A stretch of 64,000 bases of DNA, taken from the NCBI GenBank assembly GCA_019566135.1, contig GCA_019566135.1_3044.1; one strand, given 5' to 3'. Origin of the DNA: a phage. The notes under the pieces are model-generated. The model did not search any database. It was given only the letters and a program-made list of their open reading frames with translations, and was not told where the DNA came from. Below, piece by piece: positions 1-64,000 of this stretch (positions are counted from its first letter, which is position 1; every line of letters begins with the position of its first letter). The position numbers were made by a program, and so were the translations under genes.

Positions 1-524
<524 letters not shown>

Positions 525-551
525 AATAAAATGGGCCTTGCGGCCCACTCC

Positions 552-1730
552 TTAAAAGTATTTTTTAAAACTCATCATAACTTTATCATCAACATCATTA
601 TCAATCTGTGCTACAAGGTAAGATGACAGCTCTACTTCTTGCGGTGCAGATTGAACATTATCAGAATTAAGATATTCACGAATCCAAGGATATGGATGTT
701 TAACCGGAGCATCGGTAATTGGGCATGGAAGACCACACTGTTTCATACGAGATACAGTTAAGTAATCAATAAAGCTCCACATGCTATTTGTATTTAATCC
801 AGGAACATCGCCATCTTTAAATAAATGAACTGCCCAATCTTTTTCTTGGCGGTTAACTTCCATGAAAATATCAACTGCTTCTTGTTCACACTCTTTGGCA
901 ATTTTAACCCATTCATCACCATCAGTGCCAAGTTGAAGTTGACGAATAATATATTGTGTACCTTTAAGATGAAGCTGCTCATCACGTGCAATGAACTTCA
1001 TAATCTTGGCATTACCTTCCATGATTTCCATGTTCTTATGGAAGTTAAAGGTACATGCGAAAGATACATAAAAACGAATAGCTTCCAATGCGTTGATTAC
1101 GTGCAGGCAGAGGTAAAGAGAGCGCATTAGTTCACGTTTCCAATACATTTCATGCTCTATGGCATCTTCAATAACGTCTTCGTCTGCATTAATTTCTTTT
1201 TGGTATTCGATATCAGCTTTAGCGTTTTCCCAATAACGAGTTTTAATCAGAACATCATCATAATAACGTCCAATGGATTCAGCACGTTTCATAATAGCTT
1301 CATCTAATACAATTTCATCAAATACTTTCGATGGATCAGTATAAAGATTTCGCATGATATGTGTATATGAACGGCTGTGAATAGTTTCACTAAAAGTCCA
1401 CGTAGCAACCCATGTATCAAGGCTTGGGTCTGAAATTAATGACATAAGTACAGCAGACGGCGCACGACCCTGAATGCTATCCAAAAGTGATTGATACTTC
1501 AGGTTATTAGTAAAAATATTTTGCTGATACTGAGGAAGCTTATTAAATTGCGCAGCATCCATCATTAAGTTTACTTCTTCAGGACGCCAGAAAAATGACA
1601 ACTGCTTTTCGGTTAAATCTTCAAAAACTTTATGACGTTGAATATCATAACGCGCAATACCAAGACCTGAACCAAAAAACATAGGTTCTTTTAAAACATC
1701 AACTGGATTTGTATTAAAAACTGTGCTCAT
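552..1730 (-). CDS. nrdB: Ribonucleotide reductase small subunit, uninterrupted (no intron)
   Basis: 392-aa ORF with R2-type ferritin-like motifs; position downstream of nrdA. Confidence 0.9.
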   Translation of the reverse strand: MSTVFNTNPVDVLKEPMFFGSGLGIARYDIQRHKVFEDLTEKQLSFFWRPEEVNLMMDAAQFNKLPQYQQNIFTNNLKYQSLLDSIQGRAPSAVLMSLISDPSLDTWVATWTFSETIHSRSYTHIMRNLYTDPSKVFDEIVLDEAIMKRAESIGRYYDDVLIKTRYWENAKADIEYQKEINADEDVIEDAIEHEMYWKRELMRSLYLCLHVINALEAIRFYVSFACTFNFHKNMEIMEGNAKIMKFIARDEQLHLKGTQYIIRQLQLGTDGDEWVKIAKECEQEAVDIFMEVNRQEKDWAVHLFKDGDVPGLNTNSMWSFIDYLTVSRMKQCGLPCPITDAPVKHPYPWIREYLNSDNVQSAPQEVELSSYLVAQIDNDVDDKVMMSFKKYF

Positions 1731-1781
1731 AAATTTTCCACTTAGTTAATAGATAGTGACTCGTCCATGAGTCAAATTATA

Positions 1782-4046
1782 TCATAATTTACAGGATGAA
1801 CAATCTTCAGCTTTTGGAGTTTCTATTTCATAATCATCAGTACCAGAACCATCACGGGTATTATGATAATAGAAATTTTTTCCGCCAAAATACCAAAAAT
1901 ACAAAAGGTCATCAATCATTATTGACATTGGAACCTTTCCTTTTGGAAAAATCTGTGGGTCATAATATGTATTCGCCGAAGCTGATTGACAAACCCATTT
2001 CAGCATAATAGCTACCTGCGTAAGATAAGGTTTATTACCTTTCTTAGCTAATTTCCATGTATAATCATAGAGGTCTATGTTATGCTCAATATTGGGCACG
2101 ACTTGATTAAAGGAGCCCTCTTTTGATTCTTTAACAGAGACTGGTCCACGTGGAGGCTCGATACCGTTTGTACTGTTAGAAACTTGGGAAGATGACTCAC
2201 ATGGCATAAGTGCTGATAATGTGCTATTACGGATGCCAAAGAGCTTAAGGTCTTCCCGCAGCGACGACCAGTCACAAACGTATTTTGGAGCTGCGATTTG
2301 GTCAATCTTTTTATTGTACCAGTCGATAGGTAATTCGCCTCGAGACCAACGAGTGTCTGAATAATATTCGCAAGGTCCTTTTTCTTTGGCGAGCTTAATG
2401 GATGCTTTAATGAGTCCATACTGTAATCTCTCAAATAGTTCATGTGTTAAATCGTTAGCATCTTCATAAGAAGCAAAGTTACTTGCCAGCCAAGCTGCAT
2501 AGTTAGTAACACCTACACCGAGGTTACGACGCTTTTTAGCTTTTTCTGCTTCAGGAACTGGATATCCTTGGTAATCCAAAAGATTATCAAGAGCACGAAC
2601 TTGGACTTCTGCCAATTCATTAATTTTATCTTGGTCTTGCCAGTCAAAATTATCCAGTACGAATGCAGAGAGAGTACACAATCCAATTTCAGCATCAGGA
2701 CTATTCACATCATTTGTTGGAATAGCAATTTCACAGCACAAGTTACTCTGACGAATAGGTGCCTTTTCACGAATAAACGGAGTATAGTTATTCGTATTAT
2801 CAATGAACTGCACATAAATCCTTGCTGTTCCTGAACGTTCAGTCATGAGCAATTCAAATAGTTCACGGGCTTTAATACGCTTTTTACGAATATTAGGGTC
2901 TTTTTCTGCTGCTTCGTATAATTCACGGAAACGGTCTTGGTCTTTAAAATAAGAATAATACAGCTCTCCACCCATTTCATGTGGACTGAACAAAGTAATG
3001 TAATCGTTCTTTCCGAATCGTTCCATCATCAAATCATTCAGCTGAACGCCATAATCCATATGACGAATGCGGTTTTCTTCTACGCCTTTGTTATTTTTCA
3101 AAACGAGAAGATTTTCAACTTCCAAATGCCAAATAGGATAATAAGCAGTAGCAGCGCCGCCACGAATTCCACCCTGTGAGCATGATTTAACAGCAGTCTG
3201 AAAATGTTTCCAAAAAGGAATAACACCAGTATGGCGTACTTCACCCATGCCAATCTTAGAACCTTCGGCACGAATCATACCAACGTTAATACCAATTCCA
3301 GCACGTTTGGAGATATATTCAACAATTGAAGCGGAAGCCTTATTGATAGACTTTAATGAATCACCTGCCTCAATAACAACGCATGAACTAAACTGTCGAG
3401 TCGGAGTACGGCAACCAGCCATAATAGGAGTTGGCAATGAAATCTGTCGAGTAGATACTGCTTCATAAAAACGAATAACGTGTTTTAATCTATCAACAGG
3501 TTCATCTTGATGCAATGCCATTCCAATAGTCATAAATGCAAACTGTGGAGTTTCATAAATTTGACCGGTGGTTTTATCTTTAACTAGATATTTTTCTTTT
3601 AATTGCATCGCCCCGGAATAAGTAAATTCCATATCCCGCTCGTGCTTAATTTTTGATTCTAAAAATGTAATTTCTTCTGCTGAATATTTTGACAATAATT
3701 CAGGGTCGTATTTACCTTCATTTACGCAATAAGAAATATGGTCAATAAATGAACGTGGTTCATATTGTCCGTAAACATGCTTACGAAGAGCGAACATTAA
3801 ACAACGTGCAGCTACATATTGATAATCAGGCTCTTCAACCGAAATAGAATTCGCAGCAGCCTTAATGACAATAGTCTGAATATCATCAGTTGTCATTCCA
3901 TCACGGAGATAAGATTTAATATTTTCATATAATTCATAAGGATCTACTGATGTTCCTTCAGCTGCCCAAGATAAAACTTTAATAATTTTTTGTGGGTCAA
4001 AGCTCTGAGAAACACCACTACTTTTGATAACATTAATTAATTGCAT
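1782..4046 (-). CDS. nrdA: Ribonucleotide reductase large subunit
   Basis: 754 aa, same length as T4 NrdA; class I RNR motifs; C-terminal CSSCKL. Confidence 0.93.
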   Translation of the reverse strand: MQLINVIKSSGVSQSFDPQKIIKVLSWAAEGTSVDPYELYENIKSYLRDGMTTDDIQTIVIKAAANSISVEEPDYQYVAARCLMFALRKHVYGQYEPRSFIDHISYCVNEGKYDPELLSKYSAEEITFLESKIKHERDMEFTYSGAMQLKEKYLVKDKTTGQIYETPQFAFMTIGMALHQDEPVDRLKHVIRFYEAVSTRQISLPTPIMAGCRTPTRQFSSCVVIEAGDSLKSINKASASIVEYISKRAGIGINVGMIRAEGSKIGMGEVRHTGVIPFWKHFQTAVKSCSQGGIRGGAATAYYPIWHLEVENLLVLKNNKGVEENRIRHMDYGVQLNDLMMERFGKNDYITLFSPHEMGGELYYSYFKDQDRFRELYEAAEKDPNIRKKRIKARELFELLMTERSGTARIYVQFIDNTNNYTPFIREKAPIRQSNLCCEIAIPTNDVNSPDAEIGLCTLSAFVLDNFDWQDQDKINELAEVQVRALDNLLDYQGYPVPEAEKAKKRRNLGVGVTNYAAWLASNFASYEDANDLTHELFERLQYGLIKASIKLAKEKGPCEYYSDTRWSRGELPIDWYNKKIDQIAAPKYVCDWSSLREDLKLFGIRNSTLSALMPCESSSQVSNSTNGIEPPRGPVSVKESKEGSFNQVVPNIEHNIDLYDYTWKLAKKGNKPYLTQVAIMLKWVCQSASANTYYDPQIFPKGKVPMSIMIDDLLYFWYFGGKNFYYHNTRDGSGTDDYEIETPKAEDCSSCKL

Positions 4047-4363
4047 AAGTCCTCAACTTGAAAATCGTCTTTAAACAATCGGTTAACTATATGAGCTATT
4101 ATATCACCATGACACGGCTTTGGTTTACATGTGCATCCTAGCCTCATTCCACGTAAAGGCTCTAAATGTGCTTTAGTTATTTCTCCGGATTTAATTCGAC
4201 GTATAAAATCTTTTTTGAATAATTCAATGGCAGCCTCCCGGCTGCCAGCATCTTTACCGACGTAATTTCCCCAAAATGTACCACGGTGAATATTAACATC
4301 AAAGTCGGATTTATATTTATTCACTACCCGGCATAGACGGCCCGCGCGGTTGTAGGTGTTCAT
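4037..4363 (-). CDS. Hypothetical protein, DUF4326-like (nrdA.1 position)
   Basis: 108 aa; WGNY...[12 protein letters not shown] pattern resembles the DUF4326 family; overlaps neighbours. Confidence 0.55.
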
Positions 4364-4592
4364 ATTGTTCTTCCGTTAAAACAGTAATATCGTAGTAACA
4401 GTCAGAAGAAGTTTTAACTGTGGAAATTTTATTATCAAAATACTCACGAGTCATTTTATGAGTATAGTATTTTTTACCATAAATGGTAATAGGCTGTTCT
4501 GGTCCTGGAACTTCTAACTCGCTTGGGTTAGGAAGTGTAAAAAGAACAACGCCAGAAGTATCTTTAAATCGTAAAATCATACATCCTCGCAA
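4317..4592 (-). CDS. Hypothetical protein (nrdA.2 position)
   Basis: 91-aa ORF between td and nrdA; start uncertain. Confidence 0.45.
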
Positions 4593-4600
4593 TAATAAAA

Positions 4601-5461
4601 TTACACCGCCATTTTTCCTTTAATTGGCAGATGAGATACATAGTTGTTAAGAACAAAATTATGAGGCTTTGCAAATTGACTCAACCAAAATACCTGCGAT
4701 TCTGTGTCCCATTCATCAAATTCATCTGGAAATTTTAATTGTAATTCGCATAAATCCATAGGTTCACGACGTAAAATTTCTTTACATTGTTCTACGTGAT
4801 TCATATAGATATGAGTATTACCACCAGAAAATATCAAATCTCCAGGAATAAGATTACACATTTTAGCTACAATATGAACTAACGTAGCATATGATGCAAT
4901 ATTAAATGGAAGACCGAGGAAAACATCTACCGAACGTTGATACCACTGCAAATCTAAATAGCCATTACGCACATTAAACTGATAGAACATATGACAAGGC
5001 GGTAATGCCATATATTTAAGTTCAGCTGGATTCCACGCAGAAACAATTTGACGCCTATCATTTGGCAGTTTTTTAATACGATCAATAACTTTTATAATTT
5101 GATCTACACCGCCAAAATCACGCCACTGTTTTCCATAAATTGGACCAAGTTCACCGCTATGGTATCCTAAATCTTTTGCTTGATTTTCGTAATTTTCATC
5201 CCAGACTGTTTTGCCTTGAATTAATGAATCATGTTGAATTAATCGCAAATCATTGACATTTGTGCTTCCTGATAAAAACCATATTAGCTCAGCAATGCAT
5301 GCATTCCAGGCGAGCTTCTTAGTTGTTACTGCAGGAAAACCTTTGGTTAAATCCCAACGCAATTTAGTACCGAACAAAGCAATTGTTCCTGTGCCCGTTC
5401 GGTCATCGGTTTCATAGCCATTTTCAAAAATGTCTTTAATTAAATCTTGGTATTGTTTCAT
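4601..5461 (-). CDS. td: Thymidylate synthase, uninterrupted (no group I intron, no I-TevI)
   Basis: 286 aa; [17 protein letters not shown]... matches T4 Td as remembered; one contiguous frame. Confidence 0.95.
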
Positions 5462-5506
5462 TTAGTACCTTATATAAATTATAATACATTTTATGAAGCT
5501 AAATAA

Positions 5507-6699
<1,193 letters not shown>

Positions 6700-6703
<4 letters not shown>

Positions 6704-7059
6704 ATTACCTCCCACTGAAAGGGGCCAGAAGCAAATACGCTATCTTTAATCATTTTAACTAAAGTTACCATTCCTCTGTTAACTGCTTGTGCAATTTCAT
6801 CAAAAACTTCATCACTATCACCATAAAGATCGCTAAAAAGTTCTAACACATTCTTCTGAACTTTTAATTTACAGCCAACAAATTCGCCTACAGTAAATTC
6901 GTTTCCGCCAACTCCAGCGTAAAACGTAATTACACCAGTTAATGGTCTTTCACTAGAACATAGGTCGTGTGATAAATTAATATAAGACGTCCCGGGTACA
7001 GTTTTAAGTTGGCAACGAATACTTACTCGAGCAATTCCAGCTACATGAATGTCAGACAT
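6700..7059 (-). CDS. Hypothetical protein (119 aa)
   Basis: ORF, translationally coupled to neighbour. Confidence 0.5.
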
Positions 7060-7069
7060 AATATTTTCC

Positions 7070-7312
7070 TCAAATAGACTTTTTCACAATTTTCCAATCA
7101 GCTTTAAACTGATCAACATCAGAATGGTAAATCCAGAATCCTGCGCTTTCTCCGTCTTCATAAAGAGGACATCCATCGCATTCATCTTCCCATCCCATAT
7201 CACGTAAAAGATGTTCAGCTTTTTCAATAAGTTCAGAATCTTTACCGATGATATTAAAATACCATTTACCTCTAACTTCTGAATCTTTGATGCTCTGGCG
7301 TTGTAATCTCAT
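7070..7312 (-). CDS. Hypothetical protein (80 aa from ATG 7312)
   Basis: ATG 7312 preceded by GAGGAGA; the track's N-terminal extension runs through the promoter. Confidence 0.5.
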   Translation of the reverse strand: MRLQRQSIKDSEVRGKWYFNIIGKDSELIEKAEHLLRDMGWEDECDGCPLYEDGESAGFWIYHSDVDQFKADWKIVKKSI

Positions 7313-7338
7313 TTTATTCTCCTCAAGTTGATAGGGTA

Positions 7339-7368
7339 ATAGTATCACACTACTACCCTGTTGTAAAC
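7339..7368 (-). promoter_or_regulatory. T4-type early promoter (-35 GTTTAC 7368..7363, -10 TGaTACTAT 7347..7339)
   Basis: Conserved early-promoter module, 18-nt spacer, A/T-rich upstream element. Confidence 0.6.
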
Positions 7369-7370
7369 AA

Positions 7371-7631
7371 TTATTTTTGAATTTTATCGAGCCACTTACC
7401 AAGCTTAATCATTTCTTTAGTAGCCTTTTCCATACTTCTGAACTTAACCAATAGAGGATAGGTATCGACACCCATAACTAAACTGGTTACAAGACTGTGT
7501 TCACCCACAAGCCATAACGAATACGTTTGAATATCGAGTCCGTAATTTCTGTCTTTATGGACCCGTACACCCATCACTTCAAATTTCTCACTAGCTTTTT
7601 CTACCGCATCCAGGAAATCATCTTTAGTCAT
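7371..7631 (-). CDS. Hypothetical protein (86 aa from ATG 7631)
   Basis: ORF; ATG 7631 with AAGG SD; longer ATG 7673 start would overlap upstream gene. Confidence 0.45.
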   Translation of the reverse strand: MTKDDFLDAVEKASEKFEVMGVRVHKDRNYGLDIQTYSLWLVGEHSLVTSLVMGVDTYPLLVKFRSMEKATKEMIKLGKWLDKIQK

Positions 7632-7632
7632 A

Positions 7633-8019
7633 TTAGGCCTTAAAAGTTTTTCGCAAAAGTTCAATGATTTCATCTACATTGTTTTCGTCAACAATGCAGT
7701 GAATTTTTGTTACGCCAGAAACTATACCTTCATTAGCGGATTGAGGCTTTTCTAAAGTTACCTCAGTAAAGTATTTGAATTCTTCAGGGTAAATCTCAAA
7801 ATACGTCTCAAGTGGGCCACCCGCCATGTATTCAGTACCATCTTCCATAGTTACACGTACCACACATTCACCAGCACAATCATCACTTTCCATTTCATCT
7901 ACAACAAAACTAGGTCCGTGCTTCTCTATTAAATTTAGCATCATTACATTGCAACGGCACTCGTTAGCAAAGTCATTTTTAAATAAAGGGTTAATGATAT
8001 AAGTTTTTCCAACTTCCAC
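7633..8019 (-). CDS. Hypothetical protein (128 aa, GTG start)
   Basis: GTG at 8019 preceded by GAGGA; protein-like composition. Confidence 0.45.
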   Translation of the reverse strand: MEVGKTYIINPLFKNDFANECRCNVMMLNLIEKHGPSFVVDEMESDDCAGECVVRVTMEDGTEYMAGGPLETYFEIYPEEFKYFTEVTLEKPQSANEGIVSGVTKIHCIVDENNVDEIIELLRKTFKA

Positions 8020-8065
8020 TTTGATTTCCTCATTTTAACGGGGCTATCAAATAGCCCCTTGATAA

Positions 8066-8296
8066 TTATTGTTCAATCAGTCCCATGTAAAATTCTGCGT
8101 CTTCAGAATCCATGCCATCGCAATATTCATTAGCCATAAAGCGGGTAAGGTCTTCAAGAGGACCTTCAATGACAATAGAAAAATTGCAATAATTGGGATC
8201 ATCATGAATACTTGTGATACTAAGTTCAGGATAACGATTACGAATAATCTCTTCAATATATTCAAAATCAACGATGTCAATATCAACTTTAGCCAT
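8066..8296 (-). CDS. Hypothetical acidic protein (76 aa from ATG 8296)
   Basis: ATG 8296 lies downstream of the early promoter at 8340-8369. Confidence 0.5.
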
Positions 8297-8339
8297 ATTA
8301 TTTTCCTCTTTGATCATCAGCAGTATTGCCGATAGTTGT

Positions 8340-8369
8340 ATAGTACCATGGAAGGACAAGGATGTAAAC
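8340..8369 (-). promoter_or_regulatory. T4-type early promoter (-35 GTTTAC 8369..8364, -10 TGgTACTAT)
   Basis: Same conserved module; follows the gene 32 terminator (PeSL-type cassette). Confidence 0.65.
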
Positions 8370-8390
8370 AGTTTTGTGAAAAAATTTTTG

Positions 8391-8419
8391 AAATAAAAAA
8401 GGGGACCTCTAGGGTCCCC
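8391..8419 (-). terminator. Rho-independent terminator after gene 32
   Basis: RNA hairpin GGGGACC-CUAGA-GGUCCCC followed by UUUUUUAUUU. Confidence 0.7.
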
Positions 8420-8442
8420 AATTAATTAGTAATTATAATCTA

Positions 8443-9348
8443 TTAAAGGTCATTCAAAAGGTCATCCAGGTCCGTGTCATCAGCACTAGATGAACTACCA
8501 GAGCTTGAGCTCATAAAATCATCTTCAGTTTTTGTATTGAAGTCATCAACATTGAATGCATCCAAATCATCAGCAACTTTATCAGCTTTCTTAGCAGCAG
8601 TTGCAGCGGCACCGCCCATCACAGCAGTTCCCATAACTTGACCGAATTTAGTATTCAGTTCTTCAAATGATTTGAATTTATCTTTAGAAGTCATTTCAGA
8701 AAGGTCAACCATTTGTTCGAACAGTTCTTTCTGGAAAGATTCATCATCAATGTTTGGAATCGCAGATTGATTCAGGAATTTAGATTCGTCGTAGTTACTA
8801 AAACCAGAAACTTGTTTAACTTTCAGTACAAAGTTAGCACCTTCCCACGGACAAGTTACATCAACCGGAGTTTCACCCATTTCAACATCAACTGCAATCA
8901 TTGCATTGATTTTATCCCAGATTTTCTTACCGAAACGGTATTTAAATACTTTACCTTCATTTTCTGGAGCAGCTGGGTCTTTTACAACAAGAATATTAGC
9001 CCAGTAAGAAGTTTTACGTTTAACAAGACTGTACTCTTTATTGTCAGTGTTGTACAGATCATTTTTACTGATGTATTGACATACTGGGCAAGAATCGTAA
9101 TCACCATGGGTAGATGAACATGTTTCAATATACCATTTACCATTTTTCTTGAAACCGTGATTTACAAGAATTGCGAATGGTGCTTGTTCATCATTTTTAG
9201 ACGGAAGAAAACGAATTACTGCTTGACCGTTACCCGCATTATCGAGTTTCAGTTTCCACTCGCCTTTATCTTCAGAAGAAAAACCTTTATTGCCATTCAG
9301 TTTAGCCATTTGCGCAGCAAGTTCAGCAGTAGATTTACGTTTAAACAT
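8443..9348 (-). CDS. 32: Single-stranded DNA-binding protein gp32
   Basis: 301 aa; [23 protein letters not shown]... matches T4 gp32 as remembered; acidic C-terminus. Confidence 0.95.
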
Positions 9349-9405
9349 TTTATTTCCTTTTTAACTTAATTTAATTAACAGTTGGTGCTATGACACTTTA
9401 CCTCA
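9349..9405 (-). promoter_or_regulatory. Gene 32 translational operator (A/U-rich UUAAA-repeat leader with upstream structured region)
   Basis: Leader reads ...GUGUCAUAGCACCAACUGUUAAUUAAAUUAAGUUAAAAAGGAAAUAAAAUG, close to the T4 operator as I recall it. Confidence 0.5.
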
Positions 9406-10035
9406 TAGCTGGCATAATTTGCAATACTCTGGGTCTTCGAGAGGTATCCAACCTGAGTTGAAATACTTTACCATCGATTTAGCAGTTGTATCAGTTATAT
9501 TTATATTACCTTTAACTCTTCGCCATCCAGGAGTTTTACCGTACAGATTAGAGGATAATAATAACACATAATTCTCGTAAGCAATATGAGATAATTTCCA
9601 AGACTCTATATTAGCTCGTGATGTTTTCCAAGGTCTAAAATCGTCACGGTTCATATAATTAGCCAATCTCATATGCTCTCTAACTTCCGGGTCTTTGGCT
9701 GGATGAGTTTCACCACTCACACCAAATCCACCACCAGCATATACCAGATTAAAATAGTCTGGATTATCTCTGGCATTTACTTCAAGTTGGTATTTTCGTT
9801 CTGCTTCAATAACATCCAAGTCATCATCAATTTGAATTATTTTAACGCTCGGTTTTTGAAGCATTAGCGCATTCAAAAATCTTTTTTGTTTACATGAGCT
9901 CCAGTATTCCTTTCCGGAAGAGTCATATATTATTCCGTTCTCAAATGAGCAATTTAATTTACTACCGATATAGTAGTACGGTGGAGTCTTATTTTTGACA
10001 CGGTCTTCAAATGTAAACCAATATACTATATTCAT
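9403..10035 (-). CDS. GIY-YIG-type homing-endonuclease-like protein (SegG-like by position between 32 and 59)
   Basis: 210 aa; N-terminal IVYWFTF...YYYIGSK resembles a GIY...YIG motif; sits where I recall T4 segG. Confidence 0.55.
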   Translation of the reverse strand: MNIVYWFTFEDRVKNKTPPYYYIGSKLNCSFENGIIYDSSGKEYWSSCKQKRFLNALMLQKPSVKIIQIDDDLDVIEAERKYQLEVNARDNPDYFNLVYAGGGFGVSGETHPAKDPEVREHMRLANYMNRDDFRPWKTSRANIESWKLSHIAYENYVLLLSSNLYGKTPGWRRVKGNINITDTTAKSMVKYFNSGWIPLEDPEYCKLCQL

Positions 10036-10036
10036 A

Positions 10037-10690
10037 TCAATACTTGCAAGATTTCACAGTTTCAATGAAAACACTTTTAGCTTTCTGTGAATCAATATTT
10101 AAAATTTTTCTATAAGCCTTTAACTTTATAGAATAATTATTCCAGACTAAATTATCAGTCTGTTCATCATGTTTATCAATTATATTTAAAAACGAATCAA
10201 GCAAGATAAACGTCTCAAACGAAATTATATTCGATTGAAGTAGTTTAAAAATATAACTTGATTGAACTTTTGGATTATACTCAAAGATTTCTTTAAAAGC
10301 AGAAACTTCAACTTTTTTACTAAAATAGTAAATATTGCGAATATCTTCTTCAAACTTAAATTTAATTTGTTTTAAGCGTCCGATATATTCACGATAAAAC
10401 ACAAGTGCATCAGCGTCAGAGATGTCACCAATCCAAGCATCTTGGTTAGCAACAAGATTGCTTATAAAAATTAAAGCAAGTTCCTTTAATTTATATTTTT
10501 CTGATAACTTCTGGAAAAAATACTTATCCCTTCGCTTTTGATAAGCGGCATCAGACACCCGCATGCACCAATTATACTTAATAACATCATACTTTCCATT
10601 CATATGTTGTTTTATCATTAAGTATAATTTATAAACTGATTTACCATCAATATATCTTTCACCACCAGCAGGCATGCGGAGTTTAATCAT
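10037..10690 (-). CDS. 59: Helicase loader gp59
   Basis: 217 aa; MIKLRMPAGGERYIDGKSVYKLYLMIKQHMNGKYD... matches T4 gp59. Confidence 0.92.
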   Translation of the reverse strand: MIKLRMPAGGERYIDGKSVYKLYLMIKQHMNGKYDVIKYNWCMRVSDAAYQKRRDKYFFQKLSEKYKLKELALIFISNLVANQDAWIGDISDADALVFYREYIGRLKQIKFKFEEDIRNIYYFSKKVEVSAFKEIFEYNPKVQSSYIFKLLQSNIISFETFILLDSFLNIIDKHDEQTDNLVWNNYSIKLKAYRKILNIDSQKAKSVFIETVKSCKY

Positions 10691-11034
10691 AGTAGAAAAT
10701 CTAATGTATTAGTTTTTTCACAACGAACAACAGAAGGACGTAAAAGATTTTCGTCAATAGCTTCTGACTGAATTTTTTCAATTATACCCGAAGGAATAAA
10801 TTTAGCAAATTGAGTTTCAGGAATAGAATTTTCTTCCAAGAATGCTGTCGTAGCTTCAAGATAACTCATTCCAAACTCTTCTACCATTTTTTCAATAATA
10901 AATCCATTTTCTTGACGATCAAGAAGCTTTGCTATTTCATCCTTTTCTTTCTTGATTGAAAGTTCTTTTTCTGAAAGACCGGTCTCATCGACCGGGCGAA
11001 TATCATTTAGAGAAAACTGTGTCATAAAGTTCAA
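10687..11034 (-). CDS. 33: Late-transcription accessory protein gp33
   Basis: 115 aa, acidic; conserved 59-33-dsbA order. Confidence 0.85.
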   Translation of the reverse strand: MNFMTQFSLNDIRPVDETGLSEKELSIKKEKDEIAKLLDRQENGFIIEKMVEEFGMSYLEATTAFLEENSIPETQFAKFIPSGIIEKIQSEAIDENLLRPSVVRCEKTNTLDFLL

Positions 11035-11272
11035 CTACCTCTTCGGTTTCAGCTTCAAACACATCACGGTTATCTTTATGATATAGAGCCAAAAGACGAT
11101 TAAACATCTTACCATCAACGCCAAGTTCATCTTTGGCACGAATTCGAATATCTTTAATCAATTCATTATAACCGGAAATTTTCAGTTTATGATCAGATGC
11201 TTCTTTAATAAATTTAGCCAAGTCTTCGCCATGGATAGCTTCATCAAATTCAACCATTTCTTTTTTAGCCAT
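11003..11272 (-). CDS. dsbA: dsDNA-binding protein DsbA
   Basis: 89 aa; position between 33 and rnh. Confidence 0.8.
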   Translation of the reverse strand: MAKKEMVEFDEAIHGEDLAKFIKEASDHKLKISGYNELIKDIRIRAKDELGVDGKMFNRLLALYHKDNRDVFEAETEEVVELYDTVFSK

Positions 11273-11280
11273 TATTCACC

Positions 11281-12198
11281 TCAAAATTCATTAATGCTAT
11301 TAGTTAATTTAGAAAGACCCGCTTTTACAAAATATGAATAAATTTTGCCACGCGGTGGTAATTTATATGAATTATAGTAATTCACAATGTTTGAAGCAAT
11401 ATTATCAGGAATATAATCAAAATCAATTAGAACTAAATTTTCTTTATAACGATTATATTCAGATTCTGTGAGAAGCACCTTAGCTTGCTCACGGTCATTA
11501 GCAATAGCTTCAACGATTGAAGTTTTCATTGAAGGAGTTCGTTCACCTTCAACTTTGGTAAACCAAAAGTCAGATCGTACTTTAACTGAAGCAACGTTAT
11601 CCTTTTTATCGCCTTTAAGGATTTTAGTCATACAGTCAATTTCAGCAGAACCGCTTTTAATTTTAACCCATTTCTTGTGCATCGGTGACCATTGCTTAAC
11701 ATTTGGGTATTTGTGAAGTTGAGTAAAGTCACCATCCGATGAAATGATTAAAATCTTGTGTCCTTCTAAAGAGAACTTTTTAACAAGAACAGCAATGTGG
11801 TCATCTGCTTCATACTTATCAATATCCATAACAATGTATGGCATATAAGCTTTCAATTCATCTATAACTTTGTGGCTGGATTCAAAATAACCTTCCCAGT
11901 CCCAAGTCGATTCTTCTCGTGCTTTTCCACGGTTTTTCTTATAATAATACGCGAAATCACGACGCCAGTATCCAGATTTCGCGTTATCAATACACAATAC
12001 AATTTTAGTGTATCCAAGAGTTTTTGCTTTTTTGACATTAAACTTAATTGAGTTCAATATCAAATGACGAACCATTGATAAATTAATTTTTTCTTTATCT
12101 GGGAAGTTTACTAAAGCAGTTGAAAGCGCAATTTGACTAAAGTCAATAAAGCAAATTCCTTCTTTGTAATCTTCATCCAACATCATTTCTAAATCCAT
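11281..12198 (-). CDS. rnh: RNase H (5'-3' exonuclease), 305 aa from ATG 12198
   Basis: MDLEMMLDEDYKEGICFIDF... matches T4 RNase H; track start 12213 is TTG. Confidence 0.92.
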   Translation of the reverse strand: MDLEMMLDEDYKEGICFIDFSQIALSTALVNFPDKEKINLSMVRHLILNSIKFNVKKAKTLGYTKIVLCIDNAKSGYWRRDFAYYYKKNRGKAREESTWDWEGYFESSHKVIDELKAYMPYIVMDIDKYEADDHIAVLVKKFSLEGHKILIISSDGDFTQLHKYPNVKQWSPMHKKWVKIKSGSAEIDCMTKILKGDKKDNVASVKVRSDFWFTKVEGERTPSMKTSIVEAIANDREQAKVLLTESEYNRYKENLVLIDFDYIPDNIASNIVNYYNSYKLPPRGKIYSYFVKAGLSKLTNSINEF

Positions 12199-12227
12199 AT
12201 GAACCTCGTTCAATTAGTGAGATTTCT

Positions 12228-12257
12228 ATTATATACCATCCAAATCTTAAAGTAAAC
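12228..12257 (-). promoter_or_regulatory. Early promoter for rnh (-35 GTTTAC 12257..12252, -10 TATAAT 12233..12228)
   Basis: 18-nt spacer; diverges from the gene 34 late promoter. Confidence 0.55.
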
Positions 12258-12260
12258 AAG

Positions 12261-12268
12261 TATAAATA
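12261..12268 (+). promoter_or_regulatory. Late promoter TATAAATA for gene 34
   Basis: Exact TATAAATA 35 nt upstream of the gene 34 ATG. Confidence 0.7.
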
Positions 12269-12302
12269 CTTATTATTGAAAACACAATAGGAGCCCGGGA
12301 GA

Positions 12303-15300
12303 ATGGCCGAGATTAAAAGAAAGTTCAGAGCAGAAGATGGTCTGGACGCAGGTGGTGATAAAATAATCAACGTAGCTTTAGCTGATCGTACCGTAGGAAC
12401 TGACGGTGTTAACGTTGATTACTTAATTCAAGAAAACACAGTTCAACAATATGATCCAACTCGTGGATATTTAAAAGATTTTGTAATCATTTATGATAAC
12501 CGCTTTTGGGCTGCTATAAATGATATTCCAAAACCAGCAGGAGCTTTTAATAGCGGACGCTGGAGAGCATTACGTACAGATGCTAACTGGATTACGGTTT
12601 CATCTGGTTCATATCAATTAAAATCTGGTGAAGCAATTTCGGTTAACACTGCAGCTGGAAATGACATTACGTTTACTTTACCGTCTTCTCCAATTGATGG
12701 TGATACTATCATTCTCCAAGATATTGGAGGAAAACCTGGAGTTAACCAAGTTTTAATTGTAGCTCCAGTGCAAAGTATTGTAAACTTTAGAGGTGAACAG
12801 GTACGTTCAGTACTAATGACTCATCCAAAGTCACAGCTAGTTTTAATTTTTAGTAATCGTCTGTGGCAAATGTATGTAGCTGATTATAGTAGAGAAGCTG
12901 TAGTTGTAACACCAGCGAATACTTATCAAGCGCAATCTAATGATTTTATCGTGCGTAGATTTACTTCTGCTGCACCAATTAATGTTAAACTTCCAAGATT
13001 TGCTAATCATGGCGATATTATTAATTTCGTCGATTTAGATAAACTGAATCCACTTTATCATACAATTGTTACTACATACGATGAAACGACTTCAGTACAA
13101 GAAGTTGGAACTCATTCCATTGAAGGCCGTACATCGATTGACGGTTTCTTGATGTTTGATGATAATGAGAAATTGTGGAGATTGTTTGACGGGGATAGTA
13201 AAGCACGTTTACGCATTATAACGACTAATTCTAATATTCGTCCAAACGAAGAAGTTATGGTATTTGGTGCGAATAACGGAACAACTCAGACAATTGAACT
13301 TCAGCTTCCTACTGATATTTCTGTTGGTGATACTGTTAAAATTTCCATGAATTACATGAGAAAAGGACAAACAGTTAAAATCAAAGCTGCAGGTGAAGAT
13401 AAAATTGCTTCTTCAGTTCAATTGCTGCAATTCCCAAAACGTTCAGAATATCCGCCTGAGGCTGAATGGGTTACAGTTCAAGAATTAGTTTTTAACGGTG
13501 AAACTAATTATGTTCCAGTTTTACAGCTTGCTTATATAGAAGATTCTGATGGAAAATACTGGGTTGTACAGCAAAACGTTCCAACTGTAGAAAGAGTAGA
13601 CTCTTTAAATGATTCTACTAGAGCAAGATTAGGCGTAATTGCTTTAGCTACACAGGCTCAAGCTAACGTCGATTTAGAAAATTCTCCACAAAAAGAATTA
13701 GCAATTACTCCAGAAACATTAGCTAACCGTACTGCTACAGAAACTCGTAGAGGTATCGCAAGAATAGCAACTACTGCTCAAGTGAATCAGAACACCACAT
13801 TCTCTTTTGCTGATGATATTATCATTACTCCTAAAAAGCTGAATGAAAGAACTGCTACAGAAACTCGTAGAGGTGTTGCTGAAATTGCTACGCAACAGGA
13901 AACTAATGCAGGTACTGATGATACTACAATCATCACTCCTAAAAAGCTTCAAGCTCGACAAGGTTCTGAATCATTATCAGGTATTGTAACCTTTGTATCT
14001 ACCGCGGGAGCTACTCCAGCTTCTAGTCGTGAATTAAATGGTACAAACGTTTATAATAAAAACACTAATAATTTAGTTGTTTCGCCTAAAGCTCTAGATC
14101 AGTATAAAGCTACTCCAACGCAACAAGGTGCAGTAATTTTAGCAGTTGAAAGTGAAGTAATTGCTGGACAGAGCCAAGAAGGATGGGCAAATGCGGTTGT
14201 AACGCCAGAAACGTTACATAAAAAGACATCAACTGATGCAAGAATTGGTTTAATTGAAATTGCTACGCAAAGTGAAGTTAATACAGGAACTGATTATACT
14301 CGTGCAGTCACTCCTAAAACTTTAAATGACCGTAAAGCAACTGAAAGTTTAAGTGGTATAGCTGAAATTGCTACGCAAGTTGAATTCGACGCAGGCGTCG
14401 ACGATACTCGTATCTCTACGCCATTAAAAATTAAAACTAGATTTAATAGTACTGATCGTACTTCTGTTGTTGCTCTATCTGGATTAGTTGAATCAGGAAC
14501 TCTCTGGGACCATTATACCCTTAATATTCTTGAAGCAAATGAGACACAGCGTGGTACACTTCGTGTGGCTACACAAGTTGAAGCTGCTGCAGGAACATTA
14601 GATAATGTTTTAATAACTCCTAAAAAGCTTTTAGGTACTAAATCTACCGAATCGCAGGAAGGTGTTATTAAAGTTGCAACTCAGTCTGAAACTGTGACTG
14701 GAACGTCAGCAAATACTGCTGTATCTCCAAAAAATTTAAAATGGATTGTGCAGAGTGAACCTACTTGGGCAGCTACTACTGCGATAAGAGGCTTTGTTAA
14801 AACTTCATCTGGTTCAATTACATTCGTTGGTAATGATACAGCTGGTTCTACGCAGGACTTAGAGCTATACGAGAAAAACAGCTATGCAGTATCACCATAT
14901 GAATTAAACCGTGTATTAGCAAATTATTTGCCATTAAAAGCAAAAGCTGCTGATACAAATTTATTGGATGGTCTAGATTCATCTCAATTCATTCGTAGGG
15001 ATATTGCACAGACGGTTAATGGTTCACTAACCTTAACTCAACAAACGAATCTGAGTGCCCCTCTTGTATCATCTAGTACTGCTACGTTTGGCGGATCAGT
15101 TTCGGCAAACAGCACATTAACTATTTCTAATACTGGAACGGCAACTCGTCTGATTTTTGAGAAAGGACCTCAAACTGGAACTAACCCAGTACAGACGATG
15201 ACTATCAGAGTTTGGGGAAATCAGTTTGGTGGCGGTTCAGATACAACACGTTCTACTGTATTTGAAGTTGGTGATGAAACGTCTAATCACTTTTATTCTC

Positions 15301-16172
15301 AACGCAATAAAGCTGGGAATATAACGTTTAGTATCAATGGTACTGTAATGCCAATAAATGTTAATGCTTCGGGTTCTTTGAATGCGAACGGCGTTGCAAC
15401 ATTTGGTAGTTCAGTTACAGCCAATGGCGAATTCATCAGCAAGTCTGCAAATGCTTTCAGAGCAATTAGTGGTGATTACGGATTCTTTATTCGCAATGAT
15501 GCTGCTAATACCTATTTTATGCTCACTGCATCCGGTGATCAGACTGGCGGATTTAATGGATTACGTCCTTTGTCTATTAATAATGCATCTGGCCAAGTAA
15601 CGATTGGTGAAAGCTTAATCATTGCCAAAGGTGCTACTATAAATTCTGGTGGTTTAACTGTTAACTCGAGAATTCGTTCTCAAGGTACTAAAACATCTGA
15701 CTTATATACCCGTGCGCCAACATCTGATACTGTAGGATTCTGGTCAATTGATATTAACGATTCAGCCACTTATAACCAGTTCCCGGGTTATTTTAAAATG
15801 GTTGAAAAAACTAATGAAGTGACTGGACTTCCGTACTTAGAACGTGGCGAAGAAGTTAAATCTCCTGGTACACTGACACAGTTTGGTAACACACTTGATT
15901 CGCTTTACCAAGATTGGATTACTTATCCAACGACACCAGAAGCGCGTACCACTCGCTGGACACGTACATGGCAGAAAACCAAAAACTCTTGGTCAAGTTT
16001 TGTTCAGGTATTTGACGGAGGTAACCCTCCTCAACCATCTGATATCGGTGCTTTACCATCTGATAATGCTACAATGGGGAATCTTACTATTCGTGATTTC
16101 TTACGAATTGGTAATGTTCGCATTATTCCTGACCCAGTGAATAAAACTGTTAAATTTGAATGGGTTGAATAA
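12303..16172 (+). CDS. 34: Long tail fibre proximal subunit gp34
   Basis: 1289 aa (same as T4 gp34); repeated ITPKKL...ATE(T/S)...G(I/V)A(E/R)IAT motifs. Confidence 0.93.
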   Translation: MAEIKRKFRAEDGLDAGGDKIINVALADRTVGTDGVNVDYLIQENTVQQYDPTRGYLKDFVIIYDNRFWAAINDIPKPAGAFNSGRWRALRTDANWITVSSGSYQLKSGEAISVNTAAGNDITFTLPSSPIDGDTIILQDIGGKPGVNQVLIVAPVQSIVNFRGEQVRSVLMTHPKSQLVLIFSNRLWQMYVADYSREAVVVTPANTYQAQSNDFIVRRFTSAAPINVKLPRFANHGDIINFVDLDKLNPLYHTIVTTYDETTSVQEVGTHSIEGRTSIDGFLMFDDNEKLWRLFDGDSKARLRIITTNSNIRPNEEVMVFGANNGTTQTIELQLPTDISVGDTVKISMNYMRKGQTVKIKAAGEDKIASSVQLLQFPKRSEYPPEAEWVTVQELVFNGETNYVPVLQLAYIEDSDGKYWVVQQNVPTVERVDSLNDSTRARLGVIALATQAQANVDLENSPQKELAITPETLANRTATETRRGIARIATTAQVNQNTTFSFADDIIITPKKLNERTATETRRGVAEIATQQETNAGTDDTTIITPKKLQARQGSESLSGIVTFVSTAGATPASSRELNGTNVYNKNTNNLVVSPKALDQYKATPTQQGAVILAVESEVIAGQSQEGWANAVVTPETLHKKTSTDARIGLIEIATQSEVNTGTDYTRAVTPKTLNDRKATESLSGIAEIATQVEFDAGVDDTRISTPLKIKTRFNSTDRTSVVALSGLVESGTLWDHYTLNILEANETQRGTLRVATQVEAAAGTLDNVLITPKKLLGTKSTESQEGVIKVATQSETVTGTSANTAVSPKNLKWIVQSEPTWAATTAIRGFVKTSSGSITFVGNDTAGSTQDLELYEKNSYAVSPYELNRVLANYLPLKAKAADTNLLDGLDSSQFIRRDIAQTVNGSLTLTQQTNLSAPLVSSSTATFGGSVSANSTLTISNTGTATRLIFEKGPQTGTNPVQTMTIRVWGNQFGGGSDTTRSTVFEVGDETSNHFYSQRNKAGNITFSINGTVMPINVNASGSLNANGVATFGSSVTANGEFISKSANAFRAISGDYGFFIRNDAANTYFMLTASGDQTGGFNGLRPLSINNASGQVTIGESLIIAKGATINSGGLTVNSRIRSQGTKTSDLYTRAPTSDTVGFWSIDINDSATYNQFPGYFKMVEKTNEVTGLPYLERGEEVKSPGTLTQFGNTLDSLYQDWITYPTTPEARTTRWTRTWQKTKNSWSSFVQVFDGGNPPQPSDIGALPSDNATMGNLTIRDFLRIGNVRIIPDPVNKTVKFEWVE

Positions 16173-16180
16173 GAGGTATT

Positions 16181-17296
16181 ATGGAAAAATTTATGGCAGA
16201 GTTTGGACAAGGATATGTCCAAACGCCATTTTTATCGGAAAGCAATTCAGTAAGATATAAAATAAGCATAGCGGGTTCTTGCCCGCTTTCTACAGCAGGA
16301 CCATACGTTAAATTTCAGGATAATCCTGTAGGAAGTCAAACATTTAGCGCAGGCCTTCATTTAAGAGTTTTTGACCCTTCCACCGGAGCATTAGTTGATA
16401 GTAAGTCATATGCTTTTTCTACTTCAAATGATACTACATCTGCTGCCTTTGTTAGTTTCATGAATTCTTTTTCAAGCAATAGACTTGTTGCTATATTAAC
16501 TAACGGAAAGGTTAATTTTCCTCCTGAAGTAGTATCTTGGTTAAGAACAGCAGGAACGTCTGCTTTTCCATCTGACTCTGTATTGTCAAGATTCGACGTA
16601 TCATATGCTGCTTTTTATACTTCTTCTAAAAGAGCTATTGCATTAGAGCATGTTAAACTGAGTAATAGAAAAAGCACAGATGATTATCAAACTATTTTAG
16701 ATGTTGTATTTGACAGTTTAGAAGACGTCGGAGCTACCGGGTTTCCAAGAAGAACGTATGAAAGCGTTGAGCAATTTATGTCAGCGGTTGGTGGAACTAA
16801 TAACGAAATTGCCCGTCTACCTACAGCATCTGCAATAAGTAAACTTTCTGACTATAATTTAATTCCTGGAGATGTTCTTTATCTTAAAGCACAACTATAT
16901 GCTGACGCTGATTTATTAGCGTTGGGAACTACTAATATTTCAATTCGTTTTTATAATGCGTCGAATGGATATATTTCCTCGACACAAGCTGAGTTTACTG
17001 GACAGGCTGGGTCTTGGGAATTAAAGGAAGACTATGTAGTTGTTCCAGAAAATGCAGTTGGATTTACGATATATGCACAGAGAACTGCTCAAGCGGGACA
17101 AGGCGGTATGCGAAATTTAAGCTTTTCTGAAGTATCAAGAAATGGCGGAATTTCAAAACCTGCTGAATTTGGCGTCAATGGTATTCGTGTTAATTATATT
17201 TGTGAATCTGCTTCACCTCCGGATATAATGGTACTTCCTACGCAAGCATCGTCTAAAACTGGTAAAGTGTTTGGGCAAGAATTTAGAGAAGTATAA
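16181..17296 (+). CDS. 35: Long tail fibre hinge protein gp35
   Basis: 371 aa; immediately after gene 34. Confidence 0.88.
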   Translation: MEKFMAEFGQGYVQTPFLSESNSVRYKISIAGSCPLSTAGPYVKFQDNPVGSQTFSAGLHLRVFDPSTGALVDSKSYAFSTSNDTTSAAFVSFMNSFSSNRLVAILTNGKVNFPPEVVSWLRTAGTSAFPSDSVLSRFDVSYAAFYTSSKRAIALEHVKLSNRKSTDDYQTILDVVFDSLEDVGATGFPRRTYESVEQFMSAVGGTNNEIARLPTASAISKLSDYNLIPGDVLYLKAQLYADADLLALGTTNISIRFYNASNGYISSTQAEFTGQAGSWELKEDYVVVPENAVGFTIYAQRTAQAGQGGMRNLSFSEVSRNGGISKPAEFGVNGIRVNYICESASPPDIMVLPTQASSKTGKVFGQEFREV

Positions 17297-17301
17297 ATTG
17301 A

Positions 17302-17327
17302 GGGAGCCTTCGGGTTCCCTTTTTCTT
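17302..17327 (+). terminator. Terminator-like hairpin after gene 35
   Basis: GGGAGCC-UUCG-GGUUCCC followed by UUUUUCUUU. Confidence 0.55.
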
Positions 17328-17335
17328 TATAAATA
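17328..17335 (+). promoter_or_regulatory. Late promoter TATAAATA for genes 36-37
   Basis: Exact TATAAATA 23 nt upstream of the gene 36 ATG. Confidence 0.7.
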
Positions 17336-17358
17336 CTATTAAAATAAAGGGGCATACA

Positions 17359-18018
17359 ATGGCTGATTTAAAAGTAGGTTCAACAACCGGAGGCTCTGTC
17401 ATTTGGCATCAAGGAAATTTTCCATTGAATCCAGCCGGTGACGATGTACTCTATAAATCATTTAAAATATATTCAGAATATAATAAACCGCAGGCAGCTG
17501 ATAACGATTTCGTTTCTAAAGCTAATGGTGGTACTTATTTAAATAAGGTAATTTTTAATAAAGGAATGACTGTCCCTGGCGCAGGGTCAGGTGACAATGG
17601 TATTTTTGCTGGTCCTGGTGATAACGCCACGTATGATACTACAAATATAGATATTGTTTCGTGGTACGGTATTGGCTTTAAATCATCACAAGGTTCAGCA
17701 GCCCGAACTGTTGTAATTAATACACGTAATGGTGATATTAACACAAAAGGTGTTGTATCAGCATCAGGTCAAGTAAGAAGTGATGCGGCTGCTCCTATAG
17801 CAGCAAATGACCTTACTAGAAAGGACTACGTTGATAGAGCAATAAATACTGTTACAGCAAATGCGGATTCTAGAGTTTTACGCAAAGGTGATACCATGAC
17901 AGGTAATTTAACAGCGCCAAACTTTTTCTCACAGAATCCTGCGTCTCAACCTTCTCACGTTCCGCGATTTGATCAAATCGTAATTAAGGATTCTGTTCAA
18001 GATTTCGGCTATTATTAA
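17359..18018 (+). CDS. 36: Long tail fibre distal connector gp36
   Basis: 219 aa; position and size. Confidence 0.88.
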   Translation: MADLKVGSTTGGSVIWHQGNFPLNPAGDDVLYKSFKIYSEYNKPQAADNDFVSKANGGTYLNKVIFNKGMTVPGAGSGDNGIFAGPGDNATYDTTNIDIVSWYGIGFKSSQGSAARTVVINTRNGDINTKGVVSASGQVRSDAAAPIAANDLTRKDYVDRAINTVTANADSRVLRKGDTMTGNLTAPNFFSQNPASQPSHVPRFDQIVIKDSVQDFGYY

Positions 18019-18026
18019 GAGGACTT

Positions 18027-21000
18027 ATGGCTACTTTAAAACAAATACAATTTAAAAGAAGCAAAACCGCAGGCGCGCGTCCTGCTGCTTCAGTATTAGC
18101 CGAAGGTGAATTGGCTATAAACTTAAAAGATAGAACAATTTTTACTAAAGATGATTCAGGAAATATCATTGACTTGAGCATTTCCACTGGCGGCAATATC
18201 AGTGGAAATATCACTCAAACTGGTGATTATTTACAAAACGGCACGTATAATCTTAATGGAAACCAGTTTGTTTATGCAGGAAAATACATTGAATTTTTAC
18301 CTAAAACCGCTGGTAATGGTGCGTGGGCAAATCAACACCTCAATAAAGCTCCTATCTTTACAGATTTAAGTTCAACTACTTCTGTTTCAGAATATCATCC
18401 ACTCATTAAGCAGCGTTATAAAGATGGGACTTTTTCTGTTGGTACGTTAGTAAACGAAGGAAGTTTTAAAATTCATTATATTAATGAATCGGGAACTTCA
18501 AAATATTGGACATTTCGTAGAGATGGTGGATTTGTTGTTGATACAGGAAGTTTGACAGTAACAGATGGAAATATTTCTGCCTCTGGTAATATTAATTCAG
18601 CTACTGGGGTAGTTTCTGCTCCGCAGATTAATACAAAGACTATAGTTTTTGATACAAAAGCGTTCGGACAATATGATTCGCAGTCATTAGTTCAATATGT
18701 TTATCCTGGAACAGGTGAAGCAAACGGAATCAATTACCTTCGCAAATTCCGTGCTAAATCTGGTGGTACAATTTATCATGAATTAGCTTCTGCGCAAACC
18801 GGAAAAAGTGATGAACTTTCTTGGTGGACTGGTAATACAGCGGTTAATAAACAAATGGGCCTTCGCAATGATGGGTCTTTAGTACTACGACGTTCACTTG
18901 CAATTGGTACAATTACAACAGATGAAAACATCAATAACTACGGTTCCACTGGAGCAATGGGCGAATGTTATATAGTTATTGGTGATGCATCAACAGGTTT
19001 ATCATACAAAAAAACTGGGGTATATGACTTAGTTGCTAGTGGTCTTTCTGTAGCATCTATTACTCCTGATAGTTTCCGTAGTACGCGCAAAGCGATTTTT
19101 GGACGCTCGGAAGACCAAGGCGGTACGTGGCTTCTTCCTGGTCAAAACTCATCTCTTCTTTCAGTTCGTACTGAAGCTGACCAAAACAATAATGGAGATG
19201 GTCAGACACATATTGGCTATAATAGTAATGGTAAATTTTATCATTATTTTAGAGGCAGAGGAAGAATGGCCATTGGAATGGCCGAAGGACTTATTGTTGA
19301 ACCAGGAATTTTAGATATTAAAACTGGTTCAAATACATTAAGTTTGCGTGCTGATGGTACCGTCGCTTCTGTTCAAACATTAAAGCTTAATAATGGATTA
19401 TATTTTAATAGCGATGGAACTAACGCTTCTCTAATTTTTAAAGCAGCTTCAGGTATTGATGGTACTAAACAAATACTTTGGGAAGGTGGTACTCGTGCTG
19501 GGCAGAATAAGAGCTATGTAACTGCTAAAGCTTGGGGAAATTCATTTAATTCATCTGGCGATCGTAATCGTGAAACGGTTTTTGAAGTATCAGATGGACA
19601 AGGATATTATTTTTATGCTCAACGCGTAGCTCCTGCACCAGGTTCAACAACTGGTGCAGTTCAATTTAGAGTTGCCGGAGCATTATTAACTTCTGGCGGT
19701 ATTACATCATCTGGTTCTATTGTTACTGAATCTAGCTTAGTTGCAAATAATGGATTATCTGTAAATGGACAAGCTAAATTTGGTGGAACAGCAAATGCAT
19801 TAAGAATTTGGAATGCCGAATATGGCGCCATATTCCGTCGCTCAGAAACAGCATTGCACATTATTCCTACTCTTAAAGACCAAGGAGAAAATGGTGAAAT
19901 AGGTAATCTTCGTCCATTGAGCATCTCACTTAACAACGGTATGGTTCAAATGCGCCATTCTGTCACGTTAGGTGATGATGGTGCAGGCGGTAATATGGTG
20001 ACGGTTGATAATGATTCTAAAGTTATAGTAATGACGACTAATAGCCGTATTAGTCCTAACTTCCGTATGCAAATTGGACAGTCGTCTTATATTGATGTGG
20101 AATGTACTGATGCTGTGAGACCTGCTGGAGCCGGTTCTTTTGCTTCACAGAATAACGAAAACGTTCGCGCTCCGTTCTATATGAATATTGATAGAACAGA
20201 TACAAGCACTTATGTTCCTATTGTGAAACAAAGATACGTGCAAAATAATAGTTGCTATTCTATTGGTACTTTAATTAATGGTGGTAACTTTAGAGTTCAT
20301 TATCATGAAGGTGGCGATGGCGGTTCTACAGGCGCAATTATAAAAGATTTAGGATGGGAATTTAATAAAAACGGTGATTTTTATTCTCCTGGTAAATTAG
20401 GCGCTGGAAATATTAGAATAGGTACTGATGGTAATATCACGGGTGGTTCTGGTAACTTTGCTAACTTGAATACAACTTTAAACCGTAAAGTTAATTCTGG
20501 TTTTATTGCTTATGGAGCAACGGCAGGTTGGTACAAGTTTGCAACAGTAACAATGCCTCAAGCTACATCAACTGTTTCAATTACAGTCACCGGTGGAAAT
20601 GGATTTAATTCTGGGTCATTTAATCAGTGTGCAATTTCTGAAATTGTTCTTCGTACAGGAAACAATACTCCTAAAGGATTAAATGCTGTTCTATATAGAA
20701 GAGGACTAAATTCATTTAGAGATATTGCTTGGGTTAATACATCTGGTGATACATATGACATTTATGTTAATATGGGAACATATGCTAATCAGTTGATATT
20801 TAACTATAGTTCTGTTGATAACGCCACAGTTCAAATTATTGGCGCATTCAGCTCAGCTCAAAATCCTGTTGATGCATTGCCAGAAACATATGTTAAAGGT
20901 CAGGTAGCAGATGTATTGACTAACTTAGTTGATTCTGGAAAAACGAAGCGTTTTGTTGCTGAATCTGAAATAGCTGTTAATAATCAAACTGGATTACGTA

Positions 21001-21890
21001 TTACGAGTAACGGTGATAAATCTGGTTCAAATTCAGTATTATTCAGAAATGATGGCGGTAGTTTTTATATTCTTTTAACAGATAAAAACGCAGCAGATGG
21101 AAATACGACTGCTACAGAAGGAGATTGGAATGGTAAACGTCCTTTCCAAATTAATATGACTTCTGGTGAAGTAACATTTGGAAATAATATTAATATTTCT
21201 GGAAACGGAAGCATTAATTGGACAAAAGCCAGAGCAAACCCTAGAAATATGAGAATATTTCATGCAGGTGATGCTTCTCGTGGTAACCGTATTGAAATCG
21301 CAGATGATACTAACTATATTGCTTACTTTGAAAAAACTCCAGGTGGAGCTAACCGCTTTGTAGTAAATAATGCTACTGTAGCTGGTGTTAATCAAATGAA
21401 TTCATTTGGTATTAACATCAATAACGCGCTTGGTGGAAATAGTATAACATTTGGTGATAGCGATACTGGTATTAAGCAAAATGGCGATGGATTATTAGAC
21501 ATATATGCGAACAACGTACAAGTATTCCGTTTCCAAAACGGTGATTTGTACTCATACAAAAATATAAATGCTCCAAACGTTTATATTCGTTCTGATATTC
21601 GTTTAAAATCCAACTTCAAACCTATCGAAAATGCGCTTGATAAAGTTGAAAAACTTAACGGTGTCATTTACGATAAAGCTGAATATATCGGTGGAGAGGC
21701 AATTGAAACTGAAGCGGGTATTGTGGCTCAAACGTTACAAGACGTTTTACCAGAAGCTGTCCGTGAAACAGAAGACAGTAAGGGTAATAAAATACTCACT
21801 GTTTCTTCTCAAGCCCAGATTGCTCTTCTGGTTGAAGCTGTGAAAACACTTTCTGCTCGTGTAAAAGAACTTGAATCTAAACTTATGTAA
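18027..21890 (+). CDS. 37: Long tail fibre distal subunit gp37, T2-type with C-terminal intramolecular-chaperone-like domain
   Basis: 1287 aa; C-terminal ~100 aa (SDIRLKSNFKPIENALDKVEKLNGVIYDKAEY...) resembles autocleaving chaperone domains. Confidence 0.88.
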   Translation: MATLKQIQFKRSKTAGARPAASVLAEGELAINLKDRTIFTKDDSGNIIDLSISTGGNISGNITQTGDYLQNGTYNLNGNQFVYAGKYIEFLPKTAGNGAWANQHLNKAPIFTDLSSTTSVSEYHPLIKQRYKDGTFSVGTLVNEGSFKIHYINESGTSKYWTFRRDGGFVVDTGSLTVTDGNISASGNINSATGVVSAPQINTKTIVFDTKAFGQYDSQSLVQYVYPGTGEANGINYLRKFRAKSGGTIYHELASAQTGKSDELSWWTGNTAVNKQMGLRNDGSLVLRRSLAIGTITTDENINNYGSTGAMGECYIVIGDASTGLSYKKTGVYDLVASGLSVASITPDSFRSTRKAIFGRSEDQGGTWLLPGQNSSLLSVRTEADQNNNGDGQTHIGYNSNGKFYHYFRGRGRMAIGMAEGLIVEPGILDIKTGSNTLSLRADGTVASVQTLKLNNGLYFNSDGTNASLIFKAASGIDGTKQILWEGGTRAGQNKSYVTAKAWGNSFNSSGDRNRETVFEVSDGQGYYFYAQRVAPAPGSTTGAVQFRVAGALLTSGGITSSGSIVTESSLVANNGLSVNGQAKFGGTANALRIWNAEYGAIFRRSETALHIIPTLKDQGENGEIGNLRPLSISLNNGMVQMRHSVTLGDDGAGGNMVTVDNDSKVIVMTTNSRISPNFRMQIGQSSYIDVECTDAVRPAGAGSFASQNNENVRAPFYMNIDRTDTSTYVPIVKQRYVQNNSCYSIGTLINGGNFRVHYHEGGDGGSTGAIIKDLGWEFNKNGDFYSPGKLGAGNIRIGTDGNITGGSGNFANLNTTLNRKVNSGFIAYGATAGWYKFATVTMPQATSTVSITVTGGNGFNSGSFNQCAISEIVLRTGNNTPKGLNAVLYRRGLNSFRDIAWVNTSGDTYDIYVNMGTYANQLIFNYSSVDNATVQIIGAFSSAQNPVDALPETYVKGQVADVLTNLVDSGKTKRFVAESEIAVNNQTGLRITSNGDKSGSNSVLFRNDGGSFYILLTDKNAADGNTTATEGDWNGKRPFQINMTSGEVTFGNNINISGNGSINWTKARANPRNMRIFHAGDASRGNRIEIADDTNYIAYFEKTPGGANRFVVNNATVAGVNQMNSFGININNALGGNSITFGDSDTGIKQNGDGLLDIYANNVQVFRFQNGDLYSYKNINAPNVYIRSDIRLKSNFKPIENALDKVEKLNGVIYDKAEYIGGEAIETEAGIVAQTLQDVLPEAVRETEDSKGNKILTVSSQAQIALLVEAVKTLSARVKELESKLM

Positions 21891-21891
21891 A

Positions 21892-21909
21892 AGAGGGCTT
21901 CGGCCCTCT
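21892..21909 (+). other. Perfect stem-loop AGAGGGC-UUCG-GCCCUCU between genes 37 and 38
   Basis: 7-bp stem with UUCG loop; no U-tract; sits just before the gene 38 SD. Confidence 0.5.
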
Positions 21910-21920
21910 AAGGATTTTTA

Positions 21921-22712
21921 ATGGCAATTGTAGGTGTTCCTGGCTGGATTGGTGAATCTGCCGTGAATGAAACTGGACAACGCTGGATGGATGCTGCAAT
22001 GAAAGCAGTTCGCGTTTCAGTTCCTGGCTGGATGAGTTCAATGGCTGGACAATCTAAAGAAGTATATTATAGTGTTGGTGCTAGTAATTCTTATAATAAA
22101 GACACACTAATAAATTGGATAAAAGCTCAAGGCAGTACTCCTGTTGTTATTACTATTACAGGAAATATTGTTTCTCAATCTACTGGTGTTCCATGCTTAG
22201 ATTTTCCTAGCTCATTAACTAATGCGTATGTTACCTTAAATATTAATAGCGGGGTTCATGTATTAGGTCGGGGAGGAAATGGCGGAAGTAACTCTGCTGG
22301 TGGAGCAGGAGGAACTGCAATAAATAACGGAATTGGAACTCGTTTAAGAATAAACAATAACGGTATTATTGGTGGCGGTGGCGGTGGCGGCGCTGGTGCT
22401 AGATACCATCCTTTCCCTCAAATGGATATGATATTTGGTGGCGGCGGAGGTCGTCCATTTGGCGCTGCTGGCGCAGCAGGAGGTGGCGCAGCGGCAGCAT
22501 CTGCTGGTACAATTTCTGCTCCTGGTAAAGGTACTGTTTCTGGGGTTCACTATGGAGGAAATGGTGGAGATTTGGGAGCTGCTGGCAAATCTTCATATAT
22601 TCAAGGTGGTACTGGAGGAACTGTTCACTCGGGTGGTGCTGCGGGTAAAGCTGTTACTGGTAATGCTCCAACTTGGACTAAAGTTGGTACAATATACGGT
22701 TCAAGAGTATAA
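21921..22712 (+). CDS. 38: Receptor-recognising adhesin gp38, T2-type with glycine-rich motifs
   Basis: 263 aa; poly-Gly/Ala segments (GGGGGGGAGA, GGGGRPFGAAGAAGGGAAAA) separated by variable segments. Confidence 0.85.
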   Translation: MAIVGVPGWIGESAVNETGQRWMDAAMKAVRVSVPGWMSSMAGQSKEVYYSVGASNSYNKDTLINWIKAQGSTPVVITITGNIVSQSTGVPCLDFPSSLTNAYVTLNINSGVHVLGRGGNGGSNSAGGAGGTAINNGIGTRLRINNNGIIGGGGGGGAGARYHPFPQMDMIFGGGGGRPFGAAGAAGGGAAAASAGTISAPGKGTVSGVHYGGNGGDLGAAGKSSYIQGGTGGTVHSGGAAGKAVTGNAPTWTKVGTIYGSRV

Positions 22713-22744
22713 TTTTTGAATAAATATCCTTAAAAGGAGGGTCT

Positions 22745-23401
22745 ATGGCAGCACCTAGAATATCATTTTCGCCCTCTGATATTCTATTTGGTGTTCTAGA
22801 TCGCTTGTTCAAAGATAACGCTACCGGGAAAGTTCTTGCTTCCCGGGTAGCTGTCGTAATTCTTTTATTTATGATGGCGATTGTTTGGTATAGGGGAGAT
22901 AGTTTCTTTGAGTACTATAAGCAATCAAAGTATGAAACATACAGTGAAATTATTGAAAAGGAAAGAAATGCACGCTTTGAATCTGTCGCCCTGGAACAAC
23001 TCCAGATAGTTCATATATCATCTGAGGCAGACTTTAGTGCGGTGTATTCTTTCCGCCCTAAAAACTTAAACTATTTTGTTGATATTATAGCATACGAAGG
23101 AAGATTACCTTCGACAATAACAGAAAAATCACTTGGAGGATATCCTGTTGATAAAACTATGGATGAATATACAGTTCATTTAAATGGACGTCATTATTAT
23201 TCCGATTCAAAATTTGCTTTTTTACCAACTAAAAAGCCTACTCCCGAAATAAACTACATGTACAGTTGTCCATATTTTAATTTGGATAATATCTATGCTG
23301 GAACGATAACCATGTACTGGTATAGAAATGATCATATAAGTAATGACCGCCTTGAATCAATATGTGCTCAGGCGGCCAGAATATTAGGAAGGGCTAAATA
23401 A
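22745..23401 (+). CDS. t: Holin
   Basis: 218 aa; MAAPRISFSPSDILFGVLDRLFKDNATGKVLASRVAVVILLFMMAIVWY... matches T4 holin. Confidence 0.93.
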   Translation: MAAPRISFSPSDILFGVLDRLFKDNATGKVLASRVAVVILLFMMAIVWYRGDSFFEYYKQSKYETYSEIIEKERNARFESVALEQLQIVHISSEADFSAVYSFRPKNLNYFVDIIAYEGRLPSTITEKSLGGYPVDKTMDEYTVHLNGRHYYSDSKFAFLPTKKPTPEINYMYSCPYFNLDNIYAGTITMYWYRNDHISNDRLESICAQAARILGRAK

Positions 23402-23674
23402 TTATTTGTTCGTATACATCTCTAGATATCGATATACACCCTCAAAACCCTCGTTGAATTCGTCGATGAGGGTTTTCTTATCTTCTTGAGTTAATTCAGA
23501 AACAATTTTACGGAATGAATTCTGATTTAATTTTCTACCTTCATGCGTTACTCCAATCTCATTCAGAAATGCAATAAAATTAGCACGATTCTCAACAATA
23601 TCTTCTCTGGAAAATTTAATCAAAATAGACGCAACAGTAATAATTTCACGAACTGTATCAATGTTTTTATTCAT
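23402..23674 (-). CDS. asiA: Anti-sigma70 factor AsiA
   Basis: 90 aa; MNKNIDTVREIITVASILIKFSREDIVENRANFIAFLNEIGVTHEGRKL... matches T4 AsiA. Confidence 0.93.
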   Translation of the reverse strand: MNKNIDTVREIITVASILIKFSREDIVENRANFIAFLNEIGVTHEGRKLNQNSFRKIVSELTQEDKKTLIDEFNEGFEGVYRYLEMYTNK

Positions 23675-23686
23675 TAACTATACCAC

Positions 23687-23839
23687 TCAATTAGTTGACT
23701 TTGCTATAATATCATCAGACGCTTGATTTGTAAACTGGTCTGTGGTATTTTCTTCAAAAATTTTTTCTACGAATTCCTTGAACGACTCGCGTTCCTGAGC
23801 TACATTATGCTCGATTACCTTTTCAAGATTATGACTCAT
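23687..23839 (-). CDS. Small acidic ORF (50 aa, MSHNLEKVIEHNVAQERESFKEF...), coupled to the arn stop
   Basis: ATG overlaps the arn stop (ATGA); below the track's length cutoff. Confidence 0.4.
   Translation of the reverse strand: MSHNLEKVIEHNVAQERESFKEFVEKIFEENTTDQFTNQASDDIIAKSTN
23706..23735 (-). promoter_or_regulatory. Early promoter for asiA (-35 GTTTAC 23735..23730, -10 TATTAT 23711..23706)
   Basis: 18-nt spacer; 32 nt upstream of the asiA ATG. Confidence 0.5.
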
Positions 23840-24114
23840 TCGAAATAATCTTCAATTTCATAATCATGGACATAAATCATTATAGTTTTTAATACATCAT
23901 CAATACTTTTTCCTGGAGCTGGAATTACGTAAAAATATCCTGCTTTTGAGAGGTCTTTATAAGTTCCAATCAAGAAATCATTATTCTCAAGATGTAGTTC
24001 TTCAACTAATTCATTAACAATTGAATGGTATAGGTTTGGTAGAAACTTATATAGCTTTTCTAGAATATCAATTTTGATTGTGTATTGAACCACGGATTGA
24101 GAATCAATAATCAT
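23836..24114 (-). CDS. arn: Anti-restriction nuclease Arn (McrBC inhibitor)
   Basis: 92 aa, acidic; position between asiA and motA as in T4. Confidence 0.8.
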   Translation of the reverse strand: MIIDSQSVVQYTIKIDILEKLYKFLPNLYHSIVNELVEELHLENNDFLIGTYKDLSKAGYFYVIPAPGKSIDDVLKTIMIYVHDYEIEDYFE

Positions 24115-24223
24115 AGACCTTCCCCTTATGTTTCTGTTTGCGATTAGATTCTTTAAACGCTTTCTTCTTATCCATATGAACAGAAGCTTTATTAAAATTA
24201 TGTTTTGCGACTAAATTGTTCAT
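24104..24223 (-). CDS. Small highly basic ORF (39 aa, MNNLVAKHNFNKASVHMDKKKAFKESNRKQKHKGKVYDY)
   Basis: Stop overlaps the arn ATG region; GAGAGAGG SD upstream. Confidence 0.35.
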   Translation of the reverse strand: MNNLVAKHNFNKASVHMDKKKAFKESNRKQKHKGKVYDY

Positions 24224-24400
24224 AGTGCTGAATTACCTCTCTCAAACATTTGCATGTGAATGAAAACTTTTTAGCTACACCACATTCAAATATATGTTCT
24301 CTTAAATCGTGTGTATCCGTATAATCCCATCTCAACAATAAAATGCCGTATTAGATTTTTATCTTTATCATTGAGAGAATTAAAATAATCAGATTTTGAA

Positions 24401-24697
24401 TTAATTTCCCTGGCCAAATTGAATCACCTTCAGTTGACGTTTTAGCTCTTTTATCATCTCTTCGTTCATCGCAATATAAAGATCGCGTAAAGCAGGTTTT
24501 AGCATGTCATTTATTATAGAACTAAATGGACATACATAATCTTTTCCTACAAGCTTTTTAGTAAATTCCATATCACAGAACTTAAATCCCGGCTCATTGG
24601 TATAAATTCCCCAATTAGTTGACATCATTTTATTAGCGTATTCCAGTGCCTGGATTTGATTCATAATTCCATCAATTTGAAACTTTTTAATATTCAT
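24401..24697 (-). CDS. Hypothetical protein (98 aa; arn.x position)
   Basis: ORF with ATG start, coupled to upstream gene. Confidence 0.5.
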   Translation of the reverse strand: MNIKKFQIDGIMNQIQALEYANKMMSTNWGIYTNEPGFKFCDMEFTKKLVGKDYVCPFSSIINDMLKPALRDLYIAMNEEMIKELKRQLKVIQFGQGN

Positions 24698-25158
24698 TAG
24701 TAAAGGTCCTCAGAGTAAAGTTCTTTTTCACTACCACCGCGTTCAATACGCACCTGCCCAGCATAAGTTGCAATAATCATTGCTTCTTCACGTGTCCAAT
24801 AATTACTATATTGGTCAATAAACCCTTGGTCATCATCACAAACTTGTTGAGTAACTAACTGTGGTTTAACTATATCTAAAACTTCTGCCATGTCCTTAGA
24901 ATAATGACGAGCGCCTGGAATAATAAGAGTTCGTCCATCTTTTAATTTAAAACGGTTGGCTGCGCAGACAATTCGTCGTTGATACTTTTGATTTTCATCC
25001 CAATATGCAGTCTGCCAACAGATTTCAGGAACTTCTTTCAGAATATCTTCTTCTGTGCATTTATAACCATGCGCTTTAAATTTTTGAACAAGACTCTCCG
25101 GAGTCTCACGAGATAAAGGAACATTCAGCATTTTTAAACGATTGATAAATGGGTTCAT
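24697..25158 (-). CDS. Hypothetical protein (153 aa)
   Basis: ORF; no motif recognised. Confidence 0.5.
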
Positions 25159-25484
25159 TTAAACCATCCTTTAATACGCTGCCACAAAGTTTTCTGCTGA
25201 GTTTTGTTAACACCAATTGAGCGAATAACTGGTTGAGATTCCTGGAATTCTTTATAATCAGCAAGGTAAATTTCGTAAGCTGCATCCGTAAATGAACTTA
25301 TCGCTGCCATAAAATTATTGCGAATACCTATTGGAGCATCTTTACTGTCACGAATAATCATGTATTTACCAGTCTTAATCTTTACAATAGTTCCAAGATA
25401 AGCTCCATGGTACCAAATGTCCCACCCCTCTTGAGTGGGTTCTGCACAACGACGAAGTTCATTGATAATTTCTAACTTGTTCAT
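25155..25484 (-). CDS. Hypothetical protein (109 aa)
   Basis: ORF; ATGA overlap with downstream gene. Confidence 0.5.
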
Positions 25485-25494
25485 TATTTATTCC

Positions 25495-26130
25495 TCACAG
25501 TTCAGATGCTACAGTGATTACTGCTTCAATGTTTTCTGCCGAGCGTTTAATGTCAAGATACACATTACCGTTTTTAGCGATTTTACAAGACATTCCGATA
25601 TCAGTAAATTTCTGAATATGATGTTCCATCATTTTGTATCCAAAAATTCGCATATTTCCATTATTGTTAATTTCAAAATTGCGAATTCCGTGGGTGCGTT
25701 TTTCTAAAATAGCGAGATAGTTACTGCGATAAGTTTCAACCTTTTTAAGAACAAATCCATTTTCATCTAAAAGTTTTAACATAAAGTCTTTATCTTCTTC
25801 CATATCAGAAGTAATCTCGCGAGCTTTACGAGTTGCTCGTTTTTTCAGCAGTTCAGGAGCGTTTTCCTGTGCATATAAAGTTGCTGCGTTTGAAATAATA
25901 TCTTGCGCTTCGCCTGTGATGATTAATCCATCACCTGATTTCTCTACCAGGCCTTTTTTAATCAATACCCCAATATTACTATTAACTACTGCGTTACCTA
26001 AATCTGGATGCACCTCACGAACTTCTGCGGCTGTAATGAAATCTTTCTTAGCAATAGTAATTAAAATCGCAGCAGTTTTTTCATTCAGAACATCGTTAGA
26101 AGCTTTGATGATGTAAGTTACTTTAGACAT
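25495..26130 (-). CDS. motA: Middle-transcription activator MotA
   Basis: 211 aa; MSKVTYIIKASNDVLNEKTAAILITIAKKDFITAAEVREV... matches T4 MotA. Confidence 0.93.
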   Translation of the reverse strand: MSKVTYIIKASNDVLNEKTAAILITIAKKDFITAAEVREVHPDLGNAVVNSNIGVLIKKGLVEKSGDGLIITGEAQDIISNAATLYAQENAPELLKKRATRKAREITSDMEEDKDFMLKLLDENGFVLKKVETYRSNYLAILEKRTHGIRNFEINNNGNMRIFGYKMMEHHIQKFTDIGMSCKIAKNGNVYLDIKRSAENIEAVITVASEL

Positions 26131-26171
26131 TTTCTAATCTCCGTAATTCTGTATCAGTAGTTGATAGTTGT

Positions 26172-26201
26172 ATAGTACCACAGTATGCTTTGGTTGTAAA
26201 C
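26172..26201 (-). promoter_or_regulatory. T4-type early promoter upstream of motA
   Basis: -35 GTTTAC 26201..26196, -10 TACTAT 26177..26172, 18-nt spacer. Confidence 0.65.
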
Positions 26202-26223
26202 CGTTTTGTGAAAAAAATTTTTG

Positions 26224-26253
26224 AAATAAAAAAGGGAGAGCCGAGGCTCTCCC
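26224..26253 (-). terminator. Rho-independent terminator after the gene 52 operon
   Basis: GGGAGAGCC-UCG-GCUCUCCC followed by UUUUUUAUUU. Confidence 0.7.
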
Positions 26254-26258
26254 TAAAA

Positions 26259-26408
26259 TTACTGCATGACTGTGATAACTGTCATAATAACACGTTGAAT
26301 TCCGAACGCAAGAAGACCTCCTGCTACGGCTGGAACAACACCTAAACCCGCCAGTAAAATGCTACCGGATACTAATGCAGCGCTTGTAATACCTATGAAT
26401 GGACTCAT
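26259..26408 (-). CDS. Small hydrophobic peptide (49 aa, MSPFIGITSAALVSGSILLAGLGVVPAVAGGLLAFGIQRVIMTVITVMQ)
   Basis: ATG overlaps the gene 52 stop (ATGA); terminator follows; membrane-like composition. Confidence 0.5.
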   Translation of the reverse strand: MSPFIGITSAALVSGSILLAGLGVVPAVAGGLLAFGIQRVIMTVITVMQ

Positions 26409-27733
26409 TTGATTTCCTCTAAATCTTTAGTGTATTCGGTAACTACATCAGTAGTTTTCCAATATTCGTTTTCTTCTTTCTTAGCTTTAGCTTCTTCAGC
26501 AAGTTTCTTTGCTTCGTCGGAAGTCATATGAAAAATATTCATTCCGACTAGTTTATCAACATAAGAAGAATACATCTCAATTTTAGAAAGTTCTTCGGTC
26601 AGTTCTTTACGAGTTTTACCCTGCACATCAATTTCACCTGAAATTACTTTCTTAATAAAATGTGCCTTGGCAAAGGCTAAACGAAATGCTGATTCAGTTT
26701 CTTTGATTTTGTTATCAATTCGTTTTTGGACATAAGTTTTACGAACTTCAACAAAGTCTTTAATTAAATCAACTACGTTATCGTAAACTTGCAGCTTTCC
26801 TTTCTCATTAATAACCGTAATATTCTGAGAACGACGCTCAATCAACCCGAAGTCTTTCATAATTTTTGCATGGCGTTCTTCTTCATTATCGCTCAAAGAA
26901 TATTCTTTACGGAATTTAACTTTAAAGCCAAAACCATGCTCACCACAAGCATCATCCCATGTAATGAAGCCTTTATCTTCAAGTGGGTCTAAGATTTTAC
27001 TCACATAAGTTTCACGATCATACTTATACGGAATCTCAGTGATATGCATTTGAGTTCGTGAAGTAAACTTATATGTTCCACGAATTTCATATTGCCCATC
27101 AATTTCAACGACTTCACCACGAAATTCTGGGAATTCTACCTTCGGTTTAGTTACTTTCTTTCCTTGAAGAGCTTGTAGTACAGCTTTCTTGACAGAAGAA
27201 ACACTATGAGGAAGAATGTAAGTTGCATAACCAGTTGCAATACCGGAAACACCATTAAGAAGAACAGTAGGAATAATAGGCAAATAGAAAGCAGGCGGAA
27301 TGTGTTCTTTATCTTGATGTACCGGAGCATATTCAGTATCTTTATATACGTTATAGAAATTTTTACTTACGCGAGCAAAAATATAACGACTTGCTGCTGC
27401 TTTTTGAACGGTACGAGAACCAAAGTTTCCTTGACCGTCTAACAGAGGAAAGTTATTATTCCAAGTGTTAGCCATCAAAGCCCCCGCATCTTGTGCAGAG
27501 TTTTCACCATGATGATATCCAAGGTCAGCTACACCACCTGCAATAGAAGCTAGTTTGTGAAACTTATCTTTATTTCCCCGTGCCAAATCAAGAGCTCGAG
27601 CAATAACAAATCGTTGAACTGGCTTAAATCCATCAATCATATTTGGAATAGCACGATTTTCAACCGTGTACATAGCATAAGCCAATGCTTCATTATCAAT
27701 GATACTTTTTAAATCGCGATTATTCAGTTGCAT
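26405..27733 (-). CDS. 52: DNA topoisomerase II medium subunit gp52
   Basis: 442 aa (same as T4 gp52); GyrA-like N-terminal domain. Confidence 0.93.
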   Translation of the reverse strand: MQLNNRDLKSIIDNEALAYAMYTVENRAIPNMIDGFKPVQRFVIARALDLARGNKDKFHKLASIAGGVADLGYHHGENSAQDAGALMANTWNNNFPLLDGQGNFGSRTVQKAAASRYIFARVSKNFYNVYKDTEYAPVHQDKEHIPPAFYLPIIPTVLLNGVSGIATGYATYILPHSVSSVKKAVLQALQGKKVTKPKVEFPEFRGEVVEIDGQYEIRGTYKFTSRTQMHITEIPYKYDRETYVSKILDPLEDKGFITWDDACGEHGFGFKVKFRKEYSLSDNEEERHAKIMKDFGLIERRSQNITVINEKGKLQVYDNVVDLIKDFVEVRKTYVQKRIDNKIKETESAFRLAFAKAHFIKKVISGEIDVQGKTRKELTEELSKIEMYSSYVDKLVGMNIFHMTSDEAKKLAEEAKAKKEENEYWKTTDVVTEYTKDLEEIK

Positions 27734-27737
27734 AAAT

Positions 27738-27878
27738 TTACCATACTAGTGAATGTAGTGCCATAATAACATCAGAAATGAAAAGCACGACTTGAATTAA
27801 TCCAAACATTACTCCATAATATAGTGCTATTAATAAAATAGCAAGGGCTAATGAATAGCCCAAGATTTTCTTAATCAT
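27738..27878 (-). CDS. Small hydrophobic peptide (46 aa, MIKKILGYSLALAILLIALYYGVMFGLIQVVLFISDVIMALHSLVW)
   Basis: ORF between ac and 52; ATG overlaps the ac 3' end. Confidence 0.4.
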   Translation of the reverse strand: MIKKILGYSLALAILLIALYYGVMFGLIQVVLFISDVIMALHSLVW

Positions 27879-28029
27879 TAGTAGATAACAACACAAATGT
27901 TAAATATGCACACATACCCTGAGCTAAAGCTTGCGAAAACACACTGCTGGCATCAATACAGATAGTTAAAACACATGCTACTATCCAACAAATAAATGAA
28001 ATAACTCCTAATAATTTTGCAATATTCAT
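27871..28029 (-). CDS. ac: Ac-like small membrane protein (acriflavine sensitivity), 52 aa from ATG 28029
   Basis: MNIAKLLGVISFICWIVACVLTICIDASSVFSQALAQG...; size and position as T4 ac; AGGAGA SD. Confidence 0.6.
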   Translation of the reverse strand: MNIAKLLGVISFICWIVACVLTICIDASSVFSQALAQGMCAYLTFVLLSTND

Positions 28030-28039
28030 AATATTCTCC

Positions 28040-28195
28040 TCAACTATTTTTAGAACCAATGTACGCGAATAATGATAAAATCGCTAATACGCCCTGAGCT
28101 GATGCTTGCAAAAATACTGAAGTTTCTCCAGTTATTACTGTTCCGATGCATAAAAAGAACCAACAGAAAAAGGCTATACCGTGAACAAATTTCAT
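28040..28195 (-). CDS. Ac-like paralog (51 aa, MKFVHGIAFFCWFFLCIGTVITGETSVFLQASAQGVLAILSLFAYIGSKNS)
   Basis: Tandem to ac with shared motif FxCWxxxC...SVFxQAxAQG; GAGGA SD. Confidence 0.55.
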   Translation of the reverse strand: MKFVHGIAFFCWFFLCIGTVITGETSVFLQASAQGVLAILSLFAYIGSKNS

Positions 28196-28202
28196 ATTTT
28201 CC

Positions 28203-28283
28203 TCACTGGCGTCCGAAGACGCCTTTGGTTTTAAGATTGTTACGATAGAACTGCATCACGTGTTCGTTGTGGAAATTACTCAT
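28203..28283 (-). CDS. stp: Stp peptide (26 aa; trigger of the PrrC anticodon nuclease in T4)
   Basis: Translates [26 protein letters not shown], the T4 Stp sequence as remembered; ATG overlaps the ndd stop. Confidence 0.8.
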
Positions 28284-28741
28284 TAATATGCCTGCAAAAC
28301 GAATTTAAAGTTATCAGCCAACATACGGTTCATTTCTTCAAGTGTTTGATACTCAGAATGATGATTACGAGTAAACGCCAAAGCTAACTGACCTTTACCA
28401 AATCCTGTCGTCAGAGGTTTCATCTTAGAAGCAGGCAGATAAAATACTGTGTATGGAACATTGTTATTTGCAATAGTACGTGCAAGCTGAGACCGACGTT
28501 GACGAATATGACTTAGAACTGCACTGAATCCTTGCTTAGAACGCTGATTACCTACATAAAATCGTGCAGACACGCATGGATTACTAAATGGACGACCATC
28601 TAATTTACTTACTAAAAAGTAAAATCCAGGTTTAGATAAAATATCTTTATGCGGAGTTCCCAAAAACCATTCACCACCCTTGATTGTACCAATAACAGTA
28701 GCACCTGCGTTGTTCAGATCAGTAACAGTCATATATTTCAT
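28283..28741 (-). CDS. ndd: Nucleoid disruption protein Ndd (152 aa from ATG 28741)
   Basis: [33 protein letters not shown]...; position next to stp. Confidence 0.8.
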
Positions 28742-28801
28742 ATTAATTTCCTCTAAATTATTTTCTACTCCAAGGCCGCATGAATACACACGGCCGATAA
28801 A

Positions 28802-29017
28802 TTAATCGTCGCAGTCGACGCTCAATTCCCAAAACTCTTCTACAGTATAAGTTTCAGTATCATTTTCAATACAGAAACGTTCATTACTGTTATTTGCTAA
28901 AGTAGCATTAACTGTCGGTTTCTCGCTAGTGCTCTTAAGAGGTGAAATACGAATTAACTGATCACCGTTATCTAAACAGAAAATTTCACCAACTTTTACA
29001 TCTTTAAAACTTTTCAT
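28802..29017 (-). CDS. Hypothetical protein (71 aa)
   Basis: ORF with SD. Confidence 0.5.
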   Translation of the reverse strand: MKSFKDVKVGEIFCLDNGDQLIRISPLKSTSEKPTVNATLANNSNERFCIENDTETYTVEEFWELSVDCDD

Positions 29018-29133
29018 AATTCACCTCAAGGAGTATAAAATCCAAATGCAGTTGTTGACCATCCCATCCAATACGGAAAATTTGCACCAATGTAAAACAT
29101 AAGAATATAAAACCAAATGTTTAGTAAATTCAT
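29005..29133 (-). CDS. Small hydrophobic peptide (42 aa, MNLLNIWFYILMFYIGANFPYWMGW...)
   Basis: ATG overlaps upstream stop; below track cutoff. Confidence 0.35.
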
Positions 29134-29351
29134 CATTTTACACCATTCCAAATTGTTTCAACTACGGATTTTAAACCATTTTGATGAATATCCATTCCGA
29201 CTACCGCCATCAAATAGATTCCAACTACAACTGAACCTAAGGCAAAAATCAGCATGAAAATGAATAAAGCCGGAAAAATATTATCGAAAAACCATTCAAT
29301 AAATGTAAAAGCATTGCGTTTACGCTTCATATTTTCCTCACATAAATCCAA
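29133..29351 (-). CDS. Small membrane protein (72 aa)
   Basis: Hydrophobic segment LFIFMLIFALGSVVVGIYLMAVVGM. Confidence 0.5.
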   Translation of the reverse strand: MDLCEENMKRKRNAFTFIEWFFDNIFPALFIFMLIFALGSVVVGIYLMAVVGMDIHQNGLKSVVETIWNGVK

Positions 29352-29451
29352 AGTAAACGTTTAATACATCAATCATTAAAACGATTGGGAATATACTCAA
29401 AACTATTAGTATTATAACTACATTCCATATAGCTTTAATAATCTTTTTCAT
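29338..29451 (-). CDS. Small membrane peptide (37 aa, MKKIIKAIWNVVIILIVLSIFPIVLMIDVLNVYFGFM)
   Basis: ATG 29451 lies downstream of the early promoter at 29480-29509; the track's longer ORF is a translated promoter. Confidence 0.45.
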   Translation of the reverse strand: MKKIIKAIWNVVIILIVLSIFPIVLMIDVLNVYFGFM

Positions 29452-29479
29452 TTTCTGTTCCTCCGTAGTTGATAGGGTA

Positions 29480-29509
29480 ATAGTACCACGGAAGAACAGT
29501 CTTGTAAAC
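29480..29509 (-). promoter_or_regulatory. T4-type early promoter
   Basis: -35 GTTTAC 29509..29504, -10 TGgTACTAT, 18-nt spacer. Confidence 0.6.
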
Positions 29510-29516
29510 AACTTTT

Positions 29517-29698
29517 TTAAAAATATTCGTAATAAATGTGAATACCAACTACTACCGCTGAAACCTGTGCAACCCACCATGCACAAGCAATAAGTACAGA
29601 ATTTAAAATTTTCATAATAACCTCATTACAAAAGTAAATGTTAAACAAATTACTGGAATACTAATTAACCAAACAAAACACCACCATAGTGAACTCAT
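29517..29698 (-). CDS. Two overlapping tiny hydrophobic ORFs (28 aa MSSLWWCFVWLISIPVICLTFTFVMRLL at 29612..29698; 32 aa MKILNSVLIACAWWVAQVSAVVVGIHIYYEYF at 29517..29615)
   Basis: Consecutive ATGA-coupled ORFs; very short, so speculative. Confidence 0.3.
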
Positions 29699-29958
29699 AG
29701 CTCAATCTCAGCGATTTTCATTTCATTACTATTAATAGCCGCTTTAAGACTATCTGAAAGAATTACATTCCAGTGGTCATTCATATGACCATTAACTAAG
29801 CGTGTAATTTCTTCAGGAGTTGAAAAATAAGGCTGATCAGACTCCCAATGCGATAATCCTAAGCGAGTATAAATCATGCCTTCATCATCGCTAGAATATT
29901 CAACTGACACAAACTCATCAGTTATTTTATGTTTAGCGTAATAAAATTTAAATTTCAT
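29695..29958 (-). CDS. Hypothetical protein (87 aa from ATG 29958)
   Basis: ATG 29958 with GGAG SD, downstream of early promoter. Confidence 0.5.
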   Translation of the reverse strand: MKFKFYYAKHKITDEFVSVEYSSDDEGMIYTRLGLSHWESDQPYFSTPEEITRLVNGHMNDHWNVILSDSLKAAINSNEMKIAEIEL

Positions 29959-29992
29959 TTTATTCTCCAAATCCGTATCAGTTGATAGTTGT

Positions 29993-30022
29993 ATAGTACC
30001 ACGGTCCTTGTGGCATGTAAAC
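29993..30022 (-). promoter_or_regulatory. T4-type early promoter
   Basis: -35 GTTTAC 30022..30017, -10 TACTAT 29998..29993. Confidence 0.6.
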
Positions 30023-30038
30023 CATTTTATGAAATTTT

Positions 30039-30596
30039 TTAAATGGAAAGATACCATCCGTTGTAGTTGCTTTTTCTTACAACCTTACGAAGGTCTTCTC
30101 TATCACCGATGAACTTCGGAGTGTACTGGATGACACCTGGATGAATTTCTTTAGTGTTGAATATAATTATACAGTCAGCGACTTGATGATTTAGAATGGG
30201 CCCTAGATTTATTCCAGAACCGTATGGATACTCTCCGCTGTATCCTGTCGTTACTGAAATCCATCGAGAGTCAGTTTGGTGTGTTTTAACTTCTACCCGA
30301 AGCCCGCAGTATTTTGGATGTGCTAAAACATCCCATGCATATGTATACGGATCATCGACGTCTTCTTGACCTTTATTAACATACCCACTTAACCAATCTG
30401 CTACAACATACTCAGCATACACTGCGATACGGCATCTTTCGATAACTTCTGCTTTATCCTGGTTCGGGTTTTGTTTTAAAGAGTATCTTGCTGTATCAGC
30501 AATTTTGACCTTCATTTCACTAGTCAAGTCACTGTTCGATAGGGTAAATGTCGGAATCTGAAATAGTCTCTGTAAACCCGGATTCGTTTTCTGCAT
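30039..30596 (-). CDS. denB: Endonuclease IV
   Basis: 185 aa; position between ndd region and rIIB. Confidence 0.8.
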   Translation of the reverse strand: MQKTNPGLQRLFQIPTFTLSNSDLTSEMKVKIADTARYSLKQNPNQDKAEVIERCRIAVYAEYVVADWLSGYVNKGQEDVDDPYTYAWDVLAHPKYCGLRVEVKTHQTDSRWISVTTGYSGEYPYGSGINLGPILNHQVADCIIIFNTKEIHPGVIQYTPKFIGDREDLRKVVRKSNYNGWYLSI

Positions 30597-30640
30597 TTAA
30601 ACTTTCCTTTATGTCGGAATCATAATTTCTCTTAAAACAA

Positions 30641-30656
30641 AAGGGCCGAAGCCCTT
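30641..30656 (-). other. Stem-loop AAGGGC-UUCG-GCCCUU (copy 1)
   Basis: Perfect 6-bp stem with UUCG loop on the transcribed strand, right after the stop of the 64-aa ORF. Confidence 0.6.
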
Positions 30657-30659
30657 ATT

Positions 30660-30854
30660 TTATTTGAATTGTGCGATTCTTTTCTCTAGACACTCAGCAT
30701 AAGATTTCATTGAGATGAATTGTGAAAGCAGCAGTTCTTGCTCAACTGCACTAACTGTTAGAAACTTTGCGCTTTCTAAAAATTTGCTCAGTGCATTAAT
30801 TTTGAGCATTAATTGATCGTATTCTTCTTTTACTCGTGCTTGATAACCTAACAT
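30660..30854 (-). CDS. Hypothetical coiled-coil protein (64 aa)
   Basis: ORF flanked by identical hairpins. Confidence 0.5.
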   Translation of the reverse strand: MLGYQARVKEEYDQLMLKINALSKFLESAKFLTVSAVEQELLLSQFISMKSYAECLEKRIAQFK

Positions 30855-30872
30855 AATTTTCCTTAATATGAT

Positions 30873-30888
30873 AAGGGCCGAAGCCCTT
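30873..30888 (-). other. Stem-loop AAGGGC-UUCG-GCCCUU (copy 2), overlapping the rIIB stop
   Basis: Identical sequence to the 30641-30656 hairpin. Confidence 0.6.
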
Positions 30889-31825
30889 ATTTAAATTGTT
30901 CAGTAACGTCTTCAACCACTTCGTATTGGCAGGTACGCATTTTAGCATCATTGTAATCAATCGGAATTGATACTACATCACGTGGATGTACTTTAACTTT
31001 TACAACTCGACTGGTTGAACTGCCAAAGTGACGAATATAAGATTTAGAACATACATGCAGACCACGAGAACAAGTTTGTGTATCATCGTCATTCACACGA
31101 GTACGCGGCATTTTAACTACTTTACCAGGACTGTTATCAAAGGTGTTTGAGTGACAGTCAAAGTAGTTGTCACGAACTACTTTCCAAGCATAGAAGTAAC
31201 CATCTTCGGTGATTTCAATATCGTTTGCTACCAAGAAATCAAAGAGTCGAGATACCGCTTTTTGGCTTGGGTTTTCCAGCAGATTTTCCAAGAACGGAAA
31301 ATAAAATTCAAAATTTTCGCCTTTTTCCATCGAGTCAAGAATACGATCAACCAGACCAGACCGTAATTCGATATTTTGATAGAACAAGCTTCCGCCTTCA
31401 ATTCGAACATCACCGGAAATATATTTTTCAACAGCGCGACGAACATTAATTTTTTGTGCAGCTTCTTCCAGCTTATCCGCTACAAGCAGATTAAGAATTT
31501 CCTGGAAGTTTGAATGAGTATTAGGAGTTGCGTTATAAGTTACACCGTCAACAGTAATTGAAATGAATTTTTTAGATGCATTCCAAATAATGTCAGATTT
31601 AGCAACTGGAGCAATAACTTCATCGCTATTAACTTTAACTGTAATATCACCGCTAATAGTAACTTTAGGGCGTTTAGCTTCTTCAGCATTTTTCAAAACA
31701 CGACGAATTGTGTCAACCGATACACCTTGCCAATCAGCCAATTCCTGTTGGGTGTAATTACCACTTGAATACAGTTTAACAATTTCAGCTTGTTCGTTTT
31801 TGGTCAGGCATTTAATATTGTACAT
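30887..31825 (-). CDS. rIIB: rIIB protein
   Basis: 312 aa (same as T4 rIIB); adjacent to rIIA. Confidence 0.9.
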   Translation of the reverse strand: MYNIKCLTKNEQAEIVKLYSSGNYTQQELADWQGVSVDTIRRVLKNAEEAKRPKVTISGDITVKVNSDEVIAPVAKSDIIWNASKKFISITVDGVTYNATPNTHSNFQEILNLLVADKLEEAAQKINVRRAVEKYISGDVRIEGGSLFYQNIELRSGLVDRILDSMEKGENFEFYFPFLENLLENPSQKAVSRLFDFLVANDIEITEDGYFYAWKVVRDNYFDCHSNTFDNSPGKVVKMPRTRVNDDDTQTCSRGLHVCSKSYIRHFGSSTSRVVKVKVHPRDVVSIPIDYNDAKMRTCQYEVVEDVTEQFK

Positions 31826-31836
31826 AATTTTCCTTA

Positions 31837-34014
31837 TTAGGCCGCAAGGGCCTTCATAGTTTTAGCGATTTGAGAAACTTCATCATCACTTAAAGAGTTG
31901 CGATATCCGATGAAGTCGGAAACAATACGGAATTTCTTGGTAAACTCAGCAACCATTTTATCACTGTTTTTTGAAGCATTATTTGATAATACATCAAAAA
32001 GATTAGTTACTGTCCAGATGTCATGACCGATGGTATCTTTTCCACCATTAAAATATACACCGCGCAATGAACTAACTATATTAGCGAGTCGTGTATATTC
32101 TTCAGAAACTTCATCTGTACTGAAGTACTTCATCATAAAATCTAGTTCAGGATACTTGATAATTTTATCAATATATCGTTGAGCTGAACTTGAATAACCT
32201 ACATACTTATCATAATCTACATCATCAAAAGCATCTACATATAAATCACGCAAAGCTTCAAAAATACATTGGCACTGACCGAGTTCTTTTACCTTTTTCT
32301 GTAAAAGCGGACGAATAACATAAAATTCATTAATGCCAATAAGATTAGCCATACGAATCAAAATATTCATAGATGGATGACAAAGTGATGTAGTACCATC
32401 CATAGAGAAAATATCAGAACGATGCATATACGCTACATAACCAGTAATTTCATCTGCTTCTGACGTAAGTGTAAATAATTCCTCTTTTTCCCAACGCCCA
32501 TCTTTAATTTCAAACTTAAATGCTGTAGCAGCTTTAGGACGAGGAGCTTTACTTTTAACTACCTTTGGAATATAGCTTTTAACTAAAGCTTCAATTTCTG
32601 ACAAATAATGAATGTTAACTTCATCACTTTCAAACATTGCCATAATATCAGGTAGTAAATCAATCTGCGATTCTACTTCTGGATTAATAAACAGAAGACG
32701 CTCATTATGATGAATATTTAAGGTGTTATTAAATTCGCTATCATCTAATGCACGTGCTAATCCACGGACAATATTAACGCGATTTTTAATATTATCAATA
32801 ACAATATTAATTTTTGTCGTATTAATACCAAACAGACGATAGCTTGATGCAACGGCTGAAGTTTCATGACTTTGCTTAATGCGTTTCAGTCGAGGGTCAA
32901 GATTTACTTCATACACAACTCCTGCATTGCATAACTTACTGTCAGGTTCAAACATGCTCTGCATCTTTTTATATGACAGATTTTTAGTCGTGAATTTGAC
33001 CGAATTACTAATCATATAATCTCGAGCAGAATACCCCATCTTCATTAATTCGCGATATGTATGACGAGGAGATGTAGATTCTTTAAATCGTTTTACATCT
33101 TCATTAAATGCTTTCTCACTGAGTTCTTTAACTCGTTCAATAATATTTTTACGAGTGCGATCATCTAGTGAAAGAGCCTCGCGAGATGGAGCAATATCAA
33201 GTGAACCCATTGGAAACTTAATGTAATTCACTTCATTGCGAATGCTTAGCCAGTTACGCTCTCTAATAACACCATCGATAGGATAAACAATACCACCATA
33301 GATAGCATATAATCCACCACGATCAGGCCAGTATCTTTCTGGATTTACACCGTAATAGTCATCAAAATCCGGAAAATAATCAATTTCGCGGTCAAGACCA
33401 TTAATGATAGCCAAATCTTTGAACGGTCGCATGATATAAGAAACTTCATAAGCAAAGTTTCTAAAGTCTTTTTCTTCAACTGGAACTACGATTTCAATAC
33501 CAGTTTTATCATCTGGACCCATTTCTTTCACGAATGTAGGTTTAATTTGTGGACCATCGCCATCCATGTAAGCTACATAACCACGAATTTCACCTTTATG
33601 ATACGAAGTAATACTAAATGTATCAGTATAACTAAACGGAGATTTAGAACCTAAACCAAATCCGCCAATGAAATCGTTAGATTCAGCCTTAGATGAACTG
33701 AAGTATGAATTATACAAACCAGGAGAATTATCATCACCCTGAATATCAAAATCACTCATACCCGGACCAAAATCTCGGCAAACAAATCGTGGATCTAAAC
33801 GTCCAGGAACTTGAATGATAAATTTTTCAGGATTTCCATTGAGAGCATGGGCATCAATCATGTTGGTAATCAATTCACGGACTACTGCGCGAATCTTGTT
33901 TGTATACAAATCAGACGACAGAATTTTAAATACTTTAGGAGATGCTGTGATGCTAAATGCTTTCGATTTAGAACCATTACCAAGAATTGTTTCTTTTTCA
34001 GTGGTGATAATCAT
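31837..34014 (-). CDS. rIIA: rIIA protein
   Basis: 725 aa (same as T4 rIIA); ATPase-like N-terminal region. Confidence 0.92.
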
Positions 34015-34024
34015 AATTTCCTCA

Positions 34025-34228
34025 TTAATTCATATTACGCTTAATAACTTCAGCAACTTCTAGTAGTTCATCTTTAGTTGCGGTGTCGGATTGAATTTTA
34101 TCTCTAATATCTTTAAAGCGGTTTTTAAATTCTTCGGCTTCTCCCATATCGAAAAAGCGTTGAATGATTCTATATTCTCGATGAACTGCTTTATCAAAAA
34201 GTTCTAAATTTACTTTATATGATTTCAT
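34025..34228 (-). CDS. Hypothetical protein (67 aa; rIIA.1 position)
   Basis: ORF. Confidence 0.5.
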
Positions 34229-34282
34229 TTCAATATCCTCATTTACCCAATTAATTATACCACATCCTTGTGGTAAAGTAAA

Positions 34283-36103
34283 CTACTGGCTCATCCATTC
34301 TTTACGAAGGTCAGCATTATCTCCCATGAGCATTTCAAAAAGCTCTTTCCAGTTCTCAGGAAGTTTAACAACATCATATACTGGATTTTGAATCATTTCA
34401 CGATATTCAGATTTTTCCAAAGAGCCAAGTCCTTTAATATAACGGATGCTATGTTTAGGTAGAGCATCTTTGGCACTCTCATATTCAGCGACTGTATAAA
34501 ACCATTCTTGTTTTTTACCGACCTGAGCGATGATTACAGGAGTTTTGACAAAGCGAATTCGTCCTTGCTCAAACAATTCTGGCCAATTACTAAAAAATCC
34601 GAGCAGAGAAGGATAAATGCTTCCTAGACCATCATGGTCAGCATCAGTCATAATAGCAATATTGCGATAATTCATGTTTTCAGCTTTTTCACCAAGAACT
34701 AATCCAGTGATTGCGCAAATATCAAATAGTTCTTTGTTTTTAAGCATATCTGCATAAGACATACCCCAACTGTTGAGAACTTTACCACGCAATGGATAAC
34801 CACCATGAAGTTCTTTATCACGAACATCAATAAGATATCCGATAGCAGAATCACCCTCAGTCAAGAAAAGAGTAGTATCAGCATCTTTACCGCACAGATT
34901 AGCTTTAATATGTTTATGAACCTTTGCCTTAGAAGCCTTTTTAGCTGCTTTAGTTTCAGCTGCTTTTTCTGCTGCCAATTTACGAGCTAGTGCAGCTTCA
35001 ATAATTGGCATTAAAATTGCTTCATTATTTAAAATAGCGCGTGAAATCTTTTTAGCGTCAAGTTGAATATGACTACGGATTTCACCAAATGGAGAAGTCA
35101 AACGCTCTTTAGTTTGAGAATCAAATCGCATGTTTTTCATATCACGAACAAACATAACGATAGTCAAACATTCTTTAACGCGTGCTTTAGTTACATCAAT
35201 TTTGAACTTACGTTTGATTTGTGGAATAAGGTCTTCACAAATATCATCCATAACACAGTCAATGTGATGGCCACCATTCTTAGTATGAATGTTATTGACG
35301 TATGTTAATTGACGAAATCCATCCGGTGAACGACCAACCGCAATAGAACAATTTTCTTGTTCTTGAACAATAGCATGTTCATCATACTGTAGTGCATATT
35401 TCTTAAAATTGCCCTGAACCTTTTTACCATTAAAGGTAAATTGAATATCAGGATAAACAACAGCAAGTGTCTGGAGACGATCTAGTGTAATGTCAAGATA
35501 AACTTGGGACAGCTCATTAGTTTCAAATGACATAAAATCTGGAATGAAAGTAACACGAGTTCCTTTCCATTTTCCAGGAATAGTTTCCCAGGATTTATTT
35601 TCCATGCCATTTGAACAACGAACTACAATATTATTTTGACCATCGCCAGTTTCACCGACAAACATCACAGAAAAAATGTTAGTTAAACTAGAACCAACAC
35701 CATTCATACCACCGGTGACACGTTCTTTATCATCACCAAAGTTACCACCCGCTTTTGGAATAGTCCAAGCAGCAACTGGACCAGGAATTTCTTCACCGGT
35801 AGGTGTTTTAACCATCGCTTGTGGAATACCACGACCGTTATCTTCAACTGTTACTTGATTGTTTTTAATAGTAACATTAATTTTATTTGCGAATTTAAAC
35901 TTAGTACGAATACCTTCATCTACTGAGTTATCGATAATTTCATCAATAAGCTTAACAAGACCAGGTACATACTGAACACTTTCCCATTTACCAAACAGAA
36001 AGCGCTCATGCATTTCATTAGCAGAAGAGCCAATGTACATGCCACTACGCTTTTTGATATGTTCAATATCGCTCAGAATTTTAATTTCATTCTTAATCAT
36101 CAC
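34283..36103 (-). CDS. 39: DNA topoisomerase II large subunit, unsplit (gene 39 and gene 60 portions in one ORF)
   Basis: 606 aa contiguous GyrB-like ATPase plus TOPRIM; no split, no mobA, no bypass gap. Confidence 0.9.
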   Translation of the reverse strand: MMIKNEIKILSDIEHIKKRSGMYIGSSANEMHERFLFGKWESVQYVPGLVKLIDEIIDNSVDEGIRTKFKFANKINVTIKNNQVTVEDNGRGIPQAMVKTPTGEEIPGPVAAWTIPKAGGNFGDDKERVTGGMNGVGSSLTNIFSVMFVGETGDGQNNIVVRCSNGMENKSWETIPGKWKGTRVTFIPDFMSFETNELSQVYLDITLDRLQTLAVVYPDIQFTFNGKKVQGNFKKYALQYDEHAIVQEQENCSIAVGRSPDGFRQLTYVNNIHTKNGGHHIDCVMDDICEDLIPQIKRKFKIDVTKARVKECLTIVMFVRDMKNMRFDSQTKERLTSPFGEIRSHIQLDAKKISRAILNNEAILMPIIEAALARKLAAEKAAETKAAKKASKAKVHKHIKANLCGKDADTTLFLTEGDSAIGYLIDVRDKELHGGYPLRGKVLNSWGMSYADMLKNKELFDICAITGLVLGEKAENMNYRNIAIMTDADHDGLGSIYPSLLGFFSNWPELFEQGRIRFVKTPVIIAQVGKKQEWFYTVAEYESAKDALPKHSIRYIKGLGSLEKSEYREMIQNPVYDVVKLPENWKELFEMLMGDNADLRKEWMSQ

Positions 36104-36127
36104 TTATCCTCGTTTGGTTTCGGGAAT

Positions 36128-36152
36128 ATTATACTCCGGTAATCATAAAGCT
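36128..36152 (-). promoter_or_regulatory. Possible middle promoter for gene 39 (MotA-box-like AGCTTTA, 12 nt, -10 TATAAT)
   Basis: TATAAT at 36133..36128; AGCTTTA at 36152..36146. Confidence 0.3.
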
Positions 36153-36170
36153 AAAGGCCCGAAGGCCTTT
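36153..36170 (-). other. Stem-loop AAAGGCC-UUCG-GGCCUUU at the stop of the lipoprotein gene
   Basis: 7-bp perfect stem with UUCG loop. Confidence 0.55.
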
Positions 36171-36439
36171 TATTTAAAACGAATAGTTGAATCCTTAAAG
36201 AACAGCCCAGAACATACTGTTCCTTCTACTTTCTGCCCGGTAGGTCCAATAGCACGAAATCCAGTATGTTGGAAATCATTTTCAGAGCAACCGAACCAGT
36301 TATATCCAGTGATTTCAATATTCGTAAAACCACTTGATGATAAAATTTTAGTTGCATTATCAGCATCAGTACATCCTACTAAAGATACTGCTAATACTAA
36401 TGCTGCGATAGAACGATTAATATATTTCATAATTTTCAC
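36170..36439 (-). CDS. Small lipoprotein (signal peptide plus lipobox LVGC)
   Basis: MKIMKYINRSIAALVLAVSLVGC...; 89 aa. Confidence 0.6.
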   Translation of the reverse strand: MKIMKYINRSIAALVLAVSLVGCTDADNATKILSSSGFTNIEITGYNWFGCSENDFQHTGFRAIGPTGQKVEGTVCSGLFFKDSTIRFK

Positions 36440-36807
36440 TTAAATTTAATAGCTTGAAGAAGACTAATAATTCTCAAGCGACTTCTTTCATCTTTAACTG
36501 TAAAGGAAAGAGGGTCGCCAGATTTCATGGTAATAGTGCATTCAAAATCAAAATCTTCTGTGACTTCTTCGAAGAAGTCAAATTCTTCAGCATAAATTAG
36601 AACATTACTCTGAAAACTGTGAAGAATTTTTCCGTTATTTCCAGACGCTGTACTAATCATCGTAACATTATGACCTTTCATATCTTCAACGATAAATTCG
36701 CTTGTAGATATTACAGCATTAATAGAACCATTCCTATAAATAGCAGACATTAGATATTTCTTTTCTTCGCCTTCGCGAATACGATATTTCTTACCGATTT
36801 TAAACAT
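36436..36807 (-). CDS. Hypothetical protein (123 aa), coupled to the lipoprotein gene
   Basis: ATGA overlap with the downstream lipoprotein ORF. Confidence 0.5.
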   Translation of the reverse strand: MFKIGKKYRIREGEEKKYLMSAIYRNGSINAVISTSEFIVEDMKGHNVTMISTASGNNGKILHSFQSNVLIYAEEFDFFEEVTEDFDFECTITMKSGDPLSFTVKDERSRLRIISLLQAIKFK

Positions 36808-36809
36808 AA

Positions 36810-36986
36810 TTATCCTTTAAGTAAGTCGTAAAATCCGCCATTCACATGCTTAGGAGCAGAAGGCCGACGAGTAGACAAACGATGACATTTAGGGCAAACA
36901 TCATTTTCTCGTTCAGAAATCTTTTTAATTTTTTCATATTCATGCCCGCAATCTTCGGATTGGCATTTATAATCATACATTGGCAT
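36810..36986 (-). CDS. Small zinc-ribbon protein (58 aa, CxxxxC...CxxC)
   Basis: MPMYDYKCQSEDCGHEYEKIKKISERENDVCPKCHRLSTRR...; below track cutoff. Confidence 0.5.
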   Translation of the reverse strand: MPMYDYKCQSEDCGHEYEKIKKISERENDVCPKCHRLSTRRPSAPKHVNGGFYDLLKG

Positions 36987-36988
36987 AA

Positions 36989-37414
36989 TTATTCCTTAAA
37001 GTGTGCTTTCAGCATTTGATACAAGGACCATGCCTGTTCATTATTTTCAATAGTAACTTTCATGACAGGAAATTCTGTGAAATCTTCTATTTGTTCTTGC
37101 TCTTTCTCTTCCTGCTCTTGCTCTTCAGCTGCCTGATATGGATTTTCCACTTCATCAAAGAACTCGGCTTCGTTAGTAGAGAGCCAGATAAAGTTTTCGT
37201 CAAGGATATCACCATGTGTTGCATATCCAATTGTGCCAGTAAATGACATAATTTTAGTAGGACGACCAAGATGGTCAACATCTAAAATTTTAAAAGGATG
37301 CATACCTAAACGTCGTGCATAAATTCCGTTATCAGTATGGTCTTTAATAAAAGCTTCTTGAGCTTGTTTATTTTTAAATTGATACCATTTATTAACTTCA
37401 AATCTAATAGCCAT
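36989..37414 (-). CDS. goF: GoF-like protein (141 aa from ATG 37414)
   Basis: Size and position match T4 goF; ATG overlaps the cef stop (TAATG). Confidence 0.55.
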
Positions 37415-37629
37415 TAATAAATTTCCTTCCAATAAGTTGTACCATCTTCAGTAATTTCGCGAAATACACCGTAAATTGGTTGTTTATCACCAACCTTTTC
37501 ATACACATAAACCGAAGTCAAGTGAGTAAACTTAACGGTATGTTCTTTTTGAACTACTACCAAATCTGGATCGAATAATACATCTTCAAATTCGTCATTA
37601 GTGCAATTCTGAACAATTTTACGTTTCAT
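37414..37629 (-). CDS. cef: Cef-like protein (71 aa)
   Basis: 71 aa as T4 Cef; position after goF. Confidence 0.55.
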
Positions 37630-37642
37630 TACAATTTCCTCA

Positions 37643-37924
37643 TTAATTGAACAGTGGAGCGATGCGTTTCAGAAGAGTAGCAGCACCTTTAGCGAATTTT
37701 ACATCATGAAAAACAGTTTCTTCTTCTGTAACAACTCGAACTTTAATATTTTCACAATCCCAATTTTTACGAACAATCTTCAAAAGCTGCAGTAAATCTT
37801 TACATTCAGCAATATCGATAACACATCCACGAGAATCTTCCATTATCGCACGATAACCGTAAGCCATACCATAATCATTGAAAGATTGCTCGATGATAAT
37901 TAAGTTTTCCATTTTATTCTCCAA
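37643..37924 (-). CDS. Hypothetical protein (93 aa)
   Basis: ORF with ATG; promoter-like region upstream. Confidence 0.5.
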   Translation of the reverse strand: MENKMENLIIIEQSFNDYGMAYGYRAIMEDSRGCVIDIAECKDLLQLLKIVRKNWDCENIKVRVVTEEETVFHDVKFAKGAATLLKRIAPLFN

Positions 37925-37936
37925 GTTGTTTTCTGT

Positions 37937-37979
37937 ATCAGTAGTTGATATTGATATAGTACCATAATCAACTACTGAT
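37937..37979 (-). promoter_or_regulatory. Promoter-like element with -10 TACTAT inside a 13-bp perfect inverted repeat (ATCAGTAGTTGAT, 17 nt, ATCAACTACTGAT)
   Basis: Arms at 37937-37949 and 37967-37979; the usual GTTTAC -35 is replaced by one arm. Confidence 0.45.
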
Positions 37980-38019
37980 GTATATAGTTTTATGAAAAAA
38001 ATTTAAACTTTATGCAAAT

Positions 38020-38439
38020 TTATGCTAAAGCTGCTTCGCACCATTTTTTAATTTGGAATTCAGGAACTACCATGAACTGGCCTGCAAAAACAATATTGTA
38101 GAGCTTGACACCATCTTCTACCCAACGGTCCGAAATAAAACCAGCGACTTGATTCGTTGTCCATGGAGTTCCATCTGTTGCCGCCGCAATTGTGAATTTA
38201 TGGTCTTTTACAACTAAAACTGAAGAACAAAGTTTCCATTTAAATGCGCTTTCTTCTGGCTCAATGAACTGACTTGAGACATAACCAATGTTACCATCAG
38301 CGTCACGAACTTTAACCTCGTTACGACCAAAAACTGGATCACTTACAGAAAGAACTTCAACCAGCTTTCCTGCAACTTTAGAACGAGAAGCAACGGATAC
38401 ATATACGTAATCACCAGTAGAGAGATTTGCAATATTCAT
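38020..38439 (-). CDS. MotB-like protein, paralog A (139 aa)
   Basis: N-terminal KOW-like GDYVYVSVASRSKVAGKLVEV; C-terminal WVEDGVKLYNIVFAGQF shared with B and C. Confidence 0.5.
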   Translation of the reverse strand: MNIANLSTGDYVYVSVASRSKVAGKLVEVLSVSDPVFGRNEVKVRDADGNIGYVSSQFIEPEESAFKWKLCSSVLVVKDHKFTIAAATDGTPWTTNQVAGFISDRWVEDGVKLYNIVFAGQFMVVPEFQIKKWCEAALA

Positions 38440-38448
38440 AATAATTCC

Positions 38449-38922
38449 TTAAGCTTTACGAGGAGAAGCATAACGAGTGATTTCAGATTCTTCAACAACC
38501 CGGAAGTCACCTAAGAATACGATATTGTAGAGCTTTTCACCATCTTCAACCCATTGGTCTGTGATGAAGCCACACATCCTATCAGTTTTACTTGGACCAG
38601 CGAAATCATCAATATAATCGAATTCTTCATCAGTTACAAATTCAACGCCTTTACACAACGCCCATTTAAATTGTGTATTAGACTCAGTGGATTCAACTTC
38701 TTCAACAGAAGCAAAATGAGAGCTAACACGAGTTTCCAGAAATTTAGGACTTACGTAAGCGTACTGAGTTTCAGTTTTTCCAGAACCAGGAATGATTCGA
38801 ACTTTAACTTCTTTAACACGACCAGTACCATTAGTACGAAGTCCTACCACTTCAACTAGACGACCTGCAGCTTTAGAACGAGATGCAGACGATACACGCT
38901 TAATTTCACCGATAGTAATCAT
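38449..38922 (-). CDS. MotB-like protein, paralog B (157 aa from ATG 38922)
   Basis: SASRSKAAGRLVEV and QWVEDGEKLYNIVFLGDF; ATG 38922 downstream of the early promoter. Confidence 0.5.
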   Translation of the reverse strand: MITIGEIKRVSSASRSKAAGRLVEVVGLRTNGTGRVKEVKVRIIPGSGKTETQYAYVSPKFLETRVSSHFASVEEVESTESNTQFKWALCKGVEFVTDEEFDYIDDFAGPSKTDRMCGFITDQWVEDGEKLYNIVFLGDFRVVEESEITRYASPRKA

Positions 38923-38965
38923 AATTTTTCTCTCTTTGTTGTTAAGATTTATACTCCGCAGGACC

Positions 38966-38995
38966 ATTATACTCTGGTCCCAAGAGTTTGTAAAC
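38966..38995 (-). promoter_or_regulatory. Early promoter (-35 GTTTAC 38995..38990, -10 TATAAT 38971..38966)
   Basis: 18-nt spacer; the TATAAT sits inside a GGACCA/TGGTCC inverted repeat. Confidence 0.55.
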
Positions 38996-39432
38996 TAGCT
39001 TACACGAACATTAATCACTGCGCTGCGAGGAACTACAGAGTACTCTCCAGCATGAACTACGTTCAGAAGTTCAACACCATCTTCAATCCACTGATCAGTC
39101 ACCCATCCACCCACAGGATTCGCGAATGGACGACGAATATAAACTGCCTTACACAGCAGATCAGTTGGATCTTCAGGTTTTTCAATTTCTGTCAATAGAC
39201 TAAAATCTTTTTCATAAATAATAAGCGGTGATACCATTCCATAATAGTTTCTAATTTCAATATACATCATACCGATAAGAATTCCGCTATTAACACTAAT
39301 AACAGTAAAAGGATATCCGCCAGTTAAACCAAGAAGTTCACAAAACTTATTATGAGCTGTATTAGACAGTACCGAAAAATTCTTAATTTCATCAAATTTT
39401 TTCAATTGATAAACAGCATTATTTTTAATCAT
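38995..39432 (-). CDS. Protein sharing the MotB-like C-terminal domain, paralog C (145 aa)
   Basis: C-terminal GWVTDQWIEDGVELLNVVHAGEYSVVP; unrelated N-terminus. Confidence 0.5.
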   Translation of the reverse strand: MIKNNAVYQLKKFDEIKNFSVLSNTAHNKFCELLGLTGGYPFTVISVNSGILIGMMYIEIRNYYGMVSPLIIYEKDFSLLTEIEKPEDPTDLLCKAVYIRRPFANPVGGWVTDQWIEDGVELLNVVHAGEYSVVPRSAVINVRVS

Positions 39433-39442
39433 AATTTTCTCT

Positions 39443-39946
39443 TTAATCTAAGGTAATAAAGCCTTTTAATTCGGCATGTGACTTGCGGAACATTACTTGA
39501 TGCCCACCAATGATAACTTTATCTTCAGGTACTTCGTATACAGCGAGATAAAATCCTTTAGAAGCTAATTCTTCACGCTCTTCTCGTGTGAACCATCTCA
39601 TCATATCATATTCACTAGCAAAAGCAAAATGATAAAGAGCTATAAACCATCCTGGAATATAGTGATCTACGCCTACATATTCTTCTTTCTCAAAATTAGT
39701 ATTAATTGCTATATTAGCATTTTTAACTAATAGTTTGTCTTCGTGCGGAAGAGGAATTCTTTTATTATCATTACTATGATGCATAAAATTAGGTCTGTCA
39801 TAACCTACGTGTAATAACCACTCTTCGCTCCATGAATCCATTATACTCCTGTACGGCGTTATTTGAACACAAAGATCTCGACGTATTGTTATAGCATCTT
39901 CATAATTAAGAATACTAAATGATGATTCAACACGATAAATTTTCAT
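39443..39946 (-). CDS. Hypothetical protein (167 aa from ATG 39946)
   Basis: GAGGA SD before ATG 39946. Confidence 0.5.
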   Translation of the reverse strand: MKIYRVESSFSILNYEDAITIRRDLCVQITPYRSIMDSWSEEWLLHVGYDRPNFMHHSNDNKRIPLPHEDKLLVKNANIAINTNFEKEEYVGVDHYIPGWFIALYHFAFASEYDMMRWFTREEREELASKGFYLAVYEVPEDKVIIGGHQVMFRKSHAELKGFITLD

Positions 39947-40009
39947 TTTATTATCCTCAGTAGCTATGGTGTTATAATACCACAACTAACCGAGGAAGTA
40001 AACAACTTT

Positions 40010-40693
40010 TTATCGTTTTGTTGGAAGAGTCAGAGGATCGCAATCTTCCTCTGACGGAGCATCTTCAAGACCCATAGCGTATCGCAAAGCATACTTCATC
40101 ATCAGGATGTCTTTCGCACAGTCATGAATAGAATCATGTGCAACGAATCCATCTAAAGTTCCCTTTGGAAGAGGACACGTGGTCATATCACGAACAAGCA
40201 GAAGTGCTTCAATTCTGGTACGAATATCACGCTGATTCCAGAATTTACATGGTTCTAACTTAAATGTATCAAGCTCATTCTCGGAAACGCCATTAAGACG
40301 TTGAATATCGCGAATGAGATCGACTAAAATTGGAAAATCAAACGACATTCCACGGCACCAGCCTTGAGATTTCCAAGGATCGATATTATGTGCATTGATG
40401 TAATCGTTGAATTTTGCAATACCATCAATGGTGCTTACATCTTCATCGGATGGTGCAATATTTTTTCGAGCTTCAGGAGACTGATTTTTCCACCATTCGA
40501 TAGTGCTTTTAGTAAAAAGACGATGTCCTTTTTGGCTTTTTAAATCAAATTTGATTTTAATGCCACGTGAAACTAGTTCATCGAATGATTCAACTACTTC
40601 TGGGTTAGGGTCAAAAGCAATTACAGCCAAATCAATAACAGCTGCTTTTTCACCGCTTCCCATTGTTTCAAAATCTATAATAAAATCAAACAT
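40010..40693 (-). CDS. dexA: Exonuclease A (DnaQ-like 3'-5' exonuclease)
   Basis: 227 aa (same as T4 DexA); N-terminal DFETMG exonuclease motif. Confidence 0.85.
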   Translation of the reverse strand: MFDFIIDFETMGSGEKAAVIDLAVIAFDPNPEVVESFDELVSRGIKIKFDLKSQKGHRLFTKSTIEWWKNQSPEARKNIAPSDEDVSTIDGIAKFNDYINAHNIDPWKSQGWCRGMSFDFPILVDLIRDIQRLNGVSENELDTFKLEPCKFWNQRDIRTRIEALLLVRDMTTCPLPKGTLDGFVAHDSIHDCAKDILMMKYALRYAMGLEDAPSEEDCDPLTLPTKR

Positions 40694-40950
40694 TAAATTT
40701 TCCTCGCTAAATCACGAATTTGGCCTACAGTATAGTCTTGAATATAAACTTTATTAATAGGCTCATCAATAAATTTTGCCATAGATTCAATATCTTTTTG
40801 TATCTCTTCAAGACTGTATACTATCTTTAAAGCTTTTTCGCGAATAGTAACATTATCAGGTCCTGAATTTTCTTGAATGACAGCTTTAACATTTGCCATA
40901 AGAGATTTAAACTGGTACCAACTTAATTCAATCATTAATAATCGCCTCAT
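40693..40950 (-). CDS. Small protein, dexA-upstream family member 1 (85 aa)
   Basis: Paralogous to the next ORF (LEEIQKD / LEEIERD core). Confidence 0.5.
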   Translation of the reverse strand: MRRLLMIELSWYQFKSLMANVKAVIQENSGPDNVTIREKALKIVYSLEEIQKDIESMAKFIDEPINKVYIQDYTVGQIRDLARKI

Positions 40951-41188
40951 AAAGATAGCTAATTTCGCCTAAAACGTAATCATTGATTGTAACAGTTTTC
41001 ACTTCACCACAAAAGAATTCTAACGCAATTAAATCTCGTTCAATTTCTTCTAATTGAAGCATCAACTTACTAGATTCAATTTTTACAGTTTCACGATTTT
41101 TACCATGAGCAATTTCATAAATTTCGCTAACTTTATCCTGAAGAAGATAAAACTGATCTTTAGTTATTTCCACGAATAGCTTCCTCAA
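40928..41188 (-). CDS. Small protein, dexA-upstream family member 2 (86 aa)
   Basis: Paralog of 40693..40950. Confidence 0.5.
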   Translation of the reverse strand: MRKLFVEITKDQFYLLQDKVSEIYEIAHGKNRETVKIESSKLMLQLEEIERDLIALEFFCGEVKTVTINDYVLGEISYLYEAIIND

Positions 41189-41420
41189 ATTTAATTAGTA
41201 ATTTACAGACACTTTCATCTAGTGTAATTACCGTATCTGTATTACTGTGATATGATTGTTTTTCAATTCGTTTAATTGCTAATATAGTATCACTTATAAG
41301 ATAAAGCTTATGAAGGAGCTCAGCTCCTGTTACCATAACATCGAGATTATCTTGCTTATTAGTATGCTTCCTTATACCATCTATTAGACGATTTAAATAT
41401 TTTGAATTGATGTTAATCAT
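41160..41420 (-). CDS. Small protein, dexA-upstream family member 3 (86 aa, weaker similarity)
   Basis: Similar size and pattern. Confidence 0.45.
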   Translation of the reverse strand: MININSKYLNRLIDGIRKHTNKQDNLDVMVTGAELLHKLYLISDTILAIKRIEKQSYHSNTDTVITLDESVCKLLIKFEEAIRGNN

Positions 41421-41426
41421 ATAGCC

Positions 41427-42746
41427 TCACACATAAAACACATCATAACGACCGCGGGTGACACCAACATAAAGAAGTTGTTGAGCTAGTTCAGCATCTG
41501 CATAATGAATACAAGGCGTATAAATGAAAGCACGGTCTACAGACATACCCTGAGCTTTATGGAATGTTGATGCAGGAAGTGCTTTCACTTTACTGAACTG
41601 TGATTTAGCATCCCAAAAATCACTCCATGGAGCTTTTCCGCCTTTGTTCCAATTTTTATAAGTTTCTGCCGTTTTACCTAAAAACAGGTTAAACTTATAT
41701 AGCTCTTCATCAGATGAAATTATTTTAATCTTTTCACGATAATATTCATCATCGCCGTAAGTTTCTACTGTTAAATCCCAATGACGAATTAAGTATTCTC
41801 CAGGAACACCACGAGCTTTAACAAACGTCGATGTATACTCTGCTTCTATAATACGAACTAATTGCCCATTATTAAAAATAATTTCTGATACAGGCTTTCC
41901 ATCAATTTTATATGTTTTAATTAATGGTTCCTGCATTACAATAATTTCACCGACAATAAAATCTTTATCAGTTTCAAAAATCTTTTTACGAATAATGCTA
42001 TTTAACTTATCAACAGATTTATTCGTAAATGCCATCACACGATTTTCAAACAAATCATCTAATGATTTAACAATTGAAAAATAATTTACCATAAAATCGC
42101 GTAAAGCGGTATCACCAGTAAATCCACGTACTCCATGCCCGTCAACAACTTTATCATAAATCCACTTACCGTTACGAACGTCAGTAGCTACATCAATAAT
42201 AGGAGCATTACTGCGTTTAACTTCAGTGAGTTCACACTGATAAAAATCTTTATGTGTAAAGAATGGACTGATATAAGCAGTATTTTCTCCTGGGTCAACA
42301 GGTCTAATTTGCTTATTATCCCCTATTCCAATTATAGTACACCACGGCGGGATAGTTGAAAGCAGAATTTTAAATAGCTTTCTATCATACATTGACACTT
42401 CATCGCAGATTAATACCCTGCATTTAGCTAAATCTGGTACTTCTTTTTGTTCAAAAAGAACGTTTTCTTCATATGTTACCGGGTTAATTTTAAGAATACT
42501 GTGAATAGTACTCGCTTCTTTCCCCGACAGTTTTGAAAGAATCTTTTTAGCTGCATGAGTAGGAGCTGCTAAAATAATACCAGTTTCACCCGTAGATATT
42601 AAAGCTTCAATGATGAACTTAGTAAGAGTAGTCTTACCAGTACCAGCAGGTCCATTAATAGTTACATGATGTTTCTTTTCTTTAATAGCCCTCATAACAA
42701 TGTTAAAGGCATTTTTCTGGCCTTCGGTCAAATCATCAAATGTCAT
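41427..42746 (-). CDS. dda: Dda DNA helicase (SF1B)
   Basis: 439 aa (same as T4 Dda); Walker A GPAGTGKTT. Confidence 0.93.
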   Translation of the reverse strand: MTFDDLTEGQKNAFNIVMRAIKEKKHHVTINGPAGTGKTTLTKFIIEALISTGETGIILAAPTHAAKKILSKLSGKEASTIHSILKINPVTYEENVLFEQKEVPDLAKCRVLICDEVSMYDRKLFKILLSTIPPWCTIIGIGDNKQIRPVDPGENTAYISPFFTHKDFYQCELTEVKRSNAPIIDVATDVRNGKWIYDKVVDGHGVRGFTGDTALRDFMVNYFSIVKSLDDLFENRVMAFTNKSVDKLNSIIRKKIFETDKDFIVGEIIVMQEPLIKTYKIDGKPVSEIIFNNGQLVRIIEAEYTSTFVKARGVPGEYLIRHWDLTVETYGDDEYYREKIKIISSDEELYKFNLFLGKTAETYKNWNKGGKAPWSDFWDAKSQFSKVKALPASTFHKAQGMSVDRAFIYTPCIHYADAELAQQLLYVGVTRGRYDVFYV

Positions 42747-43054
42747 CGTAAATTCCCTGCAATTGGTATACTAACAATACGCCCAGTATCTAAAATTCGC
42801 TGATATAATCTTTGTGTGTCTACATCAGGCTTAACATGTTTAACTTCTATTTTATTAAACCAAAATTTACGTGGAGTCTCAACTAATCTTGGAATTCCCA
42901 TACCTAAAGCTAGTTTATATTGGTCTTTGAGAGTAGTAAAAACTCTATCAGCAATCTCTCTTTCAAAAAACACAGCAGGACGATGTTCATCAAGTGGAAC
43001 TGGCGCCGTAAATCCGTCTTTGTCTCGGTAAACTATCGCATATACATAAACCAT
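42743..43054 (-). CDS. Hypothetical protein (103 aa; dda.1 position)
   Basis: ORF overlapping dda start. Confidence 0.5.
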   Translation of the reverse strand: MVYVYAIVYRDKDGFTAPVPLDEHRPAVFFEREIADRVFTTLKDQYKLALGMGIPRLVETPRKFWFNKIEVKHVKPDVDTQRLYQRILDTGRIVSIPIAGNLR

Positions 43055-43055
43055 A

Positions 43056-43811
43056 TTATCCTCGGATAAGTTTAAAAATTGAACAATTTAGCGGGTATCC
43101 TCTTTTCAGTTTAAGTTTATCAATAAAAGACAAGTTTTGATACCGCTCTACACCTTGAATAATTTTATCACACATATCATATTGCATTTCTGCTTCTGAC
43201 AACTTTTTCACAATTTTCCAATCCGAGCCTTTAAGAAGAACGTTCAGTTTAACAACTTCAGCGCCTTCTGCTATGCGAGAACCATCAATACGAGCTTTAA
43301 GTGCTATAATCCTTAGCTTAATGTCAGAGGTCTGTTTTGATTTAGAAAGCTGAGAAATGTGTTCAATTCGGTTTTCACGTTTTTTCTGTATAGCTTTAAT
43401 TTGATTATAAGTCTTTTTGATTTTAGCCCATTTCTTTTCATCTAAATTTAGTTTATGAACTTTTTTCGCAGATGAACGACCAATTCGCAAAGCAAATAAA
43501 TCCCGTTTTTCAATCAACTCTTCTAAAGTATAATCAGAACGAAATGTATTATACTTTTTCTTTACTGCAATAACATTCCCTTTAATGTATCCAATGTTAT
43601 TATCAAAACGTTCTAATGATAATTTCTCTCCTTCAATACGATTATCAAAAGGTTCTCCCGAGTAAGCGCAAACTTTTTGGTCTAAAATGTTCTTAATGTA
43701 ATTGAAGTCTAAGTTAAAATCTTTAGAACGTCTTTTTGCAGATGCCTGAGTGTGCTCTAAACGACGTTTAATTTTACGAATTTGATTATTAGACATATTA
43801 TGCAGTTTCAT
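43056..43811 (-). CDS. srd: Srd-like protein (251 aa)
   Basis: Size and position between dda and modA as in T4; identity not verified. Confidence 0.5.
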   Translation of the reverse strand: MKLHNMSNNQIRKIKRRLEHTQASAKRRSKDFNLDFNYIKNILDQKVCAYSGEPFDNRIEGEKLSLERFDNNIGYIKGNVIAVKKKYNTFRSDYTLEELIEKRDLFALRIGRSSAKKVHKLNLDEKKWAKIKKTYNQIKAIQKKRENRIEHISQLSKSKQTSDIKLRIIALKARIDGSRIAEGAEVVKLNVLLKGSDWKIVKKLSEAEMQYDMCDKIIQGVERYQNLSFIDKLKLKRGYPLNCSIFKLIRG

Positions 43812-43846
43812 ATTTTTCTCACATCTTACGGACGATTGACTACTAT

Positions 43847-43876
43847 ACTATAACATTTTTACCTTGGCTTGTAAAC
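43847..43876 (-). promoter_or_regulatory. Early promoter for srd (-35 GTTTAC 43876..43871, -10 TATAGT)
   Basis: 18-nt spacer. Confidence 0.45.
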
Positions 43877-43932
43877 AATTTTATGAAAAATGCTTCAAAA
43901 ATTTCATGGTATAATGAATCTAAGTCCTTCCA

Positions 43933-44535
43933 TTATAGATTAAATCCTTCAAAATCAAGAGTATAGATAGTGTATGTTGAATACTTTTTATACTCATATC
44001 TATCTGCAATTCTAAATACACTTCCAGCTGGTATCATTACTTCCTGTTCATCTGAAACTAATTCCATATTACGATAGCGATGGCTATCTGGAAATTTAAA
44101 ACTCGGACTATATTCTTTACAACGTAGAGCTTTTATAGCATACTCCTGGAAATTGAATACCATAGGAGCTTTGAATTCAAAAATAACTTGTGTGTTATAC
44201 TCTAAACCGGAAGCAAAATGTAGAGCTATATTTTTATCATATGAAGCTGATACGACTTTATCAAATGTAATAATATCAATTCCTTGATTTAACACCTGCT
44301 TAGTCTCAGCTGGAACACCTCTCCAAAGAGGTTTATCGTTTGGAACCAAACGAGATTTGATTATTTCATTTAACCAAGTATGGTCATCTGGTTTGTTGGT
44401 AATACAATGAATTAAAAGTTCAATTTCAGATAAATTAAACCCTTCAGAAAGTAATTCTTCACGAATAGAAGCACGCACCGATGCATCCATTGATTTTATT
44501 TTAAAATCTTTTAGTTGCATTACTGAGTATTTCAT
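43933..44535 (-). CDS. modA: ADP-ribosyltransferase ModA
   Basis: 200 aa; R-S-E triad context (LWRG, SAS, EQEVMIP). Confidence 0.8.
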   Translation of the reverse strand: MKYSVMQLKDFKIKSMDASVRASIREELLSEGFNLSEIELLIHCITNKPDDHTWLNEIIKSRLVPNDKPLWRGVPAETKQVLNQGIDIITFDKVVSASYDKNIALHFASGLEYNTQVIFEFKAPMVFNFQEYAIKALRCKEYSPSFKFPDSHRYRNMELVSDEQEVMIPAGSVFRIADRYEYKKYSTYTIYTLDFEGFNL

Positions 44536-45155
44536 TCAACTACCTCAATATCATAAACTTTAAATGTTCCAAATGAATCGTGTAATTTTTCTTTTGAAAT
44601 AGAAGTTATTCTATACTTTCCAATTGGAATCATCCATTCTTGTTCATGCACAATCATCATTAAGTTATCAGTACGCTCTGAATCTAGCCCATCAGTATCT
44701 TCATACGTGTACTTAAACTCAGTATTAGGAGAAGAAAGTATAATATCGCTGATATGGTCAGAGTAATTAAAAGCTTTATCAGTTTTTAAACGAAGTATTG
44801 TTTCAGTGAAATATTCAGCATAAGAAAAAGAACACGCTGTATGCAAACTAGTAGTAAATGAATCTACCCTGTTCGTTGAAAACACTTCTCCAACTTGTAA
44901 ATCTTTAATAAGTTCTTTTGTCGATTTTGATATACCACGATATAACTGATAAGGCGATTTAGTTAAATGCTTTTTAATGATTTTATTCAACTGTCTGTGA
45001 AGAGCTTCATTCTTTTTGGCTTCCATACATTGCCAAAGAACAGACTGCTCAAAGTCAGTAAATTTTTCACAGACTTTTTTATACATATCATATTGAAAAT
45101 CAACGCTTTCAGCTTTTATAGATAACTGTTCAACATCTGCAGGATTAATAATCAT
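44532..45155 (-). CDS. modB: ADP-ribosyltransferase ModB
   Basis: 207 aa; paralog of ModA (LYRG, EQEWMIP). Confidence 0.8.
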   Translation of the reverse strand: MIINPADVEQLSIKAESVDFQYDMYKKVCEKFTDFEQSVLWQCMEAKKNEALHRQLNKIIKKHLTKSPYQLYRGISKSTKELIKDLQVGEVFSTNRVDSFTTSLHTACSFSYAEYFTETILRLKTDKAFNYSDHISDIILSSPNTEFKYTYEDTDGLDSERTDNLMMIVHEQEWMIPIGKYRITSISKEKLHDSFGTFKVYDIEVVE

Positions 45156-45181
45156 GATAGCCTCCGTATACTTCAGAAGCT

Positions 45182-45211
45182 ATCATATCATCGTTAGAAA
45201 GGAAAGTAAAC
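45182..45211 (-). promoter_or_regulatory. Early promoter for modB/modA (-35 GTTTAC 45211..45206, -10 TATGAT)
   Basis: 18-nt spacer; 27 nt upstream of the modB ATG. Confidence 0.5.
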
Positions 45212-45222
45212 AACTTTTTGAA

Positions 45223-45405
45223 TTATTTTGCCCAGGGAGCCCAAGGCGGAGGGTCAAGATGGTATGAAGCTAGTTCTTCTAGAAGAGCATCTGGGGCTTC
45301 AATTCCATAATTCTGTAATACTATACGGTACTCTTTCTTATAATCACTAGAATCATTCTGGTTATTCGTAGAATGATTATCTTCTAACATCTCAAATAAA
45401 TCCAT
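45223..45405 (-). CDS. Hypothetical acidic protein (60 aa)
   Basis: ORF. Confidence 0.45.
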   Translation of the reverse strand: MDLFEMLEDNHSTNNQNDSSDYKKEYRIVLQNYGIEAPDALLEELASYHLDPPPWAPWAK

Positions 45406-45413
45406 ATTAATTC

Positions 45414-45884
45414 CTAGCGATAAAAACCAAAGTGACGATTAGCTTCAATGATCTTTCTTTCTTCTTCGGACATTCTCCAGCGTAGTCCAACATCAAAATG
45501 AGCCCAGACCATCCTAACAAATGCATTTATATCTTTAATATCTTCAATAATGAATGTTTTACTTTTAGAAGGTTGACTCGCTAATTTAACTTTATCGTCT
45601 TCAAACATGTCAAAAAGACCATATTCATGAGCTCTTTTATAGCCTTTAATAGTTAAAGCTTCAGAAGAAGAAAATGGTGAATCTGTATTCTGCAAAATAT
45701 CTTCAGTATGCTTTATAATTAGAATAACATTTTCTGGATATTTTCTTTCTTTTATATCTTTAATTAAAATATCCGGATTTTCTGCTAAAGGAATAATTAA
45801 CGAGCATTTTTTATCAAGTGTATTTACTGATTTACCTTCTTTAGACATAAATTCTATTGAATATAATTTTGCTACTTCAATCAT
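45414..45884 (-). CDS. Hypothetical protein (156 aa)
   Basis: ORF. Confidence 0.5.
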   Translation of the reverse strand: MIEVAKLYSIEFMSKEGKSVNTLDKKCSLIIPLAENPDILIKDIKERKYPENVILIIKHTEDILQNTDSPFSSSEALTIKGYKRAHEYGLFDMFEDDKVKLASQPSKSKTFIIEDIKDINAFVRMVWAHFDVGLRWRMSEEERKIIEANRHFGFYR

Positions 45885-45885
45885 G

Positions 45886-46041
45886 TTATTTCCTTTTGCC
45901 TACTAATGGACCGTCAGGAATTTTGTTTTCCTGAATGTATTTCTCATTTTCTTCCATCATTTTACTACCGATTTTAAGAAGCAAATCCATTGCTTCATTT
46001 GCTTTAGCCTTTGCCTCTTCTAACGTCATATCTTTGGTCAT
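45886..46041 (-). CDS. Small ORF (51 aa, [35 protein letters not shown]...)
   Basis: ATGA-coupled to upstream gene; below track cutoff. Confidence 0.4.
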
Positions 46042-46241
46042 GATTTATCACCATAGATGTCTCTCATCAATTTAAGCGCTGAGCGTTCTAATTTCTTTTC
46101 TTTCTCAGCACTAATCATTGATTTCATCCATTCTTCTGACTCGTTCTGCATTTCTTTATTTGCCTGTTCAACCCAACCATCATCAATATACATTGAGTTT
46201 GGTCTATTGAACCATTCAAGCATTTTCTTCAGAACTTTCAT
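46038..46241 (-). CDS. Hypothetical protein (67 aa)
   Basis: ORF. Confidence 0.45.
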
Positions 46242-46701
46242 TTGTTTTACCTAAAACGATAGTATGGACAGCGTCAAATTCATGAATTTTTAGCAAATTA
46301 GGATTTAAATTATTCCATAAAGAGGTAATAAAATATGATAGCGCACTTTCGTCCGTAATTATAAATTTATTTCCTTTATCTATTTTCCAATCATATATTG
46401 AATCGTATGAATAGAAGGATAACGGTTTATTATTATAGTATGCTTCAGCAACATCAATATAGTTAGATTTAGTAAATGCTTGAATTGCCATAAATGGAGA
46501 ATTTTGTACAGTTTCAATAATTCCGATCTTTTTAAGTTTTATTTCAACATCTTCTGGAACTGGCATTGAAATAAAATCTTCTACTAGATACATGTCATTG
46601 TCATATCTTTTATCAATCATTACTGCTACTGTAATTGGAACATCCTTGACAAACGCCATACTAATACTATTGATAGACATTTCAAACAAAATCGCTTCCA
46701 T
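46216..46701 (-). CDS. Hypothetical protein (161 aa from ATG 46701)
   Basis: GAGGA SD before ATG 46701. Confidence 0.5.
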
Positions 46702-46709
46702 AATTTTCC

Positions 46710-47051
46710 TCAATCACAAGATGTAGATGAACAACTAGAATCACAAGAACTTCCACATGAATCGCCCGTCCATACATGAACAGGAACATTGGTGTCATAT
46801 GAATCAGAACTAGACTGTGTATTCTGTGCATTAGATGATGTAGTAGGTACTGACCAGCGCCAAGGATTTTTATAATATTCTTGGGCTTCTTCATAAGTCA
46901 TAGTAACTGCTTCTACTGTTCCATCTCCCATATAAACATACTCAACTACAGTTAAAGGAAGGTAGTCATTTGAAATAGGAACTACACCTTCTCCCGGAGT
47001 TGTAGAGAAAAAATCTGTAAAGAAATTTTTAAACCAATTAAATATAAACAT
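46710..47051 (-). CDS. Hypothetical protein with hydrophobic N-terminus and Cys/Ser-rich C-terminal tail (113 aa)
   Basis: C-terminus ...[20 protein letters not shown]; N-terminus [15 protein letters not shown]. Confidence 0.5.
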
Positions 47052-47257
47052 TACAAAAAGCCTCTTTTGAATTCGACTTGCTTATCGCCATAATCATATC
47101 GAATCTCTGCATTAAATTCGACAGAACCATCTGCGTACATCATAAATGAATGCACAACAACTTCTGTGGACCATGGCTGCAGTTCATATTTCTTCATTAC
47201 ATGCCGTGAAATGATAATATCTAAATCTTCATTTGGTTTAATCCAACGATTTAACAT
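47051..47257 (-). CDS. Hypothetical protein (68 aa)
   Basis: GAGGAG SD; first gene after the early promoter at 47284-47313. Confidence 0.5.
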   Translation of the reverse strand: MLNRWIKPNEDLDIIISRHVMKKYELQPWSTEVVVHSFMMYADGSVEFNAEIRYDYGDKQVEFKRGFL

Positions 47258-47283
47258 AGTGCTCTCCTCTATAAGATAGTTCT

Positions 47284-47313
47284 ATTATACCACACTCATT
47301 TTGATATGTAAAC
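47284..47313 (-). promoter_or_regulatory. Early promoter (-35 GTTTAC 47313..47308, extended -10 TGtgGTATAAT)
   Basis: Near-consensus TATAAT with 18-nt spacer. Confidence 0.65.
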
Positions 47314-47320
47314 TGCAAAA

Positions 47321-47349
47321 ACGAAAAAAGGAACCCCGAAGGATTCCTT
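47321..47349 (-). terminator. Rho-independent terminator after soc
   Basis: AAGGAAUCC-UUCG-GGGUUCCUU followed by a U-tract. Confidence 0.7.
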
Positions 47350-47354
47350 AAATT

Positions 47355-47612
47355 TTAACCACCAATACCTGGAGTTGGCGTAACAGTCCAAAGACCTTCA
47401 TTAGCAGTGATCCATTCAGTACGCTGATTTTCTTCATATACTGTAGAATATGCTGCTTTTTCAGAAGGGAATGTCTGATAATGAGCACCAGAAATTTTGT
47501 GAACATCAGAATAAAGAGGGAAAGCTACAGAAATTTCTTTACCCTGAATTGTACCACCATCAACTGCTTGGTCAAATGTTTTAATATTAACATAACCGCG
47601 AGTACTAGCCAT
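47355..47612 (-). CDS. soc: Small outer capsid protein Soc
   Basis: 85 aa; MASTRGYVNIKTF...EISVAFPLYSDVHKISGAHYQTFPSEKAAYSTVYEENQRTEW matches T4 Soc. Confidence 0.9.
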   Translation of the reverse strand: MASTRGYVNIKTFDQAVDGGTIQGKEISVAFPLYSDVHKISGAHYQTFPSEKAAYSTVYEENQRTEWITANEGLWTVTPTPGIGG

Positions 47613-47628
47613 GTAATTCTCCTTTTAT

Positions 47629-47838
47629 TTAAATTACATGATTATTTATAATAAATTCTCGCGGAACGTTAAAATATCCGATTTTAGTTAATATAACAAC
47701 ATCACCGTTAATAATTACCGGAGAATAATCTTCTGGAGTGTTAAATTTCCAATGGGATCTAATATTATATCCATCAGAACCAAATGCTCGAGTAGCCGGT
47801 CTCCCGGCTTTTTGCCACGCGTAGAAATCAAATTTCAT
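47629..47838 (-). CDS. Hypothetical protein (69 aa; soc.1 position)
   Basis: ORF. Confidence 0.5.
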   Translation of the reverse strand: MKFDFYAWQKAGRPATRAFGSDGYNIRSHWKFNTPEDYSPVIINGDVVILTKIGYFNVPREFIINNHVI

Positions 47839-48029
47839 TTTGAATGCTCTATAATTAATTTTAAAGCTTCTTCACTGACAAAAATTTCGTCAGGACCTTC
47901 TATAACTTCAACCATACGAAGTTGATTAGTTAAGAGCTCACATACGAGCTCCTTGTTATAATCTTTAAATAGCTGGTCAATACGTTTCTTATGGGCTTTC
48001 TTAAGCTGACGCTTATTTAAACGAGCCAT
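47835..48029 (-). CDS. Hypothetical protein (64 aa; soc.2 position)
   Basis: ORF. Confidence 0.5.
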   Translation of the reverse strand: MARLNKRQLKKAHKKRIDQLFKDYNKELVCELLTNQLRMVEVIEGPDEIFVSEEALKLIIEHSK

Positions 48030-48547
48030 TAATAACCTCGGTCTTGACGAGCGAAGTTTTCAGCATTTTTCAGGTAATAAAGTTTAAAGATTTCTTCAGC
48101 CGACATTCCAAGAGCAATAAATTTATTCATGAAAAAGTGAAATTGGTCAATCAGTTCAAATTTAATTTCAAGCTGATCTTCAGGAGATAAGTCTTGAATT
48201 TTCTTGGATTGCATTTCAGAATAACGTTTCTTCCAAGGTTTCCATACAGCAGAAGCTTCTTTTTCACCATTACTCATACCACCAAGAGAAGTATATAGCT
48301 CGCGAGTTTCGTCTGCGATATAATCGTCTTGGTTTCGCAGCCAAGCAAGAACTTCTCCTGCAGTTTCAAGTGAATCAGGATGACGATTTGTTTCTGGTTT
48401 ATCATTAGCCAAACGAATCTGTAAATGCCGCTGCATGTCAAGCATAACCTGCAATGGGTCAATACTGTGCATAATATACTCAGCATATGCACGATTTGCT
48501 TTATCAACACCTTCGATCAAATGAGCACATTCATTAAAGTGAGCCAT
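48029..48547 (-). CDS. 56: dCTPase/dUTPase gp56 (MazG-like), 172 aa from ATG 48547
   Basis: MAHFNECAHLIEGVDKANRAYAEY...; AAAGGA SD; track's longer ORF is an upstream read-through. Confidence 0.85.
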   Translation of the reverse strand: MAHFNECAHLIEGVDKANRAYAEYIMHSIDPLQVMLDMQRHLQIRLANDKPETNRHPDSLETAGEVLAWLRNQDDYIADETRELYTSLGGMSNGEKEASAVWKPWKKRYSEMQSKKIQDLSPEDQLEIKFELIDQFHFFMNKFIALGMSAEEIFKLYYLKNAENFARQDRGY

Positions 48548-48618
48548 TATTTTTCCTTTCAATTCATGGGTTAGTAGATTAATTATACAATAAATATATA
48601 AAGCAATAAGGAGGACAT

Positions 48619-48819
48619 ATGGTACAAAAATTAATGGCACTTGTTAATGCCATAAAAGGTAATAAAAAACGTATAGCTTTTACTATTTCTGCTATGGTAG
48701 GAATTTTACTCTGGAACTTTATTTTATCACCAATTGCAATTGCGCATGGTGTTAATATTCCAGTAGTTACTCTTGATACATTTGTAGATTTAGCATTTGC
48801 TTTAGTTGGGTTGATTTAA
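48619..48819 (+). CDS. Small membrane protein on the opposite strand (66 aa)
   Basis: Strong SD AAGGAGG 5 nt before ATG 48619; two hydrophobic segments; converges on gene 61, overlapping its stop by 4 nt. Confidence 0.55.
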   Translation: MVQKLMALVNAIKGNKKRIAFTISAMVGILLWNFILSPIAIAHGVNIPVVTLDTFVDLAFALVGLI

Positions 48820-49844
48820 ATCTTAGCATATTTAGATAGCCGCATTTTAGCCATCAACCCCTGGGCAATATTATTTTTCATATATTCCATAATTTGTTCA
48901 GGGGTTGCACCTTCCTTTCTAATCATATCATTAACATCTTTAGATTTCCAGGGAGATTTATCCCAAAACATAATCCTTTCTCCTGCATCAACTAATTTAG
49001 TCATTCGTTTGATAGTGTCAGGGTGACGAGGTTCATTATCTAAAACCCACACTCGTCTATCTTTAAATGGAACAACTTCTAGGTCTAATTGACCACCCGT
49101 AATAGCTATACCATTTTCAATAAAAAGTGAATCTATAGGTCCTTCTAGAACATATACATCACCATCTTTAACTCGTTCAACACCGTAAATTTTTGTTGCC
49201 TCAGGATAAGCTTTAATGGTGATATATTTTTGAGGAGCATCTTTCTTTAATGCACGTCCTTGAAAAGACTCAGCTTTTCCATTAGCATTATAAATTGGAA
49301 TAACAAGACGAGGCTCAGAAATTTCCTTTTTGTATGTTCCCGGTGCTATACTATTAACTAATTTAGGCCATTCGGTTGTAAACCAAAGATATTTCCATTT
49401 ATCCTTTGGAATACAACGAGCTTTTACATATTTTATAATTGGATGGTCTTCCGCCAGTTTATCTAATCTAACACATGACGGAAGAGATTTAATTATTTTC
49501 TTCTCAGGTTGCTTAGGAAGTTCTTTAGGTTTTTCTACTGGACGACTTTTACCTTTTTCTTTTCTTATTTCAAAGATATACTCACGATATAAATCAGGTT
49601 CAAACTCCTTTAAATATATTCCGATTGGTGCATGATAATTACAGTTATAACAATGAATATTTCCTTCATTATTATCACCATAATACCATCCACGAGCTTT
49701 ATTCTGGTCGGTTTTTGAATCTCCACAAACTGGACATCTAAACCGCAATTTAAAAGTTGAACTATTATTTACTTGTGTGAATTTAGGTAAATGAGCTAAT
49801 GCACGGTATGCAAACTCATTATCAATCCAAGGTATTGATGACAT
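48816..49844 (-). CDS. 61: DNA primase gp61
   Basis: 342 aa (same as T4 gp61); N-terminal zinc ribbon CPVCGDS...CYNC. Confidence 0.93.
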   Translation of the reverse strand: MSSIPWIDNEFAYRALAHLPKFTQVNNSSTFKLRFRCPVCGDSKTDQNKARGWYYGDNNEGNIHCYNCNYHAPIGIYLKEFEPDLYREYIFEIRKEKGKSRPVEKPKELPKQPEKKIIKSLPSCVRLDKLAEDHPIIKYVKARCIPKDKWKYLWFTTEWPKLVNSIAPGTYKKEISEPRLVIPIYNANGKAESFQGRALKKDAPQKYITIKAYPEATKIYGVERVKDGDVYVLEGPIDSLFIENGIAITGGQLDLEVVPFKDRRVWVLDNEPRHPDTIKRMTKLVDAGERIMFWDKSPWKSKDVNDMIRKEGATPEQIMEYMKNNIAQGLMAKMRLSKYAKI

Positions 49845-49846
49845 TT

Positions 49847-50011
49847 TTACTCTTCTTTTTCTTTAGATTCCTCTTTTTTCTTTTTAGGAATCTGCTCAGG
49901 ACCTTTATTTACTACAGCGCCTGACGTTGTTCCAGTAGAGATATTTTCAGGATTACCACCTGAATCTCCAGCGACCATATCTTCTTTAATAAATTCTTTA
50001 TATGTTTTCAT
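49847..50011 (-). CDS. Small hydrophilic ORF (54 aa, MKTYKEFIKEDMVAGDSGGNPENISTGTT...)
   Basis: GAGG SD; its start lies inside junction repeat copy A. Confidence 0.4.
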   Translation of the reverse strand: MKTYKEFIKEDMVAGDSGGNPENISTGTTSGAVVNKGPEQIPKKKKEESKEKEE

Positions 50012-50057
50012 ATTAACCTCTATTCATAAAAGCATTAAAAATTTGGTCATCAATAGA
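50009..50057 (-). repeat. 49-bp gene-junction direct repeat, copy A
   Basis: 46 of 49 nt identical to 50367-50415; covers last 12 codons, stop, SD and ATG. Confidence 0.8.
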
Positions 50058-50369
50058 TGGCGCAGTAATATTTTCTGCATCATTTAGTAAATCATTAATT
50101 TCATCAGATAGCATAACACATGTACCTTTATTTCCTGTAATTGTTACTGCACAATTACGAACGTTTTCTTTATCAAATTTTAGGTTAATATTTTCGTAGT
50201 GAAAATCCTTTAATGCCGAATATATCTTTAAAATGAAATTGTCTTTTACTACAATAAACCCAACCTCACTATTAAAACGCGGTTCATGGAAACTGTAATA
50301 AACCTTTTCATCTATAAAATCGTATGAAATTTTTTCCATTTTTAAATATGAAAATTCAGAACTATACAT
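50013..50369 (-). CDS. Hypothetical protein (118 aa), truncated paralog of the next ORF
   Basis: Shares FIVVKDN motif and C-terminal SIDDQIFNAFMN(R/K)G with 50371..51003. Confidence 0.55.
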   Translation of the reverse strand: MYSSEFSYLKMEKISYDFIDEKVYYSFHEPRFNSEVGFIVVKDNFILKIYSALKDFHYENINLKFDKENVRNCAVTITGNKGTCVMLSDEINDLLNDAENITAPSIDDQIFNAFMNRG

Positions 50370-50415
50370 ATTAACCTTTATTCATAAAAGCATTAAAAAT
50401 TTGATCGTCAATAGA
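50367..50415 (-). repeat. 49-bp gene-junction direct repeat, copy B
   Basis: See copy A. Confidence 0.8.
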
Positions 50416-51003
50416 AACTTTTACTTTAGGCTGTTCTTCAAACGGTAATTCATATCCACATATTACAATTTTGTGATCGATACCAAAATACACAGAAGCA
50501 ATATTATTAATATTATTTTCAGTGAAATCTAAATCAACATCAATATCTTTTTGACTAACGCTCAAAGGATAATTAATACGAATAATTCGATTATCTTTAA
50601 CAAAGATTCCACCGACATACTCTGTGCTGCGTTTAAAGTTTACACGTTTCCTAAATGAAAAATATTCAGGTTCTTTATGGGCTCGACTCATAGGGCTTAA
50701 AGTGTATTCCGAATATGAAATATCAAATCCTACACCTTCAATATGAGCCAAAGTGTCATGATTAAACCAATTATAATCGTATGCCAAATCCATTAAATTG
50801 TAATATGTGAAAGGCACCGGATTAACATCATATGTTGTACCTTTAAAATCTGCCCAGGCAACGATTTCGTTATCTTTAACAATTACAAAAATTGTGCCAA
50901 TAAGATATCCACGGTTATTTTCATCAGGCGTTATATTATAACATTGTGCATCAGGAAATTTACCGTATTTAAACGGTGGATTTTTGTGCATATAATAAAT
51001 CAT
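50371..51003 (-). CDS. Gene 61.2-position protein (210 aa); possibly the anti-DarT factor AdfA family
   Basis: Position between 61 and sp; internal repeats of an IFVKDN-like motif; AdfA assignment is from memory of the literature. Confidence 0.45.
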   Translation of the reverse strand: MIYYMHKNPPFKYGKFPDAQCYNITPDENNRGYLIGTIFVIVKDNEIVAWADFKGTTYDVNPVPFTYYNLMDLAYDYNWFNHDTLAHIEGVGFDISYSEYTLSPMSRAHKEPEYFSFRKRVNFKRSTEYVGGIFVKDNRIIRINYPLSVSQKDIDVDLDFTENNINNIASVYFGIDHKIVICGYELPFEEQPKVKVSIDDQIFNAFMNKG

Positions 51004-51004
51004 A

Positions 51005-51298
51005 TTATTCGCCTGTGATTTCGGTTACGATATTTTTGTTATTAAAGTTTTTATCGCAATACAGAACATAATTATACTGCATTACACCACCAGACTTAAG
51101 TTGTTTTTGCACTTCAGCTTTCATTTCAGGACGATCGCGCTCAACGATATTCATAATATCCGCTTCAATTTGAGTTTCAACTTCAGTCTGATCTGCAGTC
51201 ATAGACCATTCACACAAATCTTTATCATATCCTGCCATAGCAGGCTGAGTAGCACAAGAAGCCAAAGTAAAAATTGTAGCAAAAATAAATTTTTTCAT
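51005..51298 (-). CDS. sp: Spackle periplasmic protein
   Basis: 97 aa with signal peptide MKKFIFATIFTLASCATQPAMA; size and position as T4 sp. Confidence 0.75.
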   Translation of the reverse strand: MKKFIFATIFTLASCATQPAMAGYDKDLCEWSMTADQTEVETQIEADIMNIVERDRPEMKAEVQKQLKSGGVMQYNYVLYCDKNFNNKNIVTEITGE

Positions 51299-51358
51299 GA
51301 TAATCTCCTCAGTAGTTTATGTTTATATAGTATCTCAATTTCCAACAAAAGTAAACAG

Positions 51359-51616
51359 CTATTTTAAAACTTCTGCGTAATCACATGTTACAAACTGTTT
51401 CTCTAGCTTAACGATTTTACGAAAATACCTTTTATACTGACGAATCTGCCTCTTCGTAGGACGTACAGCAAACTTAATAAATTCCACTCGACCAAATGGA
51501 GGACTTTCTTCTGCTGGAATATCTAACACCAATTCCCACGTATCCGCAATAAGTGCTTTGAATTGCGTATTTTTCCTGACGTTATACGGAGTAGGTTTAA
51601 ATAAAACAATATGCAT
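51359..51616 (-). CDS. Gene 61.4-position protein (85 aa); possibly TifA (toxIN inhibitor)
   Basis: ATG 51616 with GAGGA SD inside the dmd 3' end; basic C-terminus. Confidence 0.45.
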   Translation of the reverse strand: MHIVLFKPTPYNVRKNTQFKALIADTWELVLDIPAEESPPFGRVEFIKFAVRPTKRQIRQYKRYFRKIVKLEKQFVTCDYAEVLK

Positions 51617-51617
51617 A

Positions 51618-51800
51618 TTATCCTCGGCAATCCACTTCGCACACTTTCTTGTCATCAATGAAAGCTTTAACTAATGCTTTATTAACTTCAGCATATTGAG
51701 TAGTAGCCCATTGAACGTCATCTTTCATCATTGTGATTTCTTTAGTAAACATGCTTTCATTCTTAAACCACCCCATAAAAACTACTTTTACCAATTCCAT
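51618..51800 (-). CDS. dmd: Dmd (discriminator of mRNA degradation; antitoxin against RnlA/LsoA)
   Basis: 60 aa as T4 Dmd; directly downstream of gene 41. Confidence 0.75.
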   Translation of the reverse strand: MELVKVVFMGWFKNESMFTKEITMMKDDVQWATTQYAEVNKALVKAFIDDKKVCEVDCRG

Positions 51801-51858
51801 AACAATCTCCTCATTTAACCAACAAGACTACTATACCATAGTCTTGTCAGCTTGTAAA

Positions 51859-53286
51859 CTAAAATTTTAATTCATTTGCCAAAGCATCTAACTGAGCTCG
51901 AGCTGATTCGTTTCTTTGATAGCGATTCTGTTCAGCCTGAATCTGTTGTGAACCTGCTACTTCACTCACTTCGGTTGGAGTAGAATCTTGTTCAATTTCT
52001 ACCCATTTTTGATTTCCTTTTTGAACACCCATCAAAAACTTATTCCACTTATTCTTATCACCATATCGTGATTTGATTTGCTTAATAAGTTGTTGTTCAG
52101 CAGCTGCTAGCTCCTCAGTTTCAATGACCGCAAGCATAAAATCAGCTGTTGCTGGAAGACCAGCAGATTCTGCAATATCGCTCATGTTAACATCGGAAGA
52201 GTCCCAAGCTTGTTTACCGACCTGTGCTGCAGTCCAAAGAACAGTTTCGGTTTCAACAGCCAGAGCACGCAATTCCTCTGCGATAGCTTTAACAGTTGTG
52301 TAACTATTTTCTGAATAAACTCGGATGCGACAAGATTTACAAATACCCAGATAGTCGACAATAATGATTGTTGGAACAAAATTCTTTTTGAGCTTCAATT
52401 CATTCAAGAGAGACCTGAATGTGTTAGCGTCTGCTCCACCAGTAGGATATTGCTTAACGATTAAACGACCAAGGGTAGATTTCTCACGCCATTTTTCCAT
52501 TTTTCCTTTATATTCAGCGTAAGAAATATGCCCATCATCAATGTCATCAAGAGAAACATCAAGCATGTTAGCGTCAATACGCTTAGCACAGACTTCTTCT
52601 GCCATTTCCATGGAAATGTAAAGAACATTATGACCGAGCTGCAAATAATCTGCCGCTAATGAACACAATCCTAATGATTTACCAACGTTAACGCCAGCCA
52701 TTAAAACGTTCAGTGTTCCAGTCTCAGCTCCGCCTTTAGTAATTTTGTTTAGAATTCTGAGTTTAAATGGAACCTTACGAGCTTTATTCATATAAGATAG
52801 CCAACGCGCTTCATAGTCATCCATCCAATCATGACCAACGTAGCTATCAAATGAAATTGATAATGCTTGGCGCATGATGTCAGGAATAGCACCTACATCT
52901 GGCATTTTCTTATTTCGTTTTTCCGGAGGAAGCTCAGCATTAGTTTGAATTTCGATTATTTTAGACGTAGCATTAAACATCGCCCTTTGCTGAACATATT
53001 TTTCTGTTTCTTTTACTAACCAGCTGTGGTCTTCTGGAGAATCAGCCAGTTTTGAAATAAGTGTTTTTACACCAGAATATTCTGTTTCAGTAAATGAACT
53101 ATTTTCTAATGCAACATTTAACGCATTAATAGATGGAACGCTATGATACTCATTAACATGAGATTTAATTAATTTGAACGTATTTTTAGCTGGACCACTT
53201 TCAAAATATTCTGAATCCATATATGGCCAAACTTTTGAAAAATAAGCTTGATCAAATATAAGATGAGAAAGAATAATTTCTACCAC
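51859..53286 (-). CDS. 41: Replicative DNA helicase gp41
   Basis: 475 aa (same as T4 gp41); DnaB-like Walker motifs. Confidence 0.93.
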   Translation of the reverse strand: MVEIILSHLIFDQAYFSKVWPYMDSEYFESGPAKNTFKLIKSHVNEYHSVPSINALNVALENSSFTETEYSGVKTLISKLADSPEDHSWLVKETEKYVQQRAMFNATSKIIEIQTNAELPPEKRNKKMPDVGAIPDIMRQALSISFDSYVGHDWMDDYEARWLSYMNKARKVPFKLRILNKITKGGAETGTLNVLMAGVNVGKSLGLCSLAADYLQLGHNVLYISMEMAEEVCAKRIDANMLDVSLDDIDDGHISYAEYKGKMEKWREKSTLGRLIVKQYPTGGADANTFRSLLNELKLKKNFVPTIIIVDYLGICKSCRIRVYSENSYTTVKAIAEELRALAVETETVLWTAAQVGKQAWDSSDVNMSDIAESAGLPATADFMLAVIETEELAAAEQQLIKQIKSRYGDKNKWNKFLMGVQKGNQKWVEIEQDSTPTEVSEVAGSQQIQAEQNRYQRNESARAQLDALANELKF

Positions 53287-53295
53287 ACTTACTCC

Positions 53296-53658
53296 TTAAA
53301 AGAATTTAAACTTTTTCTTTGATCTTTTATTAAATGCATCTTGTAGTTGCATTGTAATACATTTTTCTACATGAGGAGCTAACTCAGCTTTTCTTTCTTG
53401 GTCAAGAACAGCAAAGTCCATTACGACTTTTCCATCAACCCAATCTAATTTTGTCACATACACAATGTGTGTAGAACCATCTTCTAGTTTAATGACAATC
53501 TCCTGGATAACATTTTCCATGGCAGATTTAATTATCTTAAGAGATTCATTAAAAAGACGTTCTTTTCTTTCTTCTTCCCCCTCCGAAGAGGGGGATTCAT
53601 CGATAATTTCTAGATCTAAATCTAAATCATCTTTATTCATTAAATTCTTCCATATCAC
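53296..53658 (-). CDS. 40: gp40 (head assembly accessory protein)
   Basis: 120 aa; position between uvsX and 41. Confidence 0.75.
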   Translation of the reverse strand: MIWKNLMNKDDLDLDLEIIDESPSSEGEEERKERLFNESLKIIKSAMENVIQEIVIKLEDGSTHIVYVTKLDWVDGKVVMDFAVLDQERKAELAPHVEKCITMQLQDAFNKRSKKKFKFF

Positions 53659-54814
53659 TTAGCTGATCTAGGTCAGTTTCTAAATCAGCAGCTGATTTAC
53701 TTTTACTTTCTGGAGATTTAAATTTTTCAACTTTTGAGTTAATTAATTCATCAACTTCCGCTTCAACAATTTCATTACTATCAATAGCACCTAACTGATA
53801 AGCACGCTTAATAGCATCACGGAATGGTTGATGCTTAAATAAAGGACCCCAGAATGTAGTGCAGTTGGTATCTTTTGCACGCCAAGATTTTTCTTCGCGA
53901 ATCATCTCGCCGGTTTCTTCATCAAGAAATTCACGAGCATACCAACCATTTTTAGGTTTTACCACGAATCCTAATTCTAGAGCCATATCTAACAATCCAG
54001 AATAAGGATCGATACCGCCGTCAAATTTAACATCAATAAAGAATTTACTTTTTTCTTTAACGGTACGAGATTTTTCTACATTTAGAACAAATTGATACCC
54101 TTGAAGATCAGAACCATCTTTAATCTGACGTTTACCGATAATGAATACGGTATCAGCCGAATACATTACGCCTGTACCACCTGTCATCACGGTTTTACTA
54201 AACATTTCAATTGTTTCAATTGTATGGTTAACCGCAACGCATGGAATATTTTTAATGCTAAAATAAGGAGTAACAATACGGAATAATGACTTCAGTGATT
54301 TAGCACGAGTCATATCTGCCACAGATTTTTCATTCAAGGCATCTTCCGTTTCTTTCTTAGAAGCCATATTACCAATTGAGTCGATGAATACAATAACCTT
54401 TTCACCGCGCTCAATAGCTTCAAGCTGGTTCACCATATCAATTTTCAGCTGTTCAACTGACTGGATTGGCGTATGAATTACTCGTTCCGGGTCAACTCCC
54501 ATGGATCGCAAATAAGCTGGAGTAATACCAAATTCGCTATCATAGAATAGACAAACCGCGTCAGGATATTTGTTCAAATACGCCGCAACCATAGTCAAAG
54601 ACATATTTGATTTAAAGTGTTTAGAAGGACCTGCAAAAATGGTTAAACCAGACTGCATACCACCATCAATCGCACCAGAAATAGCGATATTAAGCATTGG
54701 GATTTTTGTACGGATTACATCCTTTTCATTAAAGAATTTAGATGTAGTCAGTTCAGCAGTCATTTTAGAAGTGGAAGCTTTAATCAAACGGGATTTTAAA
54801 TCTGCAATAGACAT
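53633..54814 (-). CDS. uvsX: Recombinase UvsX (RecA-like)
   Basis: 393 aa; Walker A GPSKHFKS; close match to T4 UvsX as remembered. Confidence 0.93.
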   Translation of the reverse strand: MSIADLKSRLIKASTSKMTAELTTSKFFNEKDVIRTKIPMLNIAISGAIDGGMQSGLTIFAGPSKHFKSNMSLTMVAAYLNKYPDAVCLFYDSEFGITPAYLRSMGVDPERVIHTPIQSVEQLKIDMVNQLEAIERGEKVIVFIDSIGNMASKKETEDALNEKSVADMTRAKSLKSLFRIVTPYFSIKNIPCVAVNHTIETIEMFSKTVMTGGTGVMYSADTVFIIGKRQIKDGSDLQGYQFVLNVEKSRTVKEKSKFFIDVKFDGGIDPYSGLLDMALELGFVVKPKNGWYAREFLDEETGEMIREEKSWRAKDTNCTTFWGPLFKHQPFRDAIKRAYQLGAIDSNEIVEAEVDELINSKVEKFKSPESKSKSAADLETDLDQLSDMEEFNE

Positions 54815-54892
54815 TCATTTTTTTCCATAGGCATCATTATATTTTCCTCACTGGTTAAAGATAGAGTAATTATAACACAATAAATTTAGGCA

Positions 54893-55741
54893 TTAATCAA
54901 CTGCTATTGGATGAATAGCATTAAACTTATGAAATGCTTCTGATTTTTCTTTACGCGAAACACACATGCGAAGAACCTTTAGTGGTTCATCTTCTTCACC
55001 CAACGATTTTCGTTTTTCAATATTCGATGTTTTCCAACGAGCTTGCTCTGGAAACTCTCTATTGATTTGCTCAAGCGCTCTATTATGTTTAGAATTACTA
55101 CGAATTGAACTACACCCGCCAGGAGCTTGTGCTTTTCCAGATACAACTAGATATTTGAACAAGGCCAAATGCGGATAACCTTGATTAATTAAATTGAGAA
55201 ATGCATACATATCTTCGCATAAATCAATTTTTCCATACCCAATTTGTTCTGTCGTAAGTTTTCCAAGGTCATACCAAGTATTCGTGAATCCATATGAATT
55301 TTCACGATAATTACCCCAAGATGAAGTAATTTTAAAAATTGGTAAACGAGCATGACCATGATAATACCCACAATCCATGGCATCTTCAACGTATTGAATC
55401 AATTCATAGAACTGTTCACGAGTTAATTGATTAATTTTATCTACACAGCGACGATCATCTTTCTTTCGCATTGAACTCATACGAATAGTAGTATCATCAT
55501 CAATCATCCAGATTCGTTGACCTGCATACATATCAGTAATTGCTTTACGAGTACCAGCAATTCCATTAACATCATCAGGAATAGTTATAATTTTGGCTTT
55601 AGACCCGTAAGCGTCATAATAAGCTTTTTCTTCGTGTTCACGTACTACAATATGAGGTTCATAATCAGTCGGAAACATATCAAGGGCAGAAACTGCCCCT
55701 ACGCGTTGATAGCTTGGAATTACGAATTGAATCATTTCCAC
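54893..55741 (-). CDS. HMC-DNA glucosyltransferase at the beta-gt locus (282 aa, DxD motif); T2/T6-type second-glucose transferase suspected
   Basis: MIDDDTT DxD motif; sits between uvsX and 42 where T4 has the 351-aa beta-gt. Confidence 0.5.
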   Translation of the reverse strand: MEMIQFVIPSYQRVGAVSALDMFPTDYEPHIVVREHEEKAYYDAYGSKAKIITIPDDVNGIAGTRKAITDMYAGQRIWMIDDDTTIRMSSMRKKDDRRCVDKINQLTREQFYELIQYVEDAMDCGYYHGHARLPIFKITSSWGNYRENSYGFTNTWYDLGKLTTEQIGYGKIDLCEDMYAFLNLINQGYPHLALFKYLVVSGKAQAPGGCSSIRSNSKHNRALEQINREFPEQARWKTSNIEKRKSLGEEDEPLKVLRMCVSRKEKSEAFHKFNAIHPIAVD

Positions 55742-56472
55742 TCACCATTATAATCTTTTTTCACAATATGAGTTTCGCCAGTATTCCACCAATGATCAAC
55801 CAAGTAAAAATGACGAGAATATACATGAAGACTTCCAACATTCCATATAATAGAACCTGCTTTATACTGACGAGTTGAATCACCTGCATTCAAATCAGAT
55901 ACTAATTTATCTAGTACGTATTTTTGCCATGCATAATCATTACGGAATCCGAAGACAACGTCATTTGAACGCATGCTCACTACTGCATTGACTTTCTTAT
56001 CACGAATCAGGTACTGTACTGTATTCGTACACATGAAATCTGACATACCATCTTTATTGTAGTCAAACTGCATGGATGGACGAGTATAAATCATGATACC
56101 GCGTCGAGAATCAGGATTTTGACCAAGTTCAGCTAAACACATATCATACTGGGCATAGTTATCTTCTGACCAGATGGCCCAACCATAATTCGAGTTAATT
56201 TCGCCTTTAGAAGATGCTACCTGTTGCCAAATCTTCGGTGTTTCACCTGGAATATCTTTAACAAACAAACTTTTAGATTTATACCATTCAAGTTCACGCT
56301 GAATGTATTCATCATTAAGAGCGCCAAAAATAAATGGTTCATCTGCTACAAATGATGCGCCAATAATTTCAATAGTTTTAACGCCAGTTTTATCAACTAC
56401 GAAATCTTTTTCCTTTAATGCAAGCCCCAAATGAAGACGGATTTCTTCAACTGTCATAGAGTCACTAATCAT
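55732..56472 (-). CDS. 42: dCMP hydroxymethylase gp42
   Basis: 246 aa (same as T4 gp42); thymidylate-synthase-like fold motifs. Confidence 0.93.
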   Translation of the reverse strand: MISDSMTVEEIRLHLGLALKEKDFVVDKTGVKTIEIIGASFVADEPFIFGALNDEYIQRELEWYKSKSLFVKDIPGETPKIWQQVASSKGEINSNYGWAIWSEDNYAQYDMCLAELGQNPDSRRGIMIYTRPSMQFDYNKDGMSDFMCTNTVQYLIRDKKVNAVVSMRSNDVVFGFRNDYAWQKYVLDKLVSDLNAGDSTRQYKAGSIIWNVGSLHVYSRHFYLVDHWWNTGETHIVKKDYNGEWK

Positions 56473-56479
56473 TTAAACC

Positions 56480-56629
56480 TCAATTGATACATTCATATTT
56501 AACTTGTAACAGTAATAAACCCCAACCTATAATAAGTGTCGGAATCATACAAGGAACCGTTACGCTATAGTATATACTTATTATAATCATCAAGATTAAA
56601 AGCAATACTGCTAAAATTTTGCTTTTCAT
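56480..56629 (-). CDS. Small hydrophobic peptide (49 aa, MKSKILAVLLLILMIIISIYYSVTVPCMIPTLIIGWGLLLLQVKYECIN)
   Basis: ATG overlaps the imm stop (ATGA); stop overlaps the gene 42 SD. Confidence 0.45.
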   Translation of the reverse strand: MKSKILAVLLLILMIIISIYYSVTVPCMIPTLIIGWGLLLLQVKYECIN

Positions 56630-56877
56630 TCCTTCTCTCTGATGATAATTACTTGATTCGGTTGTGCAGATTTTTTAGTTTCACCCGCAATTGACCAAAT
56701 AAATGTAATAAACCAACCAATAATTGACCAGTTAAACAGTAAAGATGTGAAAAAGATTCCTACTGTCGATTTTGACCCGCGCATCAAGGCGATGAACCAC
56801 GGAAGCATGTATATAATAATAGCTAACACGCCTGAAACTAAAACCATAAAAATTGAACCTGCTACTAAAGTTTCCAT
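56626..56877 (-). CDS. imm: Superinfection immunity protein Imm
   Basis: 83 aa with two TM segments; size and position as T4 imm. Confidence 0.8.
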   Translation of the reverse strand: METLVAGSIFMVLVSGVLAIIIYMLPWFIALMRGSKSTVGIFFTSLLFNWSIIGWFITFIWSIAGETKKSAQPNQVIIIREKE

Positions 56878-56884
56878 GTTTTCC

Positions 56885-57265
56885 TCACTTAGTCAAATTT
56901 TTTACACATGAATTATAAGAATTCACTACATACTCCATCGGAGCATTTTTACCAGTACGCCATTGGTAATTATTAGCCCAATTTGCCCAAAGTTCAGCGC
57001 AGTAGTTTTCAATTTTTTCTTCGCGTGTAATTACATCCGAATTACGATATGCTTGAGCAGATTCATCTGGACGAATAGCTTCGTCAAAATTCGCCTGCAT
57101 TTGTTCTACTGTCTGTTTTGGAGCTTCTTTATAACACTTGACATTAGGATTATAAAATTTGCTTGAACAGTTTACAATTTTTCCTACATCAGATTGATTT
57201 ACTACCGGTCCTTGAGCTACACAACCAGTAAGACCCAATGTAATAACCAAAATAGCAATTTTCAT
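56885..57265 (-). CDS. Lipoprotein (lipobox LTGC), 126 aa
   Basis: MKIAILVITLGLTGCVAQG...; several Cys; next to imm. Confidence 0.55.
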   Translation of the reverse strand: MKIAILVITLGLTGCVAQGPVVNQSDVGKIVNCSSKFYNPNVKCYKEAPKQTVEQMQANFDEAIRPDESAQAYRNSDVITREEKIENYCAELWANWANNYQWRTGKNAPMEYVVNSYNSCVKNLTK

Positions 57266-57275
57266 AATAATTTCC

Positions 57276-57533
57276 TCAAATACAAGTAGTAATTACTCCA
57301 GTAGTGCTTACACAGGTATTACCTAATTGAACACCAAGCGTTCCATTAGTATTCATATGAAGATTATCATCAATTTTTGTTGATACTTTACCATTCATGT
57401 GAATAACAGTATTAGATTCAATCACATTCTGAGTGTCATTTTCAATATCAATAAATGGAACAGCTGCTAATGCAACTAGAACAACTGCTAATGCAACTAA
57501 ACACGCTGCTAAACAACCATAAACAATTTTCAT
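57276..57533 (-). CDS. Membrane-anchored small protein (85 aa from ATG 57533)
   Basis: MKIVYGCLAACLVALAVVLVALAAV...; ATG downstream of early promoter. Confidence 0.5.
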   Translation of the reverse strand: MKIVYGCLAACLVALAVVLVALAAVPFIDIENDTQNVIESNTVIHMNGKVSTKIDDNLHMNTNGTLGVQLGNTCVSTTGVITTCI

Positions 57534-57567
57534 TTTATTCTCCAAATCCGTATCAGTTGATAGTTGT

Positions 57568-57597
57568 ATAGTACCATGGAAGAACAGAGATGTAAAC
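57568..57597 (-). promoter_or_regulatory. T4-type early promoter
   Basis: -35 GTTTAC 57597..57592, -10 TGgTACTAT 57576..57568. Confidence 0.65.
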
Positions 57598-57676
57598 CGT
57601 TTTGTGAAAAAATTTTTAATGAATTTACAGGACCTAGAATCATCTATTTTTCCTAAGTATAGATTTATATTACTTG

Positions 57677-57702
57677 TATGAAAAAGGGACCCGGAGGTCC
57701 CT
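57677..57702 (-). terminator. Rho-independent terminator after gene 43
   Basis: AGGGACC-UCCG-GGUCCCU followed by UUUUUCAUAC. Confidence 0.65.
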
Positions 57703-57714
57703 AGATTTATTCTA

Positions 57715-60411
57715 TCAGCCAAACAGGAAGTCTAACGAAGCTTTTTCCTCATAGTCCATACCTGCCGATTCACACATACCCGCAAGTGGTTTAACAAACG
57801 ATTTTTGGAACAAAGTTGAGTAGTCAATCCAAGACAGTACGTCAGAACGAATTTCTTTTGGAAGTTCTGTGCCTGATGGCCAAGCAATGCACTTGTCACC
57901 AAATGGATTTCCTTCACGTAATGGAAGAACCATTACCTTATTTCCATCCAAAATTGGAGCTACACCTAAACCGCTAACAGCTCGACGATAAGTTAGCACA
58001 CCACGAATATGGAACGGACATTTAAATCCTGGCCAACCTTTATCATCATATTTCGCTATATCGTTCGCAGTTTTTACTTCAGCAATAACTTTATAGTCAA
58101 GTTGACGATATTCTTTCTCAAAGTTCTTGTAGTATTCTTGGACAGACTCTTCGCCTTCCTGAAGAATACGACGAATACTTTCTTCGAGAGCTTCTTGTAC
58201 TGCTTTTGGTGTTGAACTCTGTTGAGTTTCCATACCCATAATTTTTAGATGCGGTTCGGCAAATCGCTTATCTTCCATATCATAAACGTTCAGAGCATAA
58301 CGCTTTTTCGCTTTCCAAAATCCACCGACACCCTTTGAACCAAGCGGAGGGCAAGAAATAGCTTCACGGTCCATATGCATCAGATGCTCGCGGTTATTCA
58401 TATAATCACATAACTCACGATATGCAACATCAATCATCGGTTCCATTTTTTTCTTACCGAACTGATTCATGAATTCAACTAAATCGTTCTGCTCTTTGAA
58501 TCGGTCAAGACCAACTTTTTCAATAACTTTATCTACACAAACATATACCGAATCAGTATCACCTGCTGCAATGAAATCTTCGCCATTAGTTCCGCATACT
58601 TTATTCAGATATTCATTAATTTTACGAGCAATCCACTGAATACCAACTTGGCCGAAAATTGTGATAGCAGTAGCATTTCGCAAATCATAGTAACGGAAAT
58701 GAATATTACCAAGAGCACCATAAAGACTGTTAATAAGAATTTTACGGTTCAGCTGATTTGTGTTAGCAAGTGTAGCTGCTTTTTCACATTCTTCGATCAG
58801 ACTATTAAGAACAGATTCGGTGTAATTCGATAATTCGTTTAAGAAATCATCACTGAACTTAACATATCGTTCAACTTCTGGTTTAGTTGAGCAAGACCCT
58901 GCGCCTTTCATAATAATCTTTTTAATAGCTTCGGCATTCATTTCTTCCGCGAACATTTTCTTTTTCCAATCTTTACGCTGGAAAAATACTTTAGCGATTT
59001 CCTTTGGAATGATACCTTCTTGGTGCTTATCATACATCCATCCATTCGGAGAGCAAGAATATTCATCACTTGGCTTAGGAGCTGTTCCTGCGATATATTC
59101 ATGAATTGGATGAACTTTAAACTGCCCGCGAATAGTCTCAGGACTAATGTTAACCTGACGAATAATGCTAGGATACAGAGACGTCAAGTCAAAACTCATA
59201 ATGTATCGACGAGCAATCGGTTTAGGTTCAAACACAAATGCACCTGGAAAACTCTGTTTAACGTGCGAACCTTGTTGAGGAATAACCTTATGTTCACCTT
59301 TCAGTGAGTTAAAAATAATAGCATCCCAAGTTTTAATAGGACTCATTACACCAGAAAAAGGCATTTTAGCGTAATAAGACATACTTAAAACTAGATCGAT
59401 AAACCCACGAATTTTATCAATTGCTTGAACTGATTCTACGTCAATGATGTTATAACTAATGTATCTCTGATGATTAGTCTCACGAAGTTTATTAATAGGA
59501 CCATCGTACGGCAATTTACCTTTTTTGGTTTCATGTTGAGCAACTGATTCCAAAGAGAACGATGGCAAATTAGTAAATGCGAACTTCTTGTACAAATCTA
59601 AATAATCAAGAATAGATACGCCATCAATAGAATAAATTTCTTTGCTACCGTACATATTTTGAATTAGTTTAGATTTTACTCGACCGATTGGAGAGAAGCG
59701 TTTCATACTACGTTCACCGAGAACCATTTTAACACGATTCATGATATACGGAACGTCAAATCCCTCAATATTCCAACCAGTAAAAATAGCAGGTCGTTTC
59801 TGTTCCCAGAGATTAATATATTCCATGAGCATATCACGCTCATTATCGAATGGCATATAAATTACTCGGTCAAGAATTTCTTGAGGAACTTCATCACCAC
59901 CTTCACAGTCAAGCTTAGCAGCTAACTTTGCATCCCATTTTGATACTGAACCATACATTGAATTCAACAAATCAAAGACGTAAAAACGGTCATCAATTGA
60001 ATCATAATGAGTGATAGCATCAATTTCATATTCTGCTTTCATTGGGTCAGGAAATTTATCACCAGTAACCTCAATGTCACAGTTAGCTACACGAACAAAT
60101 TTTCGGTCATAAACAATTTCTGAACCATATGTATCACTGATATAAGCGAGTTTAAAATCGTTCATACCGAGAGCTTCGAGACCAATGTCTTCCATTCGCT
60201 TCATCCAGTCTCGTGCATCTTTCATTGATGGAAATTTTTGAGGAGCGCAGTTTTTACCATAAATGTCTTTGTATTTTGACTCTTCCTTACAATGTCTAAA
60301 CATAGTCGGAAGATATTCTACTTCACGAGTACGTTCCTTTCCATTTTCATCAATATAACGCTCAACAATGTTATTTCCGACTGTTTCGATAGAGATATAA
60401 AATTCTTTCAT
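57715..60411 (-). CDS. 43: DNA polymerase gp43
   Basis: 898 aa (same as T4 gp43); B-family exonuclease and polymerase motifs. Confidence 0.95.
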   Translation of the reverse strand: MKEFYISIETVGNNIVERYIDENGKERTREVEYLPTMFRHCKEESKYKDIYGKNCAPQKFPSMKDARDWMKRMEDIGLEALGMNDFKLAYISDTYGSEIVYDRKFVRVANCDIEVTGDKFPDPMKAEYEIDAITHYDSIDDRFYVFDLLNSMYGSVSKWDAKLAAKLDCEGGDEVPQEILDRVIYMPFDNERDMLMEYINLWEQKRPAIFTGWNIEGFDVPYIMNRVKMVLGERSMKRFSPIGRVKSKLIQNMYGSKEIYSIDGVSILDYLDLYKKFAFTNLPSFSLESVAQHETKKGKLPYDGPINKLRETNHQRYISYNIIDVESVQAIDKIRGFIDLVLSMSYYAKMPFSGVMSPIKTWDAIIFNSLKGEHKVIPQQGSHVKQSFPGAFVFEPKPIARRYIMSFDLTSLYPSIIRQVNISPETIRGQFKVHPIHEYIAGTAPKPSDEYSCSPNGWMYDKHQEGIIPKEIAKVFFQRKDWKKKMFAEEMNAEAIKKIIMKGAGSCSTKPEVERYVKFSDDFLNELSNYTESVLNSLIEECEKAATLANTNQLNRKILINSLYGALGNIHFRYYDLRNATAITIFGQVGIQWIARKINEYLNKVCGTNGEDFIAAGDTDSVYVCVDKVIEKVGLDRFKEQNDLVEFMNQFGKKKMEPMIDVAYRELCDYMNNREHLMHMDREAISCPPLGSKGVGGFWKAKKRYALNVYDMEDKRFAEPHLKIMGMETQQSSTPKAVQEALEESIRRILQEGEESVQEYYKNFEKEYRQLDYKVIAEVKTANDIAKYDDKGWPGFKCPFHIRGVLTYRRAVSGLGVAPILDGNKVMVLPLREGNPFGDKCIAWPSGTELPKEIRSDVLSWIDYSTLFQKSFVKPLAGMCESAGMDYEEKASLDFLFG

Positions 60412-60450
60412 AGATATTCCTTAGTTTATAGCCCGAGTTATTAGGCTCTT
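60412..60450 (-). promoter_or_regulatory. Probable gp43 translational operator (short hairpin with UAAUAACUC loop next to the SD)
   Basis: Leader AAGAGCCUAAUAACUCGGGCUAUAAACUAAGGAAUAUCUAUG resembles the T4 gene 43 operator as I recall it. Confidence 0.45.
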
Positions 60451-60469
60451 GATATATTATACTCCAAAT

Positions 60470-60487
60470 AAGGGGCCGAAGCCCCTT
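60470..60487 (-). other. Stem-loop AAGGGGC-UUCG-GCCCCUU after the stop of the 77-aa ORF
   Basis: 7-bp perfect stem; a TATAAT (60461..60456) follows. Confidence 0.55.
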
Positions 60488-60489
60488 GC

Positions 60490-60723
60490 TTAAATTAATA
60501 CCAGTTGTCGGTGAAAAATTGTTAATCCATCTGCATTAATTGACTTAACCACTGCGGTAAAGTGTTTTTGTTCTGGGTGAACTAATTTTTGAAATTCTAC
60601 CTGAAATTTTAGTTGGAGGTTTTCTGGTAAATCAAAAAGTGTTTCTGTTGCAGAAAGATTATATTTTTCTTTAAGAGACGCCATGTATTCTTGCGGAGTT
60701 ATAGCAGTCATATTAATTACCAA
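60490..60723 (-). CDS. Hypothetical protein (77 aa) between regA and 43
   Basis: ORF overlapping the regA 3' end. Confidence 0.5.
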   Translation of the reverse strand: MVINMTAITPQEYMASLKEKYNLSATETLFDLPENLQLKFQVEFQKLVHPEQKHFTAVVKSINADGLTIFHRQLVLI

Positions 60724-61081
60724 TCGTATATTTAGGAACGAGTTTCCATTCGTGTTTTTGTTTAAAAGAAATAACTCGGAAGTTATTAGTTAAATCTTTC
60801 ATAAAAGTTCTTTGACCAGGAACGATTTCAATCAATCCCCAATCTTCTAACAGCCACGCAATCGAATCACGACGAACTTCATCTTCTTCTGTCATTTCAA
60901 CCTGACGGCCATCCATACGAAGCATTTCTTTAAAATGAACGATATAGTATAGTCCTTTTTTCTGAAGAATGTGGCAGGACTGATATAGAACTTTATCTTT
61001 ATTATTAGCAATTCCCATACGAGTCAAAGTTTCTTTTACTTTCAGAAAATCTTCAGGTTTTTTAAGAGTAATTTCAATCAT
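60713..61081 (-). CDS. regA: Translational repressor RegA
   Basis: 122 aa (same as T4 RegA); MIEITLKKPEDFLKVKETLTRMGIANNKDKVLYQSCHILQKKG... Confidence 0.92.
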   Translation of the reverse strand: MIEITLKKPEDFLKVKETLTRMGIANNKDKVLYQSCHILQKKGLYYIVHFKEMLRMDGRQVEMTEEDEVRRDSIAWLLEDWGLIEIVPGQRTFMKDLTNNFRVISFKQKHEWKLVPKYTIGN

Positions 61082-61082
61082 T

Positions 61083-61646
61083 TTACCATTCCAATGCTAG
61101 TTTTTTGAGTTGTTTCTGTTCTTTTACATTCTTAGTCACTTCTTTCAAAAAATCATCCGTGACTAAACCTTTTAGTTCTTTTAATACTAAAGGAAGTTTT
61201 CCATTTTTAGCAAGAATTGATTTATAGTTAATTGCATCATTTGTATTAACTTGATACCGCTTAGCAAGTAACTTAATAATCAATACTTCAGTAGAATCTT
61301 CGACCAGTTTTGCCCATTTACCATATCTTTTACCCCGAGGAACAGCAGCCATCAGATAATTAAAATGGGCTTCATCGCTTAAACCTGATCCAATTAAATT
61401 CATCGCATATACAGCTGGCATGCATTCAGGAAATTGTGATAATGCATTCTCAACCATGAATTTTGAATAATCTTTTTGAGCAATAGAGCATTTAGTTTTA
61501 TTATTGATAGCTCCAATTATTTCAAAAAATTCATTTTCAGCTTTTTCTTTAAAAGAATCAGCAGCGGATTGGACAGCAGTCCAATCTTTTGAATACCAAG
61601 CAACTTGATGCTCGTTTAATTGAATATCATCTTCAAATAAGCTCAT
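61083..61646 (-). CDS. 62: Clamp loader small subunit gp62 (187 aa from ATG 61646)
   Basis: [22 protein letters not shown]...; ATG just after the gene 44 stop. Confidence 0.9.
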
Positions 61647-61647
61647 A

Positions 61648-62607
61648 TCACTTCCACTGCATTTCACATGCTAACTGAATGAAAAGATAAGCTAGATGCA
61701 ATTCAGTATTAGCTGCAATACCATGATACTGATTATTTTCGCCGACAATTTCGTACATACGAATAATACTTTGTGGAGTTACACGTGAATAGATTTCTTC
61801 GGCAAGTTTACCCACGAACCACGAATAATCAGCTGCATATTTTGGTGCTAAAGCTCTGAGTTGTTTAACATCTTTATTTTTGAGAGACTCAAGAACATCA
61901 TCAATAGCACCACGATCGTTAGTAACCAGTGATAAAATACCAGCATCCAAAACACCTTTAGATGAATAACTATCGAGCTCGCCAATAGTTTTACGAAAAT
62001 CAGGAAAATTCTTTTTAACCAAAGCTGCTACAACTTTCATATCAGCTATAGCAATTCCTTCATGCTTGCAGATTTCAGTCAATCGACGAATCATCTGCTT
62101 CATCATTTCAATTTTATCTTCATCGGTCGGTTGACCGAATGTAATAACTCGGCAGCGTGACTGAAGCGGTTTAATAATACCATCAATATTGTTAGCAGTA
62201 ATAATAATACTACAGTTTGAACTATAAGCTTCCATAAAGGAACGAAGATGTCGCTGAGACTCTGCTAACCCTGAGCGGTCAAATTCATCAATAACGATTA
62301 CTTTTTGACGACCATCAAATGAAGCTGCACTGGCAAAATTAGTCAAAGGACCACGAACGAAATCAATTTTACAATCTGACCCATTCACAAACATCATATC
62401 AGCATTTACATCATGACACAATGCTTTTGCTACAGTTGTTTTACCTGTTCCTGGAGAAGGAGAATGAAGAATAATATGTGGAATCTTACCTTTACTTGTA
62501 ATAGATTTAAAGGTTTCTTTATCAAAGGCGGGAAGAATACATTCATCGATAGTAGATGGACGATATTTCTGTTCAAGAATGTGTTCTTTTTCATTTACGG
62601 TAATCAT
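61648..62607 (-). CDS. 44: Clamp loader large subunit gp44 (AAA+), 319 aa from ATG 62607
   Basis: Walker [11 protein letters not shown]; GAGGA SD before ATG 62607. Confidence 0.93.
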
Positions 62608-62639
62608 AATTTCCTCATTCAAGTTTTAGTGTAAATTAT

Positions 62640-62657
62640 AAAGGGCCGAAGCCCTTT
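62640..62657 (-). other. Stem-loop AAAGGGC-UUCG-GCCCUUU between genes 45 and 44
   Basis: Same AAGGGCUUCGGCCCUU core as the hairpins at 30641 and 30873. Confidence 0.55.
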
Positions 62658-62658
62658 A

Positions 62659-63345
62659 TTAAAAATCGTGGGTAGAATCAGCTTCAAGAGCTACTACATA
62701 ATTTGCGTGTTCACCTTCAAATTTAGCAGCACCTTGTTTACCTTTTGCCCAGAGTAGAAGTTTATAATTTCCTGGTTGCATTTTCATATTTGCCATATTG
62801 ATAATGAAATTAAATGTATTTTCACCATCATAATCACCGAGAGTCAAAGAATATTTAACACGGGTCAGAGCAGAATCTTCTACTTTATTAAAACCGTTAA
62901 TTACGATTTTACCTTCTTTTACTGTGATAGCAATTGTATCAATTTGCAGACCACGAGATACACGTAACAGTTGTTGAAGGTCTTCAGCTTTAATTTCAGT
63001 AACAACAGATGCTACCGGGAATGGAATTGGTTTATTAGGAGCAACTACTGTACTCGGATCGGCTGCTGGCCAAAAAATTGTTGAGCGAGCATCAGCAATT
63101 TTAATATTTCCATCTTCTGACTGGGAAATTTCTGCATCATCATTAACTAGAGACAGAATACCGAGAAAACCGTTCAAATCGTAAATTGCTACATCAAAAT
63201 CAATAACGTCAGAAATATTTGCTTCCGCATAAGTTGTACCATTAACTGCGCGAGTCATAATAAATTGACCGGATTTAAGCATAATACCGGAGTTAATAGT
63301 AGCGAAATTTTTAAGCAGAGCAGTAGTATCTTTAGACAGTTTCAT
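62659..63345 (-). CDS. 45: Sliding clamp gp45
   Basis: 228 aa (same as T4 gp45). Confidence 0.93.
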   Translation of the reverse strand: MKLSKDTTALLKNFATINSGIMLKSGQFIMTRAVNGTTYAEANISDVIDFDVAIYDLNGFLGILSLVNDDAEISQSEDGNIKIADARSTIFWPAADPSTVVAPNKPIPFPVASVVTEIKAEDLQQLLRVSRGLQIDTIAITVKEGKIVINGFNKVEDSALTRVKYSLTLGDYDGENTFNFIINMANMKMQPGNYKLLLWAKGKQGAAKFEGEHANYVVALEADSTHDF

Positions 63346-63400
63346 GTAATTTCCTTCAATTCAAATGAGATTTAATTTTATAACTAATTTGATAAAGCAA

Positions 63401-63790
63401 TTAACGATTAAAATCAGCCGCAATTGTTTCCGCAACAATTTGAGCAGCAACAATTAGACGTTCATCTGCATTACCACAATAATCATCTTCAAGGCGTTCA
63501 CCACATGAAGTCATAATAAATTTAGCACCGGCGTTTAGGGATTCTGTAGTATGTTTGCGCATTAGTTCAATCCATTTATTACTTACTTCACGATCGATAG
63601 CTTCATAATACGCATGACGAGCAGGTGCAGATTTAATTTTGTTCTGAATAACTTCCATTGCGTTATCAGAAAGAGACAAAACCCATGCGCGACGAATTTT
63701 ATTTTGGTTTTGCGGATTTGAGTCAGAACGCACGTGTTTTGGCTGAATATCTTTTACATCAACAGTATAATTCACAGTAATTTTAGTCAT
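63401..63790 (-). CDS. rpbA: RNA polymerase binding protein RpbA
   Basis: 129 aa; position upstream of gene 45. Confidence 0.75.
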
Positions 63791-63799
63791 AATACACCT

Positions 63800-63988
63800 T
63801 TAGTCATAATAATCAGTAACAGTCCAAGCTTCATTTCTATTGGACATTATTTTTGTATATTCTGCTTTAAATGCATTCCTAAGCATAGATTCAGTAACTA
63901 TATGCTCTTCATTAGAAAAATTATTTCTCAGAATATATCGTTTTATTTCAGGAAAAGTTAATAAATGCTGTCCAGTTGAATATTCCAT
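63800..63988 (-). CDS. Hypothetical protein (62 aa; 45.2-like position)
   Basis: ORF with GGAGGA SD at the window edge. Confidence 0.5.
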   Translation of the reverse strand: MEYSTGQHLLTFPEIKRYILRNNFSNEEHIVTESMLRNAFKAEYTKIMSNRNEAWTVTDYYD

Positions 63989-64000
63989 GTTTTTCCTCCA

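What the first reader, a model, noticed from the sequence alone, without database searches (positions are those of the whole stretch)
46710..47051. Protein with hydrophobic N-terminus and a Cys/Ser-rich C-terminal tail
The 113-aa ORF begins [15 protein letters not shown] (possible signal or membrane anchor), has a Ser/Thr/Gln-rich linker and ends ...[17 protein letters not shown]. Five cysteines spaced as C-x3-C-x3-C-x5-C could bind metal or form disulfides; the low-complexity linker suggests a secreted or surface-exposed tail. I do not recognise a homolog.
Basis: seen in the sequence. Interest (0 to 1): 0.45.

Follow-up and report, generated by a model that had tools for sequence, protein, structure and literature searches.

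The report
Phage T4 mrh.1 gene, function unknown
The ORF is a real, already catalogued early gene of T4-like phages (mrh.1, Pfam DUF7206) that encodes a small, mostly disordered cytoplasmic protein whose serine-rich tail always ends in Cys-Asp; nobody knows what it does, and the phage does not need it in the laboratory.

Summary
The 113-aa ORF at 46710-47051 (-) is real. It is the ortholog of phage T4 mrh.1: 109/113 residues identical, same soc-mrh.2-mrh.1-mrh order. It matches Pfam DUF7206 (104 bits, cut-off 25.6) and phrog_2031. The identical protein is already public (phages wV7, AR1).

There are four cysteines, not five, spaced C-x3-C-x3-C-x4-C. The N-terminus is a short amphipathic helix, not a signal peptide or transmembrane anchor (best 19-residue hydropathy 0.84).

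The family contains 127 full-length members from T-even-type phages of enterobacteria. Only two of the four cysteines are family-wide. Every member ends in Cys-Asp (two in Cys-Asn). 98/127 have an upstream S-C-D-S. Cys-Cys spacing varies from 4 to 10. Also invariant is a Y-x-G-D-G beta-hairpin.

AlphaFold gives helix, hairpin, helix, then a disordered tail (pLDDT about 58). Nothing similar turned up in the PDB.

An early promoter sits just upstream. In published T4 screens the transcript is early, the gene is non-essential (31/31 transposon sites hit) and it is marginally 'Semi-Fit' under CRISPRi.

My best guess, which is inferred and not shown: a cytoplasmic, possibly membrane-docked accessory protein whose paired Cys-Asp tail chelates a metal or engages a host partner.

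This is an ordinary, already known gene with an unexplained conserved tail.

The parts
46710..47051 (-). mrh.1 coding sequence (113 codons plus TGA stop at 46710-46712)
   Evidence: ORF list. Pfam DUF7206 at 104.2 bits against a cut-off of 25.6, covering profile positions 1-107 of 107. phrog_2031 at E=1e-33. 109/113 identical to T4 NP_049642.1 Mrh.1.
47007..47051 (-). Residues 1-15, [15 protein letters not shown]: N-terminal amphipathic helix (possible membrane- or partner-docking element)
   Evidence: AF2 helix 3-15. Hydrophobic moment 0.44-0.71, above shuffles, and the same holds for 94% of 53 distinct family N-termini. Not a TM segment: KD maximum 0.84.
46974..46997 (-). Residues 19-26, PGEGVVPI: conserved proline-flanked segment after the helix
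   Evidence: P19 is nearly invariant and the consensus is PGEGxVPI in the 64-sequence alignment A2.
46896..46952 (-). Residues 34-52: beta-hairpin carrying the invariant Y40-x-G42-D43-G44 turn (EYVYMGDG); the only confidently predicted structure
   Evidence: Invariant columns Y40, G42, D43, G44. AF2 strands 34-40 and 46-52 with pLDDT 74-83. The same hairpin appears in the Mosigvirus-type homolog P0029 with pLDDT about 86.
46854..46895 (-). Residues 53-66: short helix following the hairpin. The module from here to about residue 94 is specific to Tequatrovirus; other genera carry a different charged helix plus an IVVAAAVSSW segment.
   Evidence: AF2 helices 53-61 and 63-66. Alignments A1 and A2.
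46767..46853 (-). Residues 67-95: Ser/Thr/Asn/Gln-rich disordered linker. This is the most variable part and the site of indels and of a 51-aa mosaic insertion in some relatives.
   Evidence: pLDDT below 50 for residues 69-98. Three of the four differences from T4 lie here (V68T, A75T, T95A; the fourth is N9S). Mosaic P0003.
46713..46766 (-). Residues 96-113, [18 protein letters not shown]: Ser/Asp/Cys tail. C103-D104-S105 and the C-terminal C112-D113 are the family-wide elements; C99 and C107 are Tequatrovirus-specific additions.
   Evidence: C112 is invariant; C103, D104, S105 and D113 are at least 90% conserved. All 127 full-length members end C-[D/N]. Synonymous codon changes occur with the residues unchanged.
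47061..47066 (-). Shine-Dalgarno AAGAGG, GAGG nine nt upstream of the mrh.1 ATG. The ATG overlaps the TAA stop of mrh.2 (TAATG), so the two genes are translationally coupled.
   Evidence: Read directly from the sequence.
47051..47257 (-). mrh.2 (68 aa), the upstream gene of the same transcription unit
   Evidence: phrog_1873 at E=1.5e-36. Same position as T4 mrh.2.
47284..47312 (-). Sigma-70 (T4 early-type) promoter TTTACA-17-TATAAT with an extended -10 TG. It drives mrh.2, mrh.1 and mrh.
   Evidence: 11 of 12 consensus matches, the best site in the scanned region. T4 mrh.1 RNA is classed 'early' (PMC9697503 supplement).
47328..47349 (-). Intrinsic terminator after soc, separating soc from the mrh.2-mrh.1-mrh unit
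   Evidence: 9-bp stem, 4-nt loop, T-run.
46216..46701 (-). mrh (modulator of rpoH), the downstream gene. It starts 8 nt after the mrh.1 stop.
   Evidence: Pfam T4_MRH at E=4.6e-41. Annotated start in relatives.

Best explanation
SHOWN:
- The ORF is the ortholog of bacteriophage T4 gene mrh.1 (Pfam DUF7206, PHROG 2031) in a Tequatrovirus genome.
- It is a genuine gene, the second in a three-gene unit (mrh.2-mrh.1-mrh) behind a strong early promoter. It has its own Shine-Dalgarno sequence, and its start overlaps the mrh.2 stop.
- The product is small, acidic (net charge -11) and has no export signal, so it should stay in the cytoplasm.
- Its predicted architecture is modular: an N-terminal amphipathic helix, a conserved PGEGVVPI segment, a beta-hairpin with an invariant Y-x-G-D-G turn, a genus-specific middle module, and a disordered Ser/Asp/Gly-rich tail.
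- Family-wide, that tail carries an S-C-D-S element and always ends in Cys-Asp-COOH.
- In T4 the gene is dispensable on E. coli K-12.

INFERRED (mechanism, untested): it is an accessory host-takeover protein.
- The N-terminal helix resembles the WLKNLF/FLKRLF-type membrane-targeting helices of MinD and FtsA. I infer that it docks the protein on the inner face of the membrane or on a partner.
- The hairpin would provide partner binding or oligomerisation.
- The flexible tail would present two Cys-Asp pairs that act together as a soft-metal or Fe-S chelating site, possibly shared between subunits. Alternatively they could insert into the metal site of a host target.
- Tequatroviruses doubled the number of thiols to four.
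For: Identity:
- Pfam and PHROG hits.
- 96% identity and synteny with T4.
- The exact sequence is public in phages wV7 and AR1.
- 502 phage records carry it.

Real gene:
- The frame is conserved in at least 127 full-length homologs across T-even-type genera infecting Escherichia, Salmonella, Serratia, Edwardsiella, Enterobacter and Cronobacter.
- The tail residues are kept through synonymous changes and both Ser codon families.
- The position after gp56/soc is kept even where mrh or mrh.2 are absent.

Expression:
- Early promoter and terminator layout, and the SD sequence.
- T4 mrh.1 RNA is 'early' (PMC9697503 supplement).

Architecture:
- Two AF2 models give helix, hairpin, helix(es), disordered tail.
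- Invariant Y40, G42, D43, G44 and C112.
- N-terminal amphipathicity above shuffles (median z = 1.68), and no TM-grade window anywhere in the family.

Tail as the functional element:
- 127/127 members end C-[D/N], and 98/127 have SCDS.
- A mosaic relative (P0003) with a 51-aa insertion still keeps the tail intact.

Accessory role:
- HIDEN-SEQ hit 31/31 TA sites, 'Non-essential' (bioRxiv 10.1101/2025.11.20.689424 supplement).
- CRISPRi-ART scored it 'Semi-Fit', 0.79, p = 0.069, while its neighbours were 'Not Fit' (PMC11879866 supplement).
Against: - There is no direct evidence for metal binding, membrane association or any partner.
- Most family members have only two Cys, and their spacing varies from 4 to 10. 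This does not fit a fixed chelate geometry and differs from known CxxC or Cys4 sites.
- The models have low confidence overall (pLDDT 58-60, pTM about 0.25).
- The protein was not detected in a T4 proteome time course. That is weak evidence: essential gp56 was also missing, and the K/R positions in the sequence mean trypsin would cut Mrh.1 into pieces of 8, 53, 4 and 48 residues.
- The Semi-Fit call is marginal (p = 0.069) and could reflect polar effects.
- The resemblance to the MinD/FtsA helix is recalled from memory and was not tested here.
Confidence: 0.4

Rival explanations
1. The tail is a short linear motif or pseudosubstrate, not a metal site. A host protein (for example a protease or chaperone such as FtsH, Lon or ClpXP, or another enzyme) recognises the free C-terminal ...S-C-D-COOH together with the upstream SCDS. 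Mrh.1 would then act as a decoy, inhibitor or adaptor during early takeover.
For: - The motif always sits at the extreme C-terminus: 127/127 members end C-[D/N] with nothing beyond it. This is typical of C-terminus-recognising domains.
- The protein is mostly disordered and modular, like other small phage inhibitors.
- Its neighbours mrh and srh are annotated as acting on the sigma-32 heat-shock circuit. From general knowledge, sigma-32 turnover is by membrane-bound FtsH.
- CRISPRi gives a mild fitness effect.
Against: No partner is known and none can be searched for with these tools. Gene neighbourhood in T4 early regions is a weak guide to function, and mrh is absent from several genera that keep mrh.1. 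Conserved cysteines are unusual in pure recognition motifs.
Confidence: 0.25
2. The two conserved cysteines form a redox-active pair (a reversible disulfide) that interacts with host or phage thioredoxin/glutaredoxin systems or senses redox state.
For: There are two invariant Cys in a flexible loop of 4-10 residues, and the location is cytoplasmic. From general knowledge, T4 encodes its own thioredoxin and glutaredoxin-like proteins.
Against: There is no CxxC geometry and no folded redox domain. The Asp after each Cys and the strict C-terminal position are not explained by this reading. Nothing tested here bears on it directly.
Confidence: 0.08
3. Mrh.1 is a RiPP-like precursor. The conserved N-terminal part would be the leader, and the Ser/Cys-rich C-terminus would be a core that is post-translationally modified (dehydration with thioether formation, azoline formation or similar) by an unrecognised phage or host enzyme.
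For: The layout is leader-like (conserved N-terminal region, variable linker, Ser/Thr/Cys-rich C-terminus). There is a weak compositional match of residues 95-109 to the core region of the FxLD lanthipeptide precursor model TIGR04363 (E = 0.034, 14.1 bits).
Against: - The match is far below the curated cut-off (30 bits).
- None of the three other family members tested (P0029, P0084, P0072) hit the model.
- No synthetase, cyclodehydratase or radical-SAM maturase lies in the neighbourhood; the neighbours are mrh.2, mrh, soc and small ORFs.
- There is no export or immunity gene and no cleavage motif.
- Most members have only two Cys.
Confidence: 0.03
4. One reading: a secreted or surface-exposed protein with an N-terminal signal or anchor and a disulfide or metal-binding tail outside the cytoplasm.
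For: The N-terminus is rich in Phe, Trp and Ile, and the tail is polar and Cys-rich.
Against: There is no hydrophobic core of TM or signal-peptide grade: the best KD-19 value is 0.84, and the family maximum is 1.09. Polar or charged residues recur every 3-4 positions, giving an amphipathic helix of only about 7-13 residues followed by Pro. There is no cleavage-site-like motif.
Confidence: 0.03
5. A spurious or decaying ORF, with the low-complexity tail arising from DNA composition or repeat slippage.
For: The tail is low-complexity. A few database entries are truncated or frameshifted (P0005, P0006, P0024, L007).
Against: There is no tandem DNA repeat. The frame and motifs are conserved across genera at 30-60% identity. 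Synonymous variation leaves the residues unchanged. The truncated entries are rare: the 90% cluster has 515 full-length-type members.
Confidence: 0.01

Closest known systems
Bacteriophage T4 Mrh.1 (gene T4p027, NP_049642.1, UniProt P20706; 'uncharacterized 12.6 kDa protein in mrh-soc intergenic region'); Pfam DUF7206 (PF23836); PHROG 2031
   Same: 109/113 residues are identical. Length, gene order (soc, mrh.2, mrh.1, mrh), strand and early promoter context are the same, and the profile match is full-length.
   Different: Four substitutions (N9S, V68T, A75T, T95A), none in the hairpin or the Cys tail. The window phage lacks segF and dam in the flanking region.
Mrh.1 homologs of other T-even-type genera (e.g. 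phage JS98 Mrh.1, Serratia phage PS2 PS2_021, Edwardsiella phage PEi20 gp023, Enterobacter phage homologs)
   Same: N-terminal amphipathic helix, P-G-E-G-x-[11 protein letters not shown] hairpin, Ser/Asp/Gly/Tyr-rich tail with SCDS and a terminal CD.
   Different: They have two Cys instead of four and a shorter N-terminal helix. The middle module is different (a charged helix plus IVVAAAVSSW) in place of [17 protein letters not shown] and the S/T/N/Q linker. Phage 235Ecol030PP carries a mosaic of both modules.
Amphipathic membrane-targeting helices of MinD (C-terminal ...KKGFLKRLFGG), FtsA and MreB; a functional analogy only, recalled from general knowledge
   Same: A short terminal helix with a [WF][LI]K[NR][LF]F-type pattern and a comparable hydrophobic moment: 0.4-0.9 for the family against 0.27-0.57 for the E. 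coli examples computed here.
   Different: There is no homology, and membrane binding of Mrh.1 is untested. In Mrh.1 the helix is N-terminal and is followed by Pro.
Two-cysteine metal-binding loops near the C-terminus of MerR-family sensors (CueR C-x7-C, MerR C-x8-C); a functional analogy only, from general knowledge
   Same: Two thiols separated by a short loop close to the C-terminus could give low-coordination binding of a soft metal.
   Different: Those loops sit on a folded dimeric scaffold with fixed spacing. In Mrh.1 the spacing varies from 4 to 10, each Cys is followed by Asp, and the region is predicted to be disordered.
Lanthipeptide / RiPP precursor peptides (e.g. NCBIfam TIGR04363, FxLD family)
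   Same: Conserved N-terminal part, variable linker, and a Ser/Thr/Cys-rich C-terminus.
   Different: The score is sub-threshold (14.1 against 30 bits), no modifying enzyme, transporter or immunity genes are present, and Cys content is low in most members.

Membership tests
Pfam DUF7206 (PF23836) | Whole-protein score above the curated gathering threshold, with full-length profile coverage | tested here: met
   104.2 bits against a cut-off of 25.6, E = 7e-30, protein residues 3-113 on profile positions 1-107 of 107. Nearly all homologs found, including all full-length ones, carry the precomputed PF23836 hit.
T4 mrh.1 orthologous group (PHROG 2031) | High sequence identity to T4 Mrh.1 | tested here: met
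   109/113 identical, no gaps. phrog_2031 at E = 1e-33.
T4 mrh.1 orthologous group (PHROG 2031) | Conserved genomic position: minus-strand early cluster, soc - mrh.2 - mrh.1 - mrh - ... - modB - modA | tested here: met
   Window ORFs and their Pfam/PHROG hits compared with the T4 annotation and phage 303Ecol101PP.
   Maximum KD-19 mean is 0.84 in this protein and 1.09 in 127 homologs. The N-terminus has N5, K8, N9, T12 and D13 spaced as in an amphipathic helix. No dedicated predictor (SignalP, TMHMM) was available.
Amphipathic membrane-targeting helix (MinD/FtsA/MreB type) | Terminal helix with a high hydrophobic moment, conserved as a property across homologs | tested here: met
   muH is 0.44-0.71 here. 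94% of 53 distinct family N-termini exceed their shuffles (median z = 1.68). AF2 helices 3-15 and 3-9.
Amphipathic membrane-targeting helix (MinD/FtsA/MreB type) | Demonstrated binding to the membrane | not testable with these tools
   Needs GFP-fusion localisation or liposome co-sedimentation.
Classical Cys-based metal sites (zinc ribbon/finger CxxC...CxxC, metallothionein, Fe-S CxxCxxC) | Fixed, conserved Cys spacing with at least three or four ligands per site | tested here: not met
   The window protein has C-x3-C-x3-C-x4-C. Family members mostly have two Cys, with spacing 4-10 (mode 6 and 8). No Pfam metal-binding domain was hit.
Classical Cys-based metal sites (zinc ribbon/finger CxxC...CxxC, metallothionein, Fe-S CxxCxxC) | Metal actually bound | not testable with these tools
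   Needs ICP-MS or spectroscopy on purified protein.
Lanthipeptide/RiPP precursor (NCBIfam TIGR04363 FxLD family as the proxy hit) | Score above the curated cut-off | tested here: not met
   14.1 bits against a cut-off of 30 (E = 0.034). The three other family members tested gave no hit.
Lanthipeptide/RiPP precursor (NCBIfam TIGR04363 FxLD family as the proxy hit) | Cognate modifying enzyme encoded nearby | tested here: not met
   The neighbours are mrh.2, mrh, soc, small hypothetical ORFs, modB, modA, gp56 and gp61. None is a synthetase, cyclodehydratase or radical-SAM enzyme.
Known anti-phage defence or counter-defence catalogues (PADLOC) | Profile match | tested here: not met
   No PADLOC hit at E<=1 for four family members. 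PADLOC models defence proteins, not anti-defence proteins, so this says little.

The most novel reading that the evidence does not exclude
The Cys-Asp-terminated Ser-rich tail, invariant in 127 homologs, may be a new type of phage effector module. One version is a membrane-tethered, thiol-based 'warhead' that chelates a metal or Fe-S cluster or plugs the metal centre of a host enzyme (for example the FtsH protease of the sigma-32 circuit, next to whose modulators the gene lies). The other version is a tail that is itself covalently modified after translation. Either would give T4 mrh.1 a mechanism with no described precedent among phage host-takeover proteins.
Probability: 0.12. Interest if true: 0.6.

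Novelty: already known. Interest (0 to 1): 0.28.

Why it matters
Roughly half of the genes of T4, the best-studied phage, still have no function, and mrh.1 is one of them. The gene itself is not new. This analysis adds a family-wide description that turns a 'hypothetical protein' into testable point mutants. That description has three elements:
- the invariant Y-x-G-D-G hairpin;
- the N-terminal amphipathic helix;
- a tail that always ends Cys-Asp with an upstream S-C-D-S.

Testable mutants follow directly: C103S, C112S, delta-CD and delta-1-15. mrh.1 is one of only five T4 genes of wholly unknown function flagged Semi-Fit by CRISPRi-ART. If the tail proves to bind a metal or a host enzyme, that would explain why this small early gene is retained across T-even-type phages of enterobacteria. 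As a scan finding it is ordinary: a correctly spotted ORF that is already in Pfam.

Tried and rejected
- Structure-based annotation. Two AlphaFold2 runs with a 64-sequence alignment gave pLDDT 58 and 60 and pTM about 0.25. Foldseek against the PDB gave nothing below E = 1.9. I ran no further fold searches because the model is mostly disordered.
- Profile search of PDB sequences with alignment A2. The best hits are E = 0.85 (a capsid protein) and Ser-run matches, which are noise.
- NCBIfam. Only the sub-threshold FxLD lanthipeptide hit. I kept this as a low-probability rival.
- PADLOC. No hits.
- Exhaustive phmmer against 1.84 billion representatives. It returned only family members plus two long low-complexity false positives, P0023 and P0027.
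- Tandem-repeat origin of the tail. None found.
- Literature. 'mrh.1' and 'DUF7206' return no relevant main-text hits; information came only from supplements. The HIDEN-SEQ text names no mrh.1 phenotype under RexAB, RnlAB, CBASS, DarTG1, DarTG2 or minimal medium, and the one condition row I saw gives log2FC -0.16, p = 0.69.
- Reading mrh.1 as functionally tied to mrh. This is weakened because Mosigvirus/Dhakavirus-like loci keep mrh.2 and mrh.1 but lack mrh, and two other genera keep mrh.1 without a detectable mrh.2.

Full report
**1. What is at the coordinates**

Two details of the description are wrong. The tail [18 protein letters not shown] has four cysteines (C99, C103, C107, C112), not five. 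Their spacing is C-x3-C-x3-C-x4-C. The cluster is not a chance feature. Cysteine makes up 1.1% of residues in the long ORFs of this 35%-GC window, and only about 0.23 fourteen-residue windows with four or more Cys are expected in the whole window. No tandem DNA repeat underlies it.

**2. Identity**

The window is a Tequatrovirus (T4-like) genome. The 1.7 kb around the ORF matches 534 phage records, with the best at 98.9% identity. The ORF matches Pfam DUF7206 over the full profile (104.2 bits, cut-off 25.6) and PHROG 2031 (E = 1e-33). It is 109/113 identical to T4 Mrh.1 (T4p027, NP_049642.1), and the four substitutions all lie outside the conserved hairpin and the tail. The exact protein sequence is already public in phages wV7 and AR1, inside a 90%-identity cluster of 515 members.

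The neighbours confirm the locus: soc (47355-47612), mrh.2 (47051-47257), mrh (46216-46701), modB, modA, gene 56 and primase gene 61, all on the minus strand. This is a catalogued gene of unknown function.

**3. Is it a real, expressed gene?**

A soc terminator (47349->47328) is followed at once by the best promoter match in the region, TTTACA-17-TATAAT with an extended -10 TG (47312->47284). That promoter would drive mrh.2, mrh.1 and mrh. The mrh.1 ATG overlaps the mrh.2 stop (TAATG), and GAGG lies nine nt upstream.

Published T4 data add three points:
- The transcript is classed 'early'. The protein was not detected, but neither was essential gp56, and from the K/R positions in the sequence trypsin would cut Mrh.1 into pieces of 8, 53, 4 and 48 residues (PMC9697503 supplement).
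- Transposon sequencing hit 31 of 31 TA sites, giving 'Non-essential' on E. coli K-12 (bioRxiv 10.1101/2025.11.20.689424 supplement). That paper names no mrh.1 phenotype under the five defence systems or the minimal medium it tested.
- CRISPRi-ART scored mrh.1 'Semi-Fit' (0.79, p = 0.069). It is one of five such T4 genes of wholly unknown function, while mrh.2, mrh, srh and soc were 'Not Fit' (PMC11879866 supplement).

**4. The family**

A single-sequence search finds only Tequatrovirus copies. IMG/VR loci and a profile search reach about 120 clusters. The named ones are all T-even-type phages of Escherichia, Shigella, Salmonella, Serratia, Edwardsiella, Enterobacter and Cronobacter.

In a 64-sequence alignment the invariant columns are Y40, G42, D43, G44 and C112. 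Nearly invariant are K8, F15, P19, E37, E47, V49, S102, C103, D104, S105 and D113.

Among 127 full-length members:
- Every one ends in Cys-Asp (two in Cys-Asn).
- 98 have the upstream cysteine in S-C-D-S.
- The spacing between the last two cysteines ranges from 4 to 10.
- The last 25 residues are 42% Ser, 14% Asp, 13% Gly, 9% Cys and 7% Tyr, with no Lys or Arg.

Most members have only these two cysteines. C99 and C107 of the window protein are Tequatrovirus-specific additions.

The tail is maintained through synonymous changes (TGT/TGC, GAT/GAC, both Ser codon families) within and between genera. A mosaic relative in phage 235Ecol030PP carries a 51-residue insertion of the other genera's middle module, yet keeps the tail intact.

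The gene keeps its place downstream of gene 56/soc even where mrh or mrh.2 are absent. Its function is therefore not obligatorily tied to mrh.

**5. Architecture**

Two AlphaFold2 runs, one on the window protein and one on a Mosigvirus-type homolog, agree on the layout:
- an N-terminal helix (residues 3-15 here);
- a beta-hairpin around the Y-x-G-D-G turn (34-40 and 46-52, pLDDT 74-86), which is the only confident element;
- one or two helices;
- a disordered C-terminal third.

Overall confidence is low: pLDDT 58-60 and pTM about 0.25.

No hit was significant in any of these searches:
- Foldseek against the PDB (best E = 1.9);
- a profile search of PDB sequences;
- PADLOC.

The N-terminus is not a signal peptide or anchor. 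The best 19-residue Kyte-Doolittle mean is 0.84 (1.09 anywhere in the family, against the usual 1.6), and polar residues recur every 3-4 positions. It is consistently amphipathic: the hydrophobic moment is 0.4-0.9, and 94% of 53 distinct family N-termini exceed their own shuffles (median z = 1.68). The protein is acidic (net charge -11).

**6. How it most likely works**

Shown: this is an early, non-essential, cytoplasmic, largely disordered modular protein. Its selected elements are the N-terminal amphipathic helix, the PGEGVVPI segment, the Y-x-G-D-G hairpin and the SCDS...CD-COOH tail.

Inferred:
- The helix has the [WF][LI]K[NR][LF]F pattern of the MinD/FtsA type of membrane-targeting helix. 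I am recalling that pattern from general knowledge. It could dock the protein at the inner membrane or on a partner.
- The hairpin could mediate partner binding or oligomerisation.
- The tail presents two Cys-Asp pairs on a flexible Ser/Gly leash. Conserved cysteine pairs in cytoplasmic proteins are most often metal ligands. I therefore favour, at about 0.3-0.4, a soft-metal or Fe-S chelating site, possibly formed between subunits, or insertion into a host metal centre. Tequatroviruses doubled the thiols.

The main rival (about 0.25) is a C-terminal recognition motif or pseudosubstrate for a host protein. The strict placement at the very C-terminus supports it.

The RiPP reading rests only on a 14-bit hit to TIGR04363, whose cut-off is 30 bits, and no modifying enzyme lies nearby.

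**7. Comparison with known families**

Membership in DUF7206, PHROG 2031 and the T4 mrh.1 orthologous group is met on every test. Membership in signal-peptide/TM proteins, classical Cys-based metal-site families and lanthipeptide precursors was tested and not met. The resemblances to membrane-targeting helices and to two-Cys metal loops of MerR-type sensors are functional analogies only.

**8. Verdict**

The gene is already known as an uncharacterised family, so its novelty as a scan finding is low. The modest added value is the family-wide definition of the tail (always ...C-D-COOH with an upstream SCDS), the hairpin and the amphipathic helix, which give clear mutants to test.

Interest 0.28.

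Noticed in passing
window 47629-48029 and 48619-48819, compared with L015 (T4 13000-17000): Relative to T4, this phage has no segF homing endonuclease between soc and gene 56; two small ORFs of 69 and 64 aa lie there instead. It also has no dam methyltransferase between gene 56 and primase gene 61. Instead there is a 66-aa hydrophobic ORF on the opposite (+) strand, which phage 303Ecol101PP also annotates as hypothetical (L001 4126-4326).
   Followed up: partly
window 48029-48640 (gene 56) and 46216-46713 (mrh): The mechanical ORF list over-extends both genes to upstream GTG/TTG codons (203 and 165 aa). Annotated relatives start at internal ATGs: dCTPase about 172 aa, and mrh 161 aa at 46216-46701.
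   Followed up: partly
GenBank records under hits H1, H3, H7, H8, H10 and phage BW-1: Annotation errors are spreading in T4-like genomes. The small gene modA.4 is labelled 'molybdenum ABC transporter, periplasmic molybdenum-binding protein ModA', evidently from confusion over the gene name. One record calls mrh.1 'prohead assembly scaffold protein'.
   Followed up: no
P0003 (Escherichia phage 235Ecol030PP, 164 aa; cluster of 17 sequences): This is a mosaic mrh.1. It has a Tequatrovirus-type N-terminal two-thirds, then a 51-residue block of the Mosigvirus/Dhakavirus-type middle module (MEEIIRQPEKAGNVG...IITATAVSSW), then the Tequatrovirus four-Cys tail. That indicates recombination between genera inside this small gene.
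   Followed up: partly
window 45414-45884 (-), 156 aa: This ORF corresponds by position to T4 modA.3 (the 471-nt gene upstream of modA.2/modB in both genomes). Two sources place modA.3 in the same PHROG as mrh (phrog_1234), so the locus may contain two Mrh paralogs. I did not test the window ORF against PHROGs.
   Followed up: no
L007 (IMG/VR UViG_3300006879_000208), P0005, P0006, P0024: A few metagenomic or genomic copies of mrh.1 are frameshifted or truncated after the hairpin. Either the gene is occasionally lost or these are sequencing errors in homopolymer-rich DNA.
   Followed up: no

Follow-up and report, generated by a model that had tools for sequence, protein, structure and literature searches.

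What occupies the short interval between genes 56 and 61 in a T4-type phage that has no dam there, and does it stand in dam's place? We examined this locus in a 64-kb stretch of phage DNA (64,000 nucleotides; hereafter the window), which is a segment of a Tequatrovirus (T4-type) genome. An earlier note on this sequence had placed dam between the two genes in T4 and had proposed that this phage carries instead, on the opposite strand, a gene for a small membrane protein with a possible sigma-70 promoter. This placement is accurate: in the T4 reference genome (NC_000866) dam lies at 16846..17625, between 56 and 61. The 801 bases around the open reading frame (ORF) in the window are 98.9% identical to phage UFV-AREG1, and a 24-kb stretch of the window, for which no identical database record was found, is 97.1% identical to phage JLBYU31, the closest complete relative, whose whole genome was analysed.

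A small gene on the opposite strand

The gap between gene 56 (dCTPase, an allele type other than that of T4; 48029..48547, minus strand; phrog_173, E = 2.7e-44) and gene 61 (DNA primase; 48816..49844, minus strand; phrog_47, E = 3.4e-106) is 268 bp long, close to the 270 bp first estimated. The sole ORF of any length that it contains is the 66-aa hydrophobic one described earlier, located on the plus strand at 48619..48819 (ATG start, 66 aa and stop), with the product MVQKLMALVNAIKGNKKRIAFTISAMVGILLWNFILSPIAIAHGVNIPVVTLDTFVDLAFALVGLI. The ORF converges on gene 61, as had been noticed, and the two stop codons (48817-48819 and 48816-48818, respectively) produce a 4-nt overlap. The near-perfect Shine-Dalgarno (SD) sequence, AAGGAGG, is present at 48608..48614 on the plus strand, although a direct count gives a spacer of 4 nt (ACAT) to the ATG rather than the 5 nt originally reported; GGAG(G) is kept upstream of the ORF across all genera compared. 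In JLBYU31 the ORF is the lone plus-strand CDS among the first 172 features (~79 kb), which bears out the view that opposite-strand genes are rare in the early region. Beyond gene 61, in the 61.1-61.2 region, two minus-strand ORFs of 118 and 210 aa (50013..50369 and 50371..51003) share the C-terminal motif SIDDQIFNAFMN[RK]G and resemble tandem paralogues; in the same region T4 has one annotated gene, 61.2.

A tblastn search found the ORF in 693 phage records, comprising ~503 from Tequatrovirus at 90-100% identity and 190 from Mosigvirus or Gaprivervirus at ~44-56%, always adjoining the primase and dCTPase genes and on the opposite strand. Sixty-eight records are at least 99% identical to the window ORF, six of them at 100% among the matches listed. 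Dhakavirus Bp7, Jiaodavirus KP179, and Gelderlandvirus STML-198 likewise carry a small opposite-strand ORF at this position (66, 63, and 69 aa, respectively), so that the interval between 61 and 56 is occupied in this way in six genera (Tequatro-, Mosig-, Gapriver-, Dhaka-, Jiaoda-, and Gelderlandvirus). Their products have the common core W-N-[FYL]-x3-P-x-A-x3-G-x2-[LIV]-P-x3-[LM]-[DE]-x-V. A profile search returned 116 clusters. Their members are ~56-74 aa long, except for a small number of truncated fragments (41-51 aa), and all come from phages of the T4 type or from bacterial assemblies in which such phages are contaminants. An IMG/VR scan added 10 more loci and no further genera. In Gaprivervirus DK-13 and Dhakavirus Bp7 a homing-endonuclease gene lies between the ORF and gene 61.

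The ORF is absent from Karamvirus Pet-CM3-4, Pseudotevenvirus RB43, Krischvirus (in which genes 61 and 56 abut), and Aeromonas Tulanevirus. Because it is missing from several related genera, the ORF is a non-essential, Tevenvirinae-specific accessory gene that is dispensable in some lineages. The 61-56 slot of the Cronobacter phage Pet-CM3-4 holds a same-strand ORF of 94 aa (1671..1955 of the analysed locus), which resembles, by eye from its EExxE/D-rich helices, a mini MazG-type pyrophosphohydrolase.

The gene has already been catalogued. Its product matches the unnamed PHROG 2024, a family of "unknown function", at E = 1.5e-31, with residues 2-66 aligned to the full length of the profile (positions 1-65 of 65), and members of this family such as ANH50173.1 (UFV-AREG1), RB68_032, and ACP30675.1 represent the same gene at the same position and on the same strand. 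Every source calls it a "hypothetical protein", save one UniProt entry named "Holin", a weak and unsupported label. The earlier note had named a conserved, annotated plus-strand gene in this interval of reference phages as something that would count against its proposal; there is one in hundreds of relatives, though not in the T4 reference. We found no paper on the ORF in the literature on T4 ribosome profiling, unannotated ORFs, or start-site maps; a T4 dRNA-seq preprint (bioRxiv 10.1101/2024.04.04.588121) describes 150 phage start sites, of which 22 are antisense.

The pattern of substitution points to a translated sequence. The frame is open for 63-69 codons in six genera. Nei-Gojobori estimates of dN/dS within each of Tequatrovirus and Mosigvirus are ~0.12 (0.115-0.13). 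Of the variable columns, 45, 21, and 56 fall at the first, second, and third codon positions, respectively (3rd > 1st > 2nd). Between genera, synonymous sites are saturated and ~50% of residues are kept, and amino-acid motifs are retained at 18-55% identity. We weighed these data against the reading that the ORF is untranslated and its open frame incidental, with its conservation stemming from a minus-strand terminator of gene 61 and from the gene 56/oriA promoter. Both elements can be recognised. A terminator-like hairpin, ATGGCA-N8-TGCCAT followed by TAATTTTTGT, lies on the minus strand at 48634..48653, 3' of gene 61 and within codons 6-12 of the ORF, and a terminator is annotated at this place in the Yersinia phage fPS-65; a promoter with a MotA box overlaps the 5' flank. 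The hairpin occurs in T4 and the window and is confined to Tequatrovirus; it was not found in Mosig-, Gapriver-, Dhaka-, Jiaoda-, or Gelderlandvirus. It therefore cannot account for conservation across six genera, and the terminator was ruled out as the cause. Together with the low dN/dS, the bias of change towards third positions, the retention of amino-acid motifs where synonymous sites are saturated, the conservation of a strong SD, and a frame that stays open in every lineage despite AT-rich DNA, this leaves an untranslated ORF with next to no credibility. The ORF is a genuine, conserved small-protein gene (~65 aa) of the subfamily Tevenvirinae.

Independence of the gene from dam

The same gene is present in T4 itself. 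An unannotated 309-bp gap between dam and 61 in NC_000866 contains the ORF (17738..17938, plus strand), and its product is identical to that of the window at 64 of 66 residues (97%). It carries no annotation there or in X01416 (Macdonald and Mosig, 1984), a record that annotates many promoters and terminators around it. T4 is a reference organism, and the omission of a conserved, selected gene from NC_000866 leaves a minor but genuine hole in its gene list; screens and proteomics based on that annotation are blind to the ORF.

The T4 copy also decides the question of replacement. The phage could be seen as carrying a membrane gene, driven by a sigma-70 (early) promoter, in dam's place as an unusual gene replacement, since dam is absent, the ORF is present, and the hexamers TTCATG-17-TACAAT do exist on the plus strand (48564..48592; hexamers at 48564-48569 and 48587-48592). 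Because T4 carries dam and the ORF side by side, the ORF does not stand in for dam, and the proposal that it occurs "instead" of dam does not hold. In fPS-65, dam and a further gene lie between 56 and the ORF. The ORF thus adjoins dam in T4 and dam plus another gene in fPS-65, and it is present regardless of dam, from which we conclude that it is unrelated to the presence or absence of dam. The proposed promoter fares little better: its hexamers are where they were said to be, but the -35 matches TTGACA at only three of six positions, the site was not returned by a consensus promoter scan, and the surrounding sequence is not common to the dam-carrying phages T4 and fPS-65. An early promoter on the plus strand would also run against all known early and middle transcription in T4, the transcripts of which are of one polarity, while late transcripts may have either (Geiduschek and Kassavetis, PMC2988020). 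The early and middle polarity corresponds here to the minus strand. We regard gene replacement as very improbable.

A comparison of the window with T4 by blastn delimits two homology blocks, and the window is collinear with T4 on both flanks of their junction. The first (48608-49900; 97.3% identity) starts exactly at the SD of the ORF and continues through gene 61, and the second (48066-48587; 74% identity) covers gene 56. The junction itself spans 48588..48607, where T4 has dam and fPS-65 has dam and one more gene. The dam cassette is an insertion at 48588-48607 in terms of the window, between the predicted promoter of the ORF and the middle promoter of gene 56. The proteins on the two sides differ in their identity to T4 (69.8% for gp56, 97% for the ORF product, and 99.1% for gp61). 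A sharp mosaic boundary hence separates gene 56 (48029-48547) from 48608-49844. The gp56 allele of the window is found in ~164 records at an identity of at least 95%, and it is 82% identical to a Karamvirus gp56. In the place that segF has in T4, downstream of 56, there are two small minus-strand ORFs (47629..47838 and 47835..48029). The SegF homing endonuclease has been reported to drive marker exclusion of gene 56 alleles.

The interval contains no methyltransferase ORF, as had been observed, and a tblastn search with T4 Dam found no homologue anywhere in the 64-kb window (best E = 4.8). Nor was a Dam homologue found in the closest complete relative: tblastn searches of the whole JLBYU31 genome gave best E-values of 0.2-0.3 with T4 and E. 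coli Dam as queries, where the T4 positive control gave 8e-177. Absence of Dam is therefore shown for the locus and the window, and the whole genome of this phage probably lacks it too. This is commonplace. T4-type Dam, at an identity of at least 90%, is found in ~182 phage records, compared with ~503 Tequatrovirus records with the ORF, and T4-type dam is absent from most Tequatrovirus records. It is an accessory cassette, present in T4 and T2 and in roughly one in three Tequatrovirus records, and its absence is a common polymorphism among T4-type phages. The Dam target GATC is ~3-fold under-represented in the window (72 observed, ~207 expected from base composition) and occurs 1.2 times per kb in the JLBYU31 genome, a rarity seen despite both phages being without dam.

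Late-promoter motif and predicted expression

A motif scan returned a predicted gp55-type late promoter upstream of the ORF. The motif, AATAAATA, is the variant with A at -13 and lies on the plus strand at 48589..48596, 22 nt upstream of the ATG. The T4 late consensus, TATAAATA at -13 to -6, is perfect in 32 of 50 T4 late promoters and has A at -13 in 9 of 50 (PMC2988020), and T at -13 is poorly conserved in relatives of T4 (Nolan et al., PMC1524935). In our comparison, each of the 17 loci (three genera) has an ATAAATA core 16-22 nt ahead of the ATG, the motif being GATAAATA in T4 and fPS-65, AATAAATA in Mosigvirus, and CATAAATA in Gaprivervirus. The core is also found upstream of the ORF in Bp7 (Dhakavirus; TATAAATA, perfect) and KP179 (Jiaodavirus; CATAAATA), and STML-198 (Gelderlandvirus) has ATTAAATA there. 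Most genera match the consensus at seven of eight positions rather than perfectly, with A, G, or C at -13 and T only in Bp7. The flanks of the motif differ between phages, and its position relative to the MotA box on the minus strand varies by genus. The motif itself falls within the junction at which the window and T4 lack homology, and it is kept on both sides of the dam indel. Because the motif is conserved, we infer that a gp55-dependent late promoter drives the ORF, with a predicted transcription start near 48602 (equivalent to ~17,722 in T4) and a leader of ~17 nt.

The motif is not abundant in this DNA. NATAAATA is under-represented in the 64-kb window: a first-order Markov model predicts ~17 plus-strand and ~21 minus-strand copies, and 8 and 5, respectively, were counted. 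Half of the plus-strand copies (four of eight) are found 18-34 nt upstream of a start codon, namely those of genes 34, 36, and t and of the ORF, and one of the five minus-strand copies precedes soc. The other copies, at 17841, 22319, 36735, and 39213 on the plus strand and at 25492, 22873, 9505, and 4321 on the minus strand, have no obvious start codon nearby.

The predicted late promoter shares its position with a promoter on the opposite strand. Reading from the sequence, we identified the middle promoter of gene 56 on the minus strand, with a MotA box (TGCTTTA, 48599..48605) separated by an 11-nt spacer (48588-48598) from a -10 element (TATAAT, 48582..48587). It corresponds to P(M)16.53 of T4, the promoter for the oriA primer, which X01416 annotates, and the fPS-65 record annotates a predicted middle promoter at the equivalent place. 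The two promoters are interlocked within 48582-48607: AATAAATA lies inside the 11-nt spacer, and the predicted late start (~48602) falls within the MotA box. Part of the conservation of the late motif could stem from this overlapping or adjoining MotA promoter.

Taken together, we consider it probable that the ORF is a real, conserved Tevenvirinae gene, independent of dam, that encodes a small membrane protein expressed late in infection. The arrangement of the locus also invites a reading in which RNA is the main product, a late transcript that runs antisense into 61 and opposes the gene 56/oriA promoter, with the peptide secondary. The two genes converge with a 4-nt overlap, no plus-strand intrinsic terminator was found over ~4.5 kb downstream of the ORF, and the late motif sits in the spacer of the oriA middle promoter. 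Several sites in T4 are known to be transcribed on both strands at different times (PMC2988020). Set against this, purifying selection at the protein level and the strong SD indicate that the peptide matters, and in DK-13 and Bp7 the ORF is retained even though an endonuclease gene separates it from 61. RNA as the main product is thus quite unlikely. An antisense role additional to that of the protein is possible and would be compatible with a late membrane-protein gene.

Predicted product and comparison with known T4 proteins

The membrane-like character ascribed to the product is borne out. An AF2 model built from a 31-sequence alignment (mean pLDDT 74) has an amphipathic N-terminal helix at residues 2-12, followed by a long helix at 16-42, a loop at 43-51 (HGVNIPVVT), and a third helix at 52-63 that, at 12 residues, is too short to cross a membrane. 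The best 19-residue hydropathy window is 2.0. Across the six genera there are four to six K and R residues before the hydrophobic helix and zero or one after it, and, by the positive-inside rule, this predicts an N-in, C-out topology. The most conserved residues cluster on the outer side, in the outer half of the transmembrane helix and the juxtamembrane periplasmic stretch, which suggests that the business end of the protein faces the periplasm. We also considered a P-x-A-x-A motif just before H43-G44 as a candidate signal-peptide cleavage site; the hydrophobic core, at ~24 residues, is long for a cleavable signal peptide. There is no K or R beyond R18, and trypsin would release LMALVNAIK as the one usable peptide and a hydrophobic peptide of 48 residues. 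With no K or R after residue 18 the protein should be nearly invisible to tryptic proteomics, and this shortage of peptides could explain why proteomics has not flagged it.

Searches beyond the family returned little. The window protein had no match in Pfam at E-values up to 10, and NCBIfam gave only a sub-threshold chance match to one homologue and not to the window protein. The best hits of a PDB profile search (E = 0.1) were unrelated proteins, and Foldseek against BFVD returned family members only. An exhaustive phmmer search of 1.84 billion representatives recovered small Tevenvirinae proteins only, plus three long repeat proteins that we judged spurious (summed hydrophobic repeats).

One specific function to be weighed is that of a lysis-timing factor, holin-, antiholin-, or SAR-like, working at the inner membrane alongside T, RI, or RIII. 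The product is a small membrane protein of predicted late expression, and it has at least one transmembrane helix (AF2 16-42), as a holin does. Its gene shares the AATAAATA variant and the style of SD with the holin gene t, and the "Holin" label in UniProt, weak as it is, points the same way. SAR domains are rich in Ala, Gly, Ser, and Thr. In several genera the transmembrane segment is fairly rich in these residues, which make up 7-10 of its ~24 positions (counted by eye, an uncalibrated measure). Several features fit a holin poorly. The protein has no charged hydrophilic C-terminal tail (it ends in ...AFALVGLI, with no K or R), no holin family was matched in Pfam, and its neighbours are 56 and 61, with e, t, and the spanin genes elsewhere. 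An M1...K4...M6 pattern, the dual-start motif of holin/antiholin pairs, was dropped from consideration, being unconserved outside Tequatrovirus. Similarity to RI was not found in any search, and the predicted periplasmic part is ~24 aa. T4 already has a complete lysis set, and we know of no mutants that classical T4 lysis genetics mapped at this locus. A role in lysis timing is accordingly a possibility that we entertain only tentatively.

Returning to the late membrane-protein gene that we favour, the following sequence of events can be proposed. Early in infection the ORF would be silent, with early and middle transcription on the other strand. Late in infection, RNA polymerase with gp55, gp33, and gp45 would start ~6 nt after the conserved AATAAATA, giving a transcript with a ~17-nt leader that bears the near-perfect SD. 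Translation, to which the signature of selection points, would yield the 66-aa protein. The basic N-terminus (five K/R) is predicted to remain in the cytoplasm and residues ~19-42 to cross the inner membrane, placing the W-N-x4-P-x-A-x3-G-x2-[LIV]-P-x3-[LM]-[DE] stretch and a short amphipathic C-terminal helix at the periplasmic face. There the protein may bind or modulate an envelope component late in infection; this step is speculative, with the timing or inhibition of lysis as the foremost candidate. Because no plus-strand intrinsic terminator follows the ORF, the late transcript would run antisense into gene 61. A broader proposal is that T4 and its relatives have, in this unstudied late inner-membrane micro-protein, a new player in late envelope events, for example a modulator of lysis timing or inhibition or a late shield in superinfection or defence, and that its promoter is interlocked with the middle promoter of oriA/gene 56 such that late transcription would also oppose the use of the origin. 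Taken as a whole, we consider this proposal unlikely.

Among known T4 proteins, Imm, RI, and Ac resemble the ORF product, as do class II and III holins, in having ~50-100 aa, one hydrophobic helix, and a basic cytoplasmic end. The ORF product has no sequence or profile similarity to any of these, and it differs from them in lacking a charged C-terminal domain and in having a periplasmic part of only ~24 aa; judged by its promoter type it would be late, unlike the early Imm. In its expression signals the ORF resembles the T4 late genes t and soc: the NATAAATA motif lies 18-30 nt upstream of the start codon, the leader is short, and the SD is strong. The holin gene t of the window has the same AATAAATA variant as the ORF, and soc is, like the ORF, a late-type unit within the early region. 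Unlike these genes, the ORF has a promoter that is predicted and that seldom has T at -13 within the family, and it stands alone on the plus strand amid ~79 kb of minus-strand genes (JLBYU31). As a lone, putatively late gene in a long early block, with its predicted promoter nested in the oriA primer promoter, the ORF would provide a test case for the switch from early to late transcription on opposite strands.

Follow-up and report, generated by a model that had tools for sequence, protein, structure and literature searches.

We found that the slot between sp and 61.1 in a T4-like phage is best read as a two-gene array of the AdfA family, in which adfA is followed by an ancient single-module paralogue and the 49-bp direct repeat at the ends of both genes provides the homology by which cassettes are lost and alleles exchanged. 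Taken as a whole, we regard this explanation as likely. The repeat itself appears to be an old, strongly conserved gene end and not a young duplication scar, because the two genes are saturated with differences outside their tails, orthologues are found in other genera and a third protein family ends in the same tail.

The window, by which we mean the whole stretch of 64,000 nucleotides that was analysed, is a segment of a Tequatrovirus genome. Positions 49800–51400 are 99.9% identical in DNA to Escherichia phage teqdroes and match 665 records of T4-like phages, 122 of them with at least 80% query coverage. Read on the minus strand, the genes follow one another in the order gene 41, dmd, 61.4/tifA, sp, a 210-aa ORF, a 118-aa ORF, 61.1 and primase gene 61; the corresponding order in T4 is sp, 61.2, 61.1, 61, without the 118-aa ORF. 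All features described here lie on this strand. The upstream neighbour sp (spackle, 51005..51298) has its stop codon 1 nt before the ATG of the 210-aa ORF (50371..51003), which is followed by the 118-aa ORF (50013..50369), the 54-aa gene 61.1 (49847..50011) and gene 61 (48816–49844). The region has been described as an anti-TA island with dmd, tifA and adfA (PMC9391042). A single good promoter-like site was found on the minus strand, upstream of dmd; neither repeat copy contains one, and a search of 49700–52000 gave no terminator-like sites.

The 210-aa ORF occupies the position of T4 61.2, between sp and 61.1 in the gene 61–41 interval, and matches Pfam PF23813 (AdfA) over its full length, with residues 1–210 on profile positions 1–211 (461.7 bits, E 3.2e-139; gathering cut-off 27). 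It is a member of phrog_3781, and its orthologue in the near-identical phage Ec_O157kw is annotated 'anti-DarT factor A'. We assign it on these grounds as AdfA (T4 gp61.2), a known anti-DarT factor, in accordance with the first-pass annotation, which had placed the locus where anti-defence genes of T4-like phages have been mapped. AdfA was discovered via escape mutants of RB69, and it binds and thereby neutralises the DarT1 DNA ADP-ribosyltransferase with a specificity set by residue 164 (PMC11825919). The R164H variant bound DarT1 in a two-hybrid assay and neutralised it; action on DarT1 depends on H164, and T4-type alleles have His164 (PMC11825919). Deletion of adfA from T4 gave no phenotype on DarTG1, even without adfN, and the resistance of T-even phages to DarTG2 is still without explanation (PMC11825919). 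At the RB69-equivalent position 164, His is found in T4 and Arg in RB69-like loci, whereas the AdfA of the window has Asn (residue 167 from the upstream Met, in 'NINNIAS'). Its allele therefore carries neither the neutralising His nor the non-neutralising Arg, and it lacks the His164 by which DarT1-neutralising alleles are recognised (PMC11825919). Pairwise dN/dS for AdfA ranged from 0.09 to 0.34, and the N-terminal half of the protein occurs as one copy in each of 487 records.

The 118-aa gene appears to be an ancient single-module paralogue, built from the C-terminal module of AdfA and the same C-terminal peptide. It matches phrog_4122 (E 2e-72) and also PF23813, the latter at 31.9 bits (gathering score 27) and over profile positions 113–211 only, which include the module with specificity residue 164. 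BLASTP aligned it with AdfA residues 111–210 at 37% identity over 106 residues (E 6e-11). After removal of the 14-aa tail, the Smith–Waterman z was still 6.7, and 0 of 2000 shuffles reached the observed score. Comparison of tail-trimmed family alignments of the two proteins by hhalign gave P 7e-4 from shallow alignments, and the tail-trimmed profile–profile comparisons overall gave P ~1e-3 to 7e-3, limited by the same shallowness. The two ORFs had been proposed as paralogues from their shared motif and ends, and this part of the proposal is upheld, with homology that extends past the last 12 residues and persists without the tail. No significant match was seen between the 118-aa ORF and the N-terminal half of AdfA (z 1.7), and the ORF has one module where AdfA has two. 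A precomputed PF23813 label sits on P0001–P0005.

The motif (G)IFV(I)VKDN, noticed earlier in both ORFs, was found three times. It reads IFVIVKDN in the N-terminal module of AdfA (residues 38–45, strand beta3 and the next turn; 50869..50892), GGIFVKDN in the C-terminal module (residues 131–138; 50590..50613) and GFIVVKDN in the 118-aa paralogue (residues 37–44; 50238..50261), each on the minus strand. The 13-nt direct repeat D5 (50870–50882 and 50591–50603) codes for the KDN part of this motif.

Structure models follow the same division. In the AF2 model of AdfA (pLDDT 71), a beta5-alpha module occurs twice (residues 2–77 and 100–173) and is followed by a C-terminal helix (198–207). The model of the 118-aa protein (pLDDT 81) runs b1–b5, a1, b6, a2 and a tail helix (residues 106–115), with strands and helices in the same order as in the AdfA model. 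An internal duplication in AdfA, with two similar beta5-alpha modules, is suggested mainly by this moderate-confidence model, in which position 164 (RB69 numbering) is predicted to lie in the helix of the second module. The tail helix is modelled at low confidence (pLDDT 51–60), and its role is something we infer. In a Foldseek search of BFVD, the significant neighbours of either model were confined to AdfA, the 118-aa family and a 145-aa family described below, and a search of the PDB gave no convincing relative.

Direct comparison confirmed the 49-bp direct repeat that had been pointed out between 50009–50057 and 50367–50415, with 46 of the 49 bases identical. In minus-strand orientation, both copies read TCT ATT GAY GAY CAA ATT TTT AAT GCT TTT ATG AAT ARA GGT TAA T ATG and are made up of 14 codons (SIDDQIFNAFMN[R/K]G), the stop codon TAA, one base (T) and the ATG of the next gene, with a Shine–Dalgarno sequence (GAGG or AAGG) inside the last two codons. 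The first-pass annotation had described the stop, Shine–Dalgarno and ATG correctly and had counted 12 codons where there are 14. Copy 1 (50367..50415) holds the last 14 codons of adfA (SIDDQIFNAFMNKG) and the start of the 118-aa gene, with AAGG; copy 2 (50009..50057) holds the last 14 codons of the 118-aa gene (SIDDQIFNAFMNRG), with GAGG, and its last triplet is the start codon of 61.1. Copy 2 is 100% identical to the 61.2/61.1 junction of T4.

A degenerate pattern with up to 3 mismatches found two sites in the 64-kb window, both of them the repeat copies, and none in 100 shuffles, and the 16-nt junction core is likewise confined within the window to these two sites. A general RBS or terminator motif shared by many unrelated junctions, which had been named as the finding that would speak against a duplication, is thereby rejected. 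RNA folding at the two junctions was not significant (z-scores −1.7 and +0.4). A 6-bp TCTATT/AATAGA stem in copy 2 was considered as a conserved RNA structure and rejected, as it is broken in copy 1 and missing in other genera.

The tail is a property of the slot across Tevenvirinae. Three protein families in this slot share the ending S/A-I/V-DDQIFNAFM-N/K-R-G/D followed by TAATATG, the third being a family of ~145 aa (JS98 ORF030c / VR7 ORF039c, phrog_8539) that fills the slot in Dhakavirus-like and Gaprivervirus-like loci. Very divergent members still retain DDQIFNAFMNRG. At least four kinds of gene follow the tail, namely 61.1, the 118-aa gene, a tifA-like DUF7279 gene and an RB69 ORF033c-like gene, and the junction ...GGT TAA T ATG is invariant before all four. 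This constraint would be most simply explained by a conserved C-terminal peptide together with translational coupling. The 145-aa family is probably related to AdfA, to judge by the tail, by a weak alignment at the N-terminus and by Foldseek E values between 1e-3 and 2e-4.

Related genomes carry either gene alone or both. Only AdfA is present in T4, T6 and loci L007, L010 and L022; only the 118-aa gene in T2, HY01, sb4 and L008; and both in RB32, AR1, Kha5h, bov9_1, Ec_O157kw, L009, L026, L027 and the window. Relative to the window, T4 and T6 are missing exactly 358 bp, from repeat to repeat, and the Gaprivervirus-like pair L020/L021 shows the same clean cassette difference. In the T2-type state, only a 14-nt remnant, TAGAGGTTAGTATG (given also as TTAGAGGTTAGTATG), is left after the stop codon of sp. 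It looks like a piece of the tail end, and the T2-type arrangement appears to come from a different deletion and not from recombination between two 49-bp copies. The IMG/VR scan yielded 19 loci and the metagenome scan 8 loci, and architecture frequencies are rough estimates at this scale.

Pairs of two-gene loci are mosaic, with boundaries at the repeats. Between the window and L009, adfA differs at 3 of 633 bases (dS 0.00) and the adjoining 118-aa gene at 53 of 357 (dS 0.38); between the window and RB32 the relation is reversed, with 144 of 633 bases different in adfA and 8 of 357 in the 118-aa gene. The change is sharp. Compared with L009, the final 250 nt of adfA hold 0 mismatches, tail 1 holds 1 and the opening 120 nt of the 118-aa gene hold 25, and the divergence stops at tail 2. 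Compared with RB32 or Kha5h, the same three segments hold 28, 2 and 1–2 mismatches. The ends of the indels (T4/T6 and L020/L021) and the mosaic breakpoints (L009, RB32 and Kha5h) thus fall inside the repeats, as would be expected of a recombination linker, and this bears out the earlier suggestion of a cassette open to gain and loss through homologous recombination at the repeat. The codon before the final GGT adds a further mark. In two-gene loci the tail of AdfA ends AAA GGT and that of the 118-aa protein AGA GGT (10/10), while in AdfA-only loci the tail of AdfA ends AGA GGT (5/5), with T4-type and window-type alleles alike. This K/R codon pattern fits crossovers upstream of that codon.

According to our model, the 49-bp repeat would combine the conserved coding sequence of the tail with a translational-coupling junction (Shine–Dalgarno sequence in the last two codons, TAA, one base, ATG), and its conservation would come mainly through the peptide and the coupling. 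Phage homologous recombination would then cross over within the repeat, because the paralogues, saturated everywhere else, are near-identical in DNA only here. Within one genome, a crossover of copy 1 with copy 2 would delete the 118-aa cassette and give the T4/T6 arrangement, and crossovers between genomes would exchange adfA alleles and 118-aa alleles independently. The use of the repeat as a crossover site is deduced from genome comparisons, as are the directions of individual historical events, and we consider it probable as part of the whole explanation.

The strongest rival accepts the constraint and denies the recombination, so that the repeat would be kept purely for protein function and coupling and the mosaic blocks would reflect selection gene by gene. 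The tail peptide is indeed nearly invariant across genera and families, the Shine–Dalgarno sequence and the start codon belong to the repeat, and 33 of 42 bases would be identical from codon bias alone. Selection acting gene by gene would have to account for a dS of 0.00 next to one of 0.38 in adjoining genes of one genome pair, for mismatch densities that change within 49 bp in several independent pairs, for a 358-bp indel that ends in the repeats, and for a K/R codon that in all 15 loci goes with the downstream gene rather than with the allele of AdfA. We therefore regard this rival as rather improbable. The two tails also resemble each other in DNA beyond what a common peptide and codon bias would give, with 39 of 42 coding bases matching where 33.3 are expected (P ~0.005), and the two tails of RB32 differ at 1 base of 49. 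This extra nucleotide-level similarity in Tequatrovirus would fit an exchange of sequence from one copy to the other. Homogenisation does not seem to be universal, since ~7 of 42 bases differ between the two tails of Gaprivervirus-like genomes.

The 118-aa protein could also be a partner or regulator of AdfA, for instance by pairing through the tail helix or by mimicking the C-terminal module. Its gene adjoins adfA, is translationally coupled to it and has module and tail in common with it. However, the 118-aa gene stays under purifying selection in T2, HY01, sb4 and L008, which have no adfA, and in Elenatom it is intact although the adfA next to it is broken. Since it occurs by itself in T2-type phages, the gene does not appear to depend on AdfA, and a partner role seems to us distinctly unlikely. 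The 118-aa protein may instead act by itself as a binder and inhibitor, directed at a different DarT variant or at some related toxin.

The two paralogues seem to derive from an old duplication. Outside the tail, 83 aligned codons show 31% amino-acid and 44% nucleotide identity, and third-codon positions match at 35%, compared with 36% expected from base composition; inside the tail, 12 of 14 third positions match. The 118-aa family is a separate conserved lineage, intact in ~338 phage records, with ≥90% identity in 294. Its orthologues RB32 ORF033c, AR1_036 and T2 '61.2' (phrog_4122) are 95–100% identical to the 118-aa ORF, and orthologues at 43–47% identity are found in Gaprivervirus-like genomes (VR7; loci L019, L020 and L029). 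The first-pass annotation had read the repeat as the footprint of a recent tandem duplication, a fresh scar at which copy number could now be changing. A direct repeat of 46/49 at both gene ends speaks for such an event, and T4 is known to amplify the neighbouring dmd–tifA segment via short homologies under toxIN selection (PMC9391042). This reading does not survive the comparison of the two genes, in which high nucleotide identity is confined to the 49 bp and the remainder of the duplicated unit has reached chance at third positions, nor the existence of orthologues in other genera and of a third family with the same tail. The junction occurs as 909 copies in 710 phage records. Among 40 evenly sampled Tequatrovirus-level records, 12 have two copies and none has more, and with at most two copies in the sampled records nothing speaks for ongoing copy-number expansion. 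A recent duplication is accordingly very improbable. Still less credible is the view that the gene is what remains of a duplicated adfA in decay. Its match to AdfA is limited to the C-terminal half, but this view is contradicted by an intact ORF with its own Shine–Dalgarno sequence and ATG, a confident fold prediction and pairwise dN/dS values of 0.03–0.40 across many genomes and genera. These values are comparable to those of AdfA, and the 118-aa ORF has the marks of an intact gene under purifying selection.

Our reading of an ancient paralogue array with a conserved end can be set beside three known cases. The first is AdfA itself (RB69/T4 gp61.2, PF23813), whose family takes in the 210-aa ORF over its full length and whose genomic slot this ORF occupies; the 118-aa protein differs in lacking the N-terminal module. 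The RB32 record labels its 118-aa orthologue 'similar to gp61.2', and the records of RB32 ORF033c, AR1_036 and T2 '61.2' otherwise treat these genes as hypothetical proteins, without the domain correspondence, the tail or the recombination boundaries. The second is the shuffling of PeSLs in T4-type phages, where short conserved flanks serve as homology patches for the insertion, deletion and replacement of accessory ORFs in hyperplastic regions (PMC2839356, PMC4122927). The likeness is that of a short conserved sequence beside accessory ORFs used as a homology patch. However, PeSLs are non-coding and carry an early promoter and a stem-loop, whereas the patch in the window is made of 14 codons and a coupling junction, and a regulatory cassette of PeSL type (PMC2839356) is ruled out here, the flanking promoter and stem-loop terminator both being missing. 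The third is the amplification of dmd–tifA, which concerns the same anti-TA island and likewise changes gene content by short-homology recombination. It gave many copies of identical units in the laboratory, whereas the paralogues of the present locus are two in number, ancient and diverged, and no natural genome sampled has more than two junction copies.

A more far-reaching version of our explanation would make the tail and junction a dual-use cassette linker. The tail would then be a docking helix of the AdfA, 118-aa and 145-aa inhibitors and at the same time a portable patch of DNA homology, by which Tevenvirinae would combine, add and drop inhibitors in one coupled slot, and the half-size paralogues would supply the inhibitors still missing for other DarT variants such as DarT2. 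We put this forward as speculation that is on balance unlikely, if less so than any of the rivals above. If true, the slot would resemble an array driven by homologous recombination and not by an integrase. Short of that, the locus is fairly ordinary anti-defence gene shuffling and not a new kind of system.

To our knowledge, AdfA is one of few characterised phage DarTG inhibitors. The 118-aa paralogue appears to keep the module with the specificity residue, which makes it a concrete candidate for further anti-toxin activities, and the 14-residue tail offers a defined target for mutation. The locus is, moreover, a clean natural example of a conserved gene end that would act as a crossover site and reassort anti-defence alleles. 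An exhaustive profile search of 1.84 billion representatives returned 10 clusters only, and therefore there is no wider family to draw on; the AdfA superfamily seems to be tiny and restricted to the T4-like phage group. Within that group, T2 has been described as naturally without an adfA homologue (PMC11825919). It carries the 118-aa paralogue in the adfA slot, and T2-type phages together with a sizeable share of Tequatrovirus, by rough estimate, hold this conserved single-module relative of AdfA there.

The AdfA protein itself appears to be mosaic, because its N-terminal classes are far apart (~60% identity) while the C-terminal halves of the same two classes are 84-86% identical. The two allele classes of the N-terminal module (window 50689-51003) are sharply distinct, and the module of the window type shares ~90% identity with the AdfA of RB69-like phages (Mosigvirus) and only that ~60% with the T4 type. 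At position 164 of AdfA, His neutralises DarT1 and Arg does not (PMC11825919). The codon equivalent to RB69 AdfA residue 164 is that of residue 167 in the window (50503-50505, minus strand), which encodes Asn, in what looks to be a third allele occurring naturally beside His and Arg. The close relative RB68 has His at the equivalent position.

In phage Elenatom, adfA is disrupted (locus L005, 1368-1990): an N-terminal fragment of 98 aa is left, with a short ORF downstream of it, and the 119-aa paralogue beside the broken gene is intact. T2 has been stated to be naturally without an adfA homologue (PMC11825919). In its GenBank record (MH751506; locus L003, 2001-2357), a 118-aa AdfA-family paralogue is present directly after sp and is named gp61.2.

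Variants were also seen at the gene ends. In one RB69-like metagenome contig (L031, 1757-1830), the 65-aa gene downstream of adfA is deleted when compared with L030 (1981-2218). The AdfA tail is followed by TAAAATG, and the deletion begins exactly 3′ of this sequence; the junction ATG thus bounds an indel in Mosigvirus-like phages as well. In Shigella phage sb4 (L039), the tail of the 118-aa gene ends in AGA TTT TAA (..NRF) and not in AGA GGT TAA, and with this change the GAGG Shine-Dalgarno sequence of 61.1 is lost.

The last ~46 residues of gp61.1 (54 aa, window 49847-50011) recur at the C-terminal end of a protein of 155-162 aa (phrog_2086), which is found in RB69-like loci and in T4-like loci that are more distant (2700-3167 and 4665-5132 in L017/L018; 2244-2732 in L032/L033). 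gp61.1 may represent a longer gene in truncated form. For both teqdroes and HY01, RefSeq calls gp61.1 'major capsid domain-containing protein', which looks like an annotation artefact, since the protein has only 54 aa and is rich in lysine and glutamate.

Just downstream of gene 61, on the opposite strand, a 66-aa ORF (window 48619-48819, plus strand) is the counterpart of the RB32 ORF030w/RB69 ORF029w gene. T4 has no annotated counterpart, and gene 61 adjoins dam there.

What the first reader, a model, noticed from the sequence alone, without database searches (positions are those of the whole stretch)
49847..51800. Anti-defence island between gene 61 and gene 41
In transcription order after gene 41 the window has dmd (RnlA/LsoA antitoxin mimic), an 85-aa ORF at the 61.4 position (TifA-like), spackle, a 210-aa ORF at the 61.2 position (AdfA-like), its truncated paralog and a further 54-aa ORF. 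The tifA and adfA assignments are from my memory of the literature on these positions, not from sequence identity.
Basis: partly seen in the sequence, partly recalled or inferred. Interest (0 to 1): 0.5.

Follow-up and report, generated by a model that had tools for sequence, protein, structure and literature searches.

The report
T-even phage anti-toxin gene island

Summary
Window 49847-51800 (minus strand) holds six tightly packed genes between helicase gene 41 and primase gene 61 of a Tequatrovirus 99.8% identical to phage teqdroes. They are:
- dmd, 100% identical to T4.
- tifA/61.4, 98% identical to T4.
- spackle, 93% identical to T4.
- adfA/61.2, a full-length Pfam AdfA match, 83% identical to RB69 AdfA and 73% to T4 gp61.2.
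- A 118-aa half-size AdfA paralog.
- gp61.1, 96% identical to T4.

The TifA and AdfA assignments, made from memory, are correct. The "anti-TA island" idea was published in 2022 (eLife e79549), so the finding is already known.

Details that go beyond it:
1. This AdfA has Asn at the residue that decides DarT1 neutralisation (RB69 position 164; His is active, Arg inactive).
2. The 118-aa gene is the AdfA C-terminal module. It stands alone in T2 at the 61.2 position, although T2 is described in the literature as lacking adfA. A 49-nt repeat at the 3' ends of the two paralogs links the T4, T2 and two-gene arrangements.
3. gp61.1 is homologous to residues 58-94 of the major capsid protein gp23, across its maturation cleavage site. 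I found no paper on this.

Spackle is a superinfection-exclusion protein, not an anti-defence protein.

The parts
51830..51858 (-). Early-promoter-like site upstream of dmd (TTTACA, 17 nt, TATAGT with an upstream TG).
   Evidence: Consensus scan gives 10 of 12 matches. The 41-dmd intergenic DNA is 99% identical to T4 and T2. The eLife paper states that dmd-tifA is driven by an early T4 promoter upstream of dmd.
51618..51800 (-). dmd (gene 61.5), a 60-aa direct inhibitor of the RnlA/LsoA toxins.
   Evidence: 100% identical to T4 Dmd. Pfam PF17587 scores 156.9 bits and PHROG 2102 also matches. It is the only gene of this island scored 'Fit' in the T4 CRISPRi-ART screen.
51359..51616 (-). tifA (gene 61.4), an 85-aa ToxN inhibitor and RNA-binding protein.
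   Evidence: 83/85 identical to T4 gp61.4, differing by C61Y and I83V. Pfam DUF7279 scores 72 bits. It keeps P53, T54, K55, R56 and R59, and the T4-type F41.
51321..51357 (-). Conserved promoter-like intergenic element between tifA and sp (GTTTACT, 17 nt, TACTAT).
   Evidence: Read from the sequence. It is 98% identical to T4 and T2. It scores below the scan threshold, so promoter function is inferred, not shown.
51005..51298 (-). sp (spackle, gene 61.3), a 97-aa periplasmic inhibitor of the gp5 tail lysozyme that gives superinfection exclusion.
   Evidence: 93% identical to T4 Sp. Pfam PF25676 scores 151.2 bits. Mechanism is from PMC7677548 and PMC7650644.
50371..51003 (-). adfA (gene 61.2), a 210-aa anti-DarT factor A with Asn167 at the RB69 position-164 column.
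   Evidence: Pfam PF23813 scores 461.7 bits over 1-210. It is 83% identical to RB69 and 73% to T4.
50013..50369 (-). Half-size AdfA paralog of 118 aa (PHROG 4122): the AdfA C-terminal module plus the shared DDQIFNAFMNRG tail.
   Evidence: Homology is shown. The AlphaFold model has pLDDT 84.5. It occurs in 338 phage records and is the only gene at this position in T2.
50367..50415 (.). Copy 2 of a 49-nt direct repeat: the 3' end of adfA, its stop codon and the next start (TAATATG).
   Evidence: 94% identical to copy 1.
50009..50057 (.). Copy 1 of the 49-nt direct repeat: the 3' end of the 118-aa gene, its stop codon and the start of 61.1.
   Evidence: Found. Over the 60 nt compared it is identical to the tail of T4 adfA except for one downstream base.
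49847..50011 (-). Gene 61.1, 54 aa. It has a segment homologous to gp23 residues 58-94 followed by a Lys/Glu-rich tail, and lies 2 nt upstream of the gene 61 start codon.
   Evidence: 96% identical to T4 gp61.1. Homology to gp23 is shown. tblastn finds it in 1397 phage records. It is 'Not Fit' in the T4 CRISPRi-ART screen.

Best explanation
The region is the accessory-gene island that T-even phages carry between the replicative helicase gene 41 and the primase gene 61. Srikant et al. 2022 proposed it as an 'anti-TA island'.

It reads as two early units. The first is an early promoter driving dmd-tifA. The second is a conserved promoter-like site followed by sp, adfA, the short AdfA paralog, 61.1 and 61. 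Four of the five gene junctions are TAATATG and the fifth is TAAAAATG, which suggests translational coupling.

The products are small stoichiometric binders rather than enzymes:
- Dmd binds and blocks the RnlA/LsoA RNase toxins.
- TifA binds the ToxN endoribonuclease together with RNA, through its basic C-terminal helix.
- AdfA binds a DarT ADP-ribosyltransferase toxin.
- Spackle is exported and blocks the gp5 lysozyme of superinfecting phages.

Orthology and preservation of the known functional residues are shown here. Activity of these particular alleles is inferred. Specifically:
- This TifA should behave like the weak T4/T2/T6 type (F41).
- This AdfA carries Asn at the specificity residue, so it probably targets a DarT variant other than the tested DarT1, or binds that DarT1 poorly.
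- The 118-aa paralog is most likely a stand-alone version of the AdfA toxin-binding module with its own specificity.
- gp61.1 has no assigned function.
For: - Identity to characterised T4 proteins is 100% for Dmd, 98% for TifA, 93% for Sp, 73% for AdfA and 96% for gp61.1. AdfA is 83% identical to RB69 AdfA.
- Pfam gives Dmd, DUF7279, T4_Spackle and AdfA, all above their cut-offs.
- Synteny matches T4, T2, RB69, VR25 and CC31.
- Literature supports tifA = 61.4, adfA = 61.2 and the 'anti-TA island', the TifA mechanism and residues, AdfA residue 164 and DarT binding by two-hybrid, and Spackle-gp5.
- The promoter regions are 98-99% identical to T4.
- The 118-aa paralog has a confident fold. The 164-equivalent residue lies in the matching predicted helix in both paralogs, and it varies between Asn and His in the short family too.
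Against: - No function was tested here.
- In T4, deleting adfA has no phenotype on DarTG1, even without adfN. T2 lacking adfN becomes DarTG1-sensitive although it carries the 118-aa paralog. So neither paralog is known to matter against that system at native levels.
- adfN (gene 30.3), the main anti-DarTG1 factor, lies outside the window.
- In the T4 CRISPRi-ART screen only dmd of this island affects fitness in a laboratory host.
- Spackle is not an anti-defence gene.
- gp61.1 is nearly universal in enterobacterial, Acinetobacter and Aeromonas T4-like phages, which is unlike a typical patchy anti-defence gene.
Confidence: 0.9

Rival explanations
1. The region is not a dedicated anti-defence island. 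It is a generic hyperplastic slot between conserved replication genes, where any small early accessory gene can lodge. On this view the anti-toxin genes are only part of a mixed cargo that also includes superinfection exclusion and unrelated functions.
For: - sp is a superinfection-exclusion gene.
- RB69 carries imm and imm.1, which are also superinfection immunity genes, in the same interval, plus four unrelated small ORFs.
- VR25 and CC31 have different sets of hypothetical genes there.
- gp61.1 is quasi-core.
Against: Three of the six genes are orthologues of experimentally shown toxin inhibitors against three different toxin-antitoxin systems. That is more than a random sample of T4 early genes would give. 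The two readings overlap rather than exclude each other.
Confidence: 0.35
2. The 118-aa ORF is a decaying remnant of a tandem adfA duplication with no function of its own.
For: It lacks the first ~110 residues of the AdfA profile. T4 lacks it altogether. T2, which has only this gene, is DarTG1-sensitive once adfN is removed.
Against: - It occurs in 338 phage records, 337 of them near full length, mostly at 95-100% identity.
- The reading frame and length (118-120 aa) are kept down to about 45% identity in other genera.
- The predicted fold is compact and confident (pLDDT 84.5, pTM 0.73).
- It is retained as the sole family member in T2-type phages.
Confidence: 0.1
3. gp61.1 is an early-expressed mimic of the N-terminal arm and maturation site of the major capsid protein gp23. 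It would act as a decoy or competitor for a factor that recognises that segment, such as a capsid-sensing defence, the EF-Tu/Lit axis or the gp21 prohead protease.
For: - BLASTP of gp61.1 residues 2-38 against gp23 residues 57-93 gives 43% identity, E 1e-8.
- The gp61.1 family profile finds only T4 gp23 among 177,635 PDB sequences, at residues 58-94, E 1e-5.
- The reverse search works too: the gp23 N-terminus hits PHROG 1823 at 3e-10.
- The Glu aligned with the gp23 cleavage site (E65|A66) is invariant in the gp61.1 family, and the residue two positions before it is hydrophobic in all 16 aligned sequences, Phe in RB69 and Ile, Leu, Val or Met in the rest.
- The gene is dispensable in the laboratory yet conserved in 1397 records.
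- It sits inside a known anti-toxin island.
Against: - No experiment or paper supports it.
- Near-universal conservation and fixed synteny with the primase gene suit a housekeeping or regulatory role better than an anti-defence one.
- Longer homologues of 92-154 aa carry an unrelated N-terminal domain.
- The Gol peptide that triggers Lit lies, by my recollection, just downstream of the homologous segment. I could not verify this.
Confidence: 0.12

Closest known systems
The T4 dmd-tifA-sp-adfA-61.1 locus, the 'anti-TA island' of Srikant, Guegler and Laub, eLife 2022
   Same: The flanking genes, gene order, strand and promoter regions are the same. Dmd, TifA, Sp and gp61.1 are 93-100% identical.
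   Different: The window has an extra 118-aa AdfA paralog between adfA and 61.1. Its AdfA is only 73% identical to T4 (the N-terminal third resembles RB69) and has Asn where T4 has His165.
RB69 AdfA, the anti-DarT factor A defined by the R164H escape mutation (LeRoux et al. 2022, as cited in PMC11257639)
   Same: 83% identity, a full-length Pfam AdfA match, and the same position after sp.
   Different: At residue 164, RB69 has Arg (CGT, inactive on DarT1), the active alleles have His (CAT), and the window has Asn (AAT). The three codons form a series of single-nucleotide steps. RB69 has no short paralog, and it has imm and imm.1 inserted in the island.
The T2 gene annotated 'gp61.2' (118 aa), also known as RB32ORF033c
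   Same: It is 97.5% identical to the window's 118-aa protein and has the same downstream neighbour, 61.1.
   Different: In T2 it follows sp directly and no long adfA is present. The DarTG1 paper therefore treats T2 as naturally lacking adfA.
T4 major capsid protein gp23, N-terminal residues 58-94
   Same: gp61.1 shares 16 of 37 residues with this segment, including the Glu at the maturation cleavage site and the G-D...N-I...G-x-T-S-G-A-V...G-P motif.
   Different: gp61.1 has none of the HK97-fold body. It ends in a Lys/Glu-rich tail, lies in an early gene cluster, and is dispensable in the laboratory.

Membership tests
Dmd (Pfam PF17587) | Sequence membership and identity to T4 Dmd. | tested here: met
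   156.9 bits against a cut-off of 27. 60/60 identical to T4 Dmd.
Dmd (Pfam PF17587) | Direct binding and inhibition of the RnlA/LsoA toxins. | not testable with these tools
   Inferred from 100% identity. Function as cited.
TifA (T4 gp61.4; Pfam DUF7279) | Sequence orthology to the characterised T4 protein and a position directly after dmd. | tested here: met
   83/85 identical. DUF7279 scores 72 bits against a cut-off of 24.5. The dmd stop and tifA start form TAATATG.
TifA (T4 gp61.4; Pfam DUF7279) | The Pro-Thr helix cap and the basic residues K55, R56 and R59 needed for RNA binding. | tested here: met
   RPTKRQIRQ is invariant in the alignment. The requirement is from PMC10853763.
TifA (T4 gp61.4; Pfam DUF7279) | Ser or His at residue 41, the naturally stronger ToxN-inhibiting alleles. 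| tested here: not met
   The window has F41, as T4 does. This predicts the weaker T4-type activity. It does not affect family membership.
AdfA (Pfam PF23813), the 210-aa protein | A full-length match to the family profile and synteny after sp. | tested here: met
   461.7 bits, residues 1-210 on profile positions 1-211. Synteny is shown.
AdfA (Pfam PF23813), the 210-aa protein | His at RB69 position 164, required to bind and neutralise the tested DarT1. | tested here: not met
   The window has Asn167 (codon AAT). T4 has His165 and RB69 has Arg164.
AdfA (Pfam PF23813), the 210-aa protein | Physical binding to a DarT toxin. | not testable with these tools
   Needs a two-hybrid or pull-down experiment.
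AdfA (Pfam PF23813), the 118-aa protein | A profile match above the gathering score. | tested here: met
   31.9 bits against a cut-off of 27, covering only profile positions 113-211. hhalign against the AdfA C-half gives 97.8% probability, E 1e-12.
AdfA (Pfam PF23813), the 118-aa protein | The full two-part architecture, with N-terminal half and C-terminal half. | tested here: not met
   Its first 16 or so residues align weakly to AdfA residues ~65-80, and AdfA residues 1-64 and ~81-109 are absent. It is a domain-level relative, not a full member.
AdfA (Pfam PF23813), the 118-aa protein | Neutralisation of DarT1. | tested here: inconclusive
   The evidence is indirect and from the literature. 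T2 carries only this paralog and becomes DarTG1-sensitive when adfN is deleted. T4 with a His-allele AdfA behaves the same way, so the test does not discriminate.
Spackle (Pfam PF25676) | Sequence membership and an N-terminal export signal. | tested here: met
   151.2 bits. 93% identical to T4 Sp. The hydrophobic N-terminus MKKFIFATIFTLASCATQPAMA is seen in the sequence.
Anti-defence island (clustered counter-defence genes) | Two or more adjacent genes with experimentally shown counter-defence orthologues, and variable content between relatives. | tested here: met
   dmd, tifA and adfA. Content differs among T4, T2, RB69, VR25 and CC31.
Anti-defence island (clustered counter-defence genes) | All members act against host defences. 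| tested here: not met
   sp acts against superinfecting phage. 61.1 and the 118-aa gene have no known role.
gp23-type major capsid protein (for gp61.1) | Significant similarity to gp23. | tested here: met
   The similarity covers only residues 58-94 of gp23.
gp23-type major capsid protein (for gp61.1) | The HK97-fold capsid body. | tested here: not met
   gp61.1 is 54 aa and nothing aligns beyond gp23 residue 94. The database label 'major capsid domain-containing protein' overstates the relationship.

The most novel reading that the evidence does not exclude
gp61.1 (49847-50011) is a fourth counter-defence or host-manipulation factor of the island. It would be an early-made peptide that copies the gp23 segment spanning the prohead-protease cleavage site and the first ~30 residues of mature capsid protein. 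It would occupy, ahead of late gene expression, whatever host factor or immune sensor recognises that segment (a capsid-sensing defence, or the EF-Tu surface used by the Lit/Gol suicide system). A milder companion reading is that the 118-aa AdfA C-module is an independent toxin inhibitor with a specificity different from AdfA.
Probability: 0.12. Interest if true: 0.65.

Novelty: already known. Interest (0 to 1): 0.25.

Why it matters
As submitted, the finding re-identifies a published locus, so its main value is as a correct annotation. Three details could be useful to people working on phage counter-defence.

1. A third natural allele (Asn) exists at the single AdfA residue known to switch DarT1 neutralisation on and off. 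It is one nucleotide step from His.
2. The half-size AdfA paralog has been overlooked. T2 is described as lacking adfA, yet it carries this paralog. A 49-nt recombination joint links the T4, T2 and two-gene haplotypes. This gives a natural dissection of the AdfA toxin-binding module.
3. gp61.1 is a widely conserved, dispensable early peptide of unknown function. It turns out to be a copy of the capsid protein's maturation-site segment, which suggests cheap experiments.

Tried and rejected
- **Internal duplication of AdfA.** I tested whether the N-half and C-half are repeats. hhalign finds only an 11-residue VKDNxI motif at 11% probability. The predicted secondary structure looks repeated, but this is not supported by sequence, so I do not claim it.
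- **Structural relatives.**
  - The AdfA model (pLDDT 69.6) has no PDB match with E below 0.1.
  - In the viral structure library only family members match, of 118, 145, 157 and 212 aa.
  - The afdb50 library was not available.
- **Wider homologues.** A profile search of 1.84 billion representative proteins gave only 10 hits, all phage-type or fragments. The family is confined to T4-like phages.
- **Other scans.** NCBIfam gave no hits for any of the five proteins submitted, which did not include Dmd or Spackle. Rfam gave no RNA family in 47000-54000. No intrinsic terminator was found. Pfam gave no hits for gp61.1 in either length form.
- **Papers not held.** The original AdfA paper (LeRoux 2022) and the Gol-peptide paper (Georgiou 1998) are not in the library. 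AdfA facts are therefore taken from later papers of the same groups, and the exact Gol coordinates in gp23 remain unverified.
- **adfN.** I looked for gene 30.3 in the window. It is absent, because the window starts at rnlA/denA.
- **Co-variation of gp61.1 with its own phage's gp23.** This was only begun, with CC31, and gave no discriminating result.
Full report
**What is there**

The window is a Tequatrovirus. The 2.2 kb around the finding match 665 phage records, best 99.8% to Escherichia phage teqdroes. All genes of interest lie on the minus strand. In order after helicase gene 41 (51859-53286) they are:
- dmd, 51618-51800.
- An 85-aa ORF, 51359-51616.
- sp, 51005-51298.
- A 210-aa ORF, 50371-51003.
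- A 118-aa ORF, 50013-50369.
- A 54-aa ORF, 49847-50011.
- Primase gene 61, 48816-49844.

The mechanical ORF list extends the 85-aa ORF to 99 aa from a TTG inside dmd. The ATG start is the one used in T4. T4 has the same order without the 118-aa gene, and teqdroes is annotated with all six.

**Identities**

| Gene | Evidence |
|---|---|
| Dmd | 60/60 identical to T4 |
| 85-aa protein | 83/85 identical to T4 gp61.4, differing by C61Y and I83V; Pfam DUF7279 |
| Spackle | 93% identical to T4 |
| 210-aa protein | Pfam PF23813 'Anti-DarT factor A', 461.7 bits end to end; 73% identical to T4 gp61.2; 83% to RB69 gp61.2 |
| 54-aa protein | 52/54 identical to T4 gp61.1 |

Gene 61.4 was renamed tifA and gene 61.2 is adfA.

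**How the known members work**

These mechanisms come from the papers, not from tests here.
- Dmd directly inhibits RnlA, and LsoA.
- TifA binds ToxN and RNA. Its basic C-terminal helix, capped by Pro53-Thr54, and residues K55, R56 and R59 are needed for RNA binding. Residue 41 tunes potency: Phe in T4 is weak, Ser or His is stronger (PMC10853763).
- The window protein keeps P53, T54, K55, R56 and R59, and has F41. I therefore infer T4-type behaviour. In T4 this is enough against chromosomal toxIN but not against plasmid-borne toxIN.
- AdfA was found because RB69 escapes DarTG1 by an R164H change. AdfA(R164H), but not wild type, associates with DarT1 in a two-hybrid assay (PMC11257639).
- Spackle is a periplasmic inhibitor of the gp5 tail lysozyme and mediates superinfection exclusion (PMC7677548, PMC7650644). 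It does not counter a host defence, so 'anti-defence island' is too broad for it.

**The AdfA allele**

RB69 Arg164 corresponds to T4 His165 and to window Asn167. The codons are CGT, CAT and AAT, a chain of single-nucleotide steps. Of 14 long-form sequences aligned, 12 have His, one has Arg, and only the window sequence has Asn. The window's exact sequence is the cluster P0006, which stands for 94 member sequences, so the allele is not rare. Whether Asn permits binding to the tested DarT1 is unknown.

Three points limit what can be said about AdfA in this phage:
- Deleting adfA in T4 has no phenotype on DarTG1, even in an adfN deletion background.
- AdfN (gp30.3) is the main anti-DarTG1 factor.
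- Gene 30.3 is outside this window, which begins at rnlA/denA.

**The 118-aa paralog**

It matches the AdfA profile only over positions 113-211 (31.9 bits, cut-off 27). It aligns to the C-half of the 210-aa protein at 37% identity (E 6e-11). Profile-profile comparison with the AdfA C-half gives 97.8% probability.

Its AlphaFold model is confident (pLDDT 84.5, pTM 0.73): five beta-strands, a helix, a strand and two helices. The full AdfA model is weaker (pLDDT 69.6) but shows the same succession of elements in its C-half. The residue equivalent to position 164 is Asn72 in the short protein, and it lies in the corresponding predicted helix. One short-family cluster has His there, so the same site varies in both paralogs.

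The fold has no solved relative. Among viral models it matches only family members of 118, 145, 157 and 212 aa. The whole family is tiny, with 10 hits in 1.84 billion representative proteins.

tblastn finds the short gene in 338 phage records, 337 of them near full length. It finds the long gene in 487 records at 80% coverage or more. About 158 records have the long-to-short junction seen here.

T2 has only the short gene after sp, where it is annotated 'gp61.2'. The DarTG1 paper nevertheless describes T2 as naturally lacking an adfA homologue. T2 without adfN is DarTG1-sensitive. So the short protein does not protect against that DarT1 at native level, but the same is true of T4's His-allele AdfA.

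My reading, by inference, is that this is a stand-alone AdfA toxin-binding module with a different, unknown specificity. The pseudogene alternative is unlikely given its conservation, its retained length at about 45% identity in other genera and its confident fold.

**Haplotypes**

The two paralogs share a 49-nt direct repeat, 46 of 49 nt identical. It covers their last 13 codons, the stop codon and the next start codon. The rest of the two genes is only about 37% identical at the protein level.

Codon by codon, the tail of T4 adfA matches the tail of the window's short gene and of the T2 short gene, differing at only one downstream base in the 60 nt compared. The window's long gene differs at three bases within the repeat. 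The simplest account is that the T4 arrangement arose by recombination between the two repeats, which removed the short gene.

T2 keeps 12 nt, ttAGAGGTTAgt, between the sp stop and the short-gene start. These resemble the end of the long gene, although they could equally be just a ribosome-binding site. Four of the five gene junctions in the island are TAATATG and the fifth is TAAAAATG, consistent with translational coupling and with cassette exchange at these joints.

**gp61.1**

This 54-aa protein is much more widespread than its neighbours. It occurs in 1397 phage records, including Klebsiella, Acinetobacter and Aeromonas phages. It has an almost invariant core, EDMVAGDxGGNPxNIxxGTTxGAVVNKGPEQIP, followed by a basic tail.

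It is homologous to the major capsid protein gp23:
- BLASTP aligns residues 2-38 with gp23 residues 57-93 (16/37 identical, E 1e-8).
- The family profile finds gp23 as the only significant hit among all PDB sequences (residues 58-94, E 1e-5).
- The gp23 N-terminus hits the gp61.1 PHROG families in return (3e-10 and 3e-8).

The aligned segment spans the prohead-protease site. The precursor reads LTE|AE, and the deposited mature chains begin four residues before the aligned GGDHG. In the gp61.1 family the aligned Glu is invariant. The residue two positions before it is hydrophobic in all 16 aligned sequences: Phe in RB69, and Ile, Leu, Val or Met in the other 15.

Longer homologues (RB69 92 aa, CC31 154 aa, PHROG 2086) add an unrelated N-terminal domain. 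The T4-type protein is therefore the minimal C-terminal module. In a T4 genome-wide knock-down screen, 61.1, 61.2, sp and 61.4 were 'Not Fit' and only dmd was 'Fit' (PMC11879866 supplement).

I found no paper on gp61.1 function. Database names such as 'major capsid domain-containing protein' show that automated annotation has noticed the resemblance. A decoy or competitor role is a hypothesis only. Its near-universal presence and fixed position before the primase gene argue for some other role. I could not verify where the Lit-activating Gol peptide lies relative to this segment.

**Expression signals**

The 41-dmd intergenic region carries an early-promoter-like site (TTTACA, 17 nt, TATAGT) and is 99% identical to T4 and T2. 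The tifA-sp spacer is 98% identical and contains GTTTACT, 17 nt, TACTAT. Promoter function of the second site is inferred. No terminator-like sites or Rfam matches were found.

**Verdict**

Interest is low. The modest additions are the Asn167 AdfA allele, the overlooked half-size paralog with its recombination joint, and the gp61.1-gp23 homology.

Noticed in passing
window 49847-50011: gp61.1 is homologous to residues 58-94 of the major capsid protein gp23, across the prohead-protease cleavage site. The Glu aligned with the cleavage site is invariant, and a hydrophobic residue sits two positions before it. The gene occurs in 1397 phage records yet is dispensable in a T4 knock-down screen.
   Followed up: partly
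window 50009-50057 and 50367-50415: A 49-nt direct repeat (94% identical) lies at the 3' ends of adfA and its short paralog. The tail of T4 adfA matches the short gene's copy except for one downstream base, which suggests the T4 arrangement arose by deletion between the repeats.
   Followed up: yes
window 50503-50505 (codon 167 of adfA): The codon is AAT (Asn) at the position where RB69 has CGT (Arg, inactive on DarT1) and T4 has CAT (His, active). It is a third natural allele, one nucleotide step from His.
   Followed up: yes
window 48619-48819, plus strand: A 66-aa ORF on the opposite strand abuts the 3' end of gene 61. A gene is annotated at the equivalent position and strand in teqdroes, T2, RB69 (ORF029w) and VR25, so it is probably real. 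Its function is unknown.
   Followed up: no
L003 (RB69) 4012-4690: RB69 carries the superinfection-immunity genes imm and imm.1 inside the same 41-61 interval, between tifA and sp. Phage-versus-phage exclusion genes therefore co-locate with the anti-toxin genes.
   Followed up: no
L005 (VR25) 2059-2857 and L008 (CC31) 1667-2131: VR25 has two AdfA-C-module proteins in tandem (145 and 119 aa), both ending in DDQIFNAFMKR, and a tifA-like gene placed after them. CC31 has a 154-aa gp61.1 with an extra N-terminal domain that has no Pfam match.
   Followed up: partly
window 1-548: The window starts inside rnlA and denA (99-100% identical to T4). Gene 30.3 (adfN), the main anti-DarTG1 factor of T-even phages, therefore lies about 9 kb outside the window, and its state in this phage is unknown.
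   Followed up: yes
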